Sequence record: PZ452582.1
DNA length: 64,000 nucleotides
Source of the DNA: a phage
Reading direction: 5' to 3' (one strand)
Part shown: positions 1 through 64,000 of the stretch, in pieces
Numbering within the stretch: the first letter of the stretch is position 1
Layout: each line of letters begins with the position of its first letter
Program-made: the position numbers and the translations under genes
The notes under the pieces: model-generated
What the model was told of the DNA's origin: nothing
The model's input: only the letters and a program-made list of their open reading frames with translations
The model's database searches: none

Positions 1-923
1 AGAAATATCGTCCATCTACTATCGATGAATGTATTCTTCCCGCCTTTGATAAAGAAACCTTTAAATCTATTACAAGTAAAGGTAAGATTCCACATATTAT
101 TCTTCATTCTCCTTCTCCAGGAACAGGTAAAACAACTGTAGCAAAAGCATTGTGTCATGATGTAAATGCTGATATGATGTTTGTGAATGGATCAGATTGT
201 AAAATTGATTTCGTTCGTGGTCCTTTGACTAATTTTGCCAGTGCAGCTTCATTTGATGGTCGTCAAAAAGTAATCGTTATTGATGAATTTGACCGCTCAG
301 GGTTAGCAGAGTCTCAGCGACATCTTCGTTCCTTTATGGAAGCTTATAGTTCAAACTGTAGTATTATTATTACTGCTAACAATATTGATGGTATTATTAA
401 ACCGCTTCAGTCACGCTGCCGAGTTATTACGTTCGGTCAACCGACCGATGAAGATAAAATTGAAATGATGAAGCAGATGATTCGTCGATTGACTGAAATC
501 TGCAAGCATGAAGGAATTGCTATAGCTGATATGAAAGTTGTAGCAGCTTTGGTTAAAAAGAATTTTCCTGATTTTCGTAAAACTATTGGCGAGCTCGATA
601 GTTATTCATCTAAAGGTGTTTTGGATGCTGGTATTTTATCACTGGTTACTAACGATCGTGGTGCTATTGATGATGTTCTTGAGTCTCTCAAAAATAAAGA
701 TGTTAAACAACTCAGAGCTTTAGCACCAAAATATGCAGCCGATTATTCGTGGTTCGTGGGTAAACTTGCCGAAGAAATCTATTCACGTGTAACTCCACAG
801 AGTATTATTCGTATGTACGAAATTGTCGGCGAAAATAATCAGTATCATGGTATTGCAGCTAATACTGAATTGCATCTAGCTTATCTTTTCATTCAATTAG
901 CATGCGAAATGCAGTGGAAGTGA
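1..923 (+). CDS. 44: Clamp-loader large subunit gp44 (5' partial, runs off window start)
   Basis: Frame open from nt 3; Walker [11 protein letters not shown] near the start; translation matches remembered T4 gp44; followed by 62 and regA. Confidence 0.9.
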
Positions 924-924
924 T

Positions 925-1488
925 ATGAGCTTATTTGAAGATGATATTCAATTAAACGAGCATCAAGTTGCTTGGTATTCTAAAGATTGGACAGCTGTCC
1001 AATCTGCTGCTGATACTTTTAAAGAAAAAGCTGAAAATGAATTTTTTGAAATAATTGGAGCTATTAATAATAAAACTAAATGCTCTATTGCTCAAAAAGA
1101 TTATTCAAAATTCATGGTTGAAAATGCATTATCACAATTTCCAGAGTGCATGCCAGCTGTATATGCTATGAATTTAATTGGATCAGGCTTAAGTGATGAA
1201 GCTCATTTTAATTATCTAATGGCTGCAGTTCCTCGTGGTAAAAGATATGGTAAATGGGCAAAACTAGTTGAAGATTCCACCGAAGTATTGATTATTAAGT
1301 TACTTGCTAAGCGGTATCAAGTTAATACAAATGATGCAATTAACTATAAATCAATTCTTACTAAAAATGGAAAACTACCTTTAGTATTAAAAGAACTTAA
1401 AGGATTAGTCACGGATGATTTTTTAAAAGAAGTGACTAAGAACGTAAAAGAACAGAAACAACTCAAAAAACTAGCATTGGAATGGTAA
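925..1488 (+). CDS. 62: Clamp-loader small subunit gp62
   Basis: 187 aa, same as T4 gp62; start abuts gene 44 stop; synteny 44-62-regA-43. Confidence 0.85.
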
Positions 1489-1489
1489 A

Positions 1490-1858
1490 ATGATTGAAAT
1501 TACTCTTAAAAAACCTGAAGATTTTCTGAAAGTAAAAGAAACTTTGACTCGTATGGGAATTGCTAATAATAAAGATAAAGTTCTGTATCAGTCCTGTCAT
1601 ATTCTTCAGAAAAAAGGACTATACTATATCGTTCATTTTAAAGAAATGCTTCGTATGGATGGTCGCCAAGTTGAAATGACAGAAGAAGATGAAGTTCGTC
1701 GTGATTCGATTGCATGGCTGTTAGAAGATTGGGGACTGATTGAAATCGTTCCTGGTCAAAGAACTTTTATGAAAGATTTAACTAATAACTTCCGAGTTAT
1801 TTCTTTTAAACAAAAACATGAATGGAAACTCGTTCCTAAATATACGATTGGTAATTAA
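1490..1858 (+). CDS. regA: RegA translational repressor
   Basis: 122 aa, matches remembered T4 RegA; position between 62 and 43. Confidence 0.9.
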   Translation: MIEITLKKPEDFLKVKETLTRMGIANNKDKVLYQSCHILQKKGLYYIVHFKEMLRMDGRQVEMTEEDEVRRDSIAWLLEDWGLIEIVPGQRTFMKDLTNNFRVISFKQKHEWKLVPKYTIGN

Positions 1859-1859
1859 T

Positions 1860-2081
1860 ATGACTGCTATAACTCCACAAGAATACATGGCGTCTCTTAA
1901 AGAAAAATATAATCTTTCTGCGACAGAAACACTTTTTGATTTACCAGAAAACCTCCAACTAAAATTTCAAGTAGAATTTCAAAAACTAGTTCACCCAGAA
2001 CAAAAACATTTTACTGCAGTCATTAAGTCAATTAATGCAGATGGATTGACAATTTTCACCCGGCAAATAGTACTAATTTAA
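1860..2081 (+). CDS. Hypothetical small protein (73 aa)
   Basis: ATG directly after regA stop; ORF ends just before a hairpin terminator; track ORF 1818 start overlaps regA so the 1860 ATG is preferred. Confidence 0.4.
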   Translation: MTAITPQEYMASLKEKYNLSATETLFDLPENLQLKFQVEFQKLVHPEQKHFTAVIKSINADGLTIFTRQIVLI

Positions 2082-2083
2082 GC

Positions 2084-2105
2084 AGGGGCTTCGGCCCCTT
2101 ATTTG
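2084..2105 (+). terminator. Rho-independent terminator hairpin (GGGGC-TTCG-GCCCC) plus T-rich tail
   Basis: Perfect 5-bp GC stem with TTCG tetraloop followed by TTATTT. Confidence 0.6.
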
Positions 2106-2122
2106 GAGTATAATATATCAAG

Positions 2123-2158
2123 AGCCTAATAACTCGGGCTATAAACTAAGGAATATCT
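2123..2158 (+). promoter_or_regulatory. Gene 43 translational operator (5-bp stem, 8-nt loop hairpin next to SD)
   Basis: AGCCT-AATAACTC-GGGCT hairpin directly 5' of AAGGAA SD and the gp43 ATG; matches the known gp43 autoregulatory operator architecture. Confidence 0.6.
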
Positions 2159-4855
2159 ATGAAAGAATTTTATATCTCTATTGAAACAGTCGGAAATAAC
2201 ATTGTTGAACGTTATATTGATGAAAACGGAAAGGAACGTACTCGTGAAGTAGAATATCTTCCGACTATGTTTAGGCATTGTAAGGAAGAGTCAAAATACA
2301 AAGACATCTATGGTAAAAACTGCGCTCCTCAAAAATTTCCATCAATGAAAGATGCTCGAGATTGGATGAAGCGAATGGAAGACATCGGTCTCGAAGCTCT
2401 CGGTATGAACGATTTTAAACTCGCTTATATCAGTGATACATATGGTTCAGAAATTGTTTATGACCGAAAATTTGTTCGTGTAGCTAACTGTGACATTGAG
2501 GTTACTGGTGATAAATTTCCTGACCCAATGAAAGCTGAATATGAAATTGATGCTATCACTCATTACGATTCAATTGATGATCGTTTTTATGTTTTCGACC
2601 TTTTGAATTCAATGTATGGTTCAGTATCAAAATGGGATGCAAAGTTAGCTGCTAAGCTTGACTGTGAAGGTGGTGATGAAGTTCCTCAAGAAATTCTTGA
2701 CCGAGTAATTTATATGCCATTCGATAACGAGCGTGATATGCTCATGGAATATATCAATCTCTGGGAACAGAAACGACCTGCTATTTTTACTGGTTGGAAT
2801 ATTGAGGGATTTGACGTTCCGTATATCATGAATCGCGTTAAAATGGTTCTCGGTGAACGTAGTATGAAACGCTTCTCTCCAATCGGTCGAGTAAAATCTA
2901 AACTAATTCAAAATATGTACGGTAGCAAAGAAATTTATTCTATTGATGGCGTATCTATTCTTGATTATTTAGATTTGTACAAGAAATTCGCTTTTACTAA
3001 TTTGCCGTCATTCTCTTTGGAATCAGTTGCTCAACATGAAACCAAAAAAGGTAAATTACCATATGATGGCCCTATTAATAAACTTCGTGAGACTAATCAT
3101 CAACGATACATTAGTTATAACATCATTGACGTAGAATCAGTTCAAGCAATTGATAAAATTCGCGGGTTTATCGATCTAGTTTTAAGTATGTCTTATTATG
3201 CTAAAATGCCTTTTTCTGGTGTAATGAGTCCTATTAAAACTTGGGATGCTATTATTTTTAACTCATTGAAAGGTGAACATAAGGTTATTCCTCAACAAGG
3301 TTCGCATGTTAAACAGAGTTTTCCGGGTGCATTTGTGTTTGAACCTAAACCAATTGCTCGTCGATATATTATGAGTTTTGACTTGACGTCTCTGTATCCG
3401 AGCATTATTCGTCAGGTTAACATTAGTCCTGAGACTATTCGTGGTCAGTTTAAAGTTCATCCAATTCATGAATATATCGCAGGAACAGCTCCTAAACCAA
3501 GTGATGAATATTCTTGTTCTCCGAATGGATGGATGTATGATAAGCATCAAGAAGGTATCATTCCAAAGGAAATCGCTAAAGTATTTTTCCAGCGTAAAGA
3601 TTGGAAAAAGAAAATGTTCGCTGAAGAAATGAATGCCGAAGCTATTAAAAAGATTATTATGAAAGGCGCAGGGTCTTGTTCAACTAAACCTGAAGTTGAA
3701 CGATATGTTAAGTTCAGTGATGATTTCTTAAATGAATTATCGAATTACACTGAATCTGTTCTTAATAGTCTGATCGAAGAATGTGAAAAAGCAGCTACAC
3801 TTGCTAACACAAATCAGCTGAACCGTAAAATTCTTATTAACAGTCTTTATGGTGCTCTTGGTAATATTCATTTCCGTTACTATGATTTGCGAAATGCTAC
3901 TGCTATCACAATTTTCGGCCAAGTTGGTATTCAGTGGATTGCTCGTAAAATTAATGAATATCTGAATAAAGTATGCGGAACTAATGGCGAAGATTTCATT
4001 GCAGCAGGTGATACTGATTCGGTATATGTTTGTGTAGATAAAGTTATTGAAAAAGTTGGTCTTGACCGATTCAAAGAGCAGAACGATTTAGTTGAATTCA
4101 TGAATCAGTTCGGTAAGAAAAAAATGGAACCGATGATTGATGTTGCATATCGTGAGTTATGTGATTATATGAATAACCGCGAGCATCTGATGCATATGGA
4201 CCGTGAAGCTATTTCTTGCCCTCCGCTTGGTTCAAAGGGTGTCGGTGGATTTTGGAAAGCGAAAAAGCGTTATGCTCTGAACGTTTATGATATGGAAGAT
4301 AAGCGATTTGCTGAACCGCATCTAAAAATCATGGGTATGGAAACTCAGCAAAGTTCAACGCCTAAAGCGGTTCAAGAAGCTCTCGAAGAAAGTATTCGTC
4401 GTATTCTTCAGGAAGGTGAAGAGTCTGTCCAAGAATATTACAAAAACTTCGAGAAAGAATATCGTCAACTTGACTATAAAGTTATTGCTGAAGTAAAAAC
4501 TGCGAACGATATAGCGAAATATGATGATAAAGGTTGGCCAGGATTTAAATGCCCGTTCCATATTCGTGGGGTGCTAACTTATCGTCGAGCTGTTAGCGGT
4601 TTAGGTGTAGCTCCAATTTTGGATGGAAATAAAGTAATGGTTCTTCCATTGCGTGAAGGAAATCCATTTGGTGACAAGTGCATTGCTTGGCCGTCGGGTA
4701 CAGAACTTCCAAAAGAAATTCGTTCTGACGTACTGTCTTGGATTGACTACTCAACTTTGTTCCAAAAATCGTTTGTTAAACCGCTTGCAGGCATGTGTGA
4801 ATCGGCTGGTATGGACTATGAAGAAAAAGCTTCGTTAGACTTCCTGTTTGGCTGA
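2159..4855 (+). CDS. 43: DNA polymerase gp43 (family B)
   Basis: 898 aa, same as T4 gp43; exonuclease and polymerase motifs (DTDS, YGDTDS-like GDTDSVY) visible; synteny. Confidence 0.95.
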   Translation: MKEFYISIETVGNNIVERYIDENGKERTREVEYLPTMFRHCKEESKYKDIYGKNCAPQKFPSMKDARDWMKRMEDIGLEALGMNDFKLAYISDTYGSEIVYDRKFVRVANCDIEVTGDKFPDPMKAEYEIDAITHYDSIDDRFYVFDLLNSMYGSVSKWDAKLAAKLDCEGGDEVPQEILDRVIYMPFDNERDMLMEYINLWEQKRPAIFTGWNIEGFDVPYIMNRVKMVLGERSMKRFSPIGRVKSKLIQNMYGSKEIYSIDGVSILDYLDLYKKFAFTNLPSFSLESVAQHETKKGKLPYDGPINKLRETNHQRYISYNIIDVESVQAIDKIRGFIDLVLSMSYYAKMPFSGVMSPIKTWDAIIFNSLKGEHKVIPQQGSHVKQSFPGAFVFEPKPIARRYIMSFDLTSLYPSIIRQVNISPETIRGQFKVHPIHEYIAGTAPKPSDEYSCSPNGWMYDKHQEGIIPKEIAKVFFQRKDWKKKMFAEEMNAEAIKKIIMKGAGSCSTKPEVERYVKFSDDFLNELSNYTESVLNSLIEECEKAATLANTNQLNRKILINSLYGALGNIHFRYYDLRNATAITIFGQVGIQWIARKINEYLNKVCGTNGEDFIAAGDTDSVYVCVDKVIEKVGLDRFKEQNDLVEFMNQFGKKKMEPMIDVAYRELCDYMNNREHLMHMDREAISCPPLGSKGVGGFWKAKKRYALNVYDMEDKRFAEPHLKIMGMETQQSSTPKAVQEALEESIRRILQEGEESVQEYYKNFEKEYRQLDYKVIAEVKTANDIAKYDDKGWPGFKCPFHIRGVLTYRRAVSGLGVAPILDGNKVMVLPLREGNPFGDKCIAWPSGTELPKEIRSDVLSWIDYSTLFQKSFVKPLAGMCESAGMDYEEKASLDFLFG

Positions 4856-4867
4856 TAGAATAAATCT

Positions 4868-4890
4868 AGGGACCTCCGGGTCCCTTTTTC
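4868..4890 (+). terminator. Rho-independent terminator (AGGGACC-TCCG-GGTCCCT, T5)
   Basis: 7-bp stem followed by TTTTT just after gp43 stop. Confidence 0.7.
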
Positions 4891-4971
4891 ATACAAGTAA
4901 TATAAATCTATACTTATGAAAAACAGATGATTCTGGACCTTTAGAATTCCCTAAAAAATTTTCACAAAACT

Positions 4972-5001
4972 GTTTACAAGACTGTTCTTCCATGGTACTA
5001 T
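4972..5001 (+). promoter_or_regulatory. T4-type early promoter (GTTTAC -35, TGGTACTAT extended -10)
   Basis: GTTTAC at 4972-4977, 18-nt spacer, TACTAT at 4996-5001; same cassette recurs at several other sites. Confidence 0.6.
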
Positions 5002-5038
5002 ACAACTATCAACTACTGATACAGATTTGGAGAATAAA

Positions 5039-5275
5039 ATGAAAATTGTTATGGGATGCTTAGCAGTTTGTTTAGTTGCATTAGCAGCAGTTCCATTTGT
5101 TAGTGTTGAAAATGATACTCAACCTGCGATTGAATCTAGCACCGTTATTCACACTAATGGTAAAATATCAGTTAAAATTGATGATAATCTTCATGTGAAT
5201 ACAAATGGATCTTTAGGTGTGCAAATGGGTAATACCTGCATAAGCACTACTGGAGTAATTACTACTTGCATTTGA
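5039..5275 (+). CDS. Small secreted protein (signal peptide), function unknown
   Basis: GGAGA RBS 5 nt upstream of ATG; N-terminal hydrophobic signal MKIVMGCLAVCLVALAAVPF. Confidence 0.55.
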   Translation: MKIVMGCLAVCLVALAAVPFVSVENDTQPAIESSTVIHTNGKISVKIDDNLHVNTNGSLGVQMGNTCISTTGVITTCI

Positions 5276-5285
5276 GGAAATTATT

Positions 5286-5666
5286 ATGAAAATCGCTATT
5301 TTGGTTATTGCATTAGGTCTTACTGGTTGTGTAGCTCAAGGACCGGTAGTAAATCAGTCTGATGTAGGAAAAATTGTAAACTGTTCAAGCAAATTTTATA
5401 ATCCTAATGTCAAGTGTTATAAAGAAGCTCCAAAGCAAACAGTAGAACAAATGCAGGCGAATTTTGACGAAGCTATTCGTCCAGATGAATCTGCTCAAGC
5501 ATATCGTAATTCGGATGTAATTACACGCGAAGAAAAAATTGAAAATTACTGCGCCGAGCTTTGGGCTAATTGGGCTAATAATTACCAATGGCGTACTGGT
5601 AAAAATGCTCCGATGGAGTATGTAGTGAATTCTTATAATTCATGTGTAAAAAATTTGACTAAGTGA
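5286..5666 (+). CDS. Putative lipoprotein (LTGC lipobox), function unknown
   Basis: N-terminus MKIAILVIALGLTGC is a type II signal peptide with lipobox cysteine. Confidence 0.55.
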   Translation: MKIAILVIALGLTGCVAQGPVVNQSDVGKIVNCSSKFYNPNVKCYKEAPKQTVEQMQANFDEAIRPDESAQAYRNSDVITREEKIENYCAELWANWANNYQWRTGKNAPMEYVVNSYNSCVKNLTK

Positions 5667-5673
5667 GGAAAAT

Positions 5674-5988
5674 ATGGAAACTTTAGTAGCAGGTTCAATT
5701 TTTATGGTTTTAGTTTCAGGTGTGTTGGCTATTATTATATACATGCTTCCATGGTTTATTGCTTTGATGCGTGGGTCAAAATCGACAGTAGGAATCTTTT
5801 TCACATCTTTACTGTTTAACTGGTCAATTATTGGTTGGTTTATTACATTTATTTGGTCAATTGCGGGTGAAACTAAAAAGTCTGCACAACCAAATCAGGT
5901 AATTATCATCAGAGAGAGAAGGAATGAAAAGCAAAATTATAGCAGTGTTGCTTTTAATCTTGATGATTATAATAAGTATATACTATAG
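5674..5988 (+). CDS. imm: Imm-like superinfection immunity membrane protein
   Basis: Two predicted TM helices; sits between 43 and 42 where T4 imm lies; 104 aa, whereas T4 Imm is recalled as 83 aa, so the end is uncertain. Confidence 0.55.
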   Translation: METLVAGSIFMVLVSGVLAIIIYMLPWFIALMRGSKSTVGIFFTSLLFNWSIIGWFITFIWSIAGETKKSAQPNQVIIIRERRNEKQNYSSVAFNLDDYNKYIL

Positions 5989-6073
5989 TGTAACGGTTCC
6001 TCTTATGATTCCGACTATTATTTTAGGTTGGAGCTTATTACTGTTACAAGTTAAATATGAATGTATCAATTGA
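5924..6073 (+). CDS. Small hydrophobic membrane protein (49 aa), out-of-frame overlap with imm-like ORF
   Basis: ATG preceded by GAGAAGGA; strongly hydrophobic MKSKIIAVLLLILMIIIS; below the 60-aa track cutoff. Confidence 0.35.
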   Translation: MKSKIIAVLLLILMIIISIYYSVTVPLMIPTIILGWSLLLLQVKYECIN

Positions 6074-6080
6074 GGTTTAA

Positions 6081-6821
6081 ATGATTAGTGACTCTATGAC
6101 AGTTGAAGAAATCCGTCTTCATTTGGGGCTTGCATTAAAAGAAAAAGATTTCGTAGTTGATAAAACCGGTGTTAAAACTATTGAAATTATTGGCGCATCA
6201 TTTGTAGCAGATGAACCGTTTATTTTTGGTGCTCTTAATGATGAATACATTCAGCGTGAACTTGAATGGTATAAATCTAAGAGCTTGTTCGTTAAAGATA
6301 TTCCAGGTGAAACACCGAAGATTTGGCAACAAGTAGCATCTTCTAAAGGCGAAATTAACTCGAACTATGGTTGGGCTATTTGGTCAGAAGATAACTATGC
6401 CCAGTATGATATGTGTTTAGCTGAACTTGGTCAAAATCCTGATTCTCGACGTGGTATCATGATTTATACTCGTCCATCCATGCAATTTGACTACAATAAA
6501 GATGGTATGTCAGATTTCATGTGTACTAATACAGTACAGTACCTGATTCGTGATAAGAAAGTCAATGCAGTAGTAAGCATGCGCTCAAATGACGTGGTCT
6601 TCGGATTCCGTAATGATTATGCATGGCAAAAATACGTATTAGATAAATTAGTATCTGATTTGAATGCCGGCGATTCATCTCGTCAGTATAAAGCAGGTTC
6701 TATTATATGGAATGTCGGAAGTCTTCATGTATATTCTCGTCATTTTTACTTGGTTGATCATTGGTGGAATACTGGCGAAACTCATATTGTGAAAAAAGAC
6801 TATAAAGGTGAGTGGAAATGA
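6081..6821 (+). CDS. 42: dCMP hydroxymethylase gp42
   Basis: 246 aa, same as T4 gp42; thymidylate-synthase-like fold sequence recognised. Confidence 0.92.
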   Translation: MISDSMTVEEIRLHLGLALKEKDFVVDKTGVKTIEIIGASFVADEPFIFGALNDEYIQRELEWYKSKSLFVKDIPGETPKIWQQVASSKGEINSNYGWAIWSEDNYAQYDMCLAELGQNPDSRRGIMIYTRPSMQFDYNKDGMSDFMCTNTVQYLIRDKKVNAVVSMRSNDVVFGFRNDYAWQKYVLDKLVSDLNAGDSSRQYKAGSIIWNVGSLHVYSRHFYLVDHWWNTGETHIVKKDYKGEWK

Positions 6822-7660
6822 TTCAATTCGTAATTCCAAGTTATCAGCGTGTCAGGGCAGTTTCTGCCCTTGATATGTTTCCGACTGATTATGAACCGCA
6901 TATTGTAGTGCGTGAACATGAAGAAAAAGCTTATCATGACGCTTATGGGTCTAGAGCTAAAATTATAACTATTCCTGATGATGTAAACGGAATTGCCGGT
7001 ACTCGTAAAGCAATTACCGATATATATGCAGGTCAACGAATCTGGATGATTGACGATGATACTACTATTCGTATGAGTTCAATGCGAAAAAGAGATGATC
7101 GTCGTTGCGTAGATAAAGTCAATCAATTGACTCGTGAACAGTTCTATGAATTGATTCAATATGTTGAGGATGCCATGGATTGCGGGTATTATCATGGCCA
7201 TGCTCGTCTACCTATTTTTAAAATTACTTCATCTTGGGGTAATTATCGTGAAAATTCATATGGATTCACGAATACATGGTATGACCTCGGAAAACTTACG
7301 ACAGAACAAATTGGGTATGGAAAAATTGATTTATGCGAAGATATGTATGCATTTCTCAATTTAATTAATCAAGGTTATCCGCATTTGGCCTTGTTCAAAT
7401 ATCTAGTTGTATCTGGAAAAGCACAAGCTCCTGGCGGGTGCAGTTCAATTCGTAGTAATTCTAAACATAATAGAGCGCTTGAGCAGATTAATAGAGAGTT
7501 TCCAGAGCAAGCTCGTTGGAAAACTTCTAATATTGAAAAACGAAAATCGTTGGGTGAAGAAGACGAACCATTAAAGGTTCTTCGCATGTGCGTTTCACGT
7601 AAAGAAAAATCAGAAGCATTTCATAAGTTTAATGCTATTCATCCAATAGCAGTTGATTAA
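6818..7660 (+). CDS. Putative DNA-modifying glycosyltransferase at the beta-gt locus (GT-A-like, DxD)
   Basis: ATGA overlap with gene 42 stop; WMIDDDTT motif; does not resemble remembered T4 beta-gt (351 aa); could be a T2/T6-type beta-alpha glucosyltransferase. Confidence 0.5.
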   Translation: MIQFVIPSYQRVRAVSALDMFPTDYEPHIVVREHEEKAYHDAYGSRAKIITIPDDVNGIAGTRKAITDIYAGQRIWMIDDDTTIRMSSMRKRDDRRCVDKVNQLTREQFYELIQYVEDAMDCGYYHGHARLPIFKITSSWGNYRENSYGFTNTWYDLGKLTTEQIGYGKIDLCEDMYAFLNLINQGYPHLALFKYLVVSGKAQAPGGCSSIRSNSKHNRALEQINREFPEQARWKTSNIEKRKSLGEEDEPLKVLRMCVSRKEKSEAFHKFNAIHPIAVD

Positions 7661-7737
7661 TGCCTAAATTTATTGTGTTATAATTACTCTATCTTTAACC
7701 AGTGAGGAAAATATAATGATGCCTATGGAAAAAATGA

Positions 7738-8919
7738 ATGTCTATTGCAGATTTAAAATCCCGTTTGATTAAAGCTTCCACTTCTAAAATGACTGCTGAA
7801 CTGACTACATCTAAATTCTTTAATGAAAAGGATGTAATTCGTACAAAAATTCCAATGCTTAATATTGCTATTTCTGGTGCGATTGATGGCGGCATGCAGT
7901 CTGGTTTAACTATTTTCGCAGGGCCTTCTAAACACTTTAAATCAAATATGTCTTTGACTATGGTTGCGGCATATTTGAACAAATATCCTGACGCGGTTTG
8001 TCTATTCTATGATAGTGAATTTGGTATTACTCCAGCTTATTTGCGATCCATGGGAGTTGACCCGGAACGAGTAATTCATACGCCGATTCAGTCAGTTGAA
8101 CAGCTGAAAATTGATATGGTGAACCAGCTTGAAGCTATTGAGCGTGGTGAAAAGGTTATTGTATTCATCGACTCAATTGGTAATATGGCTTCTAAGAAAG
8201 AAACGGAAGATGCCTTGAATGAAAAATCTGTGGCAGATATGACTCGTGCTAAATCACTGAAGTCATTATTCCGTATTGTTACTCCTTACTTTAGCATTAA
8301 AAATATTCCATGTGTTGCGGTTAACCATACAATTGAAACAATTGAAATGTTTAGTAAAACCGTGATGACAGGTGGTACAGGCGTAATGTATTCGGCTGAT
8401 ACTGTATTCATTATCGGTAAGCGTCAGATTAAAGATGGTTCTGATCTTCAGGGGTATCAATTTGTTCTAAATGTAGAAAAATCTCGTACCGTTAAAGAAA
8501 AAAGTAAATTCTTTATTGATGTTAAATTTGACGGTGGTATCGATCCTTATTCTGGATTGTTAGATATGGCTCTAGAATTAGGATTTGTAGTAAAACCTAA
8601 AAATGGTTGGTATGCTCGTGAATTTCTTGACGAAGAAACCGGCGAGATGATTCGCGAAGAAAAATCTTGGCGTGCAAAAGATACTAACTGCACTACATTC
8701 TGGGGTCCTTTATTTAAGCATCAACCATTCCGAGATGCTATTAAGCGTGCTTATCAGTTAGGTGCTATTGATAGTAATGAAATTGTTGAAGCGGAAGTTG
8801 ATGAATTAATTAACTCAAAGGTTGAAAAATTTAAATCCTCAGAAAGTAAAAGTAAATCAGCAGCTGATTTAGAAACTGACCTCGAGCAGTTAAGTGATAT
8901 GGAAGAATTTAATGAATAA
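7738..8919 (+). CDS. uvsX: UvsX recombinase (RecA/Rad51 family)
   Basis: 393 aa; Walker A GPSKHFKS; near-identical to remembered T4 UvsX. Confidence 0.93.
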   Translation: MSIADLKSRLIKASTSKMTAELTTSKFFNEKDVIRTKIPMLNIAISGAIDGGMQSGLTIFAGPSKHFKSNMSLTMVAAYLNKYPDAVCLFYDSEFGITPAYLRSMGVDPERVIHTPIQSVEQLKIDMVNQLEAIERGEKVIVFIDSIGNMASKKETEDALNEKSVADMTRAKSLKSLFRIVTPYFSIKNIPCVAVNHTIETIEMFSKTVMTGGTGVMYSADTVFIIGKRQIKDGSDLQGYQFVLNVEKSRTVKEKSKFFIDVKFDGGIDPYSGLLDMALELGFVVKPKNGWYAREFLDEETGEMIREEKSWRAKDTNCTTFWGPLFKHQPFRDAIKRAYQLGAIDSNEIVEAEVDELINSKVEKFKSSESKSKSAADLETDLEQLSDMEEFNE

Positions 8920-9256
8920 AGATGATTTAGATTTAGATCTAGAAATTATCGATGAATCCCCCTCTTCGGAGGGGGAAGAAGAAAGAAAAGAACGTCTTTT
9001 TAATGAATCTCTTAAGATAATTAAATCTGCCATGGAAAATGTTATCCAGGAGATTGTCATTAAACTAGAAGATGGTTCTACACATATAGTGTATGTAACT
9101 AAACTGGATTGGGTTGATGGAAAGGTTGTAATGGACTTTGCTGTTCTTGACCAAGAAAGAAAAGCTGAGTTAGCTCCTCATGTAGAAAAATGTATTACAA
9201 TGCAACTACAAGATGCATTTAATAAAAGGTCAAAGAAAAAGTTTAAATTCTTTTAA
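8912..9256 (+). CDS. 40: gp40 head-vertex assembly chaperone
   Basis: ATG at 8912 preferred over GTG at 8894; position between uvsX and 41. Confidence 0.6.
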   Translation: MNKDDLDLDLEIIDESPSSEGEEERKERLFNESLKIIKSAMENVIQEIVIKLEDGSTHIVYVTKLDWVDGKVVMDFAVLDQERKAELAPHVEKCITMQLQDAFNKRSKKKFKFF

Positions 9257-9265
9257 GGAGTAAGT

Positions 9266-10693
9266 GTGGTAGAAATTATTCTTTCTCATCTTATATTTGA
9301 TCAAGCTTATTTTTCAAAAGTTTGGCCATATATGGATTCAGAATATTTTGAAAGTGGTCCAGCTAAAAATACATTCAAATTAATTAAATCTCATGTCAAC
9401 GAGTACCATAGCGTTCCATCTATTAATGCGTTAAATGTTGCATTAGAAAATAGTTCATTTACTGAAACAGAATATTCTGGTGTAAAAACACTTATTTCAA
9501 AACTGGCTGATTCTCCAGAAGACCACAGCTGGTTAGTAAAAGAAACAGAAAAATATGTTCAGCAAAGGGCGATGTTTAATGCTACGTCTAAAATAATCGA
9601 AATTCAAACTAATGCTGAGCTTCCTCCGGAAAAACGAAATAAGAAAATGCCGGATGTTGGTGCTATTCCTGACATCATGCGGCAAGCATTATCTATTTCA
9701 TTTGATAGTTACGTTGGTCATGATTGGATGGATGACTATGAAGCACGTTGGCTATCTTATATGAATAAAGCTCGTAAAGTTCCATTTAAACTCAGAATTC
9801 TAAACAAAATTACTAAAGGCGGAGCTGAAACAGGAACACTGAACGTTTTAATGGCTGGCGTTAACGTTGGTAAATCATTAGGATTGTGTTCATTAGCGGC
9901 AGATTATTTACAGCTCGGACATAATGTTCTTTACATTTCCATGGAAATGGCAGAAGAAGTCTGTGCTAAGCGTATTGACGCTAACATGCTTGATGTTTCT
10001 CTTGATGACATTGATGATGGGCATATTTCTTACGCTGAATATAAAGGAAAAATGGAAAAATGGCGTGAGAAATCTACCCTTGGTCGTTTAATCGTTAAGC
10101 AATATCCTACTGGTGGAGCAGACGCTAATACATTTCGATCACTTTTAAATGAATTAAAGCTCAAGAAGAATTTTGTTCCAACAATCATTATTGTCGACTA
10201 TCTAGGTATTTGTAAATCTTGCCGCATTAGAGTTTATTCAGAAAATAGTTACACAACTGTTAAAGCTATCGCAGAGGAATTGCGTGCTCTGGCTGTTGAA
10301 ACCGAAACTGTTCTTTGGACTGCAGCACAGGTTGGTAAACAAGCTTGGGACTCTTCCGATGTTAACATGAGCGATATTGCAGAATCTGCTGGTCTTCCAG
10401 CAACAGCTGATTTTATGCTTGCGGTCATTGAAACCGAGGAGCTAGCAGCTGCTGAACAACAACTCATTAAGCAAATCAAATCACGATATGGTGATAAGAA
10501 TAAGTGGAATAAGTTTTTGATGGGTGTTCAAAAAGGAAATCAAAAATGGGTAGAAATTGAACAAGATTCTACTCCAACTGAAGTGAGTGAAGTAGCAGGT
10601 TCACAACAGATTCAGGCTGAGCAGAATCGCTATCAAAGAAATGAATCCACTCGAGCTCAGTTAGATGCTTTGGCAAATGAATTAAAATTTTAG
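9266..10693 (+). CDS. 41: gp41 replicative DNA helicase (DnaB-like)
   Basis: 475 aa, same as T4 gp41; GTG start 5 nt after AAGGAG; Walker A GVNVGKS. Confidence 0.93.
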   Translation: MVEIILSHLIFDQAYFSKVWPYMDSEYFESGPAKNTFKLIKSHVNEYHSVPSINALNVALENSSFTETEYSGVKTLISKLADSPEDHSWLVKETEKYVQQRAMFNATSKIIEIQTNAELPPEKRNKKMPDVGAIPDIMRQALSISFDSYVGHDWMDDYEARWLSYMNKARKVPFKLRILNKITKGGAETGTLNVLMAGVNVGKSLGLCSLAADYLQLGHNVLYISMEMAEEVCAKRIDANMLDVSLDDIDDGHISYAEYKGKMEKWREKSTLGRLIVKQYPTGGADANTFRSLLNELKLKKNFVPTIIIVDYLGICKSCRIRVYSENSYTTVKAIAEELRALAVETETVLWTAAQVGKQAWDSSDVNMSDIAESAGLPATADFMLAVIETEELAAAEQQLIKQIKSRYGDKNKWNKFLMGVQKGNQKWVEIEQDSTPTEVSEVAGSQQIQAEQNRYQRNESTRAQLDALANELKF

Positions 10694-10722
10694 TTTACAA
10701 GCTGACAAGACTATGGTATAGT
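10693..10722 (+). promoter_or_regulatory. T4-type early promoter
   Basis: GTTTAC then 18-nt spacer then TATAGT, upstream of dmd. Confidence 0.55.
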
Positions 10723-10751
10723 AGTCTTGTTGGTTAAATGAGGAGATTGTT

Positions 10752-10934
10752 ATGGAATTGGTAAAGGTAGTTTTTATGGGGTGGTTTAAGAATGAAAGCA
10801 TGTTTACTAAAGAAACCACAATGATGAAAGATGACGTTCAATGGGCTACTACTCAATATGCTGAAGTTAATAAAGCATTAGTTAAAGCTTTCATTGATGA
10901 CAAGAAAGTATGTGAAGTAGATTGCCGAGGATAA
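10752..10934 (+). CDS. dmd: Dmd antitoxin (inhibitor of host RnlA/LsoA toxins)
   Basis: 60 aa; sequence recognised as T4 Dmd; first gene after 41. Confidence 0.85.
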   Translation: MELVKVVFMGWFKNESMFTKETTMMKDDVQWATTQYAEVNKALVKAFIDDKKVCEVDCRG

Positions 10935-10935
10935 T

Positions 10936-11193
10936 ATGCATATTGTTTTATTTAAACCTACTCCGTATAACGTCAGGAAAAATACGCAATTCAAAGCACT
11001 TATTGCAGATACGTGGGAATTGGTGCTAGATATTCCAACAGAAGAAAGTCCTCCATTTGGTCGAGTGGAATTTATTAAGTTTGCTGTACGTCCTACGAAG
11101 AGGCAGATTCGTCAGTGTAAAAGGTATTTTCGTAAAATCGTCAAGTTAGAGAAACAGTTTGTAACATGTGATTATGCAGAAGTTTTAAAATAG
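10936..11193 (+). CDS. Hypothetical protein (T4 61.4 position)
   Basis: 85-aa ORF in the early operon; positional equivalent of T4 61.4. Confidence 0.5.
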   Translation: MHIVLFKPTPYNVRKNTQFKALIADTWELVLDIPTEESPPFGRVEFIKFAVRPTKRQIRQCKRYFRKIVKLEKQFVTCDYAEVLK

Positions 11194-11253
11194 CTGTTTA
11201 CTTTTGTTGGAAATTGAGATACTATATAAACATAAACTACTGAGGAGATTATC

Positions 11254-11547
11254 ATGAAAAAATTTATCTTTGCTGCAATTTTTGCTTTAGCTTCTTGTGC
11301 TGCTCAGCCTGCTATGGCAGGTTATGATAAAGATTTGTGTGAATGGTCTATGACTGCGGATCAGACTGAAGTTGAAACTCAAATTGAAGCGGATATTATG
11401 AATATCGTTGAGCGCGATCGTCCTGAAATGAAAGCTGAAGTGCAAAAACAGCTTAAGTCTGGTGGTGTAATGCAGTATAATTATGTTCTGTATTGCGATA
11501 AAAACTTTAATAACAAAAATATCGTAACCGAAATCACAGGTGAATAA
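11254..11547 (+). CDS. sp: Spackle (Sp) periplasmic protein, inhibitor of gp5 lysozyme
   Basis: 97 aa with cleavable signal peptide; matches T4 Sp length and position. Confidence 0.75.
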   Translation: MKKFIFAAIFALASCAAQPAMAGYDKDLCEWSMTADQTEVETQIEADIMNIVERDRPEMKAEVQKQLKSGGVMQYNYVLYCDKNFNNKNIVTEITGE

Positions 11548-11548
11548 T

Positions 11549-12181
11549 ATGATTTATTATATGCACAAAAATCCACCGTTTAAATACGGTAAATTTCCTG
11601 ATGCACAATGTTATAATATAACGCCTGATGAAAATAACCGTGGATATCTTATTGGCACAATTTTTGTAATTGTTAAAGATAACGAAATCGTTGCCTGGGC
11701 AGATTTTAAAGGTACAACACATGATGTTAATCCGGTGCCTTTCACATATTACAATATAATGGATTTGGCATATGATTATAATTGGTTTAATCATGACACG
11801 TTGGCTCATATTGAAGGTGTAGGATTTGACATCTCTTATTCTAGCTACTCATTGTGTCCTATGAGTCGGGCTCATAAAGAACCTGAATATTTTTCATTTA
11901 GGAAACGTGTAAACTTTAAACGCAACACAGAGTATGTCGGTGGAATATTTGTTAAAGATAATCGAATTATTCGTATTAATTATCCTTTGAGCGTTAGTCA
12001 AAAAGATATTGATGTTGATTTAGATTTCACTGAAAATAATATTAATCATATTGCTTCTGTGTATTTTGGTATCGATCACAAAATTGTAATATGTGGATAT
12101 GAATTACCGTTTGAAGAACAGCCTAAAGTAAATGTTTCTATTGATGACCAAATTTTTAATGCTTTTATGAATAAAGGTTAA
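11549..12181 (+). CDS. Hypothetical protein (T4 61.2 position)
   Basis: 210 aa from ATG 11549; C-terminus SIDDQIFNAFMNKG is shared with the next ORF. Confidence 0.55.
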   Translation: MIYYMHKNPPFKYGKFPDAQCYNITPDENNRGYLIGTIFVIVKDNEIVAWADFKGTTHDVNPVPFTYYNIMDLAYDYNWFNHDTLAHIEGVGFDISYSSYSLCPMSRAHKEPEYFSFRKRVNFKRNTEYVGGIFVKDNRIIRINYPLSVSQKDIDVDLDFTENNINHIASVYFGIDHKIVICGYELPFEEQPKVNVSIDDQIFNAFMNKG

Positions 12182-12185
12182 TATG
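12137..12185 (+). repeat. Direct repeat copy A (49 nt, one mismatch to copy B)
   Basis: TCTATTGATGACCAAATTTTTAATGCTTTTATGAATA[A/G]AGGTTAATATG occurs at 12137-12185 and 12495-12543. Confidence 0.9.
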
Positions 12186-12539
12186 TATAGTTCTGAATTT
12201 TCATATTTAAAAATGGAAAAAATTTCATACGATTTTATAGATGAAAAGGTTTATTACAGTTTCCATGAACCACGTTTTAATAGTGAGGTTGGGTTTATTG
12301 TAGTAAAAGACAATTTTATTTTAAAAATATATTCAGCATTAAAGGATTTTCATTACGAAAATATTAACCTAAAATTTAATAAAGAAAACGTTCGTAATTG
12401 CGCAGTAACAATTACGGGAAATAAAGGTACATGTGTTATGCTATCTGATGAAATTAATGATTTGCTAAATGATGCAGAAAATATTACTGCACCATCTATT
12501 GATGACCAAATTTTTAATGCTTTTATGAATAGAGGTTAA
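12183..12539 (+). CDS. Hypothetical protein sharing C-terminal tail with preceding ORF
   Basis: 118-aa ORF ending PSIDDQIFNAFMNRG; tightly packed TAATATG junctions. Confidence 0.5.
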   Translation: MYSSEFSYLKMEKISYDFIDEKVYYSFHEPRFNSEVGFIVVKDNFILKIYSALKDFHYENINLKFNKENVRNCAVTITGNKGTCVMLSDEINDLLNDAENITAPSIDDQIFNAFMNRG

Positions 12540-12543
12540 TATG
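12495..12543 (+). repeat. Direct repeat copy B
   Basis: Identical to copy A except one A/G difference; covers the 3' end of the ORF, stop and next start codon. Confidence 0.9.
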
Positions 12544-12705
12544 AAAACATATAAAGAATTTATCAAAGAAGATATGGTCGCTGGAGATTCAGGTGGTAGT
12601 CCTGAAAATATCTCTACTGGAACAACGTCAGGCGCTGTAGTAAATAAAGGTCCTGAACAGATTCCTAAAAAGAAAAAAGAGGAATCTAAAGAAAAAGAAG
12701 AGTAA
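12541..12705 (+). CDS. Small hydrophilic protein (54 aa; T4 61.1 position)
   Basis: ATG overlapping previous stop (TAATATG); ends 3 nt before gp61 start; Lys/Glu-rich C-terminus. Confidence 0.45.
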   Translation: MKTYKEFIKEDMVAGDSGGSPENISTGTTSGAVVNKGPEQIPKKKKEESKEKEE

Positions 12706-12708
12706 AGA

Positions 12709-13737
12709 ATGTCATCAATACCTTGGATTGATAATGAGTTTGCATACCGTGCATTAGCTCATTTACCTAAATTCACACAAGTAAATAATAGTTCAACTTT
12801 TAAATTACGGTTTAGATGCCCTGTTTGTGGAGATTCAAAAACCGACCAAAATAAAGCCCGTGGATGGTATTATGGTGATAATAATGAAGGAAATATTCAT
12901 TGTTATAACTGTAACTATCATGCACCAATCGGAATATATTTAAAGGAGTTTGAACCTGATTTATATCGTGAGTATATCTTTGAAATAAGAAAAGAAAAAG
13001 GTAAAAGTCGTCCAGTAGAAAAACCTAAAGAACTTCCTAAACAACTTGAGAAGAAAATAATTAAATCTCTTCCGTCATGTGTTAGATTAGATAAACTGGC
13101 GGAAGACCATCCAATTATAAAATATGTAAAAGCTCGTTGTATTCCAAAGGATAAATGGAAATATCTTTGGTTTACAACCGAATGGCCTAAATTAGTTAAT
13201 AGCATAGCACCGGGAACATATAAAAAGGAAATACCTGAGCCTCGTCTTGTTATTCCAATTTATAATGCTAATGGAAAAGCTGAGTCTTTTCAAGGACGTG
13301 CATTAAAGAAAGATGCTCCCCAAAAATATATCACCATCAAAGCTTATCCTGAAGCAACAAAAATCTATGGAGTCGAACGAGTTAAAGATGGTGATGTATA
13401 TGTTCTAGAAGGACCTATAGATTCACTTTTTATTGAAAATGGTATAGCTATTACGGGTGGTCAATTAGACCTAGAAGTTGTTCCATTTAAAGATAGACGT
13501 GTGTGGGTTTTAGATAATGAACCTCGTCATCCTGACACTATTAAGCGAATGACTAAATTAGTTGATGCAGGAGAAAGGGTTATGTTTTGGGATAAATCTC
13601 CCTGGAAATCAAAAGATGTTAATGATATGATTAGAAAGGAAGGTGCAACCCCTGAACAAATTATGGAATATATGAAAAATAATATTGCACAGGGGTTGAT
13701 GGCTAAAATGCGGCTATCTAAATATGCCAAGATTTAA
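12709..13737 (+). CDS. 61: gp61 DNA primase
   Basis: 342 aa, same as T4 gp61; zinc-ribbon CPVCGDS...CYNCNYH and TOPRIM region. Confidence 0.92.
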   Translation: MSSIPWIDNEFAYRALAHLPKFTQVNNSSTFKLRFRCPVCGDSKTDQNKARGWYYGDNNEGNIHCYNCNYHAPIGIYLKEFEPDLYREYIFEIRKEKGKSRPVEKPKELPKQLEKKIIKSLPSCVRLDKLAEDHPIIKYVKARCIPKDKWKYLWFTTEWPKLVNSIAPGTYKKEIPEPRLVIPIYNANGKAESFQGRALKKDAPQKYITIKAYPEATKIYGVERVKDGDVYVLEGPIDSLFIENGIAITGGQLDLEVVPFKDRRVWVLDNEPRHPDTIKRMTKLVDAGERVMFWDKSPWKSKDVNDMIRKEGATPEQIMEYMKNNIAQGLMAKMRLSKYAKI

Positions 13738-13934
13738 ATTAACCCAACTAAAGCAAATGCTAGATCTACGAATGTATCAAGAGTAACCACTGGAATATTA
13801 ATACCATGTGCAATTGCAATAGGTGATAGAATAAAGTTCCAGAGTAAAATTCCTACCATAGCAGAAATAGTAAAAGCTATACGTTTTTTATTACCTTTTA
13901 TGGCATTAACAAGTGCCATTAATTTTTGTACCAT
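13734..13934 (-). CDS. Small membrane protein on the opposite strand (66 aa)
   Basis: Strong SD AAAGGAGGA 3 nt before ATG on minus strand; hydrophobic; convergent with gene 61 and overlapping its stop. Confidence 0.45.
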   Translation of the reverse strand: MVQKLMALVNAIKGNKKRIAFTISAMVGILLWNFILSPIAIAHGINIPVVTLDTFVDLAFALVGLI

Positions 13935-13978
13935 ATGTCCTCCTTTAAATTAATATTTATCACAAATTTCATAAATTT

Positions 13979-14008
13979 GTTTACTTTCTCAGCTTGTTAT
14001 GGTATTAT
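13979..14008 (+). promoter_or_regulatory. T4-type early promoter
   Basis: GTTTAC at 13979-13984, TATTAT at 14003-14008, upstream of the 14034 ORF. Confidence 0.5.
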
Positions 14009-14033
14009 AAAATAAATTGCTGAGGATGATATA

Positions 14034-15373
<1,340 letters not shown>

Positions 15374-15433
15374 CTGCTTACATATTCAAATGATATAATT
15401 ATTTAACTTATTAATGAATTGAAAGGAAAAATA

Positions 15434-15952
15434 ATGGCTCACTTTAATGAATGTGCTCATTTGATCGAAGGTGTTGATAAAGCAAATCGTGCATATGCTG
15501 AGAATATTATGCACAATATTGACCCACTGCAGGTTATGCTTGACATGCAGCGGCATTTACAGATTCGTTTGGCTAATGATAAACCAGAAACAAATCGTCA
15601 TCCTGATTCACTTGAAACTGCAGGAGAAGTTCTTGCTTGGTTGCGAAACCAAGACGATTATATCGCAGATGAAACCCGCGAGTTATATACTTCTCTTGGT
15701 GGTATGAGTAATGGCGAAAAAGAAGCTTCTGCTGTATGGAAACCTTGGAAGAAACGTTATTCTGAAATGCAATCCAAGAAAATTCAAGATTTATCTCCCG
15801 AAGATCAGCTTGAAATTAAATTTGAACTTATTGACCAATTTCATTTTTTCATGAATAAATTTATTGCTCTTGGAATGTCAGCTGAAGAAATCTTTAAACT
15901 TTATTACCTGAAAAATGCTGAAAACTTCGCTCGTCAAGACCGAGGTTATTAA
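15434..15952 (+). CDS. 56: gp56 dCTPase/dUTPase (MazG-like)
   Basis: MAHFNECAHLIEG N-terminus recognised; ATG 15434 with GAAAGGAAAA RBS preferred over upstream TTG. Confidence 0.85.
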   Translation: MAHFNECAHLIEGVDKANRAYAENIMHNIDPLQVMLDMQRHLQIRLANDKPETNRHPDSLETAGEVLAWLRNQDDYIADETRELYTSLGGMSNGEKEASAVWKPWKKRYSEMQSKKIQDLSPEDQLEIKFELIDQFHFFMNKFIALGMSAEEIFKLYYLKNAENFARQDRGY

Positions 15953-16146
15953 TGGCTCGTTTAAATAAGCGTCAGCTTAAGAAAGCCCATAAGAAACGTA
16001 TTGACCAGCTATTTAAAGATTATAACAAAGAGCTCGTGTGTGAGCTCTTAACTAATCAACTTCGTATGGTTGAAATTATAGAAGGTCCTGACGAAATTTT
16101 TGTCAGTGAAGAAGCTTTAAAATTAATTATAGAGCATTCAAAATGA
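15952..16146 (+). CDS. Hypothetical basic small protein
   Basis: 64-aa ORF overlapping gp56 stop. Confidence 0.45.
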   Translation: MARLNKRQLKKAHKKRIDQLFKDYNKELVCELLTNQLRMVEIIEGPDEIFVSEEALKLIIEHSK

Positions 16147-16352
16147 AATTTGATTTTTATGCATGGCAAAAAGCTGGGAGACCAGCTACTCGAGCATTTG
16201 GTTCTGATGGATATAATATTAGAGCCCATTGGAAATTTAATGCTCCAGAAGATTATTCTCCGGTAATTATTAACGGCGATGTTGTTATATTAACTAAAAT
16301 CGGGTATTTTAACGTTCCGCGAGAATTTATTATAAATAATCATGTAATTTAA
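16143..16352 (+). CDS. Hypothetical protein
   Basis: 69-aa ORF with ATGA overlap to the preceding ORF. Confidence 0.45.
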   Translation: MKFDFYAWQKAGRPATRAFGSDGYNIRAHWKFNAPEDYSPVIINGDVVILTKIGYFNVPREFIINNHVI

Positions 16353-16368
16353 ATAAAAGGAGAATTAC

Positions 16369-16614
16369 ATGGCTAGTACTCGCGGTTATGTTAATATTAA
16401 AACATTTGAGCAGAAATTAGATGGAAATAAGAAAATTGAAGGAAAGGAAATTTCTGTAGCTTTCCCTCTTTATTCTGACGTTCACAAAATTTCTGGTGCT
16501 CATTACCAGACGTTCCCTTCAGAAAAAGCAGCATATTCTACAGTATATGAAGAAAATCAACGTACTGAATGGATTGCTGCAAATGAAGATTTGTGGAAAG
16601 TAACTGGTGAATAA
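16369..16614 (+). CDS. soc: Soc small outer capsid protein
   Basis: 81-aa ORF matching remembered T4 Soc; GGAG RBS. Confidence 0.9.
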   Translation: MASTRGYVNIKTFEQKLDGNKKIEGKEISVAFPLYSDVHKISGAHYQTFPSEKAAYSTVYEENQRTEWIAANEDLWKVTGE

Positions 16615-16618
16615 ATGC

Positions 16619-16645
16619 AAGGACTCCTTCGGGAGTCCTTTTTCA
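16619..16645 (+). terminator. Rho-independent terminator (AAGGACTCC-TTCG-GGAGTCCTT, T4)
   Basis: 9-bp stem, TTCG tetraloop, then TTTTC immediately after soc. Confidence 0.75.
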
Positions 16646-16653
16646 TTTAAACG

Positions 16654-16683
16654 GTTTACATATCAAAATGAGTATGGTATAAT
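16654..16683 (+). promoter_or_regulatory. T4-type early promoter
   Basis: GTTTAC at 16654-16659, TATAAT at 16678-16683. Confidence 0.55.
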
Positions 16684-16709
16684 AGAATTATCTTATAGAG
16701 GAGAGCACT

Positions 16710-16916
16710 ATGTTAAATCGCTGGATTAAACCAAATGAAGATTTAGATATTATCATTTCACGACATGTAATGAAGAAATATGAACTACAGCCATGGTCTA
16801 CAGAAGTTGTTGTGCATTCATTTATGATGTACGCAGATGGTTCTGTTGAATTTAATGCAGAGATTCGATATGATTATGGCGAGAAGCAAGTCGAATTTAA
16901 GAGAGGCTTTTTGTAA
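16710..16916 (+). CDS. Hypothetical protein
   Basis: 68-aa ORF after promoter and GGAG RBS. Confidence 0.45.
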   Translation: MLNRWIKPNEDLDIIISRHVMKKYELQPWSTEVVVHSFMMYADGSVEFNAEIRYDYGEKQVEFKRGFL

Positions 16917-17248
16917 TGTTTATCTTTAATTGGTTTAAAAGTTTCTTTACAGATTTTTTCTCTACGACTCCTGGAGAAGGTGTAGTTCCTATTTCAAATG
17001 ACTACCTTCCTTTAACTGTAGTTGAGTATGTTTATATGGGAGATGGAACAGTAGAAGCAGTCACTATGACTTATGAAGAAGCCCAAGAATATTATAAAAA
17101 TCCTTGGCGCTGGTCAACACCTACTACATCATCTAATACACAGTCTAGTTCTGATTCATATGATACAAATGTCCCTGTTCATGTATGGGCAGGTGATTCA
17201 TGCGGAAGTTCTTGTGATTCTAGCTGTTCATCTACATCTTGTGATTGA
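16916..17248 (+). CDS. Hypothetical protein with Cys/Ser-rich C-terminal tail
   Basis: 110 aa; C-terminus [18 protein letters not shown]. Confidence 0.45.
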
Positions 17249-17742
17249 GGAAAATTATGGAAGCAATTTTGTTTGAAATGTATATTAGCAGTAATAGCAT
17301 GTCGTTTGCTAAAGATGTTCCAATTACTGTAGCCGTAGTGATTGATAAGGGTTATTGTAACCCTATGTATCTCGTAGAAAATTTCGTTTCAATGCCAGTT
17401 CCAGAAGATGTTGAAATAAAACTTAAAAAGATCGGAATTATTGAAACTGTGCCAAATAGTCCGTTTAGAGCAATTGAAGCATTTACTAAATCCGAATACA
17501 TTAATGTTAGCGCAGAACAATATAATGGTAATCCTTTATCTTTTTATTCGTACGATTCAGTATATGACTGGAAAATAAATGAAGGAAATAAATTTATAAT
17601 TGCGAGTGAAGATGCTTTATCATACTTTATTTATTATGTATGGAATAATTTAAATCCAAAATTGCTAAAAATTCATGAATTTGACGATGCTCCTACTATT
17701 GTTTTAGGTAAAACAAATGAAAGTTCTGAAGAAAATGCTTGA
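17245..17742 (+). CDS. Hypothetical protein
   Basis: 165-aa ORF, ATGA coupling to previous ORF. Confidence 0.5.
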
Positions 17743-17920
17743 ATGGTTCAATAGACCAAACTCAATGTATATTGACGATGGTTGGGTTGAACAAGCAAAT
17801 AAAGAAATGCAGAACGAATCGGAAGAATGGATGAAATCAATGATTAGTGCTGAGAAAGAAAAGAAATTAGAACGCTCAGCGCTTAAATTGATGAGAGACA
17901 TCTATGGTGATAAATCATGA
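17717..17920 (+). CDS. Hypothetical protein
   Basis: 67-aa ORF; start overlaps previous ORF by 26 nt, true start uncertain. Confidence 0.35.
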
Positions 17921-18081
17921 GCAAAGATATGACATTGGAAGAGGCTAAAGCAAAAGCAAATGAAGCAATGGATTTGCTTCTTAAAATTGGTAGTAAAATG
18001 ATGGAAGAAAATGAGAAATATATCCAGGAAAATAAAATTCCTGACGGTCCATTAGTAGGCAAAAGGAAATCACATGATTGA
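17917..18081 (+). CDS. Hypothetical small protein (54 aa)
   Basis: ATGA overlap with preceding stop; below track cutoff. Confidence 0.35.
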
Positions 18082-18544
18082 AGTAGCAAAACTATATTCA
18101 ATAGAATTTATGTCTAAAGAAGGTAAATCAGTAAATACACTTGATAAAAAATGCTCATTAATTATTCCTTTGGCAGAAAATCCGGATTTTTTAATTAAAG
18201 ATATAAAAGAAAGAAAATATCCAGAAAATATTATTCTAATTATAAAGCATACTGAAGATATTTTGCAGAATACTGATTCGCCGTTTTCTTCTTCTGAAGC
18301 TTTAACTATTAAAGGCTATAAAAGAGCCCATGAATATGGTCTTTTTGACATGTTTGAAGACGATAAAGTTAAATTAGTGAGTCAACCTTCTAAAAGTAAA
18401 ACATTCATTATTGAAGATATTAAAGATATAAATGCATTTGTTAAGATGGTCTGGGCTCATTTTGATGTTGGACTACGTTGGAGAATGTCCGAAGAAGAAA
18501 GAAAGATTATTGAAGCTAATCGTCAATTTGGTTTTTATCGCTAG
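18074..18544 (+). CDS. Hypothetical protein
   Basis: 156-aa ORF. Confidence 0.5.
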
Positions 18545-18552
18545 GAATTAGT

Positions 18553-18735
18553 ATGGATTTATTTGAGATGTTAGAAGATAATCATTCTACGAATATCCAG
18601 AATGATTCTAGTGATTATAAGAAAGAATACCGTATAGTATTACAGAATTATGGAATTGAAGCCCCAGATGCTCTTCTAGAAGAACTAGCTTCATACCATC
18701 TTGACCCTCCGCCTTGGGCTCCCTGGGCAAAATAA
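18553..18735 (+). CDS. Hypothetical acidic small protein
   Basis: 60-aa ORF. Confidence 0.4.
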   Translation: MDLFEMLEDNHSTNIQNDSSDYKKEYRIVLQNYGIEAPDALLEELASYHLDPPPWAPWAK

Positions 18736-18745
18736 TTCAAAAAGT

Positions 18746-18776
18746 TGTTTACTTTCCTTTCTAACGATGATATGAT
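18746..18776 (+). promoter_or_regulatory. T4-type early promoter
   Basis: GTTTAC at 18746-18751, TATGAT at 18771-18776. Confidence 0.5.
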
Positions 18777-18802
18777 AGCTTCTGAAGTATACGGAGGCTA
18801 TC

Positions 18803-19426
18803 ATGATTATTAATCCTGCAGATGTTGAACAGTTATCTATAAAAGCTGAAAGCGTTGATTTTCAATATGATATGTATAAAAAAGTCTGTGAAAAATTTAC
18901 TGACTTCGAGCAGTCTGTTCTTTGGCAATGTATGGAAGCCAAAAAGAATGAAGCTCTTCACAGACAGTTGAATAAAATCATTAAAAAGCATTTAACTAAA
19001 TCGCCTTATCAATTATATCGTGGTATATCAAAATCGACAAAAGAACTTATTAAAGATTTACAGGTTGGAGAAGTGTTTTCAACGAACAGGGTAGATTCAT
19101 TTACTACTAGTTTACACACAGCGTGTTCTTTTTCTTATGCTGAATATTTCACTGAAACAATACTTCATTTAAAAACTGATAAAGCTTTTAATTATTCTGA
19201 CCATATCAGCGATATTATACTTTCTTCTCCTAATACTGAGTTTAAGTATACATATGAAGATACTGATGGATTAGATTCAGAGCGTACTGATAACTTAATG
19301 ATGATTGTGCATGAACAAGAATGGATGATTCCAATTGGAAAGTATAAAATAACTTCTATTTCAAAAGAAAAATTACACGATTCATTTGGAACATTTAAAG
19401 TTTATGATATTGAGGTAATTGAATGA
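18803..19426 (+). CDS. modB: ADP-ribosyltransferase ModB
   Basis: 207 aa, same as T4 ModB; R-S-ExE triad (YRG, STN, EQEWMIP). Confidence 0.7.
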   Translation: MIINPADVEQLSIKAESVDFQYDMYKKVCEKFTDFEQSVLWQCMEAKKNEALHRQLNKIIKKHLTKSPYQLYRGISKSTKELIKDLQVGEVFSTNRVDSFTTSLHTACSFSYAEYFTETILHLKTDKAFNYSDHISDIILSSPNTEFKYTYEDTDGLDSERTDNLMMIVHEQEWMIPIGKYKITSISKEKLHDSFGTFKVYDIEVIE

Positions 19427-20025
19427 AATACTCAGTAATGCAACTAAAAGATTTTAAAATAAAATCAATGGATGCATCGGTGCGTGCTTCTATTCGTGAA
19501 GAATTACTTTCTGAAGGGTTTAATTTATCTGAAATTGAACTTTTAATTCATTGTATTACCAACAAACCAGATGACCATACTTGGTTAAATGAAATAATCA
19601 AATCTCGTTTGGTTCCAAACGATAAACCTCTTTGGAGAGGTGTTCCAGCTGAGACTAAGCAGGTGTTAAATCAAGGAATTGATATTATTACATTTGATAA
19701 AGTCGTATCAGCTTCATATGATAAAAATATAGCTCTACATTTTGCTTCCGGTTTAGAGTATAACACACAAGTTATTTTTGAATTCAAAGCTCCTATGGTA
19801 TTCAATTTCCAGGAGTATGCTATAAAAGCTCTACGCTGTAAAGAATACAATCCAAACTTTAAGTTTCCGGATAGCCATCGTTATCGTAATATGGAATTAG
19901 TTTCAGATGAACAAGAAGTAATGATACCAGCTGGAAGTGTATTTAGAATTGCAGATAGATATGAGTATAAAAAGTATTCAACATACACTATCTATACTCT
20001 TGATTTTGAAGGATTTAATCTATAA
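19423..20025 (+). CDS. modA: ADP-ribosyltransferase ModA
   Basis: 200 aa, same as T4 ModA; R-S-ExE triad (WRG, SAS, EQEVMIP). Confidence 0.7.
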   Translation: MKYSVMQLKDFKIKSMDASVRASIREELLSEGFNLSEIELLIHCITNKPDDHTWLNEIIKSRLVPNDKPLWRGVPAETKQVLNQGIDIITFDKVVSASYDKNIALHFASGLEYNTQVIFEFKAPMVFNFQEYAIKALRCKEYNPNFKFPDSHRYRNMELVSDEQEVMIPAGSVFRIADRYEYKKYSTYTIYTLDFEGFNL

Positions 20026-20081
20026 TGGAAGGACTTAGATTCATTATACCATGAAATTTTTGAAGCATTTTTCATAAAATT

Positions 20082-20116
20082 GTTTACAAGCCAAGGTAAA
20101 AATGTTATAGTATAGT
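20082..20116 (+). promoter_or_regulatory. T4-type early promoter
   Basis: GTTTAC at 20082-20087 with TATAGT-like -10. Confidence 0.45.
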
Positions 20117-20146
20117 AGTCAATCGTCCGTAAGATGTGAGAAAAAT

Positions 20147-20893
20147 ATGAAACTGTCTAATAATCAAATTCGTAAAATTAAACGTCGTTTAGAGCACACT
20201 CAGGCATCTGCAAAAAGACGTTCTAAAGATTTTAACTTAGACTTCAATTACATTAAGAACATTTTAGACCAAAAAGTTTGCGCTTACTCGGGAGAACCTT
20301 TTGATAATCGTATTGAAGGAGAGAAATTATCATTAGAACGTTTTGATAATAACGTTGGATACATTAAAGGGAATGTTATTGCAGTAAAGAAAAAGTATAA
20401 TACATTTCGTTCTGATTATACTTTAGAGGAGTTGATTGAAAAACGTGATTTGTTTGCTTTGCGAATTGGTCGTTCATCTGCGAAAAAAGTTCATAAACTA
20501 AATTTAGATGAAAAGAAATGGGCTAAAATCAAAAAGACTTATAATCAAATTAAAGCTATACAGAAAAAACGTGAAAACCGAATTGAACACATTTCTCAGC
20601 TTTCTAAATCAAAACAGACCTCTGACATTAAGCTAAGAATTATAGCACTTAAAGCTCGTATTGATGGTTCTCGTATAGCAGAAGGCGCTGAAGTTGTTAA
20701 ATTGAACGTTCTTCTTAAAGGCTCGGATTGGAAAACTGTGAAAAAGTTGTCAGAAGCAGAAATGCAATATGATATGTGTGATAAAATTATTCAAGGTGTA
20801 GAGCGGTATCAAAACTTGTCTTTTATTGATAAACTTAAACTGAAAAGAGGATATCCGCTGAATTGTTCAATTTTTAAACTTATCCGAGGATAA
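20147..20893 (+). CDS. srd: Srd (sigma-like, similarity with rpoD) protein
   Basis: 248 aa; position between modA and dda.1/dda as in T4. Confidence 0.6.
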   Translation: MKLSNNQIRKIKRRLEHTQASAKRRSKDFNLDFNYIKNILDQKVCAYSGEPFDNRIEGEKLSLERFDNNVGYIKGNVIAVKKKYNTFRSDYTLEELIEKRDLFALRIGRSSAKKVHKLNLDEKKWAKIKKTYNQIKAIQKKRENRIEHISQLSKSKQTSDIKLRIIALKARIDGSRIAEGAEVVKLNVLLKGSDWKTVKKLSEAEMQYDMCDKIIQGVERYQNLSFIDKLKLKRGYPLNCSIFKLIRG

Positions 20894-20894
20894 T

Positions 20895-21206
20895 ATGGTT
20901 TATGTATATGCGATAGTTTACCGAGACAAAGACGGATTTACGGCGCCAGTTCCACTTGATGAACATCGTCCTGCTGTGTTTTTTGAAAGAGAGATTGCTG
21001 ATAGAGTTTTTACTACTCTCAAAGACCAATATAAATTAGCTTTAGGTATGGGAATTCCAAGATTAGTTGAGACTCCACGCAAGTTTTGGTTTAATAAAAT
21101 AGAAGTTAAACATGTTAAGCCTGACGTAGACACACAAAGATTATATCAGCGAATTTTAGATACTGGGCGTATTGTTAGTATACCAATTGCAGGGACTTTC
21201 CGATGA
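20895..21206 (+). CDS. Hypothetical protein (dda.1 position)
   Basis: 103 aa; ATGA overlap into dda. Confidence 0.55.
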   Translation: MVYVYAIVYRDKDGFTAPVPLDEHRPAVFFEREIADRVFTTLKDQYKLALGMGIPRLVETPRKFWFNKIEVKHVKPDVDTQRLYQRILDTGRIVSIPIAGTFR

Positions 21207-22522
21207 CATTTGATGATTTGACCGAAGGCCAGAAAAATGCCTTTAACATTGTTATGAAGGCTATTAAAGAAAAGAAACATCATGTAACTATTAATGGACC
21301 TGCTGGTACTGGTAAGACTACTCTTACTAAGTTCATCATTGAAGCTTTAATATCTACGGGTGAAACTGGTATTATTTTAGCAGCTCCTACTCATGCAGCT
21401 AAAAAGATTCTTTCAAAACTATCAGGGAAAGAAGCGAGTACTATTCATAGTATTCTTAAAATTAACCCAGTAACATATGAAGAAAACGTTCTTTTTGAAC
21501 AGAAGGAAGTACCAGATTTAGCTAAATGCAGGGTATTAATCTGCGACGAAGTGTCAATGTATGATAGAAAGCTATTTAAAATTCTGCTTTCAACTATCCC
21601 GCCATGGTGTACTATAATTGGAATAGGTGATAATAAGCAAATTAGACCTGTTGACCCAGGAGAAAATACTGCTTATATCAGTCCATTCTTTACACACAAA
21701 GATTTTTATCAGTGTGAACTTACTGAAGTTAAACGCAGTAATGCTCCTATTATTGATGTAGCTACTGATGTTCGTAATGGTAAGTGGATTTATGATAAAG
21801 TTGTTGACGGGCATGGAGTACGTGGATTTACTGGTGATACCGCTTTACGCGATTTTATGGTAAATTATTTTTCAATCGTCAAATCACTAGATGATTTGTT
21901 TGAAAATCGCGTAATGGCATTTACGAATAAATCTGTTGACAAGTTAAACAATATTATTCGTAAAAAGATTTTTGAAACTGATAAAGATTTTATTGTTGGT
22001 GAAATTATTGTAATGCAGGAACCATTAATTAAAACATATAAAATTGATGGAAAGCCTGTATCAGAAATTATTTTTAATAATGGACAATTAGTTCGTATTA
22101 TAGAAGCAGAGTATACATCAACATTTGTTAAAGCTCGTGGTGTTCCTGGAGAATACTTAATTCGTCATTGGGATTTAACAGTAGAAACTTACGGCGATGA
22201 TGAATATTATCGTGAAAAGATTAAAATAATTTCATCTGATGAAGAGCTGTATAAGTTTAACTTATTTTTAGGTAAAACGGCAGAAACATATAAAAATTGG
22301 AATAAAGGCGGAAAAGCTCCATGGAGTGATTTTTGGGATGCTAAATCACAGTTCAGTAAAGTGAAAGCACTTCCTGCATCAACATTCCATAAAGCTCAGG
22401 GTATGTCTGTAGACCGTGCTTTCATTTATACGCCTTGTATTCATTATGCAGATGCTGAATTGGCCCAACAACTTCTTTATGTTGGTGTAACACGTGGTCG
22501 TTATGATGTGTTTTATGTGTGA
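21203..22522 (+). CDS. dda: Dda DNA helicase (SF1B)
   Basis: 439 aa, same as T4 Dda; Walker A GPAGTGKTT; sequence recognised. Confidence 0.93.
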   Translation: MTFDDLTEGQKNAFNIVMKAIKEKKHHVTINGPAGTGKTTLTKFIIEALISTGETGIILAAPTHAAKKILSKLSGKEASTIHSILKINPVTYEENVLFEQKEVPDLAKCRVLICDEVSMYDRKLFKILLSTIPPWCTIIGIGDNKQIRPVDPGENTAYISPFFTHKDFYQCELTEVKRSNAPIIDVATDVRNGKWIYDKVVDGHGVRGFTGDTALRDFMVNYFSIVKSLDDLFENRVMAFTNKSVDKLNNIIRKKIFETDKDFIVGEIIVMQEPLIKTYKIDGKPVSEIIFNNGQLVRIIEAEYTSTFVKARGVPGEYLIRHWDLTVETYGDDEYYREKIKIISSDEELYKFNLFLGKTAETYKNWNKGGKAPWSDFWDAKSQFSKVKALPASTFHKAQGMSVDRAFIYTPCIHYADAELAQQLLYVGVTRGRYDVFYV

Positions 22523-22528
22523 GGCTAT

Positions 22529-22789
22529 ATGATTAACATCAATTCAAAATATTTAAATCGTCTAATAGATGGTATAAGGAAGCATACTAATAAGCAAGAT
22601 AATCTCGATGTTATGGTAACAGGAGCTGAGCTCCTTCATAAGCTTTATCTTATAAGTGATACTATATTAGCAATTAAACGAATTGAAAAACAATCATATC
22701 ACAGTAATACAGATACGGTAATTACACTAGATGAAAGTGTCTGTAAATTACTAATTAAATTTGAGGAAGCTATTCGTGGAAATAACTAA
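22529..22789 (+). CDS. Hypothetical protein (dexA.x region), first of three tandem small ORFs
   Basis: 86-aa ORF. Confidence 0.45.
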   Translation: MININSKYLNRLIDGIRKHTNKQDNLDVMVTGAELLHKLYLISDTILAIKRIEKQSYHSNTDTVITLDESVCKLLIKFEEAIRGNN

Positions 22790-23021
22790 AGACCAGTTTT
22801 ATCTGCTTCAAGATAAAGTGAGCGAAATTTATGAAATAGCTTATAGTAAAAATCGTAGAAATGTAAAAATTGAATCTGGCAAGTTAATGCTTCAATTAGA
22901 AGAAATTGAACGAGATTTAATTGCGTTAGAATTCTTTTGTGGTGAAGTGAAAACTGTCACAATCAGTGATTATGTTTTAGGTGAAATTAGCCATCTTTAT
23001 AAGGCGGTTATTAATGATTGA
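22776..23021 (+). CDS. Hypothetical protein, paralog of next ORF
   Basis: GTG 22776 after GAGGAAG RBS preferred over TTG 22761; C-terminus ISDYVLGEISHLYK resembles the next ORF. Confidence 0.4.
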   Translation: MEITKDQFYLLQDKVSEIYEIAYSKNRRNVKIESGKLMLQLEEIERDLIALEFFCGEVKTVTISDYVLGEISHLYKAVIND

Positions 23022-23256
23022 ATTAAGTTTGCATCAGTTTAAATCTCTTATGACAAATGTTAAAGCTGTCATTGAGGAAAATTCTAGTCCTGAAAATATT
23101 ACTATTCGCGAAAAAGCTTTAAAGATAGTATACAGTCTTGAAGAGATGCAAAAAGATATTGAATCTATGGCAAAATTTATGGATGAGCCTATTAATAAAG
23201 TTTATATTCAAGATTATACTGTAGGTCAAATTCGTGATTTAGCGAGGAAAATTTAA
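23014..23256 (+). CDS. Hypothetical protein, paralog of previous ORF
   Basis: ATGA overlap; C-terminus YIQDYTVGQIRDLARK. Confidence 0.4.
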   Translation: MIELSLHQFKSLMTNVKAVIEENSSPENITIREKALKIVYSLEEMQKDIESMAKFMDEPINKVYIQDYTVGQIRDLARKI

Positions 23257-23939
23257 TGTTTGATTTTATTATAGATTTTGAAACAATGGGAAGCGGTGAA
23301 AAAGCAGCTGTTATTGATTTGGCTGCAATTGCTTTTGACCCTAACCCAGAAGTAGTTGAAACGTTTGATGAATTAGTTTCACGTGGCATTAAAATCAAAT
23401 TTGATTTAAAAAGCCAAAAAGGACATCGTCTTTTTACTAAAAGCACTATCGAATGGTGGAAGAATCAATCTCCTGAAGCTCGAAAAAATATTGCACCATC
23501 CGATGAAGATGTAAGCACTATCGATGGTATTGCAAAATTTAATGATTACATCAATGCACATAATATCGATCCTTGGAAATCTCAAGGCTGGTGCCGTGGA
23601 ATGTCGTTTGATTTTCCAATTTTAGTCGATCTCATTCGTGATATTCAACGTCTTAATGGTGTTTCTGAGAATGAACTTGACACATTTAAGTTAGAACCAT
23701 GTAAATTCTGGAATCAGCGTGATATTCGTACCAGAATTGAAGCACTTCTCCTTGTTCGTGATATGACCACGTGTCCTCTTCCAAAAGGAACTTTAGATGG
23801 ATTCGTTGCGCATGATTCTATTCATGACTGTGCGAAAGACATCCTGATGATGAAGTATGCTTTGCGCTATGCTATGGGTCTTGAAGATGCTCCGTCAGAG
23901 GAAGAGTGCGATCCTCTATCTCTTCCAACAAAACGATAA
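23256..23939 (+). CDS. dexA: DexA exonuclease A (DnaQ-like 3'-5' exonuclease)
   Basis: 227 aa, same as T4 DexA; DFET exonuclease motif at the N-terminus. Confidence 0.85.
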   Translation: MFDFIIDFETMGSGEKAAVIDLAAIAFDPNPEVVETFDELVSRGIKIKFDLKSQKGHRLFTKSTIEWWKNQSPEARKNIAPSDEDVSTIDGIAKFNDYINAHNIDPWKSQGWCRGMSFDFPILVDLIRDIQRLNGVSENELDTFKLEPCKFWNQRDIRTRIEALLLVRDMTTCPLPKGTLDGFVAHDSIHDCAKDILMMKYALRYAMGLEDAPSEEECDPLSLPTKR

Positions 23940-23945
23940 AAAGTT

Positions 23946-23975
23946 GTTTACTTCCTCGGTTAGTTGTGGTATTAT
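23946..23975 (+). promoter_or_regulatory. T4-type early promoter
   Basis: GTTTAC at 23946-23951, TATTAT at 23970-23975. Confidence 0.5.
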
Positions 23976-24002
23976 AACACCATAGCTACTGAGGATAATA
24001 AA

Positions 24003-24506
24003 ATGAAAATTTATCGTGTTGAATCATCATTTAGTATTCTTAATTATGAAGATGCTATAACAATACGTCGAGATCTTTGTGTTCAAATAACGCCATACAG
24101 GAGTATAATGGATTCATGGAGCGAAGAGTGGTTATTACACGTAGGTTATGACAGACCTAATTTTATGCATCATAGTAATGATAATAAAAGAATTCCTCTT
24201 CCGCACGAAGACAAACTATTAGTTAAAAATGCTAATATAGCAATTAATACTAATTTTGAGAAAGAAGAATATGTAGGCGTAGATCACTATATTCCAGGAT
24301 GGTTTATAGCTCTTTATCATTTTGCTTTTGCTAGTGAATATGATATGATGAGATGGTTCACACGAGAAGAGCGTGAAGAATTAGCTTCTAAAGGATTTTA
24401 TCTCGCTGTATACGAAGTACCTGAAGATAAAGTTATCATTGGTGGGCATCAAGTAATGTTCCGCAAGTCACATGCCGAATTAAAAGGCTTTATTACCTTA
24501 GATTAA
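24003..24506 (+). CDS. Hypothetical protein
   Basis: 167 aa from ATG 24003 after GAGGA RBS; track start 23964 lies inside the promoter. Confidence 0.5.
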   Translation: MKIYRVESSFSILNYEDAITIRRDLCVQITPYRSIMDSWSEEWLLHVGYDRPNFMHHSNDNKRIPLPHEDKLLVKNANIAINTNFEKEEYVGVDHYIPGWFIALYHFAFASEYDMMRWFTREEREELASKGFYLAVYEVPEDKVIIGGHQVMFRKSHAELKGFITLD

Positions 24507-24516
24507 AGAGAAAATT

Positions 24517-24954
24517 ATGATTAAAAATAATGCTGTTTATCAATTGAAAAAATTTGATGAAATTAAGAATTTTTCGGTACTGTCTAATACAGCTCATAAT
24601 AAGTTTTGTGAACTTCTTGGTTTAACTGGCGGATATCCTTTTACTGTTATTAGTGTTAATAGCGGAATTCTTATCGGTATGATGTATATTGAAATTAGAA
24701 ACTATTATGGAATGGTATCACCGCTTATTATTTATGAAAAAGATTTTAGTCTATTGATAGAAATTGAAAAACCTGAAGATCCAACTGATCTACTGTGTAA
24801 GGCAGTTTATATTCGTCGTCCATTCGCGAATCCTGTGGGTGGATGGGTGACTGATCAGTGGATTGAAGATGGTGTTGAACTTCTGAACGTAGTTCATGCT
24901 GGAGAGTACTCTGTAGTTCCTCGCAGCGCAGTGATTAATGTTCGTGTAAGCTAG
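24517..24954 (+). CDS. Hypothetical protein, paralog of next ORF (MotB-like region)
   Basis: 145 aa; C-terminal TDQWIEDGVELLNVV...VVP shared with the 25028 ORF. Confidence 0.5.
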   Translation: MIKNNAVYQLKKFDEIKNFSVLSNTAHNKFCELLGLTGGYPFTVISVNSGILIGMMYIEIRNYYGMVSPLIIYEKDFSLLIEIEKPEDPTDLLCKAVYIRRPFANPVGGWVTDQWIEDGVELLNVVHAGEYSVVPRSAVINVRVS

Positions 24955-25027
24955 TTTACAAACTCTTGGGACCAGAGTATAATGGTCCCGTGGAGTATAA
25001 AATCTTTTTAACAAGTGAGAGATAACT

Positions 25028-25519
25028 ATGATTATTAATATTGGTGAATTAGCTCGTGTATCTGATAAATCCCGCTCTAAAGCAGCAGGAAAATTGGTCG
25101 AAGTTGTAAGCATTCAGCTTAAACACGGTGTTAAAGATGAAGATTCTGAAGTAAAAGTGCGTATCATTCCTAAAGATGGAAAGTCTAAACCTCAGTTTGG
25201 CTATGTTCGTGCGAAATTTCTTGAATCTGCGTTTTTGAAAGCTGTTCCTGCTAAAGGAATTGAAACGATTGATACTTCGCATGTAGGTGTAGACTTTAAG
25301 TGGAAACTCGGTCAGGCTATTAAGTTCGTTGCTCCTTATGAGTTTGAATTTACTGAAGGTGAGGAAGGTGTTGTTAACCGTACTCGCGCTATGTGTGCAT
25401 ACATTACTGATCAATGGGTAGAAGATGGCGTTAAGTTATACAACGCGGTATTTTTAGGAACATACAAAGTCATTCCTGAAAGTTGGATTAAACACTATAG
25501 CAAAGCTCGCTATGCATAA
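25028..25519 (+). CDS. Hypothetical protein, possible MotB
   Basis: 163 aa (T4 MotB recalled as about 162 aa); C-terminal TDQWVEDGVKLYNAV...VIP. Confidence 0.45.
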   Translation: MIINIGELARVSDKSRSKAAGKLVEVVSIQLKHGVKDEDSEVKVRIIPKDGKSKPQFGYVRAKFLESAFLKAVPAKGIETIDTSHVGVDFKWKLGQAIKFVAPYEFEFTEGEEGVVNRTRAMCAYITDQWVEDGVKLYNAVFLGTYKVIPESWIKHYSKARYA

Positions 25520-25616
25520 AGTTTAAAATTTTTTCATAAAACTATATACATCAGTAGTTGATTATGGTACTATATCAATATCAACTACTGATACAGAAAA
25601 TAACTTGGAGAATAAA

Positions 25617-25886
25617 ATGGAAAATTTAATTATCATCGAGCAATCTTTCAATGATTATGGTATGGCTTACGGTTATCGTGTGATAATGGAAGATTCTCGT
25701 GGATGTGTTATCGATATTGCTGAATGTAAAGATTTACTGCAGCTTTTGAAGATTGTTCGCAAAAATTGGGATTGCGAAAATATTAAAGTTCGAGTTGTTA
25801 CAGAAGAAGAAACTGTTTTTCATGATGTAAAATTCGCTAAAGGTGCTGCTACTCTTCTGAAACGTATCGCTCCAATGTTTAATTAA
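25617..25886 (+). CDS. Hypothetical protein
   Basis: ATG 25617 after GGAG RBS preferred over TTG 25605. Confidence 0.45.
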   Translation: MENLIIIEQSFNDYGMAYGYRVIMEDSRGCVIDIAECKDLLQLLKIVRKNWDCENIKVRVVTEEETVFHDVKFAKGAATLLKRIAPMFN

Positions 25887-25899
25887 TGAGGAAATTGTA

Positions 25900-26115
25900 A
25901 TGAAACGTAAAATTGTTCAGAACTGCACTAATGACGAATTTGAAGATGTATTATTCGATCCAGATTTGGTAGTAGTTCAAAAGGAACACACCATCAAGTT
26001 TACTCACTTGACTTCGGTTTATGTGTATGAAAAGGTTGGTGATAAACAACCAATTTACGGTGTATTTCGTGAAATTACTGAAGATGGCACAACTTACTGG
26101 AAGGAAATTTATTAA
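25900..26115 (+). CDS. Hypothetical protein (71 aa; possibly Cef)
   Basis: Length and position compatible with T4 cef; sequence not recognised. Confidence 0.4.
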
Positions 26116-26534
26116 TGGCTATTAAATTTGAAGTTAATAAATGGTATCAATTTAAAAATAAACAAGCTCAAGAAAAATTTATTAAATATCATACTGAAAA
26201 CGGAATTTATGCACGACGTTTAGGTATGGAACCTTTTAGAGTTACAGATATTGACTATCTTGGTCGTCCTACTAAACTTGTGACATCTAGTGGAAAATTG
26301 GCGTTATCTTCTGGTAAAGATATTTTGGATGAAGATTTTATCTGGCTTTCAGCGAGCGAAGCTGAGTTCTTTAATGAAGTGGAAAATCCATACCAGGCAG
26401 CCGAAGAGCAAGAGCAGGAAGAGCAAGAACAAATAGAAGATTTCACAGAATTTCCTGTCATGAAAGTTACTATTGAAAATAATGAACAGGCATGGTCCTT
26501 GTATCAGATGCTGAAAGCTCATTTTAAGGAATAA
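26115..26534 (+). CDS. Hypothetical acidic protein (possibly GoF)
   Basis: 139 aa with [10 protein letters not shown] tract; position compatible with T4 goF. Confidence 0.4.
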
Positions 26535-26536
26535 TT

Positions 26537-26713
26537 ATGCCAATGTATGATTATAAATGCCAATCCGAAGATTGCGGGCATGAATATGAAAAAATTAAAA
26601 AGATTTCTGAACGAGAAAATGATGTTTGCCCTAAATGTCATCGTTTGTCTACTCGTCGGCCTTCTGCTCCTAAGCATGTGAATGGTGGTTTTTACGATTT
26701 ACTTAAAGGGTGA
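26537..26713 (+). CDS. Zinc-ribbon protein (FmdB-like CxxC...CxxC)
   Basis: 58-aa ORF MPMYDYKCQSEDCGHEYE...CPKCH with two Cys pairs. Confidence 0.45.
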   Translation: MPMYDYKCQSEDCGHEYEKIKKISERENDVCPKCHRLSTRRPSAPKHVNGGFYDLLKG

Positions 26714-26715
26714 TT

Positions 26716-27087
26716 ATGTTTAAAATCGGTAAGAAATATCGTATTCGCGAAGGCGAAGAAAAGAAATATCTAATGTCTGCTATTTATAGGAATGGTTCTA
26801 TTAATGCTGTAATATCTACAAGCGAATTTATCGTTGAAGATATGAAAGGTCATAATGTTACGATGATTAGTACAGCGTCTGGAAATAACGGAAAAATTCT
26901 TCACAGTATGCAGAGTAATGTTCTAATTTATGCTGAAGAATTTGACTTCTTCGAAGAAGTCACAGAAGATTTTGATTTTGAATGCACCATCACTATGAAA
27001 TCTGGTGACCCTCTTTCTTTTACAGTTAAAGATGAAAGAAGTCGCTTGAGAATTATTAGTCTTCTTCAAGCCATTAAATTTGAGTGA
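26716..27087 (+). CDS. Hypothetical protein
   Basis: 123 aa from ATG 26716. Confidence 0.45.
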   Translation: MFKIGKKYRIREGEEKKYLMSAIYRNGSINAVISTSEFIVEDMKGHNVTMISTASGNNGKILHSMQSNVLIYAEEFDFFEEVTEDFDFECTITMKSGDPLSFTVKDERSRLRIISLLQAIKFE

Positions 27088-27091
27088 AATT

Positions 27092-27352
27092 ATGAAATAT
27101 ATTAATCGTTCTATCGCAGCATTAGTATTAGCAGTGTCTTTAGCAGGATGTACTGATGCTGATAATGCAACCAAAATTTTGTCATCAAGCGGTTTTACTA
27201 ATATTGAAATCACTGGATACAATTGGTTCGGTTGCTCTGAAAATGATTTCCAACATACTGGATTTCGCGCTATTGGACCTACCGGGCAGAAAGTAGAAGG
27301 AACCGTATGTTCTGGTCTATTCTTCAAGGATTCGACTATCCGTTTTAAATAA
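27092..27352 (+). CDS. Putative lipoprotein (86 aa)
   Basis: MKYINRSIAALVLAVSLAGC signal with lipobox; followed by terminator. Confidence 0.5.
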   Translation: MKYINRSIAALVLAVSLAGCTDADNATKILSSSGFTNIEITGYNWFGCSENDFQHTGFRAIGPTGQKVEGTVCSGLFFKDSTIRFK

Positions 27353-27370
27353 AAGGCCTTCGGGCCTTTA
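27353..27370 (+). terminator. Terminator hairpin (AAGGCC-TTCG-GGCCTT)
   Basis: 6-bp stem with TTCG loop then TTAGCTTT. Confidence 0.55.
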
Positions 27371-27394
27371 GCTTTATGATTACCGGAGTATAAT
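27371..27394 (+). promoter_or_regulatory. Putative MotA-dependent middle promoter (Mot-box-like GCTTTA, 12-nt spacer, TATAAT)
   Basis: AGCTTTA at 27370-27376, TATAAT at 27389-27394 upstream of gene 39. Confidence 0.4.
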
Positions 27395-27421
27395 ATTCCC
27401 GAAACCAAACGAGGATAAGTG

Positions 27422-29239
27422 ATGATTAAGAATGAAATTAAAATTCTGAGCGATATTGAACATATCAAAAAGCGTAGCGGCATGTACATTGGCTCTTCTG
27501 CTAATGAAATGCATGAGCGCTTTCTGTTTGGTAAATGGGAAAGTGTTCAGTATGTACCTGGTCTTGTTAAGCTTATTGATGAAATTATCGATAACTCAGT
27601 AGATGAAGGTATTCGTACTAAGTTTAAATTCGCAAATAAAATTAATGTTACTATCAAAAACAATCAAGTAACAGTTGAAGATAACGGTCGTGGTATTCCA
27701 CAAGCGATGGTTAAAACACCTACTGGTGAAGAAATTCCTGGTCCTGTTGCTGCCTGGACTATTCCAAAAGCAGGTGGTAATTTCGGTGATGATAAAGAAC
27801 GTGTCACTGGCGGTATGAACGGTGTTGGTTCTAGTTTAACTAACATTTTTTCTGTGATGTTTGTCGGTGAAACTGGCGACGGTCAAAATAATATTGTAGT
27901 TCGTTGTTCAAATGGCATGGAAAATAAATCATGGGAAACTATTCCTGGAAAATGGAAAGGAACTCGTGTTACTTTCATTCCTGATTTTATGTCATTTGAA
28001 ACTAATGAGCTATCTCAAGTTTATCTTGACATTACGCTAGATCGTCTCCAGACACTTGCAGTAGTTTATCCTGATATTCAATTTACCTTTAATGGTAAAA
28101 AGGTTCAGGGCAATTTTAAGAAATATGCACGCCAATATGATGAGCATGCTATTGTTCAAGAACAAGAAAATTGTTCTATTGCGGTTGGTCGTTCACCGGA
28201 TGGTTTTCGTCAATTAACTTATGTGAATAACATTCACACTAAGAATGGTGGCCATCACATTGACTGTGTTATGGATGATATTTGTGAAGACCTTATTCCA
28301 CAAATCAAACGTAAGTTCAAAATTGATGTAACTAAAGCACGTGTTAAAGAATGTTTGACTATCGTTATGTTTGTTCGTGATATGAAAAACATGCGATTTG
28401 ATTCTCAAACTAAAGAGCGTTTGACTTCTCCATTTGGCGAAATTCGTAGTCATATTCAACTTGACGCTAAAAAGATTTCACGCGCTATTCTAAATAATGA
28501 AGCAATTCTGATGCCGATTATTGAAGCTGCTTTGGCTCGTAAATTGGCGGCAGAAAAAGCAGCAGAAACTAAAGCAGCTAAAAAGGCTTCTAAAGCTAAG
28601 GTTCATAAACATATTAAAGCGAATCTTTGCGGTAAAGATGCTGACACTACATTGTTTTTGACTGAGGGTGATTCTGCTATCGGATATCTTATTGATGTTC
28701 GTGATAAAGAACTTCATGGTGGTTATCCATTGCGTGGTAAAGTTCTCAACAGTTGGGGTATGTCATATGCTGATATGCTTAAAAACAAAGAACTGTTTGA
28801 TATTTGCGCAATCACTGGATTAGTTCTTGGTGAAAAAGCTGAAAACTTGAATTATCATAATATTGCTATTATGACCGATGCTGACCATGATGGTCTAGGA
28901 AGCATTTATCCTTCTCTGCTCGGGTTTTTTAGTAATTGGCCAGAATTGTTTGAGCAAGGACGAATTCGCTTTGTCAAAACTCCTGTAATCATCGCTCAGG
29001 TCGGTAAAAAACAAGAATGGTTTTATACAGTCGCTGAATATGAGAGTGCCAAAGATGCTCTACCTAAACATAGCATCCGTTATATTAAGGGACTTGGCTC
29101 TTTGGAAAAATCTGAATATCGTGAGATGATTCAAAATCCAGTATATGATGTTGTTAAACTTCCTGAGAACTGGAAAGAGCTTTTTGAAATGCTCATGGGA
29201 GATAATGCTGACCTTCGTAAAGAATGGATGAGCCAGTAG
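27422..29239 (+). CDS. 39: Topoisomerase II large subunit gp39 (GyrB-like ATPase + TOPRIM), contiguous form
   Basis: 605 aa in one ORF covering what T4 splits into genes 39 and 60; GHKL ATPase and TOPRIM regions recognised. Confidence 0.88.
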   Translation: MIKNEIKILSDIEHIKKRSGMYIGSSANEMHERFLFGKWESVQYVPGLVKLIDEIIDNSVDEGIRTKFKFANKINVTIKNNQVTVEDNGRGIPQAMVKTPTGEEIPGPVAAWTIPKAGGNFGDDKERVTGGMNGVGSSLTNIFSVMFVGETGDGQNNIVVRCSNGMENKSWETIPGKWKGTRVTFIPDFMSFETNELSQVYLDITLDRLQTLAVVYPDIQFTFNGKKVQGNFKKYARQYDEHAIVQEQENCSIAVGRSPDGFRQLTYVNNIHTKNGGHHIDCVMDDICEDLIPQIKRKFKIDVTKARVKECLTIVMFVRDMKNMRFDSQTKERLTSPFGEIRSHIQLDAKKISRAILNNEAILMPIIEAALARKLAAEKAAETKAAKKASKAKVHKHIKANLCGKDADTTLFLTEGDSAIGYLIDVRDKELHGGYPLRGKVLNSWGMSYADMLKNKELFDICAITGLVLGEKAENLNYHNIAIMTDADHDGLGSIYPSLLGFFSNWPELFEQGRIRFVKTPVIIAQVGKKQEWFYTVAEYESAKDALPKHSIRYIKGLGSLEKSEYREMIQNPVYDVVKLPENWKELFEMLMGDNADLRKEWMSQ

Positions 29240-29267
29240 TTTACTTTACCACAAGGATGTGGTATAA
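29238..29267 (+). promoter_or_regulatory. T4-type early promoter
   Basis: GTTTAC at 29238-29243, TATAAT at 29262-29267. Confidence 0.5.
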
Positions 29268-29293
29268 TTAATTGGGCAAATGAGGATATTGAA

Positions 29294-29497
29294 ATGAAAT
29301 CATATAGAGTAAATTTAGAACTTTTTGATAAAGCAGTTCATCGAGAATATAGAATCATTCAACGCTTTTTCGATATGGGAGAAGCCGAAGAATTTAAAAA
29401 CCGCTTTAAGGATATTAGAGATAAAATTCAATCCGACACCGCAACTAAAGATGAATTACTAGAAGTTGCTGAAGTTATTAAGCGTAATATGAATTAA
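29294..29497 (+). CDS. Hypothetical protein (rIIA.1 position)
   Basis: 67-aa ORF immediately upstream of rIIA. Confidence 0.5.
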
Positions 29498-29507
29498 TGA
29501 GGAAATT

Positions 29508-31685
29508 ATGATTATCACCACTGAAAAAGAAACAATTCTTGGTAATGGTTCTAAATCAAAAGCATTTAGCATCACAGCATCTCCTAAAGTATTTAAAATT
29601 CTGTCATCTGATTTGTATACAAACAAAATTCGCGCAGTAGTCCGTGAATTGATTACCAACATGATTGATGCCCATGCTCTCAATGGAAATCCTGAAAAAT
29701 TTATCATCCAAGTTCCTGGACGTTTAGATCCACGATTTGTTTGCCGAGATTTTGGTCCCGGTATGAGTGATTTTGATATTCAGGGTGATGATAATTCTCC
29801 TGGTTTGTATAATTCATACTTCAGTTCATCTAAGGCTGAATCTAACGATTTCATTGGCGGATTTGGTTTAGGTTCTAAATCTCCGTTTAGTTATACTGAT
29901 ACGTTTAGTATTACTTCATACCATAAAGGTGAAATTCGTGGTTATGTAGCTTACATGGATGGTGATGGCCCACAGATTAAACCTACATTCGTAAAAGAAA
30001 TGGGTCCAGATGATAAAACTGGTATTGAAATCGTAGTTCCAGTTGAAGAAAAAGACTTTAGAAACTTTGCTTATGAAGTTTCTTATATCATGCGACCATT
30101 CAAAGATTTGGCTATCATTAATGGTCTTGACCGCGAAATTGATTATTTTCCGGATTTTGATGATTATTACGGTGTAAATCCAGAAAGATACTGGCCAGAT
30201 CGTGGTGGATTATATGCTATCTACGGCGGTATCGTTTATCCTATCGATGGTGTTATTAGAGACCGTAACTGGCTAAGCATTCGCAATGAAGTGAATTACA
30301 TTAAGTTTCCAATGGGTTCACTGGATATTGCTCCATCTCGCGAGGCTCTTTCACTTGATGATCGTACTCGTAAAAATATTATTGAACGAGTTAAAGAACT
30401 CAGTGAGAAAGCATTTAATGAAGATGTAAAACGATTTAAAGAATCTACATCTCCTCGTCATACATATCGTGAATTGATGAAGATGGGGTATTCTGCTCGA
30501 GATTATATGATTAGTAATTCAGTCAAATTCACGACTAAAAATCTGTCATATAAGAAAATGCAGAGCATGTTTGAACCTGACAGTAAGCTATGCAATGCAG
30601 GGGTTGTGTATGAAGTAAATCTTGACCCTCGACTGAAGCGTATTAAGCAAAGTCATGAAACTTCAGCCGTTGCATCAAGTTATCGTCTGTTTGGTATTAA
30701 TACAACAAAAATTAATATCGTTATTGATAATATTAAAAATCGTGTTAATATTGTCCGTGGATTAGCACATGCGTTAGATGATAGTGAATTTAATAACACT
30801 TTAAATATTCATCACAATGAGCGTCTTCTGTTTATTAATCCGGAAGTAGAATCGCAGATTGATTTACTCCCTGATATTATGGCGATGTTTGAAAGTGATG
30901 AAGTTAACATTCACTATTTGTCAGAAATTGAAGCTTTAGTAAAAAGTTATATTCCAAAGGTAGTTAAAAGTAAAGCTCCTCGTCCTAAAGCTGCTACAGC
31001 ATTTAAGTTTGAAATTAAAGACGGGCGCTGGGAAAAAGAGGAATTATTTACGCTCACATCAGAAGCAGATGAAATTACTGGTTATGTAGCGTATATGCAT
31101 CGTTCTGATATTTTCTCTATGGATGGTACTACATCGCTTTGTCATCCATCTATGAATATTTTGATTCGTATGGCTAATCTTATTGGCATTAATGAATTTT
31201 ATGTTATTCGTCCGCTTTTGCAGAAAAAGGTAAAAGAACTCGGTCAGTGCCAATGTATTTTTGAAGCTTTGCGTGATTTATATGTAGATGCTTTTGATGA
31301 TGTAGATTATGATAAGTACGTAGGTTATTCAAGTTCAGCTCAACGATATATTGATAAAATTATCAAGCATCCTGAACTAGATTTTATGATGAAGTACTTC
31401 AGTACAGATGAAGTTTCTGAAGAATATACACGACTCGCTAATATAGTTAGTTCATTGCGGGGCGTATATTTCAACGGTGGAAAAGGTACCATCGGTCATG
31501 ACATCTGGACAGTAACTAATCTTTTTGATGTATTATCAAATAATGCTTCAAAAAACAGCGATAAAATGGTTGCTGAGTTTACCAAGAAATTCCGTATTGT
31601 TTCCGACTTCATCGGTTATCGCAACTCTTTAAGTGATGATGAAGTTTCTCAAATCGCTAAAACTATGAAGGCCCTTGCGGCCTAA
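29508..31685 (+). CDS. rIIA: rIIA membrane-associated protein
   Basis: 725 aa, same as T4 rIIA; N-terminal GHKL-like ATPase region. Confidence 0.92.
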
Positions 31686-31696
31686 TAAGGAAAATT

Positions 31697-32635
31697 ATGT
31701 ACAATATTAAATGCCTGACCAAAAACGAACAAGCTGAAATTGTTAAACTGTATTCAAGCGGTAATTACACCCAACAGGAATTGGCTTATTGGAAGGATGT
31801 ATCGGTTGACACAATCCGTCGTGTTTTGAAAAATGCTGAAGAAGCTAAACGCCCTAAAGTTACTATTAGCGGTGATATTACAGTTAAAGTTAATAGCGAT
31901 GCAGTTATTGCTCCAGTTGCTAAATCTGACATTATTTGGAATGCATCTAAAAAATTCATTTCAATTACTGTTGATGGTGTAACTTATAACGCAACTCCTA
32001 ATACTCATTCAAACTTCCAGGAAATTCTTAATCTGCTTGTTGCAGATAAATTGGAAGAAGCGGCGCAAAAAATTAATGTTCGTCGCGCTGTTGAAAAATA
32101 TATTTCCGGTGATGTTCGAATTGAAGGTGGAAGCTTGTTCTATCAAAATATTGAATTGCGGTCTGGTTTAGTTGATCGTATTCTCGATTCGATGGAAAAA
32201 GGTGAAAACTTTGAATTTTATTTTCCGTTCTTGGAAAATCTGCTGGAAAACCCGAGCCAAAAAGCGGTATCTCGACTCTTTGATTTCTTGGTAGCAAACG
32301 ATATTGAAATTACAGAAGATGGCTACTTCTATGCTTGGAAAGTAGTTCGTAGTAATTACTTTGACTGCCATTCAAATACTTTTGATAACAGTCCCGGTAA
32401 AGTAGTTAAAATGCCACGTACTCGTGTGAATGACGATGATACACAAACTTGTTCTCGTGGTCTGCATGTGTGTTCTAAATCTTATATTCGTCACTTTGGT
32501 AGTTCAACCAGCCGAGTTGTAAAAGTTAAAGTACATCCTCGCGATGTAGTATCAATTCCGATTGATTACAACGATGCTAAAATGCGTACCTGCCAATACG
32601 AAGTAGTTGAAGACGTTACTGAACAATTTAAATAA
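31697..32635 (+). CDS. rIIB: rIIB protein
   Basis: 312 aa, same as T4 rIIB; directly follows rIIA. Confidence 0.9.
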   Translation: MYNIKCLTKNEQAEIVKLYSSGNYTQQELAYWKDVSVDTIRRVLKNAEEAKRPKVTISGDITVKVNSDAVIAPVAKSDIIWNASKKFISITVDGVTYNATPNTHSNFQEILNLLVADKLEEAAQKINVRRAVEKYISGDVRIEGGSLFYQNIELRSGLVDRILDSMEKGENFEFYFPFLENLLENPSQKAVSRLFDFLVANDIEITEDGYFYAWKVVRSNYFDCHSNTFDNSPGKVVKMPRTRVNDDDTQTCSRGLHVCSKSYIRHFGSSTSRVVKVKVHPRDVVSIPIDYNDAKMRTCQYEVVEDVTEQFK

Positions 32636-32663
32636 GGGCTTCGACCCTTAACTAAGGAAAATT

Positions 32664-32858
32664 ATGTTAGGTTATCAAGCACGAGTAAAAGAAGAATACG
32701 ATCAATTAATGCTCAAAATTAATGCACTGAGCAAATTTTTAGAAAGTACAAAGTTTCTAACGATTAATGAAGTTGAGCAAGAATTACTGCTTTCACAGTT
32801 CATCTCAATGAAATCTTACGCAGATTGTTTAGAAAAAAGAATTGCACAATTCAAATAA
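32664..32858 (+). CDS. Hypothetical protein
   Basis: 64-aa ORF flanked by hairpins. Confidence 0.45.
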   Translation: MLGYQARVKEEYDQLMLKINALSKFLESTKFLTINEVEQELLLSQFISMKSYADCLEKRIAQFK

Positions 32859-32862
32859 AATA

Positions 32863-32880
32863 AGGGGCTTCGGCCCTTTT
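32863..32880 (+). terminator. Terminator-like hairpin (GGGC-TTCG-GCCC, T4)
   Basis: Short GC stem with TTCG loop followed by TTTT. Confidence 0.45.
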
Positions 32881-32896
32881 GTTTTAAGGAAAAATT

Positions 32897-33226
32897 ATGA
32901 TTTATTGTATGAATATCGGTGATTCCGACATAAAAGAGATTAAACTGCACGGAAACCATCACGCTAATATTGTGTACTGTAATAAATTTGAGTTTGGTCA
33001 CGAAAAACTTGGGTTTCTTTACTGTAATGATGTTATAGTCATGGATAAAAAGGAGCTCGATGAACTTGACCGCGAGTCTTTAGATGAAAATGACCGAATT
33101 TATTACGGCACTCTTAAAGTATATAACGCTTATCTCAGTGGTAAAAAGGAAAGTCTAAATGCAGAAAACGAATCCGGGTTTACAGAGACTATTTCAGATT
33201 CCGACATTTACCCTATCGAACGGTGA
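32897..33226 (+). CDS. Hypothetical protein
   Basis: 109-aa ORF; 3' end overlaps the denB start by 68 nt. Confidence 0.45.
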   Translation: MIYCMNIGDSDIKEIKLHGNHHANIVYCNKFEFGHEKLGFLYCNDVIVMDKKELDELDRESLDENDRIYYGTLKVYNAYLSGKKESLNAENESGFTETISDSDIYPIER

Positions 33227-33716
33227 CTTGACTAGTGAAATGAAGGTCAAAATTGCTGATACAGCAAGATACTCTTTAAAACAAAACCCGAACCAGGATA
33301 AAGCAGAAGTTATTGAAAGATGTCGTATCGCTGTGTACGCAGAATTTTTTGTAGCAGATTGGTTAAGCGGGTATGTTAATAAAGGCCAAGAGGATGTTAA
33401 TGACCCGTATACATACGCATGGGATGTATTGGCGCATCCAAGATACTGCGGGCTTCGTGTAGAAGTTAAGACACACCAAACTGACTCACGTTGGATTTCT
33501 GTAACAACAGGATGCAGCGGAGAGTATCCATACGGTTCTGGAATAAATCTAGGGCCCATTCTAAATCATCAAGTCGCTGACTGTATAATTATATTCAACA
33601 CTAAAGAAATTCATCCAGGTGTCATCCAGTACACTCCGAAGTTCATCGGTGACAGAGAAGACCTTCGTAAGGTTGTAAGAAAAAGCAACTACAACGGATG
33701 GTATCTTTCCATTTAA
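33159..33716 (+). CDS. denB: DenB endonuclease IV
   Basis: 185 aa, same as T4 DenB; position after rIIB; start could instead be ATG 33240. Confidence 0.7.
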   Translation: MQKTNPGLQRLFQIPTFTLSNGDLTSEMKVKIADTARYSLKQNPNQDKAEVIERCRIAVYAEFFVADWLSGYVNKGQEDVNDPYTYAWDVLAHPRYCGLRVEVKTHQTDSRWISVTTGCSGEYPYGSGINLGPILNHQVADCIIIFNTKEIHPGVIQYTPKFIGDREDLRKVVRKSNYNGWYLSI

Positions 33717-33733
33717 AAAATTTTCACAAAACG

Positions 33734-33773
33734 GTTTACATACCACAAGGACTGTGGTACTATACAACTATCG
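33734..33773 (+). promoter_or_regulatory. T4-type early promoter
   Basis: GTTTAC at 33734-33739, TACTAT at 33768-33773; same cassette as at 4972, 37548, 54582. Confidence 0.55.
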
Positions 33774-33790
33774 GCTACGGAGGAGTAAAA

Positions 33791-34054
33791 ATGAAATTTA
33801 AATTTTATTACGCTAAACATAAAATAACTGATGAGTTTGTGTCAGTTGAATATTCTAGCGATGATGAAGGCATGATTTATACTCGCTTGGGACTATCGCA
33901 TTGGGAGTCTGATACGCCTTATTTTTCAACTCCCGAAGAAATTACACGCTTAGTTAATGGTCATATGAATGACCACTGGTGTGTAATTCTTTCAGATAGT
34001 CTTAAAGCGGCTATTAATAGTAATGAAATGAAAATCGCTGAGATTGAACTATGA
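33791..34054 (+). CDS. Hypothetical protein (87 aa)
   Basis: ATG 33791 after GGAGGAG RBS; track ORF start 33698 lies inside the promoter. Confidence 0.45.
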   Translation: MKFKFYYAKHKITDEFVSVEYSSDDEGMIYTRLGLSHWESDTPYFSTPEEITRLVNGHMNDHWCVILSDSLKAAINSNEMKIAEIEL

Positions 34055-34239
34055 GTTCATTGTGGTGGTGTTTTGTTTGGTTAATTAGTATTCCATTAAT
34101 TTGTTTAACATTTACTTTTGTAATGAGGTTATTATGAAAATTTTGAATTCTGTACTTATTGCTTGTGCATGGTGGGTTGCGCAAGTTTCAGCGGTAGTAG
34201 TTGGTATTCACATTTATTACGAATATTTTTAAAAAAGTT

Positions 34240-34269
34240 GTTTACAAGACTGTTCCTCTGTGGTATTAT
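34240..34269 (+). promoter_or_regulatory. T4-type early promoter
   Basis: GTTTAC at 34240-34245, TATTAT at 34264-34269. Confidence 0.5.
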
Positions 34270-34297
34270 TACCCTATCAACTACGGAGGAACAGAAA

Positions 34298-34411
34298 ATG
34301 AAAAAGATTGTTAAAGCTATATGGAATGTAGTTATAATATTAGTAGTTTTGAGTATATTCCCAATCGTTTTAATGATTGATGTATTAAACGCTTACTTTG
34401 GATTTATGTGA
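34298..34411 (+). CDS. Tiny membrane protein (37 aa)
   Basis: GGAGGA RBS; single TM helix VVIILVVLSIFPIVLMI. Confidence 0.4.
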   Translation: MKKIVKAIWNVVIILVVLSIFPIVLMIDVLNAYFGFM

Positions 34412-34418
34412 GGAAAAT

Positions 34419-34616
34419 ATGAAGCGTAAACGCGGTGCTTTTACATTTATTGAATGGTTTTTCGATAATATTTTTCCGGCTTTATTCATTTTCATGCTGA
34501 TTTTCGCCTTAGGTTCAGCTGTAGTTGGAATTTATTTGATGGCGGTTGTCGGAATGGACATTCATCAAAATGGCTTAAAATCTGTGGTTGAAACAATTTG
34601 GAATGGTGTAAAATAA
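34419..34616 (+). CDS. Small membrane protein (65 aa)
   Basis: GAGGAAAA RBS; two hydrophobic segments. Confidence 0.45.
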   Translation: MKRKRGAFTFIEWFFDNIFPALFIFMLIFALGSAVVGIYLMAVVGMDIHQNGLKSVVETIWNGVK

Positions 34617-34723
34617 TGAATTTACTAAGCATTTGGTTTTATATTCTCATGTTTTACGTTGGTGCAAATTTTCCGTATTGGATGGGATGGTCAACAACTG
34701 CATTTGGATTTTATACTCCCTGA
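34616..34723 (+). CDS. Tiny membrane protein (35 aa)
   Basis: TAATG coupling to the preceding ORF; hydrophobic. Confidence 0.35.
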   Translation: MNLLSIWFYILMFYVGANFPYWMGWSTTAFGFYTP

Positions 34724-34731
34724 GGTGAATT

Positions 34732-34947
34732 ATGAAAATTTTTAAAGATGTAAAAGTTGGCGAAATTTTTTGCTTGGATAGTGGTGATCAGTTAATTCGT
34801 ATTTCACCTCTTAAGAGCACTAGCGAGAAAATGACAGTTAACGCTACTTTAGTAAACAACAGTAATGAACGTTTCTGTATTGAAAATGATACTGAAACTT
34901 ATACTGTAGAAGAGTTCTGGGAATTGAGCGTCGACTGCGACGATTAA
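34732..34947 (+). CDS. Hypothetical protein
   Basis: 71-aa ORF with GAGGTG RBS. Confidence 0.45.
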   Translation: MKIFKDVKVGEIFCLDSGDQLIRISPLKSTSEKMTVNATLVNNSNERFCIENDTETYTVEEFWELSVDCDD

Positions 34948-35006
34948 TTTATCGGCCGTGTGTATTCATGCGGCCTTGGAGTAGAAAATAATTAGAGGAA
35001 ATTAAT

Positions 35007-35462
35007 ATGAAATACATGACTGTTACTGATCTGAATAATGCAGGTGCTACTGTTATTGGTACAATCAAGGGCGGTGAATGGTTTTTGGGAACTCCACACA
35101 AAGATATTTTATCTAAACCTGGATTTTACTTTTTAGTGAGTAAACTCGATGGTCCATTTGATAGTCCATGCGTATCTGCACGATTTTATGTAGGTAATCA
35201 GCGTTCTAAGCAAGGGTTCAGTGCAGTTCTAAGTCATATTCGTCAACGTCGGTCTCAGCTTGCGCGTACTATTGCAAATAACAATGTTCCATACACGGTA
35301 TTTTATTTGCCTGCTTCTAAGATGAAACCTTTGACGACAGGATTTGGAAAAGGTCAGTTAGCTTTAGCGTTTACTCGTAATCATCATTCTGAGTATCAAA
35401 CACTTGAAGAAATGAACCGTATGTTGGCTGATAACTTTAAATTTGTTTTGCAGGCATACTAA
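35007..35462 (+). CDS. ndd: Ndd nucleoid disruption protein
   Basis: 151 aa, same as T4 Ndd; sequence recognised. Confidence 0.88.
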
Positions 35463-35635
35463 TGAAAGCTCTATTTGTAATGGGTTACCTATTAGTTTTA
35501 GCCTTATTCACATTGACTGGAATCTTTACAGCTTTAGGTCTACCTCTTAATGATAATGTGGCTGTCGTGATGTGTGTAGGTGGCGGATTTATCTGTTTTG
35601 AACGTTTATGCAAAATGTGTGGTGTGTATGAGTAA
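35462..35635 (+). CDS. Small membrane protein (57 aa; ndd.x-like)
   Basis: TAATG coupling to ndd; hydrophobic; Cys-rich end. Confidence 0.4.
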
Positions 35636-35715
35636 TTTCCATAACGAACATGTGATGCAGTTCTATCGTAACAATCTTAAAACCAAAGGCGTCTTCGGAC
35701 GCCAGTGAGGAAAAT

Positions 35716-35874
35716 ATGAATATCGCAAAATTATTAGGAGTTATTTCATTTATTTGTTGGATAGTAGCATGTGTTTTAACTATCTGTATCGATGCTAGCA
35801 GTGTGTTTTCACAAGCTTTAGCCCAGGGTATGTGTGCATATTTAACATTTGTGTTGTTATCTACTAATGATTAA
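35716..35874 (+). CDS. Small membrane protein (52 aa)
   Basis: GAGGAAAA RBS after a GC hairpin; hydrophobic. Confidence 0.4.
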   Translation: MNIAKLLGVISFICWIVACVLTICIDASSVFSQALAQGMCAYLTFVLLSTND

Positions 35875-36007
35875 GAAAATCTTGGGCTATTCATTAGCCC
35901 TTGCTACTTTATTGGTAGCACTATATTATGGAGTAATGTTCGGATTAATTCAAGTCGTGCTTTTCATTTCTGATGTTATTATGGCACTACATTCACTAGT
36001 ATGGTAA
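35867..36007 (+). CDS. Small membrane protein (46 aa)
   Basis: Overlaps previous ORF by 8 nt; hydrophobic. Confidence 0.35.
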   Translation: MIKKILGYSLALATLLVALYYGVMFGLIQVVLFISDVIMALHSLVW

Positions 36008-36011
36008 ATTT

Positions 36012-37340
36012 ATGCAACTGAATAATCGCGATTTAAAAAGTATCATTGATAATGAAGCATTGGCTTATGCTATGTACACGGTTGAAAATCGTGCTATTCC
36101 AAATATGATTGATGGATTTAAGCCAGTTCAACGATTTGTTATTGCTCGAGCTCTTGATTTGGCACGAGGAAATAAAGATAAGTTTCACAAACTCGCTTCT
36201 ATTGCAGGTGGTGTAGCGGACCTTGGATATCACCATGGTGAAAACTCTGCACAAGATGCGGGGGCTTTGATGGCTAACACTTGGAATAATAACTTTCCTT
36301 TGTTAGATGGTCAAGGAAACTTTGGTTCTCGTACCGTTCAAAAAGCAGCAGCAAGTCGTTATATTTTTGCTCGTGTAAGTAAAAATTTCTATAACGTATA
36401 TAAAGATACTGAATATGCTCCGGTACATCAAGATAAAGAACACATTCCGCCTGCTTTCTATTTGCCTATTATTCCTACTGTTCTTCTTAATGGCGTTTCC
36501 GGTATTGCAACTGGTTATGCAACTTACATTCTTCCTCATAGTGTTTCTTCTGTCAAGAAAGCTGTACTGCAAGCTCTTCAAGGAAAGAAAGTAACTAAAC
36601 CGAAGGTAGAATTCCCAGAATTTCGTGGTGAAGTCGTTGAGATTGACGGTCAATATGAAATTCGTGGAACGTACAAGTTTACTTCACGAACTCAAATGAA
36701 TATCACTGAGATTCCGTATAAGTATGATCGTGAAACTTATGTGAGTAAAATCTTAGACCCACTTGAAGATAAAGGCTTCATTACATGGGATGATGCTTGT
36801 GGTGAGCATGGCTTTGGCTTCAAAGTTAAATTCCGTAAAGAATATTCTTTGAGCGATAACGAAGAAGAACGCCATGCAAAAATTATGAAAGACTTCGGGT
36901 TGATTGAGCGTCGTTCTCAGAATATTACGGTTATTAATGAAAAAGGAAAACTACAAGTTTACGATAACGTAGTCGATTTAATTAAAGACTTTGTTGAAGT
37001 TCGTAAAACTTATGTCCAAAAACGAATTGATAATAAAATTAAAGAAACTGAGTCAGCTTTTCGTTTAGCCTTTGCCAAGGCGCATTTCATTAAGAAAGTA
37101 ATTTCAGGTGAAATTGTTGTTCAAGGTAAAACTCGTAAAGAACTGACCGAAGAACTTTCGAAAATTGAGATGTATTCTTCTTATGTTGATAAACTAGTCG
37201 GAATGAATATTTTTCATATGACTTCCGACGAAGCAAAGAAACTTGCTGAAGAAGCTAAAGCTAAGAAAGAAGAAAACGAATATTGGAAAACTACTGATGT
37301 AGTTACAGAATACACCAAAGATTTAGAGGAAATCAAATGA
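36012..37340 (+). CDS. 52: Topoisomerase II medium subunit gp52 (GyrA-like)
   Basis: 442 aa, same as T4 gp52; sequence recognised. Confidence 0.92.
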   Translation: MQLNNRDLKSIIDNEALAYAMYTVENRAIPNMIDGFKPVQRFVIARALDLARGNKDKFHKLASIAGGVADLGYHHGENSAQDAGALMANTWNNNFPLLDGQGNFGSRTVQKAAASRYIFARVSKNFYNVYKDTEYAPVHQDKEHIPPAFYLPIIPTVLLNGVSGIATGYATYILPHSVSSVKKAVLQALQGKKVTKPKVEFPEFRGEVVEIDGQYEIRGTYKFTSRTQMNITEIPYKYDRETYVSKILDPLEDKGFITWDDACGEHGFGFKVKFRKEYSLSDNEEERHAKIMKDFGLIERRSQNITVINEKGKLQVYDNVVDLIKDFVEVRKTYVQKRIDNKIKETESAFRLAFAKAHFIKKVISGEIVVQGKTRKELTEELSKIEMYSSYVDKLVGMNIFHMTSDEAKKLAEEAKAKKEENEYWKTTDVVTEYTKDLEEIK

Positions 37341-37486
37341 GTCCATTCATAGGTATTACAAGCGCTGCATTAGTATCCGGTAGCATTTTACTGGCGGGTT
37401 TAGGTGTTGTTCCAGCCGTAGCAGGAGGTCTTCTTGCGTTCGGAATTCAACGTGTTATCATGACAGTTATCACAGTCATGCAGTAA
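37337..37486 (+). CDS. Small membrane protein (49 aa; possibly Ac)
   Basis: ATGA overlap with gene 52 stop; Gly/Ala-rich hydrophobic peptide. Confidence 0.4.
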   Translation: MSPFIGITSAALVSGSILLAGLGVVPAVAGGLLAFGIQRVIMTVITVMQ

Positions 37487-37491
37487 TTTTA

Positions 37492-37518
37492 GGGAGAGCC
37501 TCGGCTCTCCCTTTTTTA
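37492..37518 (+). terminator. Rho-independent terminator (GGGAGAGC-CTCG-GCTCTCCC, T6)
   Basis: 8-bp stem followed by TTTTTT, then a 14-nt A run. Confidence 0.75.
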
Positions 37519-37547
37519 TTTCAAAAAAAAAAAAAATTCACAAAACG

Positions 37548-37577
37548 GTTTACAACCAAAGCATACTGTGGTACTAT
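37548..37577 (+). promoter_or_regulatory. T4-type early promoter
   Basis: GTTTAC at 37548-37553, TACTAT at 37572-37577, upstream of motA. Confidence 0.55.
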
Positions 37578-37618
37578 ACAACTATCAACTGCTGATACAG
37601 AATTACGGAGATTAGAAA

Positions 37619-38254
37619 ATGTCTAAAGTAACTTACATCATCAAAGCTTCTAACGATGTTCTGAATGAAAAAACCGCTGCGATTTTAATTACTATTGCTA
37701 AGAAAGATTTCATTACAGCCGCAGAAGTTCGTGAGGTGCATCCAGATTTAGGTAACGCAGTAGTTAATAGTAATATTGGGGTATTGATTAAAAAAGGCCT
37801 GGTGGAGAAATCTGGTGATGGATTAATCATTACTGGTGAAGCTCAGGATATTATTTCAAACGCAGCAACTTTATATGCACAGGAAAATGCTCCGGAACTT
37901 CTGAAAAAACGTGCTACTCGTAAAGCTCGCGAGATTACTTCCGATATGGAAGAAGATAAAGATCTCATGTTAAAACTTTTAGATGAAAATGGATTTGTTC
38001 TTAAAAAGGTTGAAACTTATCGTAGTAATTATCTTGCTATTTTAGAAAAACGCACTCACGGAATTCGCAATTTTGAAATTAACAACAATGGAAACATGCG
38101 AATTTTTGGATACAAAATGATGGAACATCATATTCAGAAATTTACTGACATCGGAATGTCATGTAAAATCGCTAAAAACGGTAATGTGTATCTTGACATT
38201 AAACGCTCGGCAGAAAACATTGAAGCAGTAATCACTGTAGCATCTGAACTGTGA
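37619..38254 (+). CDS. motA: MotA middle-transcription activator
   Basis: 211 aa, same as T4 MotA; sequence recognised. Confidence 0.92.
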   Translation: MSKVTYIIKASNDVLNEKTAAILITIAKKDFITAAEVREVHPDLGNAVVNSNIGVLIKKGLVEKSGDGLIITGEAQDIISNAATLYAQENAPELLKKRATRKAREITSDMEEDKDLMLKLLDENGFVLKKVETYRSNYLAILEKRTHGIRNFEINNNGNMRIFGYKMMEHHIQKFTDIGMSCKIAKNGNVYLDIKRSAENIEAVITVASEL

Positions 38255-38264
38255 GGAATAAATA

Positions 38265-38594
38265 ATGAACAAGTTAGAAATTGTCAATGAACTTCGTCGT
38301 TGCGCAGAACCCACTCAAGAGGGGTGGGACATCTGGTATCATGGAGCTTATCTTGGAACTATTGTAAAGATTAAGACTGGTAAATACATGATTATTCGTG
38401 AAAGTAAAGATGCTCCAGTAGGTATTCGCAATAATTTCATGGCAGCGATAAGTTCCTTTACAGATGCAGCTTACGAAATTTACCTTGCCGATTATAAAGA
38501 ATTCCAGGAATCTCAACCGGTTATTCGTTCAATTGGTGTTAACAAAGCTCAGCAGAAAACTTTGTGGCAACGTATTAAAGGATGGTTTAAATGA
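38265..38594 (+). CDS. Hypothetical protein (arn.x-like)
   Basis: 109-aa ORF. Confidence 0.5.
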
Positions 38595-39052
38595 ACCCAT
38601 TTATTAATCGTTTAAAAATGTTAAATGTTCCTTTATCTCGTGAAACTCCAGAAAGTCTTGTTGAAAAATTTAAAGCGCATGGTTATAAATGCACAGAAGA
38701 AGATATTCTGAAAGAAGTTCCTGAAATCTGTTGGCAGACTGCATATTGGGATAAAAACCAAAAGTATCAACGACGAATTGTCTGTGCAGCCAACCGTTTT
38801 AAATTAAAAGATGGACGAACTCTTATTATTCCAGGTGCTCGTCATTATTCTAAAGATATGGCAGAAGTTTTAGATGTAGTTAAACCTCAATTAGTTACTC
38901 AACAAGTTTGTGATGATGACCAAGGGTTTATTGACCAATATAGTAATTATTGGACACGTGAAGAAGCAATGATTATTGCAACTTACGCTGGACAAGTACG
39001 TATTGAACGTGGTGGTAGTGAAAAAGAACTTTACTCTGAGGACCTTTACTAA
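38591..39052 (+). CDS. Hypothetical protein (arn.x-like)
   Basis: 153-aa ORF, ATGA coupling. Confidence 0.5.
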
Positions 39053-39348
39053 TGAATATTAAAAAGTTTCAAATTGATGGAATTATGAATCAAATCCAGG
39101 CACTAGAATATGCCAATAAAATGATGTCAACTAATTGGGGAATTTATACCAATGAGCCGGGATTTAAGTTCTGTGATATGGAATTCACCAAAAAGCTCGT
39201 AGGAAAAGATTATGTATGTCCATTTAGTTCTATAATAAATGACATGCTAAAACCTGCTTTACGCGATCTTTATATTGCGATGAACGAAGAAATGATAAAA
39301 GAATTAAAACGTCAACTGAAGGTGATTCAATTTGGCCAGGGAAATTAA
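39052..39348 (+). CDS. Hypothetical protein (arn.x-like)
   Basis: 98-aa ORF. Confidence 0.5.
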   Translation: MNIKKFQIDGIMNQIQALEYANKMMSTNWGIYTNEPGFKFCDMEFTKKLVGKDYVCPFSSIINDMLKPALRDLYIAMNEEMIKELKRQLKVIQFGQGN

Positions 39349-39550
39349 TTCAAAATCTGATTATTTTAATTCTCTCAATGATAAAGATAAAAATCTAATA
39401 CGGCATTTTATTGTTGAGATGGGATATACGGATACACACGATTTAAGAGAACATATATTTGAATGTGGTGTAGCTAAAAAGTTTTCATTCACATGCAAAT
39501 GTTTGAGAGAGGTAATTCAGCACTATGAACAATTTAGTCGCAAAACATAA
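39332..39550 (+). CDS. Hypothetical Cys-containing protein (arn.x-like)
   Basis: 72-aa ORF. Confidence 0.45.
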   Translation: MAREINSKSDYFNSLNDKDKNLIRHFIVEMGYTDTHDLREHIFECGVAKKFSFTCKCLREVIQHYEQFSRKT

Positions 39551-39633
39551 TTTTAATAAAGCTTCTGTTCATAAGGATAAGAAGAAAGCGTTTAAAGAAT
39601 CTAATCGCAAACAGAAACATAAGGGGAAGGTCT

Positions 39634-39912
39634 ATGATTATTGATTCTCAATCCGTGGTTCAATACACAATCAAAATTGATATTCTAGAAAAGCTATATA
39701 AGTTTCTACCAAACCTATACCATTCAATTGTTAATGAATTAGTTGAAGAACTACATCTTGAGAATAATGATTTCTTGATTGGAACTTATAAAGACCTCTC
39801 AAAAGCAGGATATTTCTACGTAATTCCAGCTCCAGGAAAAAGTATTGATGATGTATTAAAAACTATAATGATTTACGTCCATGATTATGAAATTGAAGAT
39901 TATTTCGAATGA
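39634..39912 (+). CDS. arn: Possible Arn (anti-restriction, McrBC inhibitor)
   Basis: 92 aa, same as T4 Arn; position between motA and asiA; sequence not independently recognised. Confidence 0.45.
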   Translation: MIIDSQSVVQYTIKIDILEKLYKFLPNLYHSIVNELVEELHLENNDFLIGTYKDLSKAGYFYVIPAPGKSIDDVLKTIMIYVHDYEIEDYFE

Positions 39913-40061
39913 GTCATAATCTTGAAAAAGTAATCGAGCATAATGTAGCTCAGGAACGTAAGTCGTTCAAGGAATTCGTAGAAAAAATTTTTGAAGAAAA
40001 TAACACAGACCAGTTTACAAATCAAGCGTCTGATGATATTATAACAAAGTCAACTAATTGA
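39909..40061 (+). CDS. Hypothetical acidic small protein (50 aa)
   Basis: ATGA overlap with previous stop. Confidence 0.3.
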   Translation: MSHNLEKVIEHNVAQERKSFKEFVEKIFEENNTDQFTNQASDDIITKSTN

Positions 40062-40073
40062 GTGGTATAGTTA

Positions 40074-40346
40074 ATGAATAAAAACATTGATACAGTTCGT
40101 GAAATTATTACTGTTGCGTCTATTTTGATTAAATTTTCCAGAGAAGATATTGTTGAGAATCGTGCTAATTTTATTGCATTTCTGAATGAGATTGGAGTAA
40201 CGCATGAAGGTAGAAAATTAAATCAGAATTCATTCCGTAAAATTGTTTCTGAATTAACTCAAGAAGATAAGAAAACCCTCATCGACGAATTCAACGAGGG
40301 TTTTGAGGGTGTATATCGATATCTAGAGATGTATACGAACAAATAA
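40074..40346 (+). CDS. asiA: AsiA anti-sigma70 factor
   Basis: 90 aa; sequence recognised as T4 AsiA. Confidence 0.93.
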   Translation: MNKNIDTVREIITVASILIKFSREDIVENRANFIAFLNEIGVTHEGRKLNQNSFRKIVSELTQEDKKTLIDEFNEGFEGVYRYLEMYTNK

Positions 40347-41003
40347 TTATTTAGCCCTTCCTAATATTCTGGCCGCCTGAGCACATATTGATTCAAGGCG
40401 GTCATTACTTATATGATCATTTCTATACCAGTACATGGTTATCGTTCCAGCATAGATATTATCCAAATTAAAATATGGACAACTGTACATGTAGTTTATT
40501 TCGGGAGTAGGCTTTTTAGTTGGTAAAAAAGCAAATTTTGAGTCAGAATAATAATGACGTCCATTTAAATGAACTGCATATTCATCCATAGTTTTATCAA
40601 CAGGATATCCTCCAAGTGATTTTTCAGTTATTGTTGAAGGTAATCTTCCTTCGTATGCTATAATATCAACAAAATAGTTTAAGTTTTTAGGGCGGAAAGA
40701 ATACACCGCACTAAAGTCTGCCTCAGATGATATATGAACTATCTGGAGTTGTTCCAGGGCGACAGATTCAAAGCGTGCATTTCTTTCCTTTTCAATAATT
40801 TCACTGTATGTTTCATACTTTGATTGCTTATAGTACTCAAAGAAACTATCTCCCCTATACCAAACAATCGCCATCATAAATAAAAGAATTACGACAGCTA
40901 CCCGGGAAGCAAGAACTTTCCCGGTAGCGTTATCTTTGAACAAGCGATCTAGAACACCAAATAGAATATCAGAGGGCGAAAATGATATTCTAGGTGCTGC
41001 CAT
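40347..41003 (-). CDS. t: Holin gpt
   Basis: 218 aa, same as T4 holin T; single N-terminal TM then large periplasmic domain; downstream of gene 38. Confidence 0.9.
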   Translation of the reverse strand: MAAPRISFSPSDILFGVLDRLFKDNATGKVLASRVAVVILLFMMAIVWYRGDSFFEYYKQSKYETYSEIIEKERNARFESVALEQLQIVHISSEADFSAVYSFRPKNLNYFVDIIAYEGRLPSTITEKSLGGYPVDKTMDEYAVHLNGRHYYSDSKFAFLPTKKPTPEINYMYSCPYFNLDNIYAGTITMYWYRNDHISNDRLESICAQAARILGRAK

Positions 41004-41035
41004 AGACCCTCCTTTTAAGGATATTTATTCAAAAA

Positions 41036-41821
41036 TTATACTCTTGAACCATATATTGTACCAACCTTAGTCCAAGTTGGAGCATTACCAGTAACAGCTT
41101 TACCGGCCGCACCGCCGTTATATTCTGATCCTTGCCCACGAATATTACATTTACCACCTGCGGCACCAGCATCACCGCCATTACCGCCATTATAGATACC
41201 ATTGACAGACCCTTTACCAGGTGCAGAAATAGTACCAGCAGTAGCGCCCTGTTCCATATTAGCAGACCCGCCAGCAGCACCAAATGGACGACCGCCGCCA
41301 CCGCCAAAAGTCAATTTCATTTGTGAAAAAGGAGAATAATATCCGCCTCCACCGCCGCCACCGCCTCCTGCGATAACACCATTGTTGTTAATACGCAATC
41401 TAGTTCCAATTCCATTATTTATTGCAGTTCCTCCTGCTCCACCGGCAGAGTTATTTCCGCCATTCCCGCCACGGCCCCAAACATGCACGCCTGAATTGAT
41501 ATTAAGTGTCACGTATGCATTAGTTAATGAGCTAGGAAAATCTAAGCATGGAACACCAGTAGATTGAGAAACAATATTTCCTGTAATAGTAATAACAACA
41601 GGCGTGGACCCTTGTGCTTTTATCCAGTTTATTAATGTATCTTTATTATAAGAATTACTAGCACCAATGCTATAATATACTTCTTTAGATTGTCCGGCCA
41701 TTGAGCTCATCCAACCGGGAACTGAAACACGGACTGCTCTCATTGCAGCATCCATCCAACGTTGTCCAGTTTCATTCACGGCAGATTCACCAATCCAGCC
41801 AGGAACACCTACAATTGCCAT
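41036..41821 (-). CDS. 38: gp38 tail-fibre adhesin (T2/T6 type, glycine-rich motifs)
   Basis: 261 aa with poly-Gly islands (GGGGGGGGYYSP, GGNGGNNSAGGAGG); position between 37 and t. Confidence 0.8.
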   Translation of the reverse strand: MAIVGVPGWIGESAVNETGQRWMDAAMRAVRVSVPGWMSSMAGQSKEVYYSIGASNSYNKDTLINWIKAQGSTPVVITITGNIVSQSTGVPCLDFPSSLTNAYVTLNINSGVHVWGRGGNGGNNSAGGAGGTAINNGIGTRLRINNNGVIAGGGGGGGGGYYSPFSQMKLTFGGGGGRPFGAAGGSANMEQGATAGTISAPGKGSVNGIYNGGNGGDAGAAGGKCNIRGQGSEYNGGAAGKAVTGNAPTWTKVGTIYGSRV

Positions 41822-41832
41822 TAAAAATCCTT

Positions 41833-41850
41833 AGAGGGCCGAAGCCCTCT
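41833..41850 (-). other. Intercistronic RNA hairpin between genes 37 and 38
   Basis: AGAGGGC-TTCG-GCCCTCT right after gp37 stop and just before AAGGA SD of gene 38. Confidence 0.5.
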
Positions 41851-41851
41851 T

Positions 41852-44800
41852 TTACATAAGTTTAGATTCAAGTTCTTTTACACGAGAAGAAAGCGTTTTC
41901 ACAGCTTCAACCAGAAGAGCAATCTGGGCTTGAGAAGAAACAGTGAGTATTTTATTACCCTTGCTGTCTTCTGTTTCACGGACGGCTTCTGGTAAAACGT
42001 CTTGTAGCGTTTGAGCTACAATACCCGCTTCAGTTTCAATTGCCTCTCCACCGATGTATTCAGCTTTATCATAAATGACACCATTGAGTTTTTCAACTTT
42101 ATCAAGTGCATTTTCGATAGGTTTGAAATTAGATTTTAAGCGAATATCAGAACGAATATAAACGTTTGGGGCATTTATATTTTTATATGAGTACAAATCA
42201 CCATTTTGGAAACGGAAAGTCTGTACACCATTCGCATATATGTCTAATAATCCATCGCCATTTTGCTTAATACCAGTGTCATTATCGCCAAACGCTATAC
42301 TATTTCCACCAAGTGCGTTATTGATGTTAATACCAAATGAATTCATTTGATTAACACCAGCTACAGTAGCATTATTTACTACAAAGCGATTAGCTCCACC
42401 TGGTGTTTTTTCAAAGTAAGCAATATAGTTAGTTTCATCGGCAATTTCAATACGGTTACCGCGAGAAGCATCGCCAGCATGAAATATTCTCATATTTCTC
42501 GGGTTAGCACCTGATTTATCAAAGTTAATAGAACCATTATCTTTGACGTTTATGCTATTATAGAATAAAGCAGCGCTGCGAACAGCTATGCCATTATTCA
42601 TCATCACTTCGCCGGTTGTTAAGTTAATTGCGAAAGGACGTTTACTATTCCAATCGCCATTAACAGTTGCTGCGCCATCGGTGGCATTTTTATCTGTAAA
42701 CAGAATATAAAAACTACCGCCATCATTTCGTAGCATTGTAGCAACAGAACCAGTTTTATCGCTGTTGCTTCTGATACGAATACCGGTTTGGTTATTAATA
42801 GCTATTTCAGAATCGGCTTCATAACGCTTAACTTTACCGCGATCAACTAAGTTATTAAGAACATTAGCAACTTGACCATTAACTGCTGTATCTGGAAGAG
42901 CATCTACAGGTGATTGTGTAGATGAGTTAATACCAATAACACTAACAGTAGCATTTTCGGTACATGACCACTCACAAGCTAATTGATTACAATATGTTCC
43001 AGCAGAAACATAAATGTCATATGTATCTCCAGAGACGTTATTAACTGCAATATCTTTAAATGCAGCTCCAATTGTTCTTGTGTATAATGCAGCATTTAAG
43101 TCAGCAGGTCTTTCATTACTAGTACGTAAAACAATTTCAGCAATATTACATTGTGTGAATAATCCGCTATTAAATCCAGAACCTCCAACTATTTTAAAGA
43201 AGACCGTTGAAGTGGATTGTGGCATTGTTACTGTTGCAAACTTATACCATCCAGCGGTTGCTCCATAAGTAATAAATCCAGAATTAACTTTACGGTTTAA
43301 CGTGGTATTTAAATTGGCAAAGTTTCCTGAACCACTGGTAATATTACCGTCAGTTCCTAGTTGGGCATTTCCGACTTTAAGAGGCTTAGTAATATCGACA
43401 GTATCAGAGTTTAATGCAATACCATGGGAGTGAGTGTAACTATGCATACGAACGACGTTTCCGCCATCGCCAATACCTAAATACCATTTCGGAACATCTG
43501 CTTTACGTCCTTGGATGAAGTTAGAAGACTCTTGCGTTGGAGCATTTATTCTAATAGCATCTGATGCCATATTTAGTGTTATACGTTGATTAGAAGTAGT
43601 TCCAGCCACTTCTACTTTAAATCTACCGCCGCCAATATCTACATCATGATCCATGGAAACTTTACCATTACTTAATGTAATATAGAACGGACGTAAATTA
43701 GAAATGCCGCCTGATTCACCCGCATTCTGTGGGGTTGGAATAATATAAAACTTATCTTCAGAACGACGGAAAATAGCACCGTATTCAGCATTCCAAATTC
43801 TTAATGCATCAGCAGTTCCGCCGATTTTAACTTGTCCATTTACAGACAATCCATTATCAGCATTCAGGGAAGATCTTGTTGTAATAGAACCAGAAGTTAA
43901 TAAACTACCGGCCATCGCAAATTCAACAGAACCGGCAGTAGAACCTGCTGCAGGAGCAACGCGCTGTGAATAAAAATGCCAACCCTGTCCATCGCCTAAT
44001 TCAAATACAGTTTCTCTGTTTTTATTAGTGTTATCCTCAAATGCATTGCCCCATGCTTTCATGGTCACATAGCTTTTGTTCTGACCCGGGCGGGTGCCTG
44101 CGTTCCATTGTATTGTCTTAGTTCCATTTATAGAAGAAGAAGCGCCAAATTTAAGACCGGCGTTAGAAGAACTACTATTAAAGAATAACCCATTATTAAG
44201 CTTAACTTCTTGAGTAGATGCAACAGTACCATCAGCACGCAAATTTAATGAATTTGAACCAGTTTTAATATCTAAAATGCCAGGCTCAACAAGAAGTCCA
44301 TCGCCCATACTAACGGACATACGACCTGTACCACGGAAATAGTGATACATTTTAGAATTACTGCTATAACCGATATGAGTTTGACCATCACCGTTATTAT
44401 TACCATCAACATCGGTACGCGCAGTAAACATTGCTTGGTTGTTATTTGGGAAATCCCAAGTAGTACCAGAATCGCGGCTATAACCGACCATCAATTTTTT
44501 AGTACTATTAATACCATTATTAATAATAGTCGCCGCAGAAATACCGTTAGCCATTAAGTCAATAACGCCAGTACGAACCCATTTAAGTCCAGAAGCATTA
44601 TCGCCAAGAGCTAAATACCTATCTCCCATTACCCCGGTATTTCCATAATCGCTTGACGGGTATCCTTCAGTCACAGTACCAATGGCCAAGCTATTGCGGA
44701 TAATCATTCTACCGTCGTTACGAATACCGTATAGTTTAAATAACGGTATATTACCAGTCCACCAAGAAACTTCATCAGCTAGCCCAGTCTGAGCTGTACA

Positions 44801-45511
44801 AATTTCATGGTAAATAGTTCCACCTGATTTAGCTCGAACTTTACGAAGATAGTTTACACCATTTGTTTCGCCTGTGCCAGGATAAACATACTGAACTAAT
44901 GACTGCGAATCATAGGTCCCAAAAGATTTAGAATCATGATTAATTAAATTAACACTAATAGTTGGTGTACTAATAGAAGTTAAAGCAGTTAATTTGCGTG
45001 CCTGGAAGATACCGCCATCAGTAGAAATGAAATGAAATTCTGAATTTTGAGCTCCCGCAGCGGTTCCTTGACGAACACGCATTGTAATTACGCCTTCATT
45101 TTCAGACTGCGGTTTTGAATATAAAACGCCACGTTCTGAGCCATTTGTATTTTCAAACCAAAGATGGGCATTTGCAGTATCATTTATTGCTCTTGTATAA
45201 AATGAACCGGATGTTGATCTGAATACTGTAGCAGAAACAATATTACTTGCCGTAATAGTACCACTTGTAGAAAAATTTCCAAAGTTGTTTATTGGTCCAT
45301 TGACGCGTAAAGTTCCATCAATAGTTACATTTCCATTAATTTGACCGCCTTTAGCAATACCTAGATCAATGATATTTCCTGAATCATCTTTAGTAAAAAT
45401 TGTTCTATCTTTTAAGTTTATAGCCAATTCACCTTCGGCTAATACTGAAGCAGCAGGACGTGCACCTGCGGTTTTGCTTCTTTTAAATTGTATTTGTTTT
45501 AAAGTAGCCAT
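41852..45511 (-). CDS. 37: gp37 long tail fibre distal subunit
   Basis: 1219-aa ORF between 36 and 38; Gly/Ser/Thr/Asn-rich fibrous composition. Confidence 0.88.
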   Translation of the reverse strand: MATLKQIQFKRSKTAGARPAASVLAEGELAINLKDRTIFTKDDSGNIIDLGIAKGGQINGNVTIDGTLRVNGPINNFGNFSTSGTITASNIVSATVFRSTSGSFYTRAINDTANAHLWFENTNGSERGVLYSKPQSENEGVITMRVRQGTAAGAQNSEFHFISTDGGIFQARKLTALTSISTPTISVNLINHDSKSFGTYDSQSLVQYVYPGTGETNGVNYLRKVRAKSGGTIYHEICTAQTGLADEVSWWTGNIPLFKLYGIRNDGRMIIRNSLAIGTVTEGYPSSDYGNTGVMGDRYLALGDNASGLKWVRTGVIDLMANGISAATIINNGINSTKKLMVGYSRDSGTTWDFPNNNQAMFTARTDVDGNNNGDGQTHIGYSSNSKMYHYFRGTGRMSVSMGDGLLVEPGILDIKTGSNSLNLRADGTVASTQEVKLNNGLFFNSSSSNAGLKFGASSSINGTKTIQWNAGTRPGQNKSYVTMKAWGNAFEDNTNKNRETVFELGDGQGWHFYSQRVAPAAGSTAGSVEFAMAGSLLTSGSITTRSSLNADNGLSVNGQVKIGGTADALRIWNAEYGAIFRRSEDKFYIIPTPQNAGESGGISNLRPFYITLSNGKVSMDHDVDIGGGRFKVEVAGTTSNQRITLNMASDAIRINAPTQESSNFIQGRKADVPKWYLGIGDGGNVVRMHSYTHSHGIALNSDTVDITKPLKVGNAQLGTDGNITSGSGNFANLNTTLNRKVNSGFITYGATAGWYKFATVTMPQSTSTVFFKIVGGSGFNSGLFTQCNIAEIVLRTSNERPADLNAALYTRTIGAAFKDIAVNNVSGDTYDIYVSAGTYCNQLACEWSCTENATVSVIGINSSTQSPVDALPDTAVNGQVANVLNNLVDRGKVKRYEADSEIAINNQTGIRIRSNSDKTGSVATMLRNDGGSFYILFTDKNATDGAATVNGDWNSKRPFAINLTTGEVMMNNGIAVRSAALFYNSINVKDNGSINFDKSGANPRNMRIFHAGDASRGNRIEIADETNYIAYFEKTPGGANRFVVNNATVAGVNQMNSFGININNALGGNSIAFGDNDTGIKQNGDGLLDIYANGVQTFRFQNGDLYSYKNINAPNVYIRSDIRLKSNFKPIENALDKVEKLNGVIYDKAEYIGGEAIETEAGIVAQTLQDVLPEAVRETEDSKGNKILTVSSQAQIALLVEAVKTLSSRVKELESKLM

Positions 45512-45519
45512 AAGTCCTC

Positions 45520-46179
45520 TTAATAATAGCCGAAATCTTGAACAGAATCCTTAATTACGATTTGGTCAAATCGTGGAACGTGTGAAGGTTGAGATGCAGG
45601 ATTCTGCGAGAAAAAGTTTGGTGCGGTTAAGTTTCCAGTCATAGTGTCTCCTTTACGGAAAACTCTAGAATCCGCATTTGCCGTAACAGTATTTATTGCT
45701 CCATCAACATAATCTTTTCGAGTAAGGTCATTCACTGCTATAGGAGCAGCCGCATCACTTCTTACTTGACCTGATGCTGATACAACACCTTTTGTGCTAA
45801 TATCACCATTACGTGTATTAATTACAACAGTTCGGGCTGCTGAACCTTGTGATGATTTAAAACCAATACCGTACCACGAAACAATATCCATATTTGTAGT
45901 ATCATACGTGGCATTATCACCAGGACCAGCAAAAATACCATTGTCACCTGATCCTGCGCCAGGGACAGTCATCCCTTTATTAAAAATTACCTTATTTAAA
46001 TAAGTACCGCCATTAGCTTTAGAAACGAAATCGTTATCAGCCGCTTGCGGTTTATTGTATTCTGAATATATTTTAAATGATTTATAGAGTACATCGTCAC
46101 CGGCTGGATTCAATGGAAAATTTCCTTGATGCCAAATGACAGAGCCTCCAGTTGTTGAACCTACTTTTAAATCAGCCAT
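45520..46179 (-). CDS. 36: gp36 long tail fibre distal connector
   Basis: 219 aa (T4 gp36 about 221); position. Confidence 0.85.
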   Translation of the reverse strand: MADLKVGSTTGGSVIWHQGNFPLNPAGDDVLYKSFKIYSEYNKPQAADNDFVSKANGGTYLNKVIFNKGMTVPGAGSGDNGIFAGPGDNATYDTTNMDIVSWYGIGFKSSQGSAARTVVINTRNGDISTKGVVSASGQVRSDAAAPIAVNDLTRKDYVDGAINTVTANADSRVFRKGDTMTGNLTAPNFFSQNPASQPSHVPRFDQIVIKDSVQDFGYY

Positions 46180-46202
46180 TGTATGCCCCTTTATTTTAAT
46201 AG

Positions 46203-46210
46203 TATTTATA
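46203..46210 (-). promoter_or_regulatory. T4 late promoter TATAAATA (gene 36)
   Basis: Exact TATAAATA on the minus strand 24 nt upstream of the gp36 ATG. Confidence 0.65.
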
Positions 46211-46218
46211 AAGAAAAA

Positions 46219-46236
46219 GGGAACCCGAAGGCTCCC
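46219..46236 (-). terminator. Terminator hairpin after gene 35 (GGGAGCC-UUCG-GGUUCCC, U5)
   Basis: 7-bp stem (one G-U) with UUCG loop and U-run on the minus-strand transcript. Confidence 0.55.
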
Positions 46237-46241
46237 TCAGT

Positions 46242-47357
46242 TTAAACTTCTCTAAATTCTTGCCCAAACACTTTACCAGTTTTAGACGATGCTTGTGTAG
46301 GAAGTACCATTATATCCGGAGGTGAAGCAGATTCACAGATATAATTAACACGAATACCATTGACGCCAAATTCAGCAGGTTTTGAAATGCCGCCGTTTCT
46401 TGATACTTCAGAAAAGCTTAAATTTCGCATACCGCCTTGTCCAGCTTGAGCAGTTCTTTGCGCATATATCGTAAATCCAACTGCATTTTCTGGAACAACT
46501 ACATAGTCTTCCTTTAATTCCCAAGACCCAGCCTGTCCAGTAAACTCAGCTTGTGTCGAGGAAATATATCCATTAGATGCATTATAAAAACGGATAGATA
46601 TATTTGTAGTTCCAAGCGCAAGTAAATCAGCATCGGCATATAACTGGGCTTTAAGATAAAGAACGTCACCAGGAATTAAATTATAATCAGAGAGTTTACT
46701 TATAGCAGCTGAAGTTGGTAATCTTGCAATTTCGTTATTAGTTCCACCAACCGCTGACATAAATTGCTCAACGCTTTCATACGTTCTTCTTGGAAACCCG
46801 GTAGCTCCGACGTCTTCTAAACTGTCAAATACAACATCTAAAATAGTTTGATAATCATCTGTGCTTTTTCTATTACTCAGTTTAACATGCTCTAATGCAA
46901 TAGCTCTTTTAGAAGAAGTATAAAAAGCAGCATATGATACGTCGAATCTTGACAATACAGAGTCAGATGGAAAAGCAGACGTTCCTGCTGTTCTTAACCA
47001 AGATACTACTTCAGGAGGAAAATTAACCTTTCCGTTAGTTAATATAGCAACAATTCGATTATTCGTCAAAGAATTCATGAAACTAACAAAGGCAGCTGAT
47101 GTAGTATCATTTGAAGTCGAAAAAGCATATGATTTACTATCAACTAATGCTCCGGTGGAAGGGTCAAAAACTCTTAAATGAAGACCTGCGCTAAATGTTT
47201 GATTTCCTACAGGATTATCCTGAAATTTAACGTATGGTCCTGCTGTAGAAAGCGGGCAAGAACCCGCTATGCTTATTTTATATCTTACTGAATTGCTTTC
47301 CGATAAAAATGGCGTTTGGACATATCCTTGTCCAAACTCTGCCATAAATTTTTCCAT
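46242..47357 (-). CDS. 35: gp35 long tail fibre hinge connector
   Basis: 371 aa (T4 gp35 372); position. Confidence 0.85.
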   Translation of the reverse strand: MEKFMAEFGQGYVQTPFLSESNSVRYKISIAGSCPLSTAGPYVKFQDNPVGNQTFSAGLHLRVFDPSTGALVDSKSYAFSTSNDTTSAAFVSFMNSLTNNRIVAILTNGKVNFPPEVVSWLRTAGTSAFPSDSVLSRFDVSYAAFYTSSKRAIALEHVKLSNRKSTDDYQTILDVVFDSLEDVGATGFPRRTYESVEQFMSAVGGTNNEIARLPTSAAISKLSDYNLIPGDVLYLKAQLYADADLLALGTTNISIRFYNASNGYISSTQAEFTGQAGSWELKEDYVVVPENAVGFTIYAQRTAQAGQGGMRNLSFSEVSRNGGISKPAEFGVNGIRVNYICESASPPDIMVLPTQASSKTGKVFGQEFREV

Positions 47358-47365
47358 AATACCTC

Positions 47366-50300
47366 TTATTCAACCCATTCAAATTTAACCGTTTTATTCA
47401 CTGGGTCAGGAATAATGCGAACATTACCAATTCGTAAGAAATCACGAATAGTAAGATTCCCCATTGTAGCATTATCAGATGGTAAAGCACCGATATCAGA
47501 CGGCTGAGGAGGGTTACCTCCGTCAAATACCTGAACAAAACTTGACCAAGAGTTTTTGGTTTTCTGCCATGTACGTGTCCAGCGAGTGGTACGCGCTTCT
47601 GGCGTCGTTGGATAAGTAATCCAATCTTGGTAAAGCGAATCAAGTGTGTTACCAAACTGAGTCAGTGTACCAGGAGATTTAACTTCTTCGCCACGTTCTA
47701 AGTATGGAAGCCCAGTCACTTCGTTAGTTTTTTCAACCATTTTAAAATAACCCGGGAATTGGTTATAAGTAGCTGAATCGTTAATATCAATTGACCAGAA
47801 TCCTACCGTATCAGATGTTGGTGCACGGGTATATAAATCAGATGTTTTAGTACCCTGAGAACGAATTCTCGAGTTAACAGTCAAACCACCTGAATTTATA
47901 GTAGCACCTTTAGCAATGATTAAGCTTTCACCGATCGTTACTTGACCAGATGCATTATTAATAGCTAAAGGACGTAATCCATTAAATCCGCCAGTCTGAT
48001 CACCCGATGCAGTAAGCATAAAATATGTGTTAGCAGCATCATTGCGAATAAAGAATCCATAGTCGCCATTTATTGCTCTGAAAGCATTTGCAGACTTGCT
48101 GATGAATTCGCCATTGGCTGTAACTGAACTACCAAATGTTGCTACGCCATTCGCATTCAATGAACCGGAAGCGTTAACATTTATTGGCATCACAGTACCA
48201 TTAATGCTAAACGTAATATTACCAGCTTTATTACGTTGAGAATAAAAGTGATTAGATGTTTCATCACCAACTTCAAATACAGTAGAACGCGTTGTATCTG
48301 ATCCGCCACCAAACTGATTTCCCCAAACTCTGATAGTCATCGTCTGCGCTGGGTTAGTTCCAGTTTGAGGTCCTTTCTCAAAAATCAGACGAGTTGCCGT
48401 TCCAGTATTAGAAATAGTTAATGTACTATTTGCCGAAACTGATCCACCAAACGTAGCAGTACTAGATGATACAAGAGGGGCACTCAGATTCGTTTGTTGG
48501 GTTAAGGTTAGTGAACCATTAACCGTCTGTGCGATATCCCTACGAATGAACTGAGATGAATCTAGACCATCCAATAAATTTGTATCAGCAGCTTTTGCTT
48601 TTAATGGCAAATAATTTGCTAATACACGGTTTAATTCATATGGTGATACCGCATAGCTATTTTTCTCATACAGTTCTAAATCTTGGGTAGAACCGACTGT
48701 ATCATTACCAACGAATGTAATTGAACCAGATGAAGTTTTAACAAAACCTCTTATTGCAGTAGTAGCTGCCCAAGTAGGTTCACTCTGCACAATCCATTTT
48801 AAATTTTTTGGAGATACAGCAGTGTTCGCTGACGTTCCAGTCACAGTTTCAGACTGAGTTGCAACTTTAATAACACCTTCTTGCGATTCGGTAGATTTAG
48901 TACCTAAAAGCTTTTTAGGAGTTATTAAAACATTATCTAATGTTCCTGCAGCAGCTTCAACTTGTGTAGCTACACGAAGTGTACCACGTTGCGTCTCATT
49001 TGCTTCAAGAATATTAAGGGTATAATGGTCCCAGAGAGTTCCTGATTCAACTAATCCAGATAGAGCAACAACAGAAGTACGATCAGTACTATTAAATCTG
49101 GTTTTAATTTTTAATGGTGTAGAGATACGAGTATCGTCGACGCCTGCGTCGAATTCAACTTGTGTAGCAATTTCAGCTATACCACTTAAACTTTCAGTTG
49201 CTCTACGGTCATTTAAAGTTTTAGGAGTGACTGCACGAGTATAATCAGTTCCTGTATTAACTTCACTTTGCGTAGCAATTTCAATTAAACCAATTCTTCC
49301 ATCAGTTGATGTCTTTTTATGTAACGTTTCTGGCGTTACAACAGCATTTGCCCATCCTTCTTGACTTTGACCAGCAATTACTTCACTTTCAACTGCTAAA
49401 ATTACTGCACCTTGCTGTGTTGGAGTAGCTTTATACTGATCCAAAGCTTTTGGCGAAACAACTAAATTATTAGTGTTTTTATTATAAACATTCGTACCAT
49501 TTAATTCACGGCTAGAAGCTGGAGTAGCACCTGCAGTAGATACAAAAGTTACAATACCAGATAATGATTCAGAACCTTGACGAGCTTGAAGCTTTTTAGG
49601 AGTAATGATGGTTGTATCATCTGTTCCTGCGTTTGTTTCTTGCTGAGTAGCAATTTCTGCAACACCTCTGCGAGTTTCTGTAGCAGTTCTTTCATTCAGC
49701 TTTTTAGGAGTGATGATAATATCATCAGCAAAAGAGAATGTGGTGTTCTGATTCACTTGAGCAGTAGTTGCTATTCTTGCAATACCTCTGCGAGTTTCAG
49801 TAGCAGTACGGTTAGCTAATGTTTCTGGAGTAATTGCTAATTCTTTTTGTGGAGAATTTTCTAAATCGACGTTAGCTTGAGCTTGTGTAGCTAAAGCAAT
49901 TACGCCTAATCTTGCTCTAGTAGAATCATTTAAAGAATCTACTCTTTCGACAGTTGGAACGTTTTGCTGTACAACCCAATATTTTCCATCAGAATCTTCA
50001 ATATAAGCAAGTTGTAAAACTGGAACATAATTAGTTTCACCGTTAAAAACTAATTCTTGAACAGTCACCCATTCAGCTTCAGGCGGATATTCTGAACGTT
50101 TTGGGAATTGCAGCAATTGAACTGAAGAAGCAATTTTATCTTCACCTGCAGCTTTGATTTTAACTGTTTGTCCTTTTCTCATGTAATTCATGGAAATTTT
50201 AACAGTATCACCAACAGAAATATTAGTTGGAAGCTGAAGCTCAATCGTTTGAGTTGTTCCGTTATTTGCACCAAATACCATAACTTCTTCGTTTGGACGA

Positions 50301-51235
50301 ATATTTGAATTAGTCGTTATGATACGTAAACGTGCTTTACTGTCCCCGTCAAACAATCTCCATAATTTCTCATTATCATCAAACATCAAGAAACCGTCAA
50401 TCGATGTACGGCCTTCAATGGAATGAGTTCCATCTTCTTGTACTGATGTTGTTTCATCATATGTCGTAACAATTGTATGATAAAGTGGATTTAGTTTATC
50501 CAAATCAACGAAATTAATAATATCGCCATGATTAGCAAATCTTGGAAGTTTAATATTTATCGGTGCAGCAGAAGTAAATCTACGTACGATAAAATCGTTG
50601 GATTGCGCTTGATAAGTATTCGCTGGTGTTACAACTACAGCTTCTCTACTATAATCAGCTACATACATTTGCCACAGACGATTACTAAAAATTAAAACTA
50701 GCTGTGACTTTGGATGAGTCATTAGTACTGAACGTACTTGTTCACCTCTGAAGTTTACAATACTTTGCACCGGAGCTACAATTAAAACTTGGTTAACTCC
50801 AGGTTTTCCTCCAATATCTTGGAGAACGATAGTATCACCATCAATTGGAGAAGATGGTAAAGTAAATGTAATATCATTACCAGCTGCGGTGTTAACCGAA
50901 ATAGCTTCACCGGATTTTAATTGATATGAACCAGATGAAACCGTAATCCAGTTAGCATCGGTACGTAATGCTCTCCAGCGTCCGCTATTAAAAGCTCCTG
51001 CCGGTTTTGGAATATCATTTATAGCAGCCCAAAAGCGGTTATCATAAATGATTACAAAATCTTTTAAATATCCACGAGTTGGATCATATTGTTGAACTGT
51101 GTTTTCTTGAATTAAGTAATCAACGTTAACACCGTCAGTTCCTACGGTACGATCAGCTAAAGCTACGTTGATTATTTTATCACCACCTGCGTCCAGACCA
51201 TCTTCTGCTCTGAACTTTCTTTTAATCTCGGCCAT
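47366..51235 (-). CDS. 34: gp34 long tail fibre proximal subunit
   Basis: 1289 aa, same as T4 gp34; repeated beta-rich motifs. Confidence 0.92.
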   Translation of the reverse strand: MAEIKRKFRAEDGLDAGGDKIINVALADRTVGTDGVNVDYLIQENTVQQYDPTRGYLKDFVIIYDNRFWAAINDIPKPAGAFNSGRWRALRTDANWITVSSGSYQLKSGEAISVNTAAGNDITFTLPSSPIDGDTIVLQDIGGKPGVNQVLIVAPVQSIVNFRGEQVRSVLMTHPKSQLVLIFSNRLWQMYVADYSREAVVVTPANTYQAQSNDFIVRRFTSAAPINIKLPRFANHGDIINFVDLDKLNPLYHTIVTTYDETTSVQEDGTHSIEGRTSIDGFLMFDDNEKLWRLFDGDSKARLRIITTNSNIRPNEEVMVFGANNGTTQTIELQLPTNISVGDTVKISMNYMRKGQTVKIKAAGEDKIASSVQLLQFPKRSEYPPEAEWVTVQELVFNGETNYVPVLQLAYIEDSDGKYWVVQQNVPTVERVDSLNDSTRARLGVIALATQAQANVDLENSPQKELAITPETLANRTATETRRGIARIATTAQVNQNTTFSFADDIIITPKKLNERTATETRRGVAEIATQQETNAGTDDTTIITPKKLQARQGSESLSGIVTFVSTAGATPASSRELNGTNVYNKNTNNLVVSPKALDQYKATPTQQGAVILAVESEVIAGQSQEGWANAVVTPETLHKKTSTDGRIGLIEIATQSEVNTGTDYTRAVTPKTLNDRRATESLSGIAEIATQVEFDAGVDDTRISTPLKIKTRFNSTDRTSVVALSGLVESGTLWDHYTLNILEANETQRGTLRVATQVEAAAGTLDNVLITPKKLLGTKSTESQEGVIKVATQSETVTGTSANTAVSPKNLKWIVQSEPTWAATTAIRGFVKTSSGSITFVGNDTVGSTQDLELYEKNSYAVSPYELNRVLANYLPLKAKAADTNLLDGLDSSQFIRRDIAQTVNGSLTLTQQTNLSAPLVSSSTATFGGSVSANSTLTISNTGTATRLIFEKGPQTGTNPAQTMTIRVWGNQFGGGSDTTRSTVFEVGDETSNHFYSQRNKAGNITFSINGTVMPINVNASGSLNANGVATFGSSVTANGEFISKSANAFRAINGDYGFFIRNDAANTYFMLTASGDQTGGFNGLRPLAINNASGQVTIGESLIIAKGATINSGGLTVNSRIRSQGTKTSDLYTRAPTSDTVGFWSIDINDSATYNQFPGYFKMVEKTNEVTGLPYLERGEEVKSPGTLTQFGNTLDSLYQDWITYPTTPEARTTRWTRTWQKTKNSWSSFVQVFDGGNPPQPSDIGALPSDNATMGNLTIRDFLRIGNVRIIPDPVNKTVKFEWVE

Positions 51236-51269
51236 TCTCCCGGGCTCCTATTGTGTTTTCAATAATAAG

Positions 51270-51277
51270 TATTTATA
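51270..51277 (-). promoter_or_regulatory. T4 late promoter TATAAATA (gene 34)
   Basis: Exact TATAAATA on the minus strand about 35 nt upstream of the gp34 ATG. Confidence 0.7.
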
Positions 51278-51280
51278 CTT

Positions 51281-51310
51281 GTTTACTTTAAGATTTGGAT
51301 GGTATATAAT
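51281..51310 (+). promoter_or_regulatory. T4-type early promoter for rnh (divergent from the gene 34 late promoter)
   Basis: GTTTAC at 51281-51286, TATAAT at 51305-51310. Confidence 0.55.
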
Positions 51311-51339
51311 AGAAATCTCACTAATTGAACGAGGTTCAT

Positions 51340-52257
51340 ATGGATTTAGAAATGATGCTGGATGAAGACTACAAAGAAGGAATTTGCTTTATTGACTTTA
51401 GTCAAATTGCGCTTTCAACTGCTTTAGTAAACTTCCCAGATAAAGAAAAAATTAATTTATCAATGGTTCGTCATTTGATATTGAACTCAATTAAGTTTAA
51501 TGTCAAAAAAGCAAAAACTCTTGGATACACTAAAATTGTATTGTGTATTGATAACGCGAAATCTGGATACTGGCGTCGTGATTTCGCGTATTATTATAAG
51601 AAAAACCGTGGAAAAGCACGAGAAGAATCTACTTGGGACTGGGAAGGTTATTTTGAATCTAGCCATAAAGTTATAGATGAATTGAAAGCTTATATGCCAT
51701 ACATTGTTATGGATATTGATAAGTATGAAGCAGATGACCACATTGCTGTTCTTGTTAAAAAGTTCTCTTTAGAAGGACACAAGATTTTAATCATTTCATC
51801 GGATGGTGACTTTACACAGCTTCATAAATATCCAAATGTTAAGCAATGGTCCCCGATGCATAAGAAATGGGTTAAAATTAAAAGCGGTTCTGCTGAAATT
51901 GACTGTATGACTAAAATCCTTAAAGGCGACAAAAAGGATAACGTTGCTTCAGTTAAAGTACGATCTGACTTTTGGTTTACCAGAGTTGAAGGTGAACGAA
52001 CTCCTTCAATGAAAACTTCAATCGTTGAAGCTATTGCTAATGACCGTGAGCAAGCTAAGGTGCTTCTCACAGAATCTGAATATAATCGTTATAAAGAAAA
52101 TTTAGTTCTAATTGATTTTGATTATATTCCTGATAATATTGCTTCAAACATTGTGAATTACTATAATTCATATAAATTACCACCGCGTGGCAAAATTTAT
52201 TCATATTTTGTAAAAGCGGGTCTTTCTAAATTAACTAATAGCATTAATGAATTTTGA
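51340..52257 (+). CDS. rnh: RNase H (FEN-1-like 5'-3' exonuclease)
   Basis: 305 aa from ATG 51340, same as T4 RNase H; sequence recognised. Confidence 0.9.
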   Translation: MDLEMMLDEDYKEGICFIDFSQIALSTALVNFPDKEKINLSMVRHLILNSIKFNVKKAKTLGYTKIVLCIDNAKSGYWRRDFAYYYKKNRGKAREESTWDWEGYFESSHKVIDELKAYMPYIVMDIDKYEADDHIAVLVKKFSLEGHKILIISSDGDFTQLHKYPNVKQWSPMHKKWVKIKSGSAEIDCMTKILKGDKKDNVASVKVRSDFWFTRVEGERTPSMKTSIVEAIANDREQAKVLLTESEYNRYKENLVLIDFDYIPDNIASNIVNYYNSYKLPPRGKIYSYFVKAGLSKLTNSINEF

Positions 52258-52265
52258 GGTGAATA

Positions 52266-52535
52266 ATGGCTAAAAAAGAAATGGTTGAATTTGATGAAGC
52301 TATCCATGGCGAAGACTTGGCTAAATTTATTAAAGAAGCATCTGATCATAAACTGAAAATTTCCGGTTATAATGAACTGATTAAAGATATTCGAATTCGT
52401 GCCAAAGATGAACTTGGCGTTGATGGTAAGATGTTTAATCGTCTATTAGCTTTGTATCATAAAGATAACCGTGATGTGTTTGAAGCTGAAACTGAAGAGG
52501 TAGTTGAACTTTATGACACAGTTTTCTCTAAATGA
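52266..52535 (+). CDS. dsbA: DsbA dsDNA-binding late transcription enhancer
   Basis: 89 aa, same as T4 DsbA; position. Confidence 0.8.
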   Translation: MAKKEMVEFDEAIHGEDLAKFIKEASDHKLKISGYNELIKDIRIRAKDELGVDGKMFNRLLALYHKDNRDVFEAETEEVVELYDTVFSK

Positions 52536-52851
52536 TATTCGTCCGGTCGATGAGACCGGTCTTTCAGAAAAAGAACTTTCAATCAAGAAAGAAAAGGATG
52601 AAATAGCAAAGCTTCTTGATCGTCAAGAAAATGGATTTATTATTGAAAAAATGGTAGAAGAGTTTGGAATGAGTTATCTTGAAGCTACGACAGCATTCTT
52701 AGAAGAAAACTCTATTCCTGAAACTCAATTTGCTAAATTTATTCCTTCGGGTATAATTGAAAAAATTCAGTCAGAAGCTATTGACGAAAATCTTTTACGT
52801 CCTTCTGTTGTTCGTTGTGAAAAAACTAATACATTAGATTTTCTACTATGA
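52513..52851 (+). CDS. 33: gp33 late-transcription co-activator
   Basis: 112 aa from ATG 52513; sequence recognised. Confidence 0.88.
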   Translation: MTQFSLNDIRPVDETGLSEKELSIKKEKDEIAKLLDRQENGFIIEKMVEEFGMSYLEATTAFLEENSIPETQFAKFIPSGIIEKIQSEAIDENLLRPSVVRCEKTNTLDFLL

Positions 52852-53501
52852 TTAAACTCCGCATGCCTGCTGGTGGTGAAAGATACATTGATGGTAAATC
52901 AGTTTATAAATTATACTTAATGATAAAACAACATATGAATGGAAAGTATGATGTTATTAAGTATAATTGGTGCATGCGGGTGTCTGATGCCGCTTATCAA
53001 AAGCGAAGGGATAAGTATTTTTTCCAGAAGTTATCAGAAAAATATAAATTAAAGGAACTTGCTTTAATCTTTATAAGCAATTTGGTTGCTAACCAAGATG
53101 CTTGGATTGGTGACATCTCTGACGCTGATGCACTTGTGTTTTATCGTGAATATATCGGACGTTTAAAGCAAATTAAATTTAAGTTTGAAGAAGATATTCG
53201 CAACATTTATTATTTTAGTAAAAAAGTTGAAGTTTCTGCTTTTAAAGAAATCTTTGAGTATAATCCAAAAGTTCAATCAAGTTATATTTTTAAACTACTT
53301 CAATCGAATATAATTTCGTTTGAGACGTTTATCTTGCTTGATTCGTTTTTAAATATAATTGATAAACATGATGAACAAACTGATAATTTAGTTTGGAACA
53401 ATTATTCTATAAAGTTAAAAGCTTATAGAAAAATTTTAAATATCGATTCACAGGAAGCTAAAAAAGTTTTTATTGAAACTGTGAAATCTTGTAAGTATTA
53501 A
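52848..53501 (+). CDS. 59: gp59 helicase loader
   Basis: 217 aa, same as T4 gp59; ATGA coupling to gene 33. Confidence 0.9.
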   Translation: MIKLRMPAGGERYIDGKSVYKLYLMIKQHMNGKYDVIKYNWCMRVSDAAYQKRRDKYFFQKLSEKYKLKELALIFISNLVANQDAWIGDISDADALVFYREYIGRLKQIKFKFEEDIRNIYYFSKKVEVSAFKEIFEYNPKVQSSYIFKLLQSNIISFETFILLDSFLNIIDKHDEQTDNLVWNNYSIKLKAYRKILNIDSQEAKKVFIETVKSCKY

Positions 53502-53526
53502 TTGCTTATTATAAATAAATTATAAT
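53501..53526 (+). promoter_or_regulatory. Gene 32 promoter region: Mot-box-like TTGCTTA, late TATAAATA (53510-53517), TATAAT (53521-53526)
   Basis: All three elements read directly; gene 32 is known to use multiple promoter classes. Confidence 0.55.
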
Positions 53527-53534
53527 TATCTCAC

Positions 53535-53566
53535 TGACCAGCTATGAGGTCATACATCGTCATAGC
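53535..53566 (+). promoter_or_regulatory. Gene 32 mRNA leader pseudoknot (autoregulatory translational operator)
   Basis: Stem 1 TGACC/GGTCA interleaved with stem 2 GCTATGA/TCATAGC, followed by an A/T-rich unstructured tract up to the RBS. Confidence 0.75.
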
Positions 53567-53600
53567 ACCAACTGTTAATTAAATTAAAAAGGAAATAAAA

Positions 53601-54509
53601 ATGTTTAAACGTAAATCTACTGCTGAACTCGCTGCACAAATGGCTAAACTGGCTGGAAATAAAGGTGGTTTTTCTTCTGAAGATAAAGGCGAGTGGAAAC
53701 TGAAACTCGACAATGCGGGTAACGGTCAAGCAGTAATTCGTTTTCTTCCGTCTAAAAATGATGAACAAGCACCATTCGCAATTCTTGTAAATCACGGTTT
53801 CAAGAAAAATGGTAAATGGTATATTGAAAACTGTTCATCTACCCACGGTGATTACGATTCTTGCCCAGTATGTCAGTACATCAGTAAAAATGATTTATAC
53901 AACACTGACAATAAAGAGTACGGTCTTGTTAAACGTAAAACTTCTTACTGGGCTAACATTCTTGTTGTAAAAGACCCAGCTGCTCCAGAAAACGAAGGTA
54001 AAGTATTTAAATATCGTTTCGGTAAGAAAATCTGGGATAAAATCAATGCAATGATTGCAGTTGATGTTGAAATGGGTGAAACTCCAGTTGATGTAACTTG
54101 TCCGTGGGAAGGTGCTAACTTTGTACTGAAAGTTAAACAGGTTTCTGGATTTAGTAACTACGACGAATCTAAATTCCTGAATCAATCTGCGATTCCAAAC
54201 ATTGACGATGAATCTTTCCAGAAAGAACTGTTCGAACAAATGGTTGACCTTTCTGAAATGACTTCTAAAGATAAATTCAAATCGTTTGAAGAACTGAGCA
54301 CTAAATTCGGTCAAGTCATGGGAACTGCTGTGATGGGCGGTGCCGCTGCAACTGCTGCTAAGAAAGCTGATAAAGTTGCTGATGATTTGGATGCATTCAA
54401 TGTTGATGACTTCAATACAAAAACTGAAGATGATTTTATGAGCTCAAGCTCTGGCAGTTCATCTAGTGCTGATGACACGGACCTAGATGACCTTTTGAAT
54501 GACCTTTAA
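53601..54509 (+). CDS. 32: gp32 single-stranded DNA-binding protein
   Basis: 302 aa; sequence recognised; acidic Ser/Asp-rich C-terminal tail. Confidence 0.95.
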
Positions 54510-54531
54510 TAGATTATATTACTAATTAATT

Positions 54532-54557
54532 GGGGACCTCTAGGGTCCCCTTTTTTA
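54532..54557 (+). terminator. Rho-independent terminator (GGGGACC...GGTCCCC, T6)
   Basis: 7-bp GC stem followed by TTTTTT after gene 32. Confidence 0.75.
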
Positions 54558-54581
54558 TTTCAAAAATTTTTTCACAAAACG

Positions 54582-54612
54582 GTTTACATCCTTGTTCTTC
54601 CGTGGTACTATA
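54582..54612 (+). promoter_or_regulatory. T4-type early promoter
   Basis: GTTTAC at 54582-54587, TACTAT at 54607-54612. Confidence 0.55.
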
Positions 54613-54654
54613 CAACTATCGGCAATACTGCTGATGATTAAAGAGGAAAATAAT

Positions 54655-54882
54655 ATGGCTAAAGTTGATATTGACATCGTTGATTTTGAATATATTGAAG
54701 AAATTATTCGTAATCGTTATCCTGAACTTAGTATCACAAGCGTGCAAGATTCTAAGTTTTGGAGTATTCAAATCGTTATTGAAGGTCCTCTTGAAGACCT
54801 CACCCGCTTTATGGCTAATGAATATTGCGATGGCATGGATTCTGAAGACGCAGAATTTTACATGGGACTGATTGAACAATAA
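54655..54882 (+). CDS. Hypothetical acidic protein (frd.x region)
   Basis: 75 aa from ATG 54655 after GAGGAAAA RBS; track start 54592 lies within the promoter. Confidence 0.45.
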
Positions 54883-54928
54883 TTATCAAGGGGCTATTTG
54901 ATAGCCCCGTTAAAATGAGGAAATCAAA

Positions 54929-55315
54929 GTGGAAGTTGGAAAAACTTATATCATTAACCCTTTATTTAAAAATGACTTTGCTAACGAGTGCCGTTGCAAT
55001 GTAATGATGCTAAATTTAATAGAGAAGCACGGACCTAGTTTTGTTGTAGATGAAATGGAAAGTGATGATTGTGCTGGTGAATGTGTGGTACGTGTAACTA
55101 TGGAAGATGGTACTGAATACATGGCGGGTGGCCCACTTGAGACGTATTTTGAGATTTACCCTGAAGAATTCAAATACTTTACTGAGGTAACTTTAGAAAA
55201 GCCTCAATCCGCTAATGAAGGTATAGTTTCTGGCGTAACAAAAATTCACTGCATTGTTGACGAAAACAATGTAGATGAAATCATTGAACTTTTGCGAAAA
55301 ACTTTTAAGGCCTAA
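54929..55315 (+). CDS. Hypothetical protein
   Basis: 128-aa ORF, GTG start 7 nt after GAGGA. Confidence 0.45.
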   Translation: MEVGKTYIINPLFKNDFANECRCNVMMLNLIEKHGPSFVVDEMESDDCAGECVVRVTMEDGTEYMAGGPLETYFEIYPEEFKYFTEVTLEKPQSANEGIVSGVTKIHCIVDENNVDEIIELLRKTFKA

Positions 55316-55316
55316 T

Positions 55317-55577
55317 ATGACTAAAGATGATTTCCTGGATGCGGTAGAAAAAGCTAGTGAGAAATTTGAAGTGATGGGTGTACGGGTCCATAAAGACAGA
55401 AATTACGGACTCGATATTCAAACGTATTCGTTATGGCTTGTGGGTGAACACAGTCTTGTAACCAGTTTAGTTATGGGTGTCGATACCTATCCTCTATTGG
55501 TTAAGTTCAGAAGTATGGAAAAGGCTACTAAAGAAATGATTAAGCTTGGTAAGTGGCTCGATAAAATTCAAAAATAA
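55317..55577 (+). CDS. Hypothetical protein
   Basis: 86 aa from ATG 55317. Confidence 0.45.
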   Translation: MTKDDFLDAVEKASEKFEVMGVRVHKDRNYGLDIQTYSLWLVGEHSLVTSLVMGVDTYPLLVKFRSMEKATKEMIKLGKWLDKIQK

Positions 55578-55579
55578 TT

Positions 55580-55609
55580 GTTTACAACAGGGTAGTAGTG
55601 TGATACTAT
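55580..55609 (+). promoter_or_regulatory. T4-type early promoter
   Basis: GTTTAC at 55580-55585, TACTAT at 55604-55609. Confidence 0.5.
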
Positions 55610-55635
55610 TACCCTATCAACTTGAGGAGAATAAA

Positions 55636-55878
55636 ATGAGATTACAACGCCAGAGCATCAAAGATTCAGAAGTTAGAGGTAAATGGTATTTTAATATCAT
55701 CGGTAAAGATTCTGAACTCATTGAAAAAGCTGAACATCTTTTACGTGATATGGGATGGGAAGATGAATGCGATGGATGTCCTCTTTATGAAGACGGAGAA
55801 AGCGCAGGATTCTGGATTTACCATTCTGACGTTGATCAGTTTAAAGCTGATTGGAAAATTGTGAAAAAGTCTATTTGA
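55636..55878 (+). CDS. Hypothetical protein
   Basis: 80 aa from ATG 55636 after GAGGAGAA RBS. Confidence 0.45.
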   Translation: MRLQRQSIKDSEVRGKWYFNIIGKDSELIEKAEHLLRDMGWEDECDGCPLYEDGESAGFWIYHSDVDQFKADWKIVKKSI

Positions 55879-55888
55879 GGAAAATATT

Positions 55889-56244
55889 ATGTCTGACATT
55901 CATGTAGCTGGAATTGCTCGAGTAAGTATTCGTTGCCGTCTTAAAACTGTACCCGGGACGGCTTATATTAATTTATCACACGACATAGATTCTCGTGAAA
56001 GCCAGTTAATGGGTGTAATTACGTTTTACGCTGGAGTTGGCGGAAACGAATTTACTGTAGGCGAATTTGTTGGCTGTAAATTAAAAGTTCAGAAGAACGT
56101 GTTAGAACTTTTTAGCGATCTTTATGGTGATAGTGATGAAGTTTTTGATGAAATCGCGCAAGCAGTTAACAGAGGAATGGTAACTTTAGTTAAAATGATT
56201 AAAGATAGCGGATTTGCTTCTGGCCTCTTTCAGTGGGAGGTAAT

Positions 56245-56248
<4 letters not shown>
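55889..56248 (+). CDS. Hypothetical protein
   Basis: 119-aa ORF. Confidence 0.5.
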
Positions 56249-57071
<823 letters not shown>

Positions 57072-57090
57072 AATAACGCGCGGCGGAAAT

Positions 57091-57438
57091 ATGAATTTTA
57101 ATTATTACCCTATTCTATTAGAAAAAGATGAGAAACAGCCAAAGTGGCAGGGTCCTCAGTTTATTAAAGGTGTCTATCAATTAGTAGTTCCTAAAGACAA
57201 GATTTATAGCAGTTGTTTCACTGAATCCGCTTGTAGTATTTTCGGTAATAGTTCTCCGTATTGGAATTTTGACATAAAGCTGGATAGAAATATCGATATT
57301 TGGTTGAAAGCTATGGATATTGGTAATATTACGTTTGATGAGAATAATTATCATATTATTGGTCGCTTTTCCAAACGCGGTAAAGAATTATATTTCACAC
57401 CTGAAATTGAGAGAAAATTTGATGCTAAACCGTATTGA
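57091..57438 (+). CDS. Hypothetical protein inserted between frd and td
   Basis: 115-aa ORF; in T4, frd and td are recalled as directly adjacent. Confidence 0.5.
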   Translation: MNFNYYPILLEKDEKQPKWQGPQFIKGVYQLVVPKDKIYSSCFTESACSIFGNSSPYWNFDIKLDRNIDIWLKAMDIGNITFDENNYHIIGRFSKRGKELYFTPEIERKFDAKPY

Positions 57439-57483
57439 TTATTTAGCTTCATAAAATGTATTATAATTTATATAAGGTACTAA

Positions 57484-58344
57484 ATGAAACAATACCAAGA
57501 TTTAATTAAAGACATTTTTGAAAATGGCTATGAAACCGATGACCGAACGGGCACAGGAACAATTGCTTTGTTCGGTACTAAATTGCGTTGGGATTTAACC
57601 AAAGGTTTTCCTGCAGTAACAACTAAAAAGCTCGCCTGGAACGCATGCATTGCTGAGCTAATATGGTTTTTATCAGGAAGCACAAATGTCAATGATTTGC
57701 GATTAATTCAACATGATTCATTAATTCAAGGCAAAACAGTCTGGGATGAAAATTACGAAAATCAAGCAAAAGATTTAGGATACCATAGCGGTGAACTTGG
57801 TCCAATTTATGGAAAACAGTGGCGTGATTTTGGCGGTGTAGACCAAATTATAGAAGTTATTGATCGTATTAAAAAACTGCCAAATGATAGGCGTCAAATT
57901 GTTTCTGCATGGAATCCAGCTGAACTTAAATATATGGCATTACCGCCTTGTCATATGTTCTATCAATTTAATGTTCGTAATGGATACCTTGACCTTCAGT
58001 GGTATCAACGATCAGTAGATGTTTTCCTCGGTCTTCCATTTAATATTGCATCATATGCTACGTTAGTTCATATTGTAGCTAAGATGTGTAATCTTATTCC
58101 GGGAGATTTGATATTTTCTGGCGGTAATACTCATATCTATATGAATCACGTAGAACAATGTAAAGAAATTTTGCGTCGTGAACCTATGGATTTATGCGAA
58201 TTACAATTAAAATTTCCAGATGAATTTGATGAATGGGACACAGAATCGCAGGTATTTTGGTTGAGTCAATTCGCAAAGCCGCATAATTTTATTCTTAACA
58301 ACTATGAATCACACCCTCCTATTAAAGGAAAGATGGCGGTGTAA
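57484..58344 (+). CDS. td: Thymidylate synthase (Td), intron-less
   Basis: 286 aa in one continuous ORF; sequence recognised; T4 td carries a group I intron that is absent here. Confidence 0.93.
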
Positions 58345-58352
58345 TTTTATTA

Positions 58353-58628
58353 TTGCGAGGATATATGATTTTACGATTTAAAGATACTTCTGGTGTTGTT
58401 CTTTTTACACTTCCTAACCCAAGCGAGTTAGAAGTTCCAGGACCAGAACAGCCTATTACCATTTATGGTAAAAAATACTATACTCATAAAATGACTCGTG
58501 AGTATTTTGATAATAAAATTTCCACAGTTAAAACTTCTTCCGATTGTTACTATGATATTACTGTATTAACGGAAAAACAATATGACGAATTATTCCAGCG
58601 TGGGCCGTCTATGCCGGGTAGTGAATAA
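58353..58628 (+). CDS. Hypothetical protein (nrdA.x region)
   Basis: 91-aa ORF. Confidence 0.45.
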
Positions 58629-58908
58629 ATACAAATCCGACTTTGATGTTAATATTCACCGTGGTACATTTTGGGGAAATTACGTCGGTAAAGATGCTGG
58701 CAGCCGGGAGGCTGCCATTGAATTATTCAAAAAAGATTTTATACGTCGAATTAAATCCGGAGAAATAACTAAAGCACATTTAGAGCCTTTACGTGGAATG
58801 AGGCTAGGATGCACATGTAAACCAAAGCCGTGTCATGGTGATATAATAGCTCATATAGTTAACCGATTGTTTAAAGACGATTTTCAAGTTGAGGACTTAT
58901 GCAATTAA
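58582..58908 (+). CDS. DUF4326-like protein (conserved CxC...PCHGD motif)
   Basis: 108-aa ORF with GTFWGN and [15 protein letters not shown] motifs; start uncertain because it overlaps the previous ORF. Confidence 0.45.
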
Positions 58909-61163
58909 TTAATGTTATCAAAAGTAGTGGTGTTTCTCAGAGCTTTGACCCACAAAAAATTATTAAAGTTTTATCTTGGGCAGCTGAGGGAACATCAGTA
59001 GATCCTTATGAATTATATGAAAATATTAAATCTTATCTCCGTGATGGAATGACAACTGATGATATTCAGACTATTGTCATTAAGGCTGCTGCGAATTCTA
59101 TTTCGGTTGAAGAGCCTGATTATCAATATGTAGCTGCACGCTGTTTAATGTTTGCTCTTCGTAAGCATGTTTACGGGCAGTATGAACCGCGTTCATTTAT
59201 TGACCATATTTCTTATTGCGTAAATGAAGGGAAATATGACCCTGAATTATTGTCAAAATATTCTGCGGAAGAAATTACATTTTTAGAATCAAAAATTAAG
59301 CACGAGCGGGATATGGAATTTACTTATTCCGGAGCGATGCAATTAAAAGAAAAATATCTAGTCAAAGATAAAACCACCGGTCAAATTTATGAAACTCCAC
59401 AGTTTGCATTTATGACTATTGGAATGGCATTGCATCAAGATGAACCTGTTGATAGATTAAAACACGTTATTCGTTTTTATGAAGCAGTATCTACTCGACA
59501 GATTTCACTACCAACTCCTATTATGGCTGGTTGCCGTACTCCAACTCGGCAGTTTAGTTCATGCGTTGTTATTGAAGCAGGTGATTCATTAAAGTCTATC
59601 AATAAGGCTTCCGCTTCAATTGTTGAATATATCTCTAAACGCGCTGGAATTGGTATTAACGTTGGTATGATTCGTGCTGAAGGTTCTAAGATTGGCATGG
59701 GTGAAGTACGCCATACTGGTGTTATTCCTTTTTGGAAACATTTTCAGACTGCTGTTAAATCATGCTCACAGGGTGGAATTCGTGGCGGCGCTGCTACTGC
59801 TTATTATCCTATTTGGCATTTGGAAGTTGAAAATCTTCTTGTTTTGAAAAATAACAAAGGCGTAGAAGAAAACCGCATTCGTCATATGGATTATGGTGTT
59901 CAACTGAATGATTTGATGATGGAACGTTTTGGAAAGAACGATTACATTACTTTGTTCAGTCCCCATGAAATGGGCGGAGAGCTTTATTATTCTTATTTTA
60001 AAGACCAAGACCGTTTCCGTGAATTATACGAAGCAGCAGAAAAAGACCCTAATATTCGTAAAAAGCGTATTAAAGCCCGTGAACTATTTGAATTGCTCAT
60101 GACTGAACGCTCAGGAACAGCAAGAATTTATGTACAGTTCATTGATAATACGAATAACTATACTCCGTTTATTCGTGAAAAGGCACCTATTCGTCAGAGT
60201 AACTTGTGCTGTGAAATTGCTATTCCAACAAATGATGTGAATAGTCCTGATGCTGAAATTGGATTGTGTACTCTCTCTGCATTCGTACTGGATAATTTTG
60301 ACTGGCAAGACCAAGATAAAATTAATGAATTGGCAGAAGTCCAAGTTCGTGCTCTTGATAATCTTTTGGATTACCAAGGATATCCAGTTCCTGAAGCAGA
60401 AAAAGCTAAAAAGCGTCGTAACCTCGGTGTAGGTGTTACTAACTATGCAGCTTGGCTGGCAAGTAACTTTGCTTCTTATGAAGATGCTAACGATTTAACA
60501 CATGAACTATTTGAGAGATTACAATATGGACTCATTAAAGCATCCATTAAGCTCGCCAAAGAAAAAGGACCTTGCGAATATTATTCAGACACTCGTTGGT
60601 CTCGAGGCGAATTACCTATCGACTGGTACAATAAAAAGATTGACCAAATCGCAGCTCCAAAATACGTTTGTGACTGGTCGTCGCTGCGGGAAGACCTTAA
60701 GCTCTTTGGCATCCGTAATAGCACACTATCAGCACTTATGCCATGTGAGTCATCTTCCCAAGTTTCTAACAGTACAAACGGTATCGAGCCTCCACGTGGA
60801 CCAGTCTCTGTTAAAGAATCAAAAGAGGGTTCCTTTAATCAAGTCGTGCCCAATATTGAACATAACATAGACCTATATGATTATACATGGAAATTAGCTA
60901 AGAAAGGTAATAAACCTTATCTTACGCAGGTAGCTATTATGCTGAAATGGGTATGTCAATCAGCTTCAGCGAATACATATTATGACCCGCAGATTTTTCC
61001 AAAAGGAAAGGTTCCAATGTCAATAATGATTGATGACCTTTTGTATTTTTGGTATTTTGGCGGAAAAAATTTCTATTATCATAATACCCGTGATGGTTCT
61101 GGTACTGATGATTATGAAATAGAAACTCCAAAAGCTGAAGATTGCGCAGCGTGTAAATTGTAA
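58899..61163 (+). CDS. nrdA: Aerobic ribonucleotide reductase large subunit NrdA
   Basis: 754 aa, same as T4 NrdA; sequence recognised. Confidence 0.95.
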   Translation: MQLINVIKSSGVSQSFDPQKIIKVLSWAAEGTSVDPYELYENIKSYLRDGMTTDDIQTIVIKAAANSISVEEPDYQYVAARCLMFALRKHVYGQYEPRSFIDHISYCVNEGKYDPELLSKYSAEEITFLESKIKHERDMEFTYSGAMQLKEKYLVKDKTTGQIYETPQFAFMTIGMALHQDEPVDRLKHVIRFYEAVSTRQISLPTPIMAGCRTPTRQFSSCVVIEAGDSLKSINKASASIVEYISKRAGIGINVGMIRAEGSKIGMGEVRHTGVIPFWKHFQTAVKSCSQGGIRGGAATAYYPIWHLEVENLLVLKNNKGVEENRIRHMDYGVQLNDLMMERFGKNDYITLFSPHEMGGELYYSYFKDQDRFRELYEAAEKDPNIRKKRIKARELFELLMTERSGTARIYVQFIDNTNNYTPFIREKAPIRQSNLCCEIAIPTNDVNSPDAEIGLCTLSAFVLDNFDWQDQDKINELAEVQVRALDNLLDYQGYPVPEAEKAKKRRNLGVGVTNYAAWLASNFASYEDANDLTHELFERLQYGLIKASIKLAKEKGPCEYYSDTRWSRGELPIDWYNKKIDQIAAPKYVCDWSSLREDLKLFGIRNSTLSALMPCESSSQVSNSTNGIEPPRGPVSVKESKEGSFNQVVPNIEHNIDLYDYTWKLAKKGNKPYLTQVAIMLKWVCQSASANTYYDPQIFPKGKVPMSIMIDDLLYFWYFGGKNFYYHNTRDGSGTDDYEIETPKAEDCAACKL

Positions 61164-61804
61164 TGAATTATCAAAACGTATATAATAGTTTAATTTCCCG
61201 GGCTCAAACCCGGGAACCTTTATTAGGATATAAAGAGACTCATCATATAATCCCTAGATGTATGGGAGGTTCTGATGATAAAGAAAATTTAGTTGAATTA
61301 ACAGGTAGAGAGCATTTTATAGCTCATTGGCTTTTATGTAAAATATATGACACCCCAGGATTAAAGAAAGCTTTTGGTTTAATGTGCTTGACTGGTAAAA
61401 ATCGCTCATATAAAATTTCTTCTCAACTGTACGAATTAGGTAGACGACGTTTATCTGAAGCTGCTATAGGACGTGAAGTTTCTATAGAAACCAGAGAAAA
61501 GATAAGTAGAGCCCTTAAAGGAAGGAAATTTACCAAAGAGCATTTAGCTCACATGAGAAAACCTAAAACCGAAGAAGCTAAAAAGAATATAGCTGCTGCT
61601 AAAGTCGGCGTGCTTAATCCGATGTATGGTACAATCTCTCCGACAAGAGATGTTCCTCATACTAAAGAAACCCGTGATTTGATTTCTTTGAGAACTAAGC
61701 AAGGTACAGAGTATCCGCCTTGTCCGCATTGTGGCAAGAAAGTTAATAAAGGCAATGCTTTAAGATGGCATTATGATAAATGTAAATTTAAGGATTCTAA
61801 ATGA
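61163..61804 (+). CDS. Free-standing HNH homing endonuclease (MobE-like) between nrdA and nrdB
   Basis: 213 aa; HNH motif HHIIPRCMGG...N...H; three NUMOD-like repeats; TAATG and ATGA overlaps with both neighbours. Confidence 0.75.
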   Translation: MNYQNVYNSLISRAQTREPLLGYKETHHIIPRCMGGSDDKENLVELTGREHFIAHWLLCKIYDTPGLKKAFGLMCLTGKNRSYKISSQLYELGRRRLSEAAIGREVSIETREKISRALKGRKFTKEHLAHMRKPKTEEAKKNIAAAKVGVLNPMYGTISPTRDVPHTKETRDLISLRTKQGTEYPPCPHCGKKVNKGNALRWHYDKCKFKDSK

Positions 61805-62979
61805 GTACAGTTTTTAATACATCCCCTGTTAATATTTTGACTGAGCCGATGTTTTTTGGTTCTGGATTGGGTTTAGCTCGATATGATATTCAACGACATA
61901 GAGTATTTGAAGAACTTATTGAGAAATCTTTATCATTTTTTTGGCGTCCTGAAGAAGTAAACTTGATGATGGATGCTGCGCAATTTAACAAGCTTCCTCA
62001 GTATCAGCAAAATATTTTTACTAACAACTTGAAGTATCAATCACTTTTAGATAGCATTCAGGGTCGCGCGCCATCTGCTGTACTTATGTCATTAATTTCA
62101 GACCCAAGTCTTGATACATGGGTTGCTACATGGACTTTTAGTGAAACTATTCACAGTCGTTCATATACTCATATCATGCGAAATCTTTATACTGATCCAT
62201 CGAAGGTATTTGATGAAATTGTATTAGATGAAGCTATTATGAAACGTGCTGAATCCATTGGACGTTATTATGATGATGTTCTGATTAAAACTCGTTATTG
62301 GGAAAACGCTAAAGCTGATATCGAATACCAAAAAGAAATTAATGCAGACGAAGACGTTATTGAAGATGCTATTGAGCATGAGACATATTGGAAGCGTGAG
62401 CTAATGAAATCTCTTTACCTCTGTTTGCATGTAATCAACGCATTGGAAGCTATTCGTTTTTATGTATCTTTCGCATGTACCTTTAACTTCCATAAGAACA
62501 TGGAAATCATGGAAGGTAATGCCAAGATTATGAAGTTCATTGCACGCGATGAACAGCTTCACCTTAAAGGCACCCAATATATTATTCGTCAACTTCAATC
62601 TGGTACTGATGGCGATCAATGGGTTAAAATTGCTCAAGAGTGTGAACAAGAAGCAGTTGATATTTTCATGGAAGTTAACCGCCAAGAAAAAGATTGGGCA
62701 GTTCATTTATTTAAAGATGGTGATGTTCCTGGATTAAATACAAATAGCATGTGGAGCTTTATTGATTACTTAACTGTATCTCGTATGAAACAGTGCGGTC
62801 TTCCATGCCCAATTACCGATGCTCCGGTTAAACACCCGTATCCTTGGATTCGTGAATATCTTAATTCTGATAATGTTCAATCCGCGCCACAAGAAGTAGA
62901 ACTGTCATCTTATCTTGTAGCACAGATTGATAATGATGTTGATGATAAAGTTATGATGAGTTTTAAAAAATATTTTTAA
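61801..62979 (+). CDS. nrdB: Ribonucleotide reductase small subunit NrdB, intron-less
   Basis: 392 aa in one continuous ORF; di-iron ligands visible. Confidence 0.92.
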   Translation: MSTVFNTSPVNILTEPMFFGSGLGLARYDIQRHRVFEELIEKSLSFFWRPEEVNLMMDAAQFNKLPQYQQNIFTNNLKYQSLLDSIQGRAPSAVLMSLISDPSLDTWVATWTFSETIHSRSYTHIMRNLYTDPSKVFDEIVLDEAIMKRAESIGRYYDDVLIKTRYWENAKADIEYQKEINADEDVIEDAIEHETYWKRELMKSLYLCLHVINALEAIRFYVSFACTFNFHKNMEIMEGNAKIMKFIARDEQLHLKGTQYIIRQLQSGTDGDQWVKIAQECEQEAVDIFMEVNRQEKDWAVHLFKDGDVPGLNTNSMWSFIDYLTVSRMKQCGLPCPITDAPVKHPYPWIREYLNSDNVQSAPQEVELSSYLVAQIDNDVDDKVMMSFKKYF

Positions 62980-62984
62980 GGAGT

Positions 62985-63004
62985 GGGCCGCAAGGCCCAT
63001 TTTA
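62985..63004 (+). other. Hairpin (GGGCC-GCAA-GGCCC) between SD and denA start codon
   Basis: AAGGAG SD at 62978-62983, 5-bp GC stem, then ATTTTATT and ATG at 63007. Confidence 0.5.
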
Positions 63005-63006
63005 TT

Positions 63007-64000
<994 letters not shown>

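Follow-up and report, generated by a model that had tools for sequence, protein, structure and literature searches.

What are the hairpin and promoter repeats that recur between the early genes of T4-type phages, and how much of the gain and loss of small genes around them can they account for? We followed up this question in a 64,000-nt stretch of phage DNA (record PZ452582.1, here called the window), in which the first-pass annotation had described four nearly verbatim cassettes, several diverged relatives and a resemblance to promoter-early stem-loop modules (PeSLs). On the sequence comparisons described below, the cassettes are very probably T4-type terminator/early-promoter punctuation units, that is PeSLs, which exchange sequence with one another and explain a minority of the indels. 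The window belongs to a T4/T2/T6-like Tequatrovirus, with about 98% identity to Tequatrovirus teqdroes; an 8-kb piece of it had matches in 950 phage records, with Escherichia phage teqdroes at the top (98.1%). It is collinear with T4, PST, RB14, RB32, wV7, T6 and T2, and the comparison covered annotated regions of these seven and of teqdroes (n=8), together with IMG/VR contigs.

According to the gene maps of relatives, the early-gene coding strand of T4 is the + strand of the window. Its gene order is 44/62/regA/43, imm, 42, uvsX, 41, 61, dam, 56, soc, mrh, modA/B, srd, dda, dexA, motB, cef, 39, rIIA, rIIB, denB, ndd, 52, motA, arn and asiA. After asiA comes the tail-fibre block t-38-37-36-35-34 on the opposite strand, followed by rnh, 33, 59, 32, frd, td, nrdA, nrdB and denA. 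Genes in the window were called with our own heuristic ORF caller plus manual patches, and these calls were used for the junction statistics. An Rfam search of the whole window returned zero matches at the gathering threshold.

All copies of the cassette lie on the + strand. The four main ones share one promoter layout: a UP-like A/T block, GTTTACA, a 17-nt spacer ending in TGG, TACTAT and ACAACTATC, downstream of which a short leader carries a GGAG ribosome-binding site. Copy 1, the early promoter of the imm.1/imm cluster, spans 4952..5038 (UP-like block 4952-4971, -35 4973-4978, TGG and -10 TACTAT 4996-5001, ACAACTATC, leader, Shine-Dalgarno (SD) sequence GGAGAATAAAA 5029-5039, ATG 5039). 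Copy 2, an early promoter in the gap between denB and the ndd.x small-ORF cluster, occupies 33714..33790 (-35 33735-33740, -10 33758-33763, ATG 33791). The motA early promoter, copy 3, runs from 37527 to 37618 (GTTTACA from 37548, -10 37572-37577, SD GGAG, ATG 37619), and copy 4, the frd.3 early promoter, from 54562 to 54654 (-35 54583-54588, -10 54606-54611, ATG 54655). The repetition is real and greatly exceeds chance: exact occurrences of TTCACAAAACKGTTTACA lie at 4961, 33723, 37537 and 54571 (6 matches with up to 3 mismatches, 0.24 expected) and TGGTACTATACAACTATC exactly at 4993, 33755, 37569 and 54603 (5 matches with up to 3 mismatches, 0.03 expected). "Near-verbatim" nonetheless holds only for two 18-nt blocks, which are identical among the copies because they are polymerase-recognition sequence. 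Because the leaders and 14 bases of the spacer vary between copies, identity over the whole aligned cassettes is 71-84%, and the longest exact runs are 18-22 nt.

The A/T block together with TTCACAAAAC agrees with the UP-element consensus pattern AAAWWTWTTTTNNNAAA, which reportedly stems from the work of Estrem et al. in 1998. Copy 4 is an exact match to AAAWWTWTTTTNNNAAA-NNN-GTTTAC and copies 1 and 2 have two mismatches each. In the four-copy family this pattern sits 1 nt nearer to the -35 than the textbook distance; the sole match of the pattern scan at the textbook distance is at 34219. Compared with other T4 early promoters (Pe), the four copies form a tight subfamily, with TACTAT rather than TATAAT and with ACAACTATC and TTCACAAAAC in addition. 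One complete IMG/VR genome of 169,650 bp has seven copies of the exact-motif cassette, and the window has four in 64 kb. A 5'-terminal leader hairpin (TATCA...TGATA) common to the family was considered and rejected: only the leader of copy 4 folds convincingly (a 7-bp 5' hairpin, -7.6 kcal/mol, z -3.0), and the other leaders reach -0.6 to -1.2 kcal/mol (z > 0).

Three of the four diverged copies proposed earlier, near 25530, 34230 and 55578, are relatives of the main four, but the last, near 63418, is not. The copy at 25530..25616 (the 25544 copy, + strand) has TGG and TACTAT, a leader ATCAACTACTGATACAGA common to copies 1 and 3, and its ATG at 25617; its -35 is the degenerate ATATACA, which is kept in every relative compared. 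Those at 34240 and 55580 are clear T4-type early promoters (TTTACA-N17-TATTAT or TACTAT preceded by TGG), one before ndd.4 (34219..34297, + strand; -35 34241-34246, -10 TATTAT 34264-34269, ATG 34298) and the other before frd.1 (55560..55635, + strand; -35 55581-55586, -10 TACTAT 55604-55609, SD 55626, ATG 55636). The + strand element upstream of the RNA ligase 1 gene (63407..63469) consists of GATGCTTCC, 13 nt, and TACTAT preceded by TGG; it has no GTTTAC -35, and the 13 nt separate TACTAT from a TGCTTCC within GATGCTTCC. This looks like a MotA-dependent middle promoter rather than a member of the family. Its box deviates at the last two positions from the MotA-box consensus (a/t)(a/t)(a/t)TGCTTtA (PMC2988021), and the published table of T4 middle promoters has no entry for rnlA (RNA ligase 1).

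A generic sigma-70 scan was uninformative in the AT-rich window (104, 80 and 77 sites against 90, 81 and 74 expected), and T4-specific promoter criteria were therefore adopted. The T4-specific scan yielded about 17 early promoters, all on the + (early) strand and in gene junctions. Absent from the first-pass list were a complete cassette at 16619..16709 and about nine more early promoters on the same strand. In the 16619 cassette, a terminator AAGGACTCCTTCGGGAGTCCTT with a T-run follows soc (-18.6 kcal/mol, z -5.1), and the promoter behind it has its -35 at 16655-16660, TGG and a perfect TATAAT at 16678-16683, and its ATG at 16710.

The GC hairpin with T-run had been taken as a general part of the cassettes. 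It accompanies three of the four main copies, but is missing at 33734 and stands at a distance in copy 1. The terminator scan and folding place intrinsic terminators, each with a T-run on the + strand, just 3' of gene 43 (DNA polymerase; AGGGACCTCCGGGTCCCT, 4868..4890; hairpin 4868-4885, -13.9 kcal/mol, z -2.9), 3' of motA.1 (AGGGAGAGCCTCGGCTCTCCCT, 37491..37518; hairpin 37491-37512, -18.6 kcal/mol, z -5.0) and 3' of gene 32 (GGGGACCTCTAGGGTCCCC, 54532..54556; hairpin 54532-54550, -15.2 kcal/mol). Orthologues of the last two are annotated as rho-independent in the wV7 record. The terminator adjoins the promoter at 37491, 54532 and 16619; at 4868 it lies about 85 nt upstream of the -35. The scan found none upstream of copy 2 (best fold -4.2 kcal/mol, z -0.8), and scan and folds likewise gave no terminator hairpin at 25544, 34240 or 55580. 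A convincing terminator is present at only 4 of the about 17 early promoters of the window (after 43, soc, motA.1 and 32), which sets the window apart from the published PeSLs.

The copy 4 hairpin is the orthologue of the T4 gene 32 terminator. Both stand directly after gene 32, and the 19-nt element of the window reads exactly as the reverse complement of the T4 sequence (GGGGACCCTAGAGGTCCCC plus T-run). The T4 gene 32 terminator is employed in the omega interposon. The terminators at 37491-37512 and 54532-54550 each have two forms, one the exact reverse complement of the other, so that the central bases are flipped. The window, PST and RB14 carry the same form at both sites, and teqdroes, T4, RB32 and wV7 the other form at both, with one discordant IMG/VR contig. 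Clade as the cause of this common orientation was rejected, the flanking genes showing no such grouping; the flipped loops may reflect loop inversion through template switching. Two further strong, terminator-like hairpins on the + strand, at 32862-32879 (after denB.1) and 61195-61216 (in the insert between nrdA and nrdB), have no early promoter behind them.

How far, then, do the cassettes account for differences in gene content? Boundaries were called by chained blastn of the window against the eight genomes, giving 69 clusters outside the tail-fibre block. Those within cassettes fall mostly between the -10 and the start codon. In the cassette at 4972 they lie at 5019 and 5052; the 78-codon ORF behind copy 1 is shared by the window, teqdroes and wV7, T2 has a replacement for it and the other compared genomes lack it, and the ORF insert 5052-5286 is flanked by the repeat ATGAAAAT. 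The cassette at 13979 (boundaries 13945 and 13966) forms the left edge of a 1.45-kb insert containing dam, and the cassette at 25544 has a boundary at 25626. At 33734 the boundaries 33772-33783 correspond to the ndd.x exchange, a locus in common with the PeSLs of T4 and PST, for which the exchange of ndd.4/.5 against ORF268/269 has been illustrated (Comeau et al., 2014; PMC4122927). The cassette at 55580 has boundaries at 55567 and 55619-55625. At copies 3 and 4 there is no gene-content breakpoint among the eight genomes, and one IMG/VR contig has a breakpoint at the motA cassette. A record search around copy 2 revealed at least three arrangements among 500 records. The insert at 13946-15393 encodes a dam-like methylase and one more ORF and is common to T2 and partly to T4; the variable inserts 5039-5275 and 25617-25886 are two small ORFs directly behind early promoters.

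A stronger reading, put forward in the PeSL literature (PMC2839356, PMC4122927), is that recombination between cassettes is the main source of the gene-content differences in early regions, with cassettes marking the indel boundaries. Promoter-bearing junctions contain a boundary in 7 of 15 cases, and against a uniform null (six genomes) the cassette junctions hold 8 of 65 boundaries in 3.8% of the sequence (p=0.003). Ordinary junctions are nevertheless equally or more enriched, with 31 of the 65 boundaries in 8% of the sequence in the same six genomes (per nucleotide, 31 in 4283 nt against 8 in 2014 nt at promoter junctions). Compared junction by junction, a boundary is present in 26 of 84 other junctions, so that the excess at promoters is not significant, either with eight genomes (Fisher p=0.25) or with six (6/15 against 26/84, p=0.55); here too the window departs from published PeSLs. 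The expectation that cassettes mark synteny breakpoints therefore stands for five cassettes and the motA contig, but not as a significant excess over other junctions. In about three quarters of the indel events both ends lie outside the cassettes. Several of these events insert a homing endonuclease or an intron (segG, mobE-like, the td and nrdB introns, segF), and many events are either of this sort or single-ORF indels at tight gene junctions. The 640-bp ORF at 61160-61800 lies between nrdA and nrdB, where T6 annotates a homing endonuclease. Among the compared genomes we found no exact cassette-to-cassette deletion, and the T2 deletion of motB.1/motB.2 has one end at a promoter -35 and the other inside an ORF. 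We consider this stronger reading unlikely. Judged from the alignments, the cassettes explain only a minority of the events by which genes were gained or lost in the window, most of which occur at ordinary tight junctions.

The copies had also been said to bracket the regions richest in small ORFs. ORFs that start in the first 1 kb behind the four copies are indeed smaller than those elsewhere (median 78 against 118 aa, p=0.0025), but of the 46 small + strand ORFs only 12 are found in the 1.5 kb that follow a copy, and the cassettes stand at the 5' ends of the clusters and not on both sides.

Alternatively, each copy could independently keep an optimal RNA polymerase recognition sequence and never exchange anything with the others, and the distribution of identity in the window is what such pure functional constraint would give: the identical parts are exactly the polymerase-contacting blocks, and the intervening spacer varies among the copies. 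Orthologous copies 2 and 3 are, moreover, almost invariant across genomes. We surveyed the orthologous cassettes of the eight genomes and 27 exact-motif copies in IMG/VR contigs, and here non-functional 17-nt spacers and leaders turn out to be identical at non-orthologous sites yet different among orthologues. At the frd.3 site (copy 4), five distinct 17-nt spacers occur among seven genomes, with as many as 11 of the 17 positions differing, in flanking DNA that is 97-98% identical. The RB14 spacer there equals the motA spacer (17/17), that of RB32 equals the imm.1 spacer of wV7, and that of T4 equals the spacer of another cassette in IMG/VR genomes. The imm.1 cassette of T2 has the spacer and leader of the 34240 type of the window, followed by a different ORF. 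Leader variants are likewise common to two sites of one genome: in T4 an identical leader, extending into the first codons ATGAAAATCGCT, stands behind copies 1 and 2, and in PST both of these copies have the same 3-nt leader deletion. Finally, one IMG/VR contig has the motA terminator, promoter and spacer, with a different leader and gene straight after ACAACTATC. Given these cross-site identities of spacers and leaders, constraint alone cannot yield the patterns, and we regard it as very improbable as a full explanation.

The exchange reading, on the other hand, accommodates these cases: the alignments show that paralogous cassettes do swap internal segments, non-orthologous sites included. 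Copy 4, too, is a recombination boundary. The frd.3 gene behind it (window 54655-54900) falls into three allele classes (window and T4; teqdroes, RB14 and wV7; PST and RB32), with 97-99% identity within and 87-94% between classes. For gene 32, immediately in front of the cassette, identity is 97-98% throughout the genomes.

The idea that a site-specific recombinase or mobile element uses the repeats for attachment or as targets has almost no chance of being correct. It draws on two GenBank records: that of T6 places attL/attR on 40-bp repeats in the leaders of copies 1 and 2 (24507-24546, 36590-36629), and that of T2 does so on 20-bp repeats in the leaders of the 25.5k-type and motA cassettes (6093-6112, 32301-32320; numbering within separate retrieved regions). 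The labelled pairs, however, are spaced by over 20 kb around the genome ends, with essential genes between them, the crossovers are scattered over UP block, spacer, leader and first codons with no single core, no integrase is associated with them and T4-type phages are, to our knowledge, strictly lytic. Pairs far apart that enclose essential genes are typical of a prophage-finder artefact, and such an artefact is almost certainly what the T2 and T6 labels represent; annotators should be warned that prophage finders call these repeats attL/attR.

Reading the cassettes as exchanging punctuation units, we propose the following mechanism, in which the promoter, terminator and RegB activities are inferred from sequence features and T4 orthology. 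The upstream transcription unit would, in some copies, be closed by an intrinsic terminator. An A/T-rich, UP-like element would then precede a strong sigma-70 T4 early promoter (GTTTACA, a 17-nt spacer ending in TGn, and a TACTAT/TATAAT -10), with ACAACTATC as the putative start region. Next would come a short leader whose GGAG Shine-Dalgarno is a predicted target of the RegB endoribonuclease, and the cassette would be closed by the start codon of the first gene in a run of mostly small early genes. By analogy with established T4 biology, host RNA polymerase would fire these promoters immediately after infection and RegB would inactivate the leaders later. A cassette would in this way close one unit, open the following one at full strength and bring along a signal by which translation is shut off early. 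The copies also exchange sequence, apparently by homologous or microhomology recombination: whole sub-modules (spacer, leader/SD) are seen at non-orthologous sites in different phages, and small ORFs are gained or lost immediately after the promoter, the junctions falling in the interval from the -10 to the first codons.

The predicted role of RegB can be followed in the leaders. The strong cleavage consensus GGAGRAYARAA (PMC3014915) has three exact matches in the window, against 0.32 expected, and all three are cassette SDs on the + strand (5029-5039, 25607-25617 and 55626-55636). The mRNA of motA, cleaved by RegB in its SD, is a classical target (PMC2988021), and the T4 motA promoter with this SD is the orthologue of copy 3.

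A separate observation concerns the relation between spacer and leader. At 9-10 of the 17 early promoters, the spacer before the -10 is complementary to the leader or SD after it, forming a hairpin that encloses the promoter (-12 to -23.5 kcal/mol, z down to -6.8). Such folds, with the spacer as 5' arm and the leader/SD as 3' arm, lie at 10700-10735, 13986-14026, 18759-18805, 23953-23995, 24961-24997, 25551-25591, 34250-34294 and 55589-55615. In the hairpin at 18771-18805 the 3' arm also takes in the modB start codon, and at the ndd.4 promoter (34219..34297) the spacer pairs with the SD region. The pairing is mostly absent from the four near-verbatim copies. Substitutions among orthologues mostly preserve it, and the hairpin at 55580 occurs in haplotypes with the arms GGGTAGTA/TATTACCC and AGGCTAT/ATAGCCT. 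A transcript started at the promoter would lack the 5' arm and read-through RNA would contain it; the SD would therefore be masked on read-through RNA only. The same principle is established for the T4 genes e, soc, 49 and I-TevI, there in combination with late promoters, and a limited literature search found no description of promoter-embedded SD masking at early promoters. We tentatively suggest, as a possibility that is somewhat more doubtful than not, that the cassettes are made up of separately exchangeable sub-modules (terminator, UP block, spacer, leader/SD), that spacer-leader pairing silences the gene on read-through RNA and that the promoter offers a slot for new genes. If so, a gene behind such a promoter would be translatable from its own promoter only, selection for the pairing would explain why spacer and leader move jointly, and the site just behind an early promoter would be a self-insulating "slot" for newly gained small genes.

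Most of these elements have been described before. PeSLs were introduced for RB49/phi1 (Arbiol et al., 2010; PMC2839356) and treated for T4/PST and KVP40/nt-1 (Comeau, Arbiol and Krisch, 2014; PMC4122927). By definition a PeSL begins upstream with a stem-loop terminator, followed by an AT-rich block, then a sigma-70-like early promoter and finally SD and start codon; "degraded" or half PeSLs are counted as well (PMC4122927). The first-pass comparison with PeSLs is borne out: the TTTACA-N17-TACTAT/TATTAT of the window fits the T4/PST promoter consensus TTTACW-N17-TAYWAT (PMC4122927), and the cassettes occupy the same loci as in T4 and PST. They resemble PeSLs in having an AT-rich block, promoter, SD and ATG, and in some copies a stem-loop upstream, in occurring as several intergenic copies of the same orientation in variable early regions, and in their crossovers between -10 and SD/ATG, which have been described for PeSL mini-circles (PMC2839356; for PeSLs see also PMC4122927). 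T4 early promoters have been termed "uber UP/-35/TGn/-10" promoters with extra conserved positions (Hinton, 2010; PMC2988021), and the cassettes share with these Pe the UP element, the GTTTAC -35, the TGn, the -10, the early strand and the position upstream of early genes. By analogy, they can also be compared with the linker or boundary sequences of modular phages and with integron cassettes, where short conserved flanks accompany exchangeable, ready-to-express small genes. The cassettes of the window differ in having no dedicated recombinase or fixed crossover, and the exchange appears to be general homologous or microhomology recombination.

With architecture, consensus, location, indel association and crossover position all published, the finding is therefore already known: elements, loci and the shuffling hypothesis have been reported for T4 and its close relatives, and the window is another isolate. 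What it adds are refinements, namely that a terminator accompanies a minority of the early promoters and that, in the window, recombination between cassettes is one contributor among several and not the dominant one, most differences in gene content here coming from ordinary junctions or homing endonucleases and not from cassettes. The comparison also offers a clean confirmation that internal segments are truly swapped among paralogous promoter cassettes.

Follow-up and report, generated by a model that had tools for sequence, protein, structure and literature searches.

Here, we show that a short gene cluster in a 64,000-nucleotide stretch of phage DNA (sequence record PZ452582.1; hereafter the window) is an already known and ordinary four-gene imm cluster of a T4-like phage, with one exception, a two-base frameshift in imm that is private to this sequence. 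The interval 5039–6073 can with considerable confidence be identified as the early transcription unit for immunity to superinfection (imm) of a T2/T6-like Tequatrovirus, comprising ORF1, imm.1, imm, and 42.1. The locus is ordinary because the same cluster recurs in hundreds of sequenced relatives: the window is that of a Tequatrovirus with approximately 98% identity to deposited phages, the interval matches 519 phage records, mostly at 95–99% identity, and the four genes, two of which are named T4 genes, are present at 97% identity or more in hundreds of deposited Tequatrovirus genomes. Little in the sequence is new.

The cluster is flanked upstream by gene 43 (2159–4855) and downstream by gene 42 (6081–6821). 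A terminator scan identified an intrinsic terminator after gene 43 (4868–4885, + strand), consisting of AGGGACCTCCGGGTCCCT and a T run, and this hairpin is annotated likewise in NR1 and DalCa. An early-promoter-like site at 4973–5001 (+ strand; TTTACA, a 17-nt spacer, and TACTAT with a TG extension) was found by a promoter scan as a consensus match only; T4 and NR1 carry the promoter block GTTTACAAGACTGTTCTTCCATGGTACTATACAAC unchanged, and outgroup lineages carry similar promoter-plus-leader blocks upstream of imm.1. The terminator would end gene 43, after which an early promoter of the T4 type would drive ORF1, imm.1, imm, and 42.1, running straight into gene 42. Each of the four starts is preceded by a Shine-Dalgarno motif, with intergenic gaps of 7–10 nt. 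All four ORFs match a PHROG family (E≤1e-25), and dN/dS is below 0.4 in every gene in pairwise comparisons of diverged alleles (range 0–0.36). Judged from sequence, the four ORFs are real genes and not chance ORFs, because they are conserved across diverged alleles with low dN/dS and have PHROG matches.

Similar to the window, T4 carries an imm locus (NC_000866, T4p046 and T4p045) with the same position, order, strand, terminator, and promoter block. The window differs by a 247-bp ORF1 insertion at the imm.1 start codon and by an additional AG, which makes Imm 104 aa long. Beyond gene 42, the window encodes a T2/T6-type beta-glucosyl-HMC-alpha-glucosyltransferase, whereas T4 has beta-gt and segA. 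The first-pass annotation had described four envelope-targeted ORFs between genes 43 and 42, and all four are present with the coordinates it assigned; sequence-level features (a signal stretch, a lipobox, and apolar segments) agree with envelope targeting of each product, the signal-peptide and lipoprotein calls being rule-based sequence checks. Its picture of T4, with imm and at most one small ORF at this place, was partly wrong, as NC_000866 annotates both imm.1 and imm, and the 49-aa ORF is present unannotated. The secreted proteins that it regarded as additional to T4 therefore reduce to ORF1 alone, the lipoprotein and the 49-aa ORF both being in T4.

The third gene, imm (ORF3; 5674–5988, + strand), encodes the superinfection immunity protein, here of 104 aa with a frameshifted C-terminal tail. 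That this is the imm locus, with ORF3 encoding Imm, had been proposed from the letters and is confirmed by orthology with T4 and by a match to Pfam Imm_superinfect (PF14373; 57.5 bits, gathering threshold 27.9, E=1.2e-15, profile positions 1–42 of 42), to which a match to phrog_1039, "immunity to superinfection" (8e-33), can be added. The protein has two long apolar stretches; its residues 1–81 equal those of T4 Imm except for A44T, the flanking genes are the same, and dN/dS for imm is approximately 0.1. The window and T4 thus encode the same protein, in which R33 (...ALMR33GSK...) and W50 (...LLFNW50SII...) are conserved, and differ in the tail, where 23 residues in the window stand for KE in T4. 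This difference stems from an (AG)4 run at 5911–5918 (+ strand), one repeat unit longer than the (AG)3 of T4, NR1, and every other record. With the added AG, translation changes frame, such that ...IIIRERRNEKQNYSSVAFNLDDYNKYIL replaces ...IIIREKE, giving 104 aa in place of 83 aa. The native 83-aa length, the ...VIIIRE(K/E) end, and the ATGA coupling to the next ORF are consequently all missing from the window. The overlap of ORF3 and ORF4 pointed out in the first-pass annotation is real here (65 nt), but it is created by the window-private 2-nt insertion and is not a designed feature; the two genes share only the 4 nt ATGA in T4, in NR1, and at all further loci inspected.

Is the longer Imm genuine? 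The AG expansion occurs in 0 of 400 matching phage records, none of which reaches 99% identity over positions 5876–5955 (the best match, at 97.5% identity, equals the 2-nt gap), and exact matches in IMG/VR comprise four without the AG insertion and none with it. Two origins come into question, an error in sequencing or assembly and a recent mutation private to this sequence. As the sequence stands, the expansion gives Imm a 21-aa longer tail and breaks its stop/start coupling with 42.1. The 104-aa protein might be a functional variant, produced by a real mutation that alters the tail and down-regulates or uncouples 42.1, a reading to which we give somewhat less than an even chance. Growth of (AG)3 to (AG)4 is simple dinucleotide-repeat slippage and hence a natural event, residues 1–81 including R33 and W50 are intact, and the start codon and Shine-Dalgarno sequence of 42.1 are unaffected. 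However, indels in short repeats are also well known as artefacts of sequencing and assembly, phage records and IMG/VR contigs lack this one, and Tequatrovirus, Mosigvirus, L019, and L021 have all kept the ...VIIIRE(K/E) ending, which suggests constraint on the tail. The frameshift makes caution advisable in annotating or using this allele.

Directly upstream lies imm.1 (ORF2; 5286–5666, + strand), the T4 gene of that name, which encodes a predicted lipoprotein of 126 aa. It belongs to Pfam DUF5481 (PF17578; 239 bits, gathering threshold 27, E 5.4e-72), is 99% identical to T4 Imm.1, and has a dN/dS of 0–0.02. Its lipobox, LTGC within ILVIALGLTGC, with the cysteine at position 15 and Val at +2, conforms to PROSITE rule PS51257 (K/R in residues 1–7, an uncharged h-region, [LIVMFWSTAG](2)-[LIVMFYSTAGCQ]-[AGS]-C, and Cys at positions 15–35). 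Five of seven Imm.1 sequences conform to this rule (window, T4, Mosigvirus, P0022, and P0023); the other two, P0019 and P0020, have AHA-type signal peptides instead of a lipobox. Four further cysteines are found at positions 33, 44, 89, and 120, and in the alignment of homologues Cys33 and Cys44 co-occur or are both missing, while Cys89 and Cys120 are invariant. These features suggest that Imm.1 would be exported, lipid-modified at Cys15, sorted to the outer membrane, because no Asp occupies +2, and stabilised by disulfides in the periplasm. An AF2 model from a 5-sequence alignment reached an overall pLDDT of 62, and confidence was confined to the helical C-terminal half (residues 53–125, pLDDT 70–86). 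A Foldseek search of this model against the PDB returned no match with E below 4, PDB profile searches with Imm.1 and with ORF1 gave nothing below E=0.2, and NCBIfam and PADLOC yielded only sub-threshold noise; no sequence or fold match to a solved structure or defence family was significant, and the searches gave no fold or family lead for gp42.1 either. The RefSeq label "iduronate sulfatase" for imm.1 was supported by none of these searches. Our literature searches, in which the term "imm.1" was confounded by journal abbreviations, found no papers on DUF5481 and no paper or experiment on imm.1, gp42.1, or ORF1.

A search of 1.84 billion proteins places DUF5481 in only 6 representative clusters. 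All six lineages examined have imm.1 directly before imm, and the pair occurs in three genome contexts: between genes 43 and 42 in Tequatrovirus, between dmd and spackle in Mosigvirus, and downstream of frd.3 in L021. The same adjacency is found in L011/L012, L019, and L022. Dhakavirus JS10 has imm without imm.1, and Mosigvirus, L011, and L022 have imm.1–imm without 42.1, indicating that these partnerships are facultative.

The first gene of the cluster, ORF1 (phrog_4189; 5039–5275, + strand), is absent from T4 and encodes a secreted or membrane-anchored protein of 78 aa from its ATG; the mechanical ORF begins at a TTG at position 5027. The protein begins with a predicted signal peptide and continues through a variable middle to a conserved C-terminal LGVQxGNTC(I/V)STTGVITTCI that contains a Cys67/Cys77 pair. 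The hydrophobic N-terminal stretch (residues 1–25) conforms to a rule for Sec signals (positive n-region, h-region of at least 10 hydrophobic residues, and small residues at −3 and −1), with K2, a hydrophobic stretch at 3–23, and A14-L15-A16 followed by A17. The A-L-A site is kept in eight of ten aligned alleles and reads A-L-V in P0006 and P0009; as far as its sequence tells, ORF1 may also be an uncleaved signal anchor. We considered a lipoprotein and rejected this for the window allele, in which the PS51257 lipobox is absent. Only the HY01-type allele gains LAAC with Cys18, through a 7-aa duplication, and this gain explains why its UniRef name is "Lipoprotein". The AF2 model (pLDDT 52) was too poor for a fold search, and no Pfam family matches. 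The C-terminal Cys-x9-Cys-Ile may bear a resemblance to the disulfide loops found at the C-terminus of class IIa microcins. ORF1 would be a Sec-exported, beta-rich, disulfide-containing small protein, a polymorphic accessory gene with the weakest link to exclusion.

How did ORF1 enter the locus? Compared with T4, it amounts to a clean 247-bp indel that lies at the start codon of imm.1 and is flanked by the 8-bp repeat ATGAAAAT. This repeat first led us to suppose that T4 had lost ORF1 by deletion from an ancestor carrying it, which now seems the less likely course. The leader ttggagaat directly precedes imm.1 in T4 and four outgroup lineages and precedes ORF1 in the window, where imm.1 has a second ribosome-binding site. 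Because the four outgroup lineages share the leader–imm.1 junction of T4, insertion of ORF1 in a subset of Tequatroviruses is the more parsimonious reading of these sequences. ORF1 is not a rarity: it is found in approximately 322–326 phage records, approximately 64% of Tequatrovirus records, and a deep homologue search recovered it from close Tequatrovirus relatives only, among which its presence is polymorphic. Its dN/dS is 0.19–0.36, and only in-frame indels are tolerated. At least three versions of the slot upstream of imm.1 exist: it is empty in T4, holds ORF1, or holds an unrelated 83-aa cytoplasmic gene (T2 and RB51). With a slot so variable, position alone says little on ORF1, and a role for it in exclusion is weakened.

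What could the neighbours of imm contribute to exclusion? Imm is an inner-membrane protein with its N-terminus in the periplasm, and it binds the tape-measure protein gp29 of the incoming phage at a helical-bundle domain (bioRxiv 10.64898/2026.03.06.709160). This binding blocks formation of the inner-membrane conduit, such that superinfecting DNA is not delivered. The R33A and W50A mutants are inactive, and plasmid-borne Imm alone excludes T4 (bioRxiv 10.64898/2026.03.06.709160); hence no neighbour is needed for the core activity of Imm. The first-pass annotation had put the secreted proteins forward as candidate periplasmic exclusion or anti-defence factors, a proposal that the conserved adjacency to imm supports for imm.1. 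The gene order points to a periplasmic partner role of imm.1 in exclusion: as imm.1 is always directly upstream of imm, it most likely serves the same process on the periplasmic side. For instance, Imm.1 might intercept or hold parts of the tail tip or tape measure on their way to the inner membrane, or alternatively might limit envelope damage from secondary adsorption. A more elaborate model, which we consider speculative and on balance unlikely, would make Imm.1 a dedicated periplasmic partner of Imm that forms with gp42.1 a conserved trans-envelope exclusion module, and ORF1 a fast-evolving secreted specificity or decoy factor. With the Imm target, the tape measure gp29, now identified, the strict imm.1–imm adjacency offers a cheap and testable lead.

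A competing explanation, possible though appreciably short of probable, is that the genes adjoining imm are unrelated "moron" genes, lying in a plastic region and served by a common early promoter, that take no part in Imm-type exclusion. ORF1 particularly, and possibly imm.1 and 42.1 as well, would then have other envelope roles, such as tuning of lysis inhibition, resistance to lysis from without, countering of host envelope-based defences, or receptor masking. The changing content of the slot upstream of imm.1, the restriction of ORF1 to some Tequatroviruses, the sufficiency of Imm alone, and the occurrence of imm without imm.1 in JS10 all speak for this explanation. However, imm.1 is never apart from imm in the recovered lineages even though the pair has moved to two other contexts, one of which adjoins spackle, the other exclusion gene. 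In addition, homologues of 42.1 directly follow imm in four lineages (Tequatrovirus, JS10, L019, and L021), often with the ATGA overlap.

A periplasmic partner role of Imm.1 can be set beside known exclusion systems. T4 Spackle (gp61.3) is a periplasmic inhibitor of the gp5 tail lysozyme; it is small, early, and exported by a signal peptide, as Imm.1 and ORF1 are predicted to be, and the Mosigvirus gene order is imm.1, imm, sp. The two proteins nonetheless differ: Imm.1 has no sequence or fold similarity to Spackle, which is soluble, whereas Imm.1 is predicted to be lipid-anchored in most lineages. Llp of T5 and Cor of phi80 and N15 are small, early phage outer-membrane lipoproteins that block receptors and so prevent superinfection. 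By analogy, a role of this kind would be possible for a lipoprotein adjoining imm; we detected no homology between these proteins and Imm.1, and the two Imm.1 lineages that lack a lipid anchor argue against a mechanism that needs outer-membrane anchoring beside the receptor.

Finally, the last gene of the cluster, ORF4 (phrog_3610; 5924–6073, + strand), is gp42.1 in RB51 and encodes a 49-aa hydrophobic microprotein of two segments (a hairpin), with a conserved C-terminal motif, P-x-M-I-P-T ... Q-x-K-Y/F-x-C-I/F-N. We propose that gp42.1 is a two-helix inner-membrane microprotein, normally coupled translationally to imm via ATGA, and probably an accessory or stabilising partner. It has no Pfam match, and its dN/dS is 0.12–0.25. 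That ORF1 and/or ORF4 are chance ORFs in AT-rich intergenic DNA is very improbable: both are short, lack a Pfam family, and are missing from the T4 reference annotation, and the ORF1 model is of low confidence, yet neither is interrupted in alleles whose dS reaches 0.28–0.42, with dN/dS of 0.12–0.36, ORF1 indels are in-frame only, ORF4 homologues in four genera share the C-terminal motif, and both have PHROG families (E 1e-26 to 1e-30) and proper Shine-Dalgarno sequences. T4 encodes ORF4 with one amino-acid difference, and its reference record NC_000866 thus omits a conserved 49-aa gene, 42.1.

The four small ORFs that the first-pass annotation had placed between gene 43 (DNA polymerase, 2159-4855) and gene 42 (dCMP hydroxymethylase, 6081-6821) are present at exactly the coordinates claimed, and all four are genes: Nei-Gojobori comparison of the window with six other alleles gave dN/dS values of 0.19-0.36 for ORF1 (dS up to 0.42), 0-0.02 for imm.1, about 0.1 for imm and 0.12-0.25 for ORF4. 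Gaps between the packed ORFs measure 10 and 7 nt, each of the four has a Shine-Dalgarno motif, and upstream lie a terminator hairpin (4868-4885) and a promoter-like site (4973-5001) within a block identical to T4's. The statement that T4 has only imm and perhaps one small ORF here was inaccurate, because T4 encodes imm.1, imm and ORF4, three of the four, leaving only ORF1 as extra. The observation of the locus holds, and its interpretation as a set of envelope-targeted candidate exclusion or anti-defence factors is supported in part only. The phage is T4-like, with uvsX at 7738-8919; several Tequatroviruses are ~98% identical to its first 12 kb and none is identical; the locus itself was known before and stands in many database records. 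Two modest items are left from it: a private frameshift in imm, and a clean case from synteny, open to testing, for grouping Imm.1 and gp42.1 with Imm.

ORF2 (5286-5666) is T4 gene imm.1 (Pfam DUF5481 at 5e-72; 99% identical to T4 Imm.1), found in 502 records at an amino-acid identity of at least 95% and in 155 Mosigvirus records at ~33%. When 1.84 billion representatives were searched exhaustively with HMMER, only six clusters emerged. Wherever a homologue was located, imm lies directly 3' of it: between genes 43 and 42 in Tequatrovirus, in the metagenomic T4-like relatives L011, L012 and L022 and in lineage L019, downstream of frd.3 in lineage L021, and in the order dmd, imm.1, imm, spackle in Mosigvirus. 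Because this synteny is strict, we infer that Imm.1 may be an exported accessory in Imm's exclusion process that carries disulfide bonds and in most cases is tethered to the outer membrane. In the RB69-like Mosigvirus phages PhAPEC2 and ST0 (L009 and L010, both 2495-3530), imm.1 and imm adjoin spackle (dmd, imm.1, imm, sp, 61.2), so that every known or suspected exclusion gene sits in one cluster, with the imm.1-imm pair far away from genes 43 and 42. L011 (795-1013), L012 (70-288) and L022 (1-41) also carry a small Phage_RB18_ORF43 (Pfam) gene between regA and gene 43.

Window Imm.1 agrees with the PROSITE rule for a lipobox: it has …GLTGC, in which Cys15 is followed by Val at +2. A predicted periplasmic location is conserved and lipid anchoring is not, since two lineages (homologues P0019 and P0020) have an AHA-type signal-peptidase I site in place of the lipobox. 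Cys89 and Cys120 do not vary, and Cys33 and Cys44 come and go as a pair, a pattern that fits predicted periplasmic disulfides. The AF2 model reaches a pLDDT of 62, and 70-86 in the helices at 53-125; it matched no PDB fold with E below 4. No significant match came from NCBIfam or PADLOC, or from PDB sequence profiles for Imm.1 and ORF1, and a literature search found no paper addressing DUF5481. The T4 record NC_000866.4 names imm.1 'iduronate sulfatase', which our searches do not support, DUF5481 being the only significant family for the window's 99%-identical orthologue.

ORF3 (5674-5988) is Imm, scoring 57.5 bits with PF14373, whose cut-off is 27.9. In a 2026 preprint (bioRxiv 10.64898/2026.03.06.709160), Imm and the helical-bundle domain of the tape-measure protein gp29 purify together, and the proposed action of Imm is to keep the inner-membrane conduit from forming; plasmid-borne Imm by itself excludes T4, and the R33A and W50A mutants lose activity. 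The preprint mentions neither imm.1 nor 42.1. This autonomy of Imm, together with the occurrence of imm without imm.1 in Dhakavirus JS10, counts against an essential role for Imm.1. Window Imm retains both R33 and W50, and within residues 1-81 differs from T4 Imm solely by A44T. An (AG)4 tract at 5911-5918 stands where T4, NR1 and every other locus inspected have (AG)3. As a result, Imm ends in …IIIRERRNEKQNYSSVAFNLDDYNKYIL (104 aa) in place of …IIIREKE (83 aa), and the stop/start overlap with 42.1, normally the 4-nt ATGA, is 65 nt long. Among 400 matching phage records the best identity to 5876-5955 is 97.5%, which equals the 2-nt gap, and an exact 34-mer search of IMG/VR gave 0 matches with the insertion versus 4 without it. 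The …VIIIRE(K/E) tail is kept in Mosigvirus, L019 and L021. The frameshift is private to the window, and is either a sequencing artefact or a real mutation.

ORF4 (5924-6073; phrog_3610) is named gp42.1 in the RB51 annotation, and its T4 equivalent has one substitution and the ATGA overlap with imm. Homologues sharing the motif P-x-M-I-P-T…Q-x-K-Y/F-x-C-I/F-N lie directly 3' of imm in JS10, L019 and L021; another occurs in an Erwinia phage without imm, and the gene is absent from Mosigvirus, L011 and L022. The product could be a translationally coupled inner-membrane microprotein partner. This conserved 49-aa gene is missing from the T4 reference annotation (NC_000866.4, 5228-5377 of locus L001, minus strand, between imm and gene 42).

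How did ORF1 (5039-5275; phrog_4189, no Pfam family) come to lie here? In T4 it is missing as one clean gap of 247 bp; the 8-bp repeat ATGAAAAT bounds this gap and supplies the opening bases of ORF1 as well as of imm.1. The leader ttggagaat directly precedes the imm.1 ATG in T4 and four outgroup lineages; in the window it stands ahead of ORF1, and imm.1 is preceded by another ribosome-binding site, gaggaaattatt, as in the T2-type cassette. ORF1 is present in about 322-326 records, an unrelated 83-aa gene without a signal peptide fills the slot in T2, RB51 and ~29 others, and in the remainder the slot is presumably empty, as in T4. The simplest reading of these junctions is that a Tequatrovirus sublineage acquired ORF1 by insertion at the start codon of imm.1, which would be a hot spot of plasticity. 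Alleles diverge by up to ~24% in amino acids, with a variable middle, a nearly invariant C-terminus (LGVQxGNTC(I/V)STTGVITTCI) and indels that are all in frame, namely repeats of DI and, inside the signal peptide, duplications of 7 aa; the AF2 model (pLDDT 52) has a signal helix, then six short strands. ORF1 would be a polymorphic secreted accessory, its link to exclusion the weakest of the neighbours.

The 83-aa gene, RB51ncORF048c (601-852 in both L023, RB51, and L024, T2), has the right-hand junction with imm.1, gaggaaattatt-ATG, in common with the window, and it has Dhakavirus homologues at ~57% identity; its name in T2 record AP018813, 'tail tape measure protein', is implausible for an 83-aa product. 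Tandem 7-aa duplications (…CLVALAx…) occur in ORF1 alleles P0008, P0014 and P0015 and at L007 1126-1383 (window equivalent 5057-5090). In the HY01-type allele the duplication yields a canonical lipobox (LAAC, Cys18), so some alleles are predicted lipoproteins and others, the window's included, are not. Shigella phage CT01 (L008, 1000-1837) is rearranged, with an additional imm.1 5' end (residues 1-32) fused to a middle fragment of ORF1, followed by a duplicated promoter/leader and full imm.1; this looks like a recombination product of phages with and without ORF1. A 38-aa antisense ORF (4889-5005, minus strand) spans the terminator-promoter spacer and overlaps the early promoter; its equivalent in phage a48 is annotated as a hypothetical protein, and it is probably spurious.

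Downstream, a T2/T6-type beta-glucosyl-HMC-alpha-glucosyltransferase (6812-7660; phrog_842 at 3.5e-88, Pfam TAGT), whose GTG start codon lies within the 3' end of gene 42, occupies the position that in T4 is taken by beta-gt and by segA, a homing endonuclease; the phage therefore probably makes gentiobiosyl-HMC DNA, as T2 and T6 do.

Follow-up and report, generated by a model that had tools for sequence, protein, structure and literature searches.

Between gene 42 and uvsX, T4 carries the gene for its beta-glucosyltransferase (b-gt). In the phage DNA considered here, a stretch of 64,000 nucleotides from record PZ452582.1 (the window), a gene of 280 codons occupies this position, and the locus raises the question of which enzyme it encodes and which sugar that enzyme would place on the DNA. 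The matter is of some consequence, as the sugar attached to hydroxymethylcytosine (hmC) determines which defences of the host a T-even phage evades and which it sets off. The window is a segment of a T4-like (Tequatrovirus) genome, in which the genes are ordered 44', 62, regA, 43 (2159-4855), a small ORF, imm.1, imm, 42, ggt, uvsX (7738-8919), 40 and 41. The features needed for the argument are as follows.

6081..6821, plus strand: gene 42, dCMP hydroxymethylase, 246 aa (Pfam PF00303, thymidylate synthase, E = 1.2e-15)
6804..7749, no strand assigned: segment without DNA homology to T4 (blastn comparison with the T4 locus)
6805..6821, plus strand: end of gene 42 and start of ggt: Shine-Dalgarno-like AAGGTGAG (6805-6812), ggt ATG (6818-6820), gene 42 TGA (6819-6821)
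6818..7660, plus strand: ggt (ba-gt, TAGT), beta-glucosyl-HMC-alpha-glucosyltransferase, intact, 280 aa (T2/T6 identity, PF20691, PHROG 842, GT-A model)
7052..7060, plus strand: D79-D80-D81 codons, DXD-type motif, conserved without exception in 10 homologues (lowest identity 29%)
7337..7342, plus strand: E174-D175 codons, candidate catalytic base (alignment conservation, GT2 analogy)

The ggt frame is open throughout, from the ATG at 6818 to the stop codon at 7658-7660, and contains the sequence WMIDDDTT, as an earlier note on this DNA had described. That it is coding is beyond doubt, because it is matched by PHROG 842, by PF20691 and by 475 phage records. In a mechanical list of ORFs the frame was begun at a GTG at 6812, giving 282 aa. 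This start was rejected, as it lies inside gene 42 and homologues give it no support. The possibility of a pseudogene was also rejected, since the frame is open from the ATG and the conserved residues are all present.

The start codon of ggt and the stop codon of gene 42 overlap as ATGA, and the Shine-Dalgarno-like element lies 5 nt 5' of the ggt ATG. T2 and RB51 are annotated with an identical 4-nt overlap, and it was called in two further loci (L012 and L013), whose proteins have 76% and 65% amino acid identity. The conserved overlap suggests that translation of ggt is coupled to that of gene 42, and co-translation of ggt with dCMP hydroxymethylase is probable. The earlier note had stated this coupling outright; the overlap stands, and coupling itself is suggested by it. 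When positions 5900-7900 were scanned for sigma-70 promoters, 14 consensus matches were found against 8.7 ± 3.3 in shuffled sequences, which is not a meaningful excess, and none of those 5' of ggt was outstanding. This is consistent with co-transcription of ggt and gene 42.

Between ggt and uvsX, the stretch 7659-7684 holds a TGCCTAA (7661-7667) located 11 nt upstream of a TATAAT (7679-7684), and it is identical in T2 and T6. By eye, this pair resembles a T4 MotA-dependent middle promoter, which would here serve uvsX. The element at 7661-7684 was not listed by the sigma-70 scan.

The ggt protein and the annotated ggt of T2 are 98% identical over 280 aa; the figure is the same for T6 MH550421, over 261 aligned aa, and for the versions in T6 AP018814 and T2 AP018813. 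At the DNA level the gene is 99.9% identical to its counterparts in RB51, RB68 and Ac3, and 475 phage-collection records contain it at a nucleotide identity of at least 90% over its full length, many of them naming it beta-glucosyl-HMC-alpha-glucosyltransferase, glucosyl transferase or ggt. The profile search that had been proposed as a check points to the T2/T6-type enzyme. PHROG 842 (beta-glucosyl-HMC-alpha-glucosyltransferase) is matched with E = 1e-87, and the Pfam family PF20691 (TET-associated glycosyltransferase, TAGT) with 42.6 bits (cut-off 27.5), the match spanning residues 3-207 of the protein and positions 2-205 of the 205 in the profile. No NCBIfam model matches the protein. A search of protein databases returned 11 clusters only, all belonging to the TAGT family where domains are recorded, with identities falling to 48% (Serratia phage PS2) and 29% (one metagenomic protein), and an IMG/VR scan gave only five loci, all 97-99% identical and too little diverse for covariation tests.

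The gene after 42 is thus that of the T2/T6-type beta-glucosyl-HMC-alpha-glucosyltransferase, whose product would by homology be gentiobiosyl-hmC, a reading to which we assign a probability of about 0.93. The T2/T6 enzyme is glucosyl-DNA beta-glucosyltransferase, EC 2.4.1.28. A gentiobiosyl pattern had been offered in the earlier note as one example of how the sugars might differ from those of T4; at 98% identity to T2/T6 ggt it is the best-supported reading.

A search of PDB sequences with the ggt protein gave chance matches only (E > 1) and no solved relative. An AlphaFold2 model was built from a 10-sequence alignment (mean pLDDT 74.4, pTM 0.76); it is confident over residues 1-120 and poor at 125-138 and 204-211. 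In this model the protein folds as GT-A, the fold of nucleotide-diphospho-sugar transferases, strand 4 is followed by an acidic DXD-type motif, and the closest structures are transferases of the GT2 family. An AF3 model has previously led to the TAGT family (PF20691) being described as GT-A and sister to GT2 (PMC13216743). The WMIDDDTT sequence corresponds to residues 76-83 (nt 7043-7066), and D79-D81 directly follow the model strand 74-77, in a block with a pLDDT of ~89. The motif had been called GT-A-like from its letters, a judgement that both the model and the invariance of these residues uphold. By analogy with the enzymology of other GT-A proteins, D79-D81 are expected to bind the metal ion and the diphosphate of the UDP-sugar. 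Further along, D175 never varies and E174 hardly varies in one alignment (A3), and in another (A4) both are invariant; on the GT2 analogy, E174-D175 are candidates for the catalytic base of an inverting GT-A enzyme. GT2-family enzymes are inverting, as would be expected for a beta linkage formed from UDP-alpha-glucose.

Homology also suggests the chemistry. The gene 42 product would supply hmC, which would be glycosylated afterwards. The alpha-glucosyltransferase (a-gt) of the phage would first make alpha-glucosyl-hmC in the DNA, and ggt would transfer a further glucose onto it from host UDP-glucose through a beta-1,6 linkage, giving gentiobiosyl-hmC. In T2 and T6, which have no b-gt, a-gt glucosylates hmC and ba-gt (g-gt) then adds the beta-1,6 glucose (PMC6024577; bioRxiv 10.64898/2026.02.25.707755), and the beta-glucosyl-HMC-alpha-glucosyltransferases of these phages are credited with the synthesis of gentiobiosyl-hmC (PMC6024577, PMC13216743). 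Following deletion of g-gt, T6 DNA behaves as ~75% alpha-glucosyl-hmC (bioRxiv 10.64898/2026.02.25.707755). Virion DNA of the present phage would be expected to contain free hmC, alpha-glucosyl-hmC and gentiobiosyl-hmC, with no beta-glucosyl-hmC. When the window was searched by tblastn, RB51 a-gt had no counterpart in it (best E = 7.3), and neither had T4 b-gt. T2, T6 and RB51 have their a-gt ~13 kb past gene 43, in the interval from gene 47 to gene 55 and upstream of the point at which the window starts, and from these relatives we infer that a-gt lies elsewhere in the genome.

The 5' part of the ggt coding sequence is predicted to form an mRNA hairpin (6826-6895), with a core stem-loop at 6854-6870 (GGGCAG-UUU-CUGCCC). 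The hairpin lies 35 nt into the coding region, with the in-frame codon for Met20 in its 3' arm. For the segment 6795-6895 the minimum free energy is -30.7 kcal/mol (z = -4.07), and none of 200 shuffled sequences folds as well. The core stem is kept in seven of eight homologous loci, with changes confined to the loop bases at 76% and 65% amino acid identity, and two of the stem pairs link synonymous third-codon positions. Such a structure could influence the translation of ggt or the stability of its mRNA.

Gentiobiosyl-hmC accounts for ~5% in T2 and ~72% in T6, with ~25% of hmC remaining naked (PMC6024577; bioRxiv 10.64898/2026.02.25.707755). Ten wild Tequatrovirus phages possessing a-gt and TAGT were found by HPLC/MS to contain hmdC, alpha-glc-mdC and gentiobiosyl-mdC, and no beta-glc-mdC, in proportions (in that order) of ~1:2:2 or of ~1/3 : trace : 2/3 (PMC13390438). 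The ratio of mono- to di-glucosylated residues is unpredictable, because phages with near-identical enzymes range from ~5% to ~72% gentiobiosyl.

It is conceivable, though unlikely, that ggt is poorly active or poorly expressed in this phage, and that the DNA resembles that of T2 in being mostly mono-alpha-glucosylated with a few percent of gentiobiosyl residues. The T2 gene is intact and 98% identical, yet T2 has only ~5% gentiobiosyl-hmC (PMC6024577), and a stable hairpin lies within the first 80 nt of the ggt mRNA. The window also carries M69I, a change that none of the 16 others shows in a comparison of 17 sequences. M69I is conservative, however, and the hairpin is present in T6 too, while wild Tequatrovirus phages with ggt reach ~40% to two-thirds gentiobiosyl by HPLC/MS (PMC13390438). 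Two other positions also argue against a T2-like enzyme. Both T2 records (L003 and L011) have H11 and S251, whereas R11 is found in all 15 other homologues and P251 in 14 of the 15, and the window has R11 and P251 like T6.

It may be, as a hypothesis, that H11 and S251 are related to the low (~5%) gentiobiosyl content of T2; R11 and P251 in the window would then be a hint, but no more, of an allele of the more active kind. A bolder and rather doubtful proposal is that the long-known gap between T2 and T6 arises from R11H (next to the PSYQ strand-1 motif), from P251S and/or from gating of coupled translation by the hairpin, in which case the window allele would be T6-like. Were this true, the combination of R11, P251 and an intact hairpin would predict a highly di-glucosylated genome like that of T6.

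Each of the two public T6 genome records has a lesion of its own in ggt. In MH550421 (L002, 4924-4980), codon 10 is TAG, where the window has CAG, and the CDS is annotated from Met20 with 261 aa. In AP018814 (L005, 4135-4974), one Asp codon of the DDD is missing (WMIDDTT), within a GATGATGAT run. Such lesions could impair the enzyme, which would be odd for a phage taken to be ~72% gentiobiosylated; laboratory stocks may differ.

A further alternative retains the TAGT family and changes the specificity, such that the acceptor would be hmC itself or beta-glucosyl-hmC, or the donor a different nucleotide sugar. Functions within the TAGT family are heterogeneous, and homologues of 48-65% identity adjoin a b-gt homologue rather than a-gt. 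TAGT homologues have been found paired with either glucosyltransferase or alone, and whether there are two kinds of TAGT has been asked (PMC13216743). At 98% identity to the T2/T6 proteins, with every invariant residue kept, a change in specificity is nevertheless very unlikely, and the close relatives T2, T6 and RB51 all have a-gt; the probability of this alternative is accordingly put at very little.

Descent of ggt from b-gt as a drifted orthologue, which its place between gene 42 and uvsX might suggest, can be dismissed with near certainty, given that BLASTP against T4 b-gt (351 aa, NC_000866) yields chance fragments of 8-35 residues (best E = 2.3), that the T4 b-gt family PF09198 has no match in the protein at E up to 1, that the model is GT-A and lacks the two Rossmann domains of the GT-B fold found in T4 b-gt (PMC13216743), and that distant T4-like phages have both genes side by side, as separate genes. 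The earlier note was right, then, that the protein does not match T4 b-gt, to which it has no full-length alignment, and right also about the length and fold of the T4 enzyme.

The window is ~96% identical to T4 by blastn from imm.1 into gene 42, up to position 6803, which leaves the last 18 nt of gene 42 outside the match. Homology resumes at 7750, just inside uvsX. Between these flanks there are 946 bp in the window as against 1941 bp in T4, which has b-gt and the homing endonuclease gene segA. T2 and T6 DNA, by comparison, is continuous with the window across 6804-7749 (~97%).

The locus had been presented as a notable departure from T4. It is instead the standard, long-known arrangement of T2 and T6, the ggt allele occurring in 475 phage-collection records and the T4 b-gt allele in 29, which are mostly T4 stocks together with RB55 and RB59. 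It is T4 that is the outlier, and in T4-like coliphages (T2 and T6, and the majority of RB phages and of wild Tequatrovirus) this place is normally taken by ggt. The pairing of an alpha-GT with a beta-GT has been described as nearly unique to T4 (PMC13216743). The order 42, ggt, uvsX is shared by T2, T6 and RB51.

More distant T4-like phages carry both genes. A TAGT gene and a b-gt homologue (PF09198) stand in tandem before uvsX in two of the loci compared (L013, 3001-4904; L015, 3001-4949). In one of them, a contig with a TAGT of 65% identity, gene 42 is followed by TAGT (with a 4-nt overlap), the PF09198 b-gt homologue and uvsX; the other, Serratia phage PS2 (TAGT 48% identical), has this arrangement too, with an extra ORF between 42 and TAGT. 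TAGT and b-gt are separate genes rather than diverged alleles of one. Plausibly, T4, with b-gt only, and the T2 type, with TAGT only, represent alternative reductions of such a two-gene cassette.

Some other genes in the window deserve mention. An ORF of 186 aa (14034-14594, plus strand) ends at the start of dam (14594-15373; PF02086, E = 6.5e-51). It has weak, sub-threshold matches to the DpnII (E = 0.004) and BanI restriction endonuclease families and is present in 181 phage records, being hypothetical in those listed. A 'restriction enzyme-like gene' and a Dam-like gene have been reported in the Tequatrovirus subgroup with the 1:2:2 modification ratio (PMC13390438). An ORF of 213 aa (11540-12181, plus strand) matches Pfam AdfA (anti-DarT factor A, gp61.2), a known counter-defence gene, over its full length (E = 6.8e-138). 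Between gene 43 and imm.1, an ORF of 82 aa (5027-5275, plus strand) has a predicted signal or membrane-like N-terminus and no Pfam match; it corresponds by position to RB51ORF048, which T2 also has in its annotation and which T4 and T6 lack.

The ggt gene, its position, fold class and product, its synteny with T4 b-gt and the LC-MS of its relatives have already been described, and there is no new biology in the locus. Distinguishing the second transferase of the T2/T6 type from T4 b-gt is useful for annotation and for the prediction of host range. Brig1 is reported to act on alpha-glucosyl-hmC, and Brig3 on naked hmC, its partner BapA being unable to strip gentiobiose. GmrSD and BrxU are reported to cleave several of the modified forms.

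Among known systems, T2/T6 ggt is the closest in kind. The window protein has the same 280 aa, the same position between 42 and uvsX, identical DDD and ED motifs and, as in T2, the ATGA overlap with gene 42. It differs from T2 ggt by five substitutions (R11H, R13G, H40Y, I69M and P251S, window residue first). From the RB32ORF041c-type protein of RB51, RB68 and Ac3 it differs at residue 69 only, and the flanking genes are as in RB51. The rest of the window is mosaic, its first 25 kb being matched at ~97% at best by any collection record. With the TAGT family as a whole (PF20691) it shares the whole-profile match and the predicted GT-A fold, but other members occur with TET/5mYOX systems, beside b-gt or alone, and possibly transfer other sugars; the window protein belongs to the T-even TAGT subgroup, partnered with a-gt. 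The GT-A enzymes of the GT2 family, such as BcsA, TarP, RmlT and PcManGT, are only 6-16% identical in sequence, and unlike them ggt has no membrane or extra domains and would have as acceptor a sugar on DNA. T4 b-gt (PF09198), finally, shares with ggt the locus, the glucosylation of hmC-DNA from UDP-glucose and the beta linkage, but it is a GT-B protein of 351 aa and unrelated sequence, whose acceptor is naked hmC rather than the alpha-glucosyl-hmC of ggt (PMC13216743).

Follow-up and report, generated by a model that had tools for sequence, protein, structure and literature searches.

The T4 late promoter is TATAAATA, located at positions -13 to -6, and -13 is its least conserved position in T4-like phages (PMC1524935). 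Two late genes offer the closest comparison with the locus described here. The first, soc, encodes a capsid decoration protein and is driven by a late promoter among early genes, with TATAAATA upstream of it at 16332 in the 64,000-nucleotide stretch of phage DNA analyzed here (record PZ452582.1; hereafter, the window). The second, the holin gene t, has the arrangement AATAAATA-N19-ATG with AAGGAGG as its Shine-Dalgarno (SD) sequence. Its product (40347-41003, minus strand, 218 residues) is a late inner-membrane protein with a large periplasmic domain. The early region that interests us also gives rise to T4 Imm and Sp, which are likewise small envelope proteins of T-even phages and whose genes are early genes on the early strand. 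Among small holin families, phrog_11161, phrog_3427 and PF11351 comprise proteins of similar size with hydrophobic helices. Finally, PHROG 2024 is a catalogued, uncharacterised family (RB69ORF029w, fPS-65 g034, JB75_0238) whose members share the size of the ORF under study and its position convergent with gene 61; we found no difference between them and the ORF, which is an uncharacterised representative of a familiar class, the small phage membrane proteins.

The window comes from a Tequatrovirus (T4-like) genome; over 12700-15400 it shares 98.9% identity with Yersinia phage fPS-65. An earlier note on this DNA had proposed that a 66-codon ORF starting with ATG lies on the minus strand, that a near-consensus SD sequence precedes it by 3 nt, and that its 3' end overlaps the stop of gene 61. 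The ORF read-out and the sequence bear out all three statements. Four nucleotides (13734-13737) are common to both genes, and the stop codons interlock, that of the ORF occupying 13736-13734 on the minus strand and that of gene 61 occupying 13735-13737. The locus comprises the following features.

12709..13737, plus strand: gene 61 (DNA primase), convergent with the ORF.
13734..13934, minus strand: coding sequence of the ORF, 66 aa, PHROG 2024 family, identified by ORF read-out, profile, alignment and structure model.
13900..13929, plus strand: terminator-like hairpin followed by a T-run, for the gene 61 transcript; an annotated terminator in phage fPS-65.
13938..13946, minus strand: Shine-Dalgarno sequence AAAGGAGGA; every lineage examined retains GGAG(G).
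13954..13961, minus strand: putative late promoter GATAAATA, a 7/8 match to TATAAATA.
13980..14008, plus strand: early-type sigma-70 promoter (TTTACT-17-TATTAT with TG), for a 186-aa ORF and dam.

Read on the minus strand, the order upstream of the ORF is GATAAATA-TTAATTT-AAAGGAGGA-CAT-ATG. The hairpin and the early-type promoter are both annotated in related records, and the promoter bounds the slot of the ORF on the right. The ORF is not embedded in an early operon, as had been proposed, but sits between the gene 61 hairpin and the promoter of the next genes, outside any operon. All ORFs of at least 100 aa in 174-39052 are on the plus strand, and beyond them minus-strand genes begin at 40347. 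The claim that this is the only opposite-strand gene for more than 25 kb on either side therefore holds to the right (26.4 kb), whereas to the left the window gives 13.7 kb only.

A 66-codon open frame alone is unremarkable at this locus: on the minus strand of 1-39052, 24 ATGs are followed by at least 66 open codons, versus 7 in shuffled sequences. What sets this ORF apart is its upstream region. It is the only one of those 24 frames with a GGAGG-type SD sequence (0.015 expected from the shuffles), and the only one with ATAAATA upstream, a combination of frame and motif found in none of 200 shuffles. Of the minus-strand ORFs of at least 40 aa in the whole 64-kb window, only three have a GGAGG-type SD sequence, namely this ORF, gene t and an internal site.

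The earlier note had proposed a homologue search and held that lack of conservation would tell against the ORF; profile and tblastn searches showed that the gene is conserved in related phages. The protein matches the PHROG 2024 profile with an E value of 1.4e-31 (residues 2 to 66 against profile positions 1 to 65 of 65), as do all 18 aligned relatives. By tblastn, 695 phage records were matched, 687 of them near full length, and the intact gene is present in about 690 phage records belonging to at least six Tevenvirinae genera. Protein identity by tblastn is 89 to 100% in Tequatrovirus, including T4 (97%), and 49 to 57% in Mosigvirus and Gaprivervirus; T2 and RB68, both Tequatrovirus, also carry the gene. 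Dhakavirus, Kanagawavirus and T4-like phages of Klebsiella, Salmonella, Citrobacter, Edwardsiella and Kosakonia carry a second subfamily that has diverged further. All genomes inspected have the gene convergent with gene 61, usually overlapping the gene 61 stop, and the flank opposite gene 61 varies, being occupied by dam, the 186-aa ORF or gene 56. The family is nevertheless narrow, as a profile search of 1.84 billion representative proteins returned only 20 clusters.

Nonsynonymous change is below synonymous change in all pairwise comparisons. Close pairs have dN/dS values of 0.05 to 0.22, and in distant pairs pN is 0.19 to 0.57 against a near-saturated pS of 0.59 to 0.88, with the frame still open. 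Sequence comparison thus shows a gene under purifying selection that keeps the same place, convergent with gene 61, in the T4-like phages of Enterobacterales, and the ORF is almost certainly a real protein-coding gene.

Two observations concern unusual arrangements of the gene. VR26-type phages carry two diverged tandem copies, one of each subfamily (VR26 locus, 1495-1901), the second of which has its own SD sequence and no promoter box; in SP18 (1495-1800) only the first copy is present, and about 100 nt without an open frame replace the second. In the window, the hairpin at 13900-13929 on the plus strand is encoded within codons 6 to 12 of the ORF (residues M-A-L-V-N-A-I). This dual use of hairpin and codons occurs in Tequatrovirus only, and we therefore rejected selection on the terminator hairpin as the cause of the conservation of the ORF.

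The gene is already annotated, as hypothetical or in similar terms, in RB69 (ORF029w), T2, RB68, fPS-65 (g034) and JB75 (JB75_0238, "putative membrane protein"), and hundreds of relatives likewise carry it as a hypothetical gene. It is without annotation in the T4 RefSeq record NC_000866 and in MT984581, where the ORF falls within the 309-bp gap between dam and 61. Literature searches found no published description of the ORF.

We compared the region upstream of the ORF among lineages. Between genera, the DNA 5' of the ATG is unalignable except for the SD sequence and an ATAAATA heptamer, which is present 12 to 21 nt upstream of the ATG in all nine lineages. The complete box reads TATAAATA in IME523 and CIP9, AATAAATA in RB69 and JS10, CATAAATA in VR26, SP18 and Roth68, and GATAAATA in T4 and the window; in the window the base at -13 is G rather than the usual T or A, a point against the late reading. 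The upstream comparison revealed no conserved early or middle promoter for the ORF. One weak sigma-70-like site is present on the minus strand at 14053-14026, within DNA that is deleted in T4. Relative to the window, T4 lacks 548 bp (13959-14506), and the junction lies approximately at the upstream edge of GATAAATA, so that T4 keeps the box and the ORF despite wholly different DNA further upstream. Tolerance of this deletion fits what would be expected of a promoter that needs no upstream element.

Because ATAAATA is the sole conserved upstream element besides the SD sequence, the ORF most likely lies outside the early programme, and its upstream sequence indicates that it is probably a late gene. 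Late transcription is where the locus resembles soc and t. Like soc, the ORF appears to be driven by a late promoter among early genes, but it lies on the opposite strand and its predicted product is a membrane protein. With t, the ORF shares an identical spacing between box and ATG, and both products would be late inner-membrane proteins. The two proteins differ in length, and a family-profile search of all window ORFs detected no similarity between them.

In the proposed course of events, RNA polymerase bearing gp55, the late sigma factor of the phage, would initiate about 6 nt downstream of the NATAAATA box, near 13948, and the resulting leader of about 14 nt would have the strong SD sequence almost at its 5' end. 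A scan of 334 nt of the minus strand past the ORF detected no terminator-like site, so the transcript may run on antisense into gene 61. An Rfam scan of 13500-14150 on both strands returned chance-level matches only. Antisense starts have been described in T4: a dRNA-seq study gives 150 phage start sites, 22 of which are antisense (bioRxiv 10.1101/2024.04.04.588121).

ATAAATA is underrepresented in the window, with 16 copies on both strands versus 39 ± 6 expected from shuffled sequences, which suggests selection against stray late promoters. Several of these copies are located just 5' of known late genes, namely soc, t, gene 34 and another tail-fibre gene. Three further minus-strand copies in the early region have no ORF behind them (17628-17634, 24729-24735 and 26781-26787); from their sequence, they may be starts of late antisense RNAs.

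The description of the product as a small hydrophobic membrane protein agrees with its hydropathy and with the helices of a structure model. The first 18 to 22 residues carry +4 to +8 charges, the main helix (residues ~19 to 42) has a hydropathy of 2.0 to 2.5, and the remainder past that helix is acidic or neutral. AlphaFold2, run with the family alignment, predicted helices at residues 2-12, 16-42 and 52-63 (pLDDT 81). In 18 diverse members W32, N33, P38 and A40 are invariant, and G44, L47, P48 and G64 are nearly so. The long helix carries the W-N and P.A pairs in its outer half; next come a G-x3-P-x-V-x-L-(D/E) loop and a 12-residue helix. The loop from G44 to P48 is short and Pro-rich, the C-terminal helix opens with an acidic residue, and the C terminus is hydrophobic (…LAFALVGLI), the charges being at the N terminus. 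There is neither a lipobox nor a signal peptide. The product is very likely a small inner-membrane protein. Its basic N terminus would remain in the cytoplasm while the single helix ~19-42 crosses the membrane, placing the conserved W-N...P.A...G...P..(D/E) core, made of the outer helix half and the loop, at the periplasmic face. The final ~15 residues might lie as a helix at the membrane interface or lead back as the second arm of a hairpin.

Searches for function by similarity gave few leads. Pfam and NCBIfam had no match at or above threshold for the protein and its relatives, PDB sequence searches with the protein found no match, and a fold search against viral models returned members of its own family only. 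PADLOC had no match for the window protein or its T4-like relatives; a distant member gave a single match to a '4TM effector', at noise level (E = 0.006). When all window ORFs, those of the Imm region among them, were searched by profile and by BLAST, no paralogue or relative was detected.

Distant relatives are found in siphovirus-type prophages and metagenomic contigs, in late tail or lysis regions. Their neighbours are a tail-tip gene, endonuclease VII and a T4-lysozyme-like endolysin, or else the gene lies at the cargo end of a prophage, beside RelA/SpoT-like genes. These late and accessory settings agree with late expression and do not fix the function. When the siphovirus-type relatives were compared with isolated phages by tblastn, no match was obtained.

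Two recurrent arrangements were observed among these relatives. In siphovirus-type contigs the gene stays beside a gene for a ~180-aa phrog_1924 'minor tail protein' (37 to 59% identical between contigs) and one for a ~105-aa protein, in an order that differs (contig L017, 8001-9123; L015, 8001-9082; L030, 6024-7177; L022, 10001-11089), and the trio may be a three-gene module. The conserved neighbours there are thus putative minor tail and ~105-aa proteins rather than lysis genes, and the window contains no homologue of either partner gene. In the remnants of Raoultella-type prophages, 16 nt separate the homologue from a RelA/SpoT-domain gene directly after it (L013, 129-1383; L020, 10001-10811; L021, 2125-2860); in one genome this pair persists between transposases, the rest of the prophage being gone.

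Our tentative explanation, which we hold with less than even confidence, is that the product, made late and dispensable for the phage, works at the periplasmic face of the inner membrane, where it tunes the timing of lysis or envelope events. The lead to such a role comes from the distant relatives located near T4-lysozyme-like endolysins and from weak matches to holin profiles. Late in infection, the protein would act at that face through helix contacts involving its buried Asn, a residue which in membrane helices suggests association. It might self-associate or bind a partner, and as a non-essential accessory would most likely tune the timing of holin-dependent lysis. Against this reading, the holin matches are no better than spurious ones, the conserved neighbours in siphovirus-type relatives are not lysis genes, and the dam-61 interval of T4 is not known to harbour a lysis or r mutant. 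We consider doubtful the bolder version in which T4 and nearly all enterobacterial T4-like phages possess an overlooked late gene for a missing player in the envelope events that end infection, be it a modulator of holin T or of lysis inhibition, or a second pore former, from a mobile family shared with siphovirus-type prophages.

An unlikely alternative is an accessory for exclusion, lysis inhibition or anti-defence, which would block the entry of secondary phage DNA, sense superinfection or neutralise a membrane defence. A small, membrane-bound and apparently non-essential protein would suit such a task, as would its fast divergence between genera (49 to 57% identity) and the diverged tandem paralogues of VR26-type phages; prophage copies, moreover, occupy the accessory end, where they adjoin att and lie beside RelA/SpoT-like and other cargo genes. 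However, the sole conserved signal of the ORF is a late promoter, whereas imm and sp are early, the searches of the window ORFs, Imm region included, and of PADLOC yielded no relative, and the protein has no lipobox or signal peptide. The earlier suggestion of a superinfection-exclusion or lysis-inhibition factor belonging to the early programme thus found no support, the only conserved element being the late core ATAAATA and homology being absent from these searches.

Less probable still is a small holin- or pinholin-like pore former, acting as a second, cryptic hole former beside holin T. The size of the protein, its transmembrane helix with a polar Asn and its strong late signals laid out as in t are all compatible with such a role, and some members match phrog_3427 (5e-4), phrog_11161 (8e-4) and PF11351 (GTA_holin_3TM; 0.03 to 0.1), over the same profile region in each matching member. 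All these matches are below threshold, however, the best one to PF11351 reaching 15 bits (E = 0.03) against a cutoff of 24.8, and a plainly spurious match to an MFS exporter scores on par with them (1e-3). No link to PF11351 emerged from the searches either: one that started from P0130, the distant member that matched best, retrieved nothing but that protein, and the 55 matches of the family-alignment search included none that carried PF11351. We therefore rejected holin homology as evidence, as it is no better than false matches between membrane segments, and retained it as a lead only. Some database records label the gene a holin, but these labels are unreviewed predictions. The protein has no significant match to a curated holin family and lacks, beyond its transmembrane helix, the charged C-terminal tail that holins typically have. 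Nor could it replace T, since T4 t mutants do not lyse. As to genomic position, the gene adjoins the primase gene in T4-like phages and lies within 1 to 2 kb of T4-lysozyme-like genes in distant relatives, one of which heads a block ending in an endolysin without a signal sequence; the t and e genes of T4 are also apart from each other.

We regard as improbable that the protein is a membrane-bound helper of tail or head morphogenesis. Adjacency to the phrog_1924 and ~105-aa genes, by a tail-tip gene, in siphovirus-type genomes would agree with this role, as would late expression, presumably shared with structural genes, but both partner genes are without homologue in the window, the gene of T4-like phages is far from the structural modules, and the adjacency may reflect common descent of the prophages. 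It is very improbable that the ORF is a non-functional frame, whether a side effect of conserved terminator and promoter sequences or just the leader of an antisense RNA, made late, that would silence gene 61: although long antisense frames are numerous (24 on the minus strand), the ORF overlaps the terminator hairpin, a late transcript would enter gene 61 antisense and the T4 RefSeq annotation omits it, the frame is open at near-saturated synonymous sites with pN below pS in every pair, the conserved residues form a protein motif and not a DNA motif, the hairpin is confined to one genus while the strong SD sequence is conserved, and relatives occur in unrelated genomic contexts.

Should the late inner-membrane factor that we tentatively favour act on the timing of lysis, on lysis inhibition or on exclusion, a very well-studied phage pathway would gain a component; if it has no such effect, it would be another conserved small membrane protein. 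In practical terms, what matters most is the absence of the gene from the T4 reference annotation. As T4 is the reference for the whole phage group, adding it would correct a model genome. More generally, a late-promoter core together with a strong ribosome-binding site can reveal real small genes on the wrong strand in early regions.

The neighbouring genes deserve mention. The 186-aa ORF upstream of dam (14034-14594, plus strand; phrog_8706), the stop of which overlaps the dam start, had been described as PD-(D/E)xK-like. This is consistent with weak, subthreshold matches to DpnII and BanI (E = 0.004 and 0.009, respectively) and with a D...E-I-K motif in the protein, for which no PDB sequence match was obtained. 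The ORF is missing from T4 owing to the 548-bp deletion, and its last 88 nt are kept there (T4 locus L003, 2627-2712). Judging from its sequence, it could be the relic of a GATC restriction-modification pair beside the phage Dam methylase. On the other side, at the position of gene 61.2, two plus-strand ORFs (11540-12181, 213 aa, and 12183-12539, 118 aa) end in SIDDQIFNAFMNKG and SIDDQIFNAFMNRG, respectively. The near identity of these last 13 residues suggests a partial duplication or a split gene.

Follow-up and report, generated by a model that had tools for sequence, protein, structure and literature searches.

The stretch of DNA analysed here (64,000 nt of sequence record PZ452582.1, hereafter the window) comes from a Tequatrovirus, a T4-like phage, and the region of interest is 95-98% identical to Tequatrovirus genomes. 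Its gene order is collinear with the denB...52 interval of T4, the "D region" (Table 1). Six ORFs of 35-65 aa had been predicted here, with starts at 34298, 34419, 34616, 35462, 35716 and 35867, and an ORF check of the window found all six exactly at these positions, five of them shorter than 60 aa. Their assignment to the ndd.x/denB.x region of T4 was correct as regards the D region, but the ORF at 35716 is ac, the ORF at 35867 is 52.1 and the ORF at 35462 (F4) has no T4 counterpart. All six small hydrophobic ORFs are genuine and conserved and belong to the early genes of a T4-like phage; every ORF matches a PHROG (E 1e-17 to 1e-31). The cluster is already known, since ndd.2-ndd.4, ac and 52.1 are annotated in T4; one further gene is lacking there.

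Table 1. Genes and other features of the denB-52 region and its right flank (positions in the window; SD, Shine-Dalgarno sequence; TM, transmembrane helix).
Feature	Position	Strand	Family	Remarks
T4-early-type promoter-like site	33735..33763	+		TTTACA-17-TACTAT with TG; gtttacataccacaaggactgtggtactat; consensus match only; ahead of orfA, ndd.6 and ndd.5
87-aa soluble ORF	33791..34054	+	PHROG 2390	Not hydrophobic; context
ndd.6 homologue, 28 aa	34051..34137	+	PHROG 8851	One predicted TM; ATG overlaps upstream stop (ATGA)
ndd.5 homologue, 32 aa	34134..34232	+	PHROG 5011	One predicted TM; GAGG SD and ATGA overlap
T4-early-type promoter-like site	34241..34269	+		TTTACA-17-TATTAT with TG; ahead of F1-F3 and ndd.1
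F1, ndd.4 homologue, 37 aa	34298..34411	+	PHROG 3098	N-terminal MKK, then one predicted TM
F2, 65 aa	34419..34616	+	Pfam DUF7248, PHROG 2401	Basic N-terminus, one predicted TM
F3, ndd.2 homologue, 35 aa	34616..34723	+	PHROG 4135	
ndd.1, 71 aa	34732..34947	+		Soluble; context
9-bp hairpin without T-run	34954..34975	+		Between ndd.1 and ndd; -16 kcal/mol, z -3.6
ndd, nucleoid disruption protein, 151 aa	35007..35462	+		Context, anchor gene
F4, 57 aa	35462..35635	+	PHROG 5941	Predicted two-helix hairpin
stp, 26 aa	35628..35708	+		Not hydrophobic, within cluster; identical to T4 Stp
F5, ac, acridine sensitivity/"resistance" gene, 52 aa	35716..35874	+	PHROG 2501	Two predicted TM
F6, 52.1, 46 aa	35867..36007	+	Pfam DUF7396	
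Gene 52, topoisomerase II medium subunit, 442 aa	36012..37340	+		Right-hand boundary
motA.1 homologue, 49 aa	37337..37486	+	PHROG 3487	Hydrophobic; ATGA overlap with gene 52 stop
Intrinsic terminator	37491..37512	+		9-bp GC-rich stem, then T-run; -18.6 kcal/mol, z -5.4

Order, strand and junctions are the same as in the T4 D region (AF158101), and the T4 proteins share 90-100% amino-acid identity with F1, F2 (residues 26-65), F3, Ac and 52.1. T4 differs in that F2, a single 65-aa gene in the window, is split into ndd.3 and ndd.2a in AF158101, in that the window Ac has an extra Thr, and in that the window carries F4 between ndd and stp and the 87-aa gene after denB, neither of which is found in T4; the 87-aa ORF is present in 13 of 14 sampled Tequatroviruses. 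Three more ORFs of the same class, ndd.6, ndd.5 and motA.1, lie in the region but were absent from the original listing. The motA.1 homologue is identical to the T4 protein.

The second promoter-like site is conserved in 14 Tequatroviruses, and the hairpin between ndd.1 and ndd is also conserved, with one pair varying as U·G, C-G and U-A. A further hairpin with a UUCG loop (35688-35703) lies within stp, directly before the ac SD, and the terminator beyond motA.1 closes the transcription unit. Scanned against Rfam at E<=1, positions 32600-37700 gave no RNA family; the region is therefore not an RNA element. Good ribosome-binding sites had been proposed for the six ORFs, and three have them, with GGAGG 8 nt upstream of 34298 and GAGG 5 nt upstream of both 34419 and 35716. 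At 34616, 35462 and 35867, by contrast, the SD is weak or absent and the ATG overlaps the preceding stop, as TAATG with the stops of F2 (34616) and ndd (35462) and as ATGATTAA with that of ac (35867). The end of F4 overlaps the start of stp, and 52.1 ends 4 nt before the start of gene 52 in this window. The SD sequences are conserved as well, GAGGAAA appearing as "...EEN(I)M" in the upstream translation of divergent homologues.

The plus strand of 34041-36011 holds six TM-like ATG-ORFs of 28-75 aa, or seven counting the ORF at 34298, which the count script missed as fused into a longer upstream frame. In 500 dinucleotide-preserving shuffles there were 1.24±1.04 such ORFs (maximum 5), and the minus strand of the same interval has none by the same count. 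The density is non-random, and the proposed enrichment for micro-membrane proteins stands. This is the densest 2-kb stretch for TM micro-ORFs within the 64-kb window; eight of the 16 non-nested small TM ORFs on the plus strand of the whole window fall in 34051-37486. The denB-52 interval of the T4-like loci analysed carries 4-8 TM micro-ORFs on the coding strand and 0-1 on the opposite strand. One or two TM helices had been predicted for each of the six ORFs, and five pass a Kyte-Doolittle threshold of 1.6 over a 19-residue window (values 2.3-3.05), but the aromatic-rich F3 at 34616 is borderline, falling below the threshold at 1.42.

Reading frames are conserved in relatives, both in the 14 Tequatroviruses compared within the genus and in other genera, which is a point on which the original prediction had staked itself. 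F1, F3, F5 and F6 are intact in 14/14 Tequatroviruses and F2 in 13/14. Within the genus the frames are under purifying selection, with in-frame pN/pS of 0.06-0.29 (ndd.5 0.06, F2 0.09, Ac 0.09, F3 0.13), F1 excepted at 0.48. For F2, F3 and Ac the out-of-frame values are ~1, and variation clusters at third codon positions. In F1 and F6 the pN/pS of the +1 frame equals or falls below that of frame 0 (F6, 0.29 in frame vs 0.21 in the +1 frame), a signal that is unclear within the genus because substitutions are too few. Close pairs across genera have pN/pS of 0.15-0.27 in frame vs 0.9-1.4 out of frame, with F6 again the exception (0.27 vs 0.34). Protein motifs are kept in phages whose Ndd is only 46-64% identical, and amino-acid motifs persist between genera even where synonymous sites have reached saturation. 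Several apparently "broken" frames, namely ndd in genomes without F4 and ndd.5 in three loci, were alignment-edge artefacts.

In T4 all these genes belong to the early transcript class (PMC9697503 Table S2). In the T4 proteome ndd.1 was detected as an early protein, and ndd.2-ndd.6, ac, 52.1, stp and motA.1 were not detected by mass spectrometry (PMC9697503 Table S2); this is weak counter-evidence because hydrophobic proteins of such small size would be expected to go undetected in tryptic mass spectrometry. Our literature search found no T4 ribosome-profiling study. It is scarcely credible that the ORFs are untranslated by-products of a T-rich, AT-rich spacer, hydrophobic by composition: chance hydrophobic ORFs do arise in AT-rich sequence (1.2 per 2 kb in shuffles, maximum 5), mass spectrometry did not detect these proteins in T4, and 52.1, ndd.6, stp or ndd.2 are unannotated in many GenBank records, but conservation largely refutes this explanation, with frames intact in 13-14 of 14 genomes, pN/pS of ~0.1 in frame vs ~1 out of frame and third-position variation in F2, F3 and Ac, amino-acid motifs kept across genera, conserved SD sequences, no such ORF on the opposite strand of 34041-36011 (0-1 in the T4-like loci analysed), and a genetic phenotype for ac.

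F1 and F3 match their PHROGs over the full length (E 3e-21 and 8e-23, respectively), show 89-95% identity to T4 Ndd.4 and Ndd.2, and follow the T4 order. The conserved motif of F1 is KAIWN...IFP..(L/F)(M/F)ID and that of F3 is G.N.PYW.GWS. F1 starts five codons downstream of the annotated start of the 42-aa T4 ndd.4, which is ACG in the other 13 genomes and so is not conserved; on this alignment, the second Met is the conserved start of ndd.4. F2 matches DUF7248 over residues 13-63 (69.6 bits, cutoff 27) and PHROG 2401 with E 6e-29, and its C-terminus is conserved as GLKSVVExIWNG. Its T4 counterpart is ndd.3 together with ndd.2a, separated in AF158101 by a 1-nt gap that follows ATGAA and is missing from a resequenced T4. 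By this comparison of genomes, T4 ndd.3 is probably a frameshift artefact, and ndd.3 and ndd.2a form a single DUF7248 gene of 65 aa. The N-terminal KAIWN of F1 and the C-terminal ETIWNG of F2 were considered as a mark of paralogy and dropped, the two being on opposite membrane sides by the positive-inside rule.

F4 matches PHROG 5941 over residues 1-57 of 57 (E 2e-27), has the motif (F/L)ER(L/I)....G(V/L)(I/Y)K, and is modelled by AlphaFold2 as a helical hairpin (pLDDT 71). The F4 start either overlaps the ndd stop or lies directly against it in the window, in loci L002 and L039 and in the majority of loci from other genera that have the family, which has a match in 220 phage records. A HMMER profile search with F4 against 1.84 billion representatives gave 14 matches, 11 of which are family members of 47-61 aa; the three long proteins, weakly matched, are probably compositional matches. 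F6, the 52.1 homologue, is among the most conserved micro-ORFs between genera (~90%). It matches DUF7396 over residues 1-46 of 46 (81.9 bits, cutoff 27), all 14 of its database relatives have PF24129, YYG and QVVLFISD are invariant, and AlphaFold2 predicts an all-helical protein (pLDDT 96). Database clusters numbered 8 for Ac, 3 for F4 and 14 for 52.1, all from phage or phage-contaminated records, and PDB sequence searches with F2, Ac, the F4 profile and the 52.1 profile found no relatives. Database, PDB and profile searches thus revealed no relatives outside T4-like phages that hint at function.

The products had been described as largely uncharacterised, which is true of most, but ac is named and has a classical acridine phenotype; among the six, a functional lead exists only for Ac. 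Its gene is flanked by stp and 52.1 and lies upstream of gene 52. The window protein is 98% identical to T4 Ac, matches PHROG 2501 over residues 1-51 (E 3.7e-25) and is the +Thr variant, reported to be still sensitive (bioRxiv 10.1101/2025.06.30.662393). Its closest database clusters bear PF26944 and the name "acridine resistance protein" in a precomputed table; the Pfam set scanned here is without the PF26944 model. The loop motif SVFSQALAQG includes Gly38, which is present in the window protein and whose substitution G38R confers acriflavine resistance (bioRxiv 10.1101/2025.06.30.662393). Within the SQALAQG loop the S-Q...Q residues are conserved across genera and G38 itself varies. A profile-profile probability of 92.8% (E 4e-7) together with syntenic position indicates that the Ac family extends further than has been recognised.

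Expression of Ac by itself makes E. coli more sensitive to acriflavine and ampicillin, and phage without ac (Δac) is resistant; a block of AcrAB-TolC by Ac is the hypothesis of the same preprint (bioRxiv 10.1101/2025.06.30.662393), whose authors place ac within one of three T4 clusters of predicted membrane-protein genes. PMC13250531 takes the same idea up as an assumption. It is currently a proposal, and the strong ampicillin sensitisation would also fit non-specific membrane damage. Transporter inhibition, one of three envelope-directed functions originally suggested for the cluster, agrees with this hypothesis, which concerns Ac only. E. coli AcrZ is similar in size (~50 aa) and in consisting essentially of a transmembrane helix only and, for Ac alone, in the proposed action on the AcrAB-TolC pump. 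AcrZ has one helix, and AcrB-AcrZ complexes are present in the PDB. Ac differs in its two predicted helices and conserved polar loop and in an effect of opposite sign, sensitisation as against enhanced export. No sequence similarity links the two: Ac found no PDB chain at E<=10 and had no hit in the Pfam set scanned.

Evidence from deletion comes from saΔ9, a 3.4-kb deletion that removes 52.1, ac, stp, ndd, ndd.1-6 and denB; the phage is viable with ~50% yield, has lost phage-stimulated phospholipid synthesis, and is described only by its halved yield, acridine resistance and lipid phenotype (PMC6071114). The lost phospholipid stimulation is the only region-level phenotype on record, and it maps no finer than saΔ9, which takes denB, ndd, ndd.1 and stp with it.

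Several accounts of what these proteins do can be weighed against these data. Superinfection exclusion (like Imm/Sp) and lysis timing (like T, RI, RIII), the other two functions originally suggested, gained no support, and such a role is very unlikely. The proteins are of the right general kind, being small, early and predicted to be membrane-located, as the Imm, Sp and RI/RIII/T proteins are early or membrane-located small phage proteins acting on the envelope, and the neighbouring rIIA/rIIB products are annotated as membrane-associated and affecting lysis on lysogens. However, the ten micro-ORFs gave no match to Imm, Sp, holin, antiholin or spanin families in PHROGs and Pfam, and the phenotypes described for saΔ9 include none that matches. 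The T4 genes for exclusion are imm and sp and those for lysis inhibition t, rI and rIII, and each of these is located elsewhere in the genome.

Some of the proteins, above all 52.1 and possibly Ac, might instead be membrane tethers or cofactors of the phage DNA-replication/topoisomerase complex. In all 27 loci in which 52.1 was detected it directly precedes gene 52, and this position and its high conservation between genera favour the idea. So does the mapping of acridine resistance to the topoisomerase genes 39 and 60 as well, for which the introduction of bioRxiv 10.1101/2025.06.30.662393 cites Miller 2003. The adjacency, however, may reflect operon structure only, and saΔ9 still replicates to half-normal yield without 52.1 and ac. 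Moreover, Ac on its own renders uninfected E. coli sensitive to acriflavine, and the phage topoisomerase is therefore not needed. We regard a tethering role as unlikely.

There is a slim but real chance that the genes encode counter-defence factors, each neutralising a membrane-acting abortive-infection effector of a host or prophage and mattering only on particular wild hosts. Their neighbours are host-conflict genes: rIIA/B (against Rex), denB, ndd and stp (PrrC/EcoprrI), T4 Stp being an activator of the host PrrC anticodon nuclease. The genes are dispensable in laboratory strains and mosaic in presence and absence; F4 occurs in ~22 of ~570 Tequatrovirus records and is common in Klebsiella T4-likes, and further families fill the same slot in other genera. 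On the other hand, a PADLOC scan of the ten micro-ORFs found no credible defence or anti-defence match, the one weak hydrophobic match (F1 vs KwaA, 13.8 bits, E 0.0085) not being credible. No host-range phenotype has been reported, and the high conservation of 52.1 across genera fits an arms race poorly.

The reading that we prefer, at a probability of about 60%, is that the micro-proteins of the cluster are made early, are non-essential and sit in the inner membrane, where they modulate the envelope machinery of the host. The T4 literature supplies the evidence for early transcription and dispensability, for the acridine phenotype and for the effect of the deletion on lipid synthesis; translation, membrane insertion and all molecular targets are what we infer. 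The sequence and T4 data together suggest that in the first minutes of infection the genes would be transcribed from two T4-early-type promoters and by read-through from upstream, and translation would start at strong GAGG/GGAGG SD sites or by stop-start coupling. The predicted products of 28-65 aa, each with one or two TM helices and a short conserved polar motif, would insert in the inner membrane, where each may act alone, from within the membrane, by binding or modulating a component of the host envelope, and not as part of one machine. Papillomavirus E5, among the very short TM viral proteins thought to bind host membrane proteins in the bilayer, offers an analogy of principle only, without homology.

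Under this proposal Ac would raise intracellular acridines and other efflux substrates, most likely by interfering with efflux of the AcrAB-TolC type or with the energised state of the membrane on which such efflux depends. The shift of host phospholipid synthesis toward phosphatidylglycerol by T4 has been known since 1968-69, and one or more of the other micro-proteins may drive the phage-directed phospholipid (phosphatidylglycerol) stimulation lost in the whole-region deletion. The set is dispensable in laboratory hosts and would belong to a mosaic pool of at least 10 micro-protein families reshuffled between phages. A bolder version, possible though doubtful, is that denB-52 is a dedicated mosaic toolkit of bilayer-embedded inhibitors or activators of host inner-membrane enzymes, in which Ac would block AcrAB-TolC and a member of ndd.2-ndd.6 or 52.1 would be the long-sought phosphatidylglycerol switch.

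The observation of the cluster in itself adds little, as the T4 record (AF158101) already labels these ORFs "predicted membrane / periplasmic protein". It does lead to corrections of reference annotation, namely the merger of ndd.3 and ndd.2a, the ndd.4 start, and the omitted 52.1, ndd.6, stp and ndd.2; among eight automated or submitter annotations checked, 52.1 was omitted in six and ndd.6 in seven, and some omit stp or ndd.2. The set is compact, conserved and dispensable, and includes some of the smallest phage proteins. Its genes bear on how Ac makes infected cells accumulate acridines, and hence on efflux-pump inhibition, and on which gene drives the stimulation of phosphatidylglycerol synthesis by T4.

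The dense cluster of small hydrophobic ORFs between denB and gene 52 is real and lies well beyond chance expectation. All six ORFs of the original prediction are present (see table), and the + strand of 34041-36011 carries six qualifying small transmembrane (TM) ORFs, or seven with ndd.4 (F1), against 1.24±1.04 in 500 dinucleotide shuffles of that region (maximum 5 per shuffle). The - strand of the same region carries none. This is the window's densest 2-kb stretch for small TM ORFs, and 3.4 kb here holds half of the non-nested + strand ones in the whole 64 kb. Three further ORFs with the same architecture, ndd.6, ndd.5 and motA.1, were absent from the initial list. A TM-like segment, claimed for each of the six, is clear in five (Kyte-Doolittle 2.3-3.05 over 19 residues) but borderline in the aromatic-rich ndd.2 (F3; 1.42). 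Good ribosome-binding sites had likewise been claimed throughout; three ORFs have a strong Shine-Dalgarno sequence, while the other three starts overlap the preceding stop codon, which points to translational coupling instead. The GAGGAAA ribosome-binding site is kept in divergent homologues, where the sequence ahead of the start translates to '...EEN(I)M'.

Features of the denB-gene 52 region and other small hydrophobic ORFs of the window (genes on the + strand; pN/pS pooled in frame over 14 Tequatroviruses, or in cross-genus close pairs)
Feature	Position	Length (aa)	Start signal	Intact frames	pN/pS, genus	pN/pS, cross-genus	Motif kept at larger distances, or character
Hydrophobic ORF	5039-5275	78	good ribosome-binding site				possible lipoprotein-like N-terminus (MKIVMGC...)
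Very hydrophobic ORF	5924-6073	49	good ribosome-binding site
denB	33159-33716
Early-type promoter-like site	33735-33763						GTTTACA-N17-TG-extended -10; ahead of orfA
orfA	33791-34054	87
ndd.6	34051	28			0.11
ndd.5	34134	32			0.06
Early-type promoter-like site	34241-34269						GTTTACA-N17-TG-extended -10; ahead of F1; kept in 14/14 genomes
ndd.4 (F1)	34298	37	GGAGG, 8 nt upstream	14/14	0.48	0.22	KAIWN...IFP..(L/F)(M/F)ID
ndd.3/2a (F2)	34419	65	GTGAGGAAAATATG	13/14	0.09	0.18	GLKSVVExIWNG (C-terminal)
ndd.2 (F3)	34616	35	TAATG overlap	14/14	0.13	0.15	G.N.PYW.GWS
Hairpin	34954-34975						between ndd.1 and ndd; conserved, 9-bp, no T-run
ndd	35007-35462				0.11 (benchmark)
F4	35462-35635	57	TAATG overlap	present in 3/14		0.18	(F/L)ER(L/I)....G(V/L)(I/Y)K
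Hairpin	35688-35703						GGCGUC-UUCG-GACGCC, within stp 3' end
ac	35716	52	GTGAGGAAAATATG	14/14	0.09
52.1	35867	46	ATGATTAA overlap	14/14	0.29	0.27	YYG...VLFISDVI
gene 52	36012-37340
motA.1	37337	49
Strong intrinsic terminator	37491-37512						after motA.1

The region is collinear with the T4 reference AF158101 (95-97%), and a 2.4-kb stretch around the cluster matches 572 phage records, nearly all Tequatrovirus and mostly at 90-98% identity, led by Shigella phage vb_GEC_SH_GT (97.8%). Genes run rIIB, denB.1, denB, orfA, ndd.6, ndd.5, ndd.4, ndd.3/2a, ndd.2, ndd.1, ndd, F4, stp, ac, 52.1, gene 52, motA.1 and motA. Since this order is collinear with that of T4, the placement in the T4 ndd.x/denB.x region was right, but the named genes ac and 52.1 had gone unrecognised among the six. 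T4 lacks two ORFs found here, F4 after ndd and the soluble orfA after denB. Tequatroviruses carry the latter (PHROG 2390) as one of two divergent alleles, with a pN/pS of 0.5.

These are early protein-coding genes, and they are conserved. The original prediction had named a lack of frame conservation in relatives as one refutation. In 36 loci gathered via Ndd (46-98% identity) and nine GenBank records, conservation of the frames was judged by intactness in a 14-genome Tequatrovirus alignment, by pN/pS and by motifs, and the frames are conserved. Third codon positions hold most variable sites in F2, F3 and ac. Read out of frame, the same columns give pN/pS values near 1; the exceptions are F1 and 52.1 (+1 frame 0.21), whose within-genus substitutions are too few for a clean signal. 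Cross-genus out-of-frame values are 0.9-1.4, with 52.1 again an exception (+1 frame 0.34). Rfam returned zero RNA families in the region. The F1 N-terminus KKIVKAIWN (34301-34330) resembles the conserved F2 C-terminus LKSVVETIWNG (34575-34613), a likeness due either to chance or to a common interfacial motif.

T4 early transcription runs along the window's + strand. In T4 itself, the early class of transcripts includes those of ndd.2-ndd.6, stp, ac, 52.1 and motA.1; none of the proteins encoded by these genes was detected, whereas Ndd and Ndd.1 were (PMC9697503 Table S2). One stem pair of the hairpin upstream of ndd is U·G, C-G or U-A depending on the phage. The stable hairpin in stp (-12.2 kcal/mol, z -3.3) sits 4 nt ahead of the ac Shine-Dalgarno and might make the mRNA more stable or influence how ac is translated.

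Three differences separate the window from the T4 reference. Where F2 begins (window 34419-34440), AF158101 is one base short just after ATGAA, which splits one 65-aa DUF7248 gene: 'ndd.3' is the F2 N-terminus read out of frame, and 'ndd.2a' is what remains in frame, starting at an internal Met. Because the full gene is encoded by 13 other genomes and by resequenced T4 (OZ209057.1; L045:798-995), ndd.3 reflects either a frameshift specific to one stock or an artefact of annotation; the partial match had been remarked on earlier by one GenBank annotator. Annotated T4 ndd.4 (42 aa) starts at an ATG overlapping the GGAGG Shine-Dalgarno (window 34283-34300), whereas the conserved start yields 37 aa; that ATG is ACG in the window and in 12 other non-T4 genomes of the alignment. 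F4 is a widespread gene that T4 and 11 of the 14 sampled genomes lack. Where it is missing there is a clean 166-bp gap, and the stp ATG falls exactly on the ndd stop. Searches with tblastn found it in 220 phage records, of which about 22 are Tequatrovirus-like (≥90% identity), 15 JS98-like and 183 mostly Klebsiella T4-like. T4-like phages that infect Klebsiella normally carry it, and it is 100% identical in 18 records, Tequatrovirus carriers included. The clean gap, the Klebsiella-phage norm and this identity suggest recent loss or lateral exchange.

Between denB and gene 52, the T4-like loci that were analysed have 4-8 small coding-strand TM ORFs, 1-2 of them lying out of frame within ndd, against 0-1 on the opposite strand. 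The content of this interval is mosaic, with stp and clear ac restricted to Tequatrovirus and near relatives. Other genera fill the ac slot with distant Ac homologues (hhalign probability 92.8%, E 4e-7; common motif W...T..(D/E).SV.SQ...Q) or with an unrelated two-helix family of about 52 aa whose loop reads G(V/A)W(V/I)P (consensus M(I/V)(I/L)(I/L)VFIELI...G(V/A)W(V/I)P(S/G)...). This family lies just upstream of the 52.1 homologue in collected loci L007-L014, L017, L024-L026, L029, L030 and L036-L038 (e.g. L009:3324, L024:3108); neither the window nor T4 has it.

As originally supposed, the products are almost entirely uncharacterised, although all fall in already annotated families. Every micro-ORF received a PHROG assignment; in Pfam, F2 belongs to DUF7248 and 52.1 to DUF7396, and the database relatives of Ac are labelled 'acridine resistance protein' and assigned to PF26944. 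No relatives beyond T4-like phages appeared for Ac, F4 or 52.1 in a 5.8-billion-protein set, or for F4 when 1.84 billion representatives were searched with its profile; PDB searches with F2, Ac, F4 and 52.1 found no relatives, and a PADLOC scan of the micro-ORFs gave no credible match. Micro-ORF annotation, both automated and by submitters, is inconsistent in the GenBank records behind L002, L039, L040, L042, L043 and L045: 52.1 is unannotated in six of eight non-reference records inspected, ndd.6, stp and ndd.2 are often missing, and spurious names occur ('naphthalene 1,2-dioxygenase', 'outer membrane protein').

AlphaFold2 models F4 as two helices (2-24, 31-52) joined by a conserved GLP(L/V) loop (pLDDT 71) and 52.1 as one continuous helix (2-45; pLDDT 96), although a monomer modelled without a bilayer does not separate one long helix from a hairpin with its kink at YYG. 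The positive-inside rule would make F1 and F2 single-pass N-in proteins, the conserved C-terminus of F2 being periplasmic, and F4 and Ac N-in/C-in hairpins.

T4 with ac deleted or mutated is acriflavine-resistant, and Ac expressed alone sensitises E. coli to acriflavine (~3 logs) and ampicillin; G38R confers resistance, and a +Thr variant, the form found in the window, remains sensitive (bioRxiv 10.1101/2025.06.30.662393). Obstruction of AcrAB-TolC by Ac is those authors' proposal (bioRxiv 10.1101/2025.06.30.662393) and is repeated as an assumption in a 2026 PNAS paper (PMC13250531). In saΔ9, where a deletion of ~3.4 kb takes out 52.1, ac, stp, ndd, ndd.1-6 and denB, the yield is halved and the post-infection stimulation of phospholipid synthesis is abolished; the partly overlapping rIIΔDD2 loses the specific stimulation of phosphatidylglycerol (PMC6071114).

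Membrane-gene clustering is already on record, since a passage of the preprint, citing the 2003 genome paper, describes three T4 clusters of genes for predicted membrane proteins, with ac in one of them (bioRxiv 10.1101/2025.06.30.662393). With all ORFs in annotated families, there is little new in the observation itself. That the ORFs are real genes for membrane micro-proteins is very probable. We give a probability of about 0.6 to the overall explanation, conserved early genes whose inner-membrane micro-proteins act on the host envelope. Its specific mechanism is the likeliest mode of action but stands at somewhat less than even odds: each micro-protein would sit independently in the inner membrane and bind or perturb a host envelope component. 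Two concrete leads follow this line, in which Ac may act on efflux and some other member of the cluster on phospholipid synthesis.
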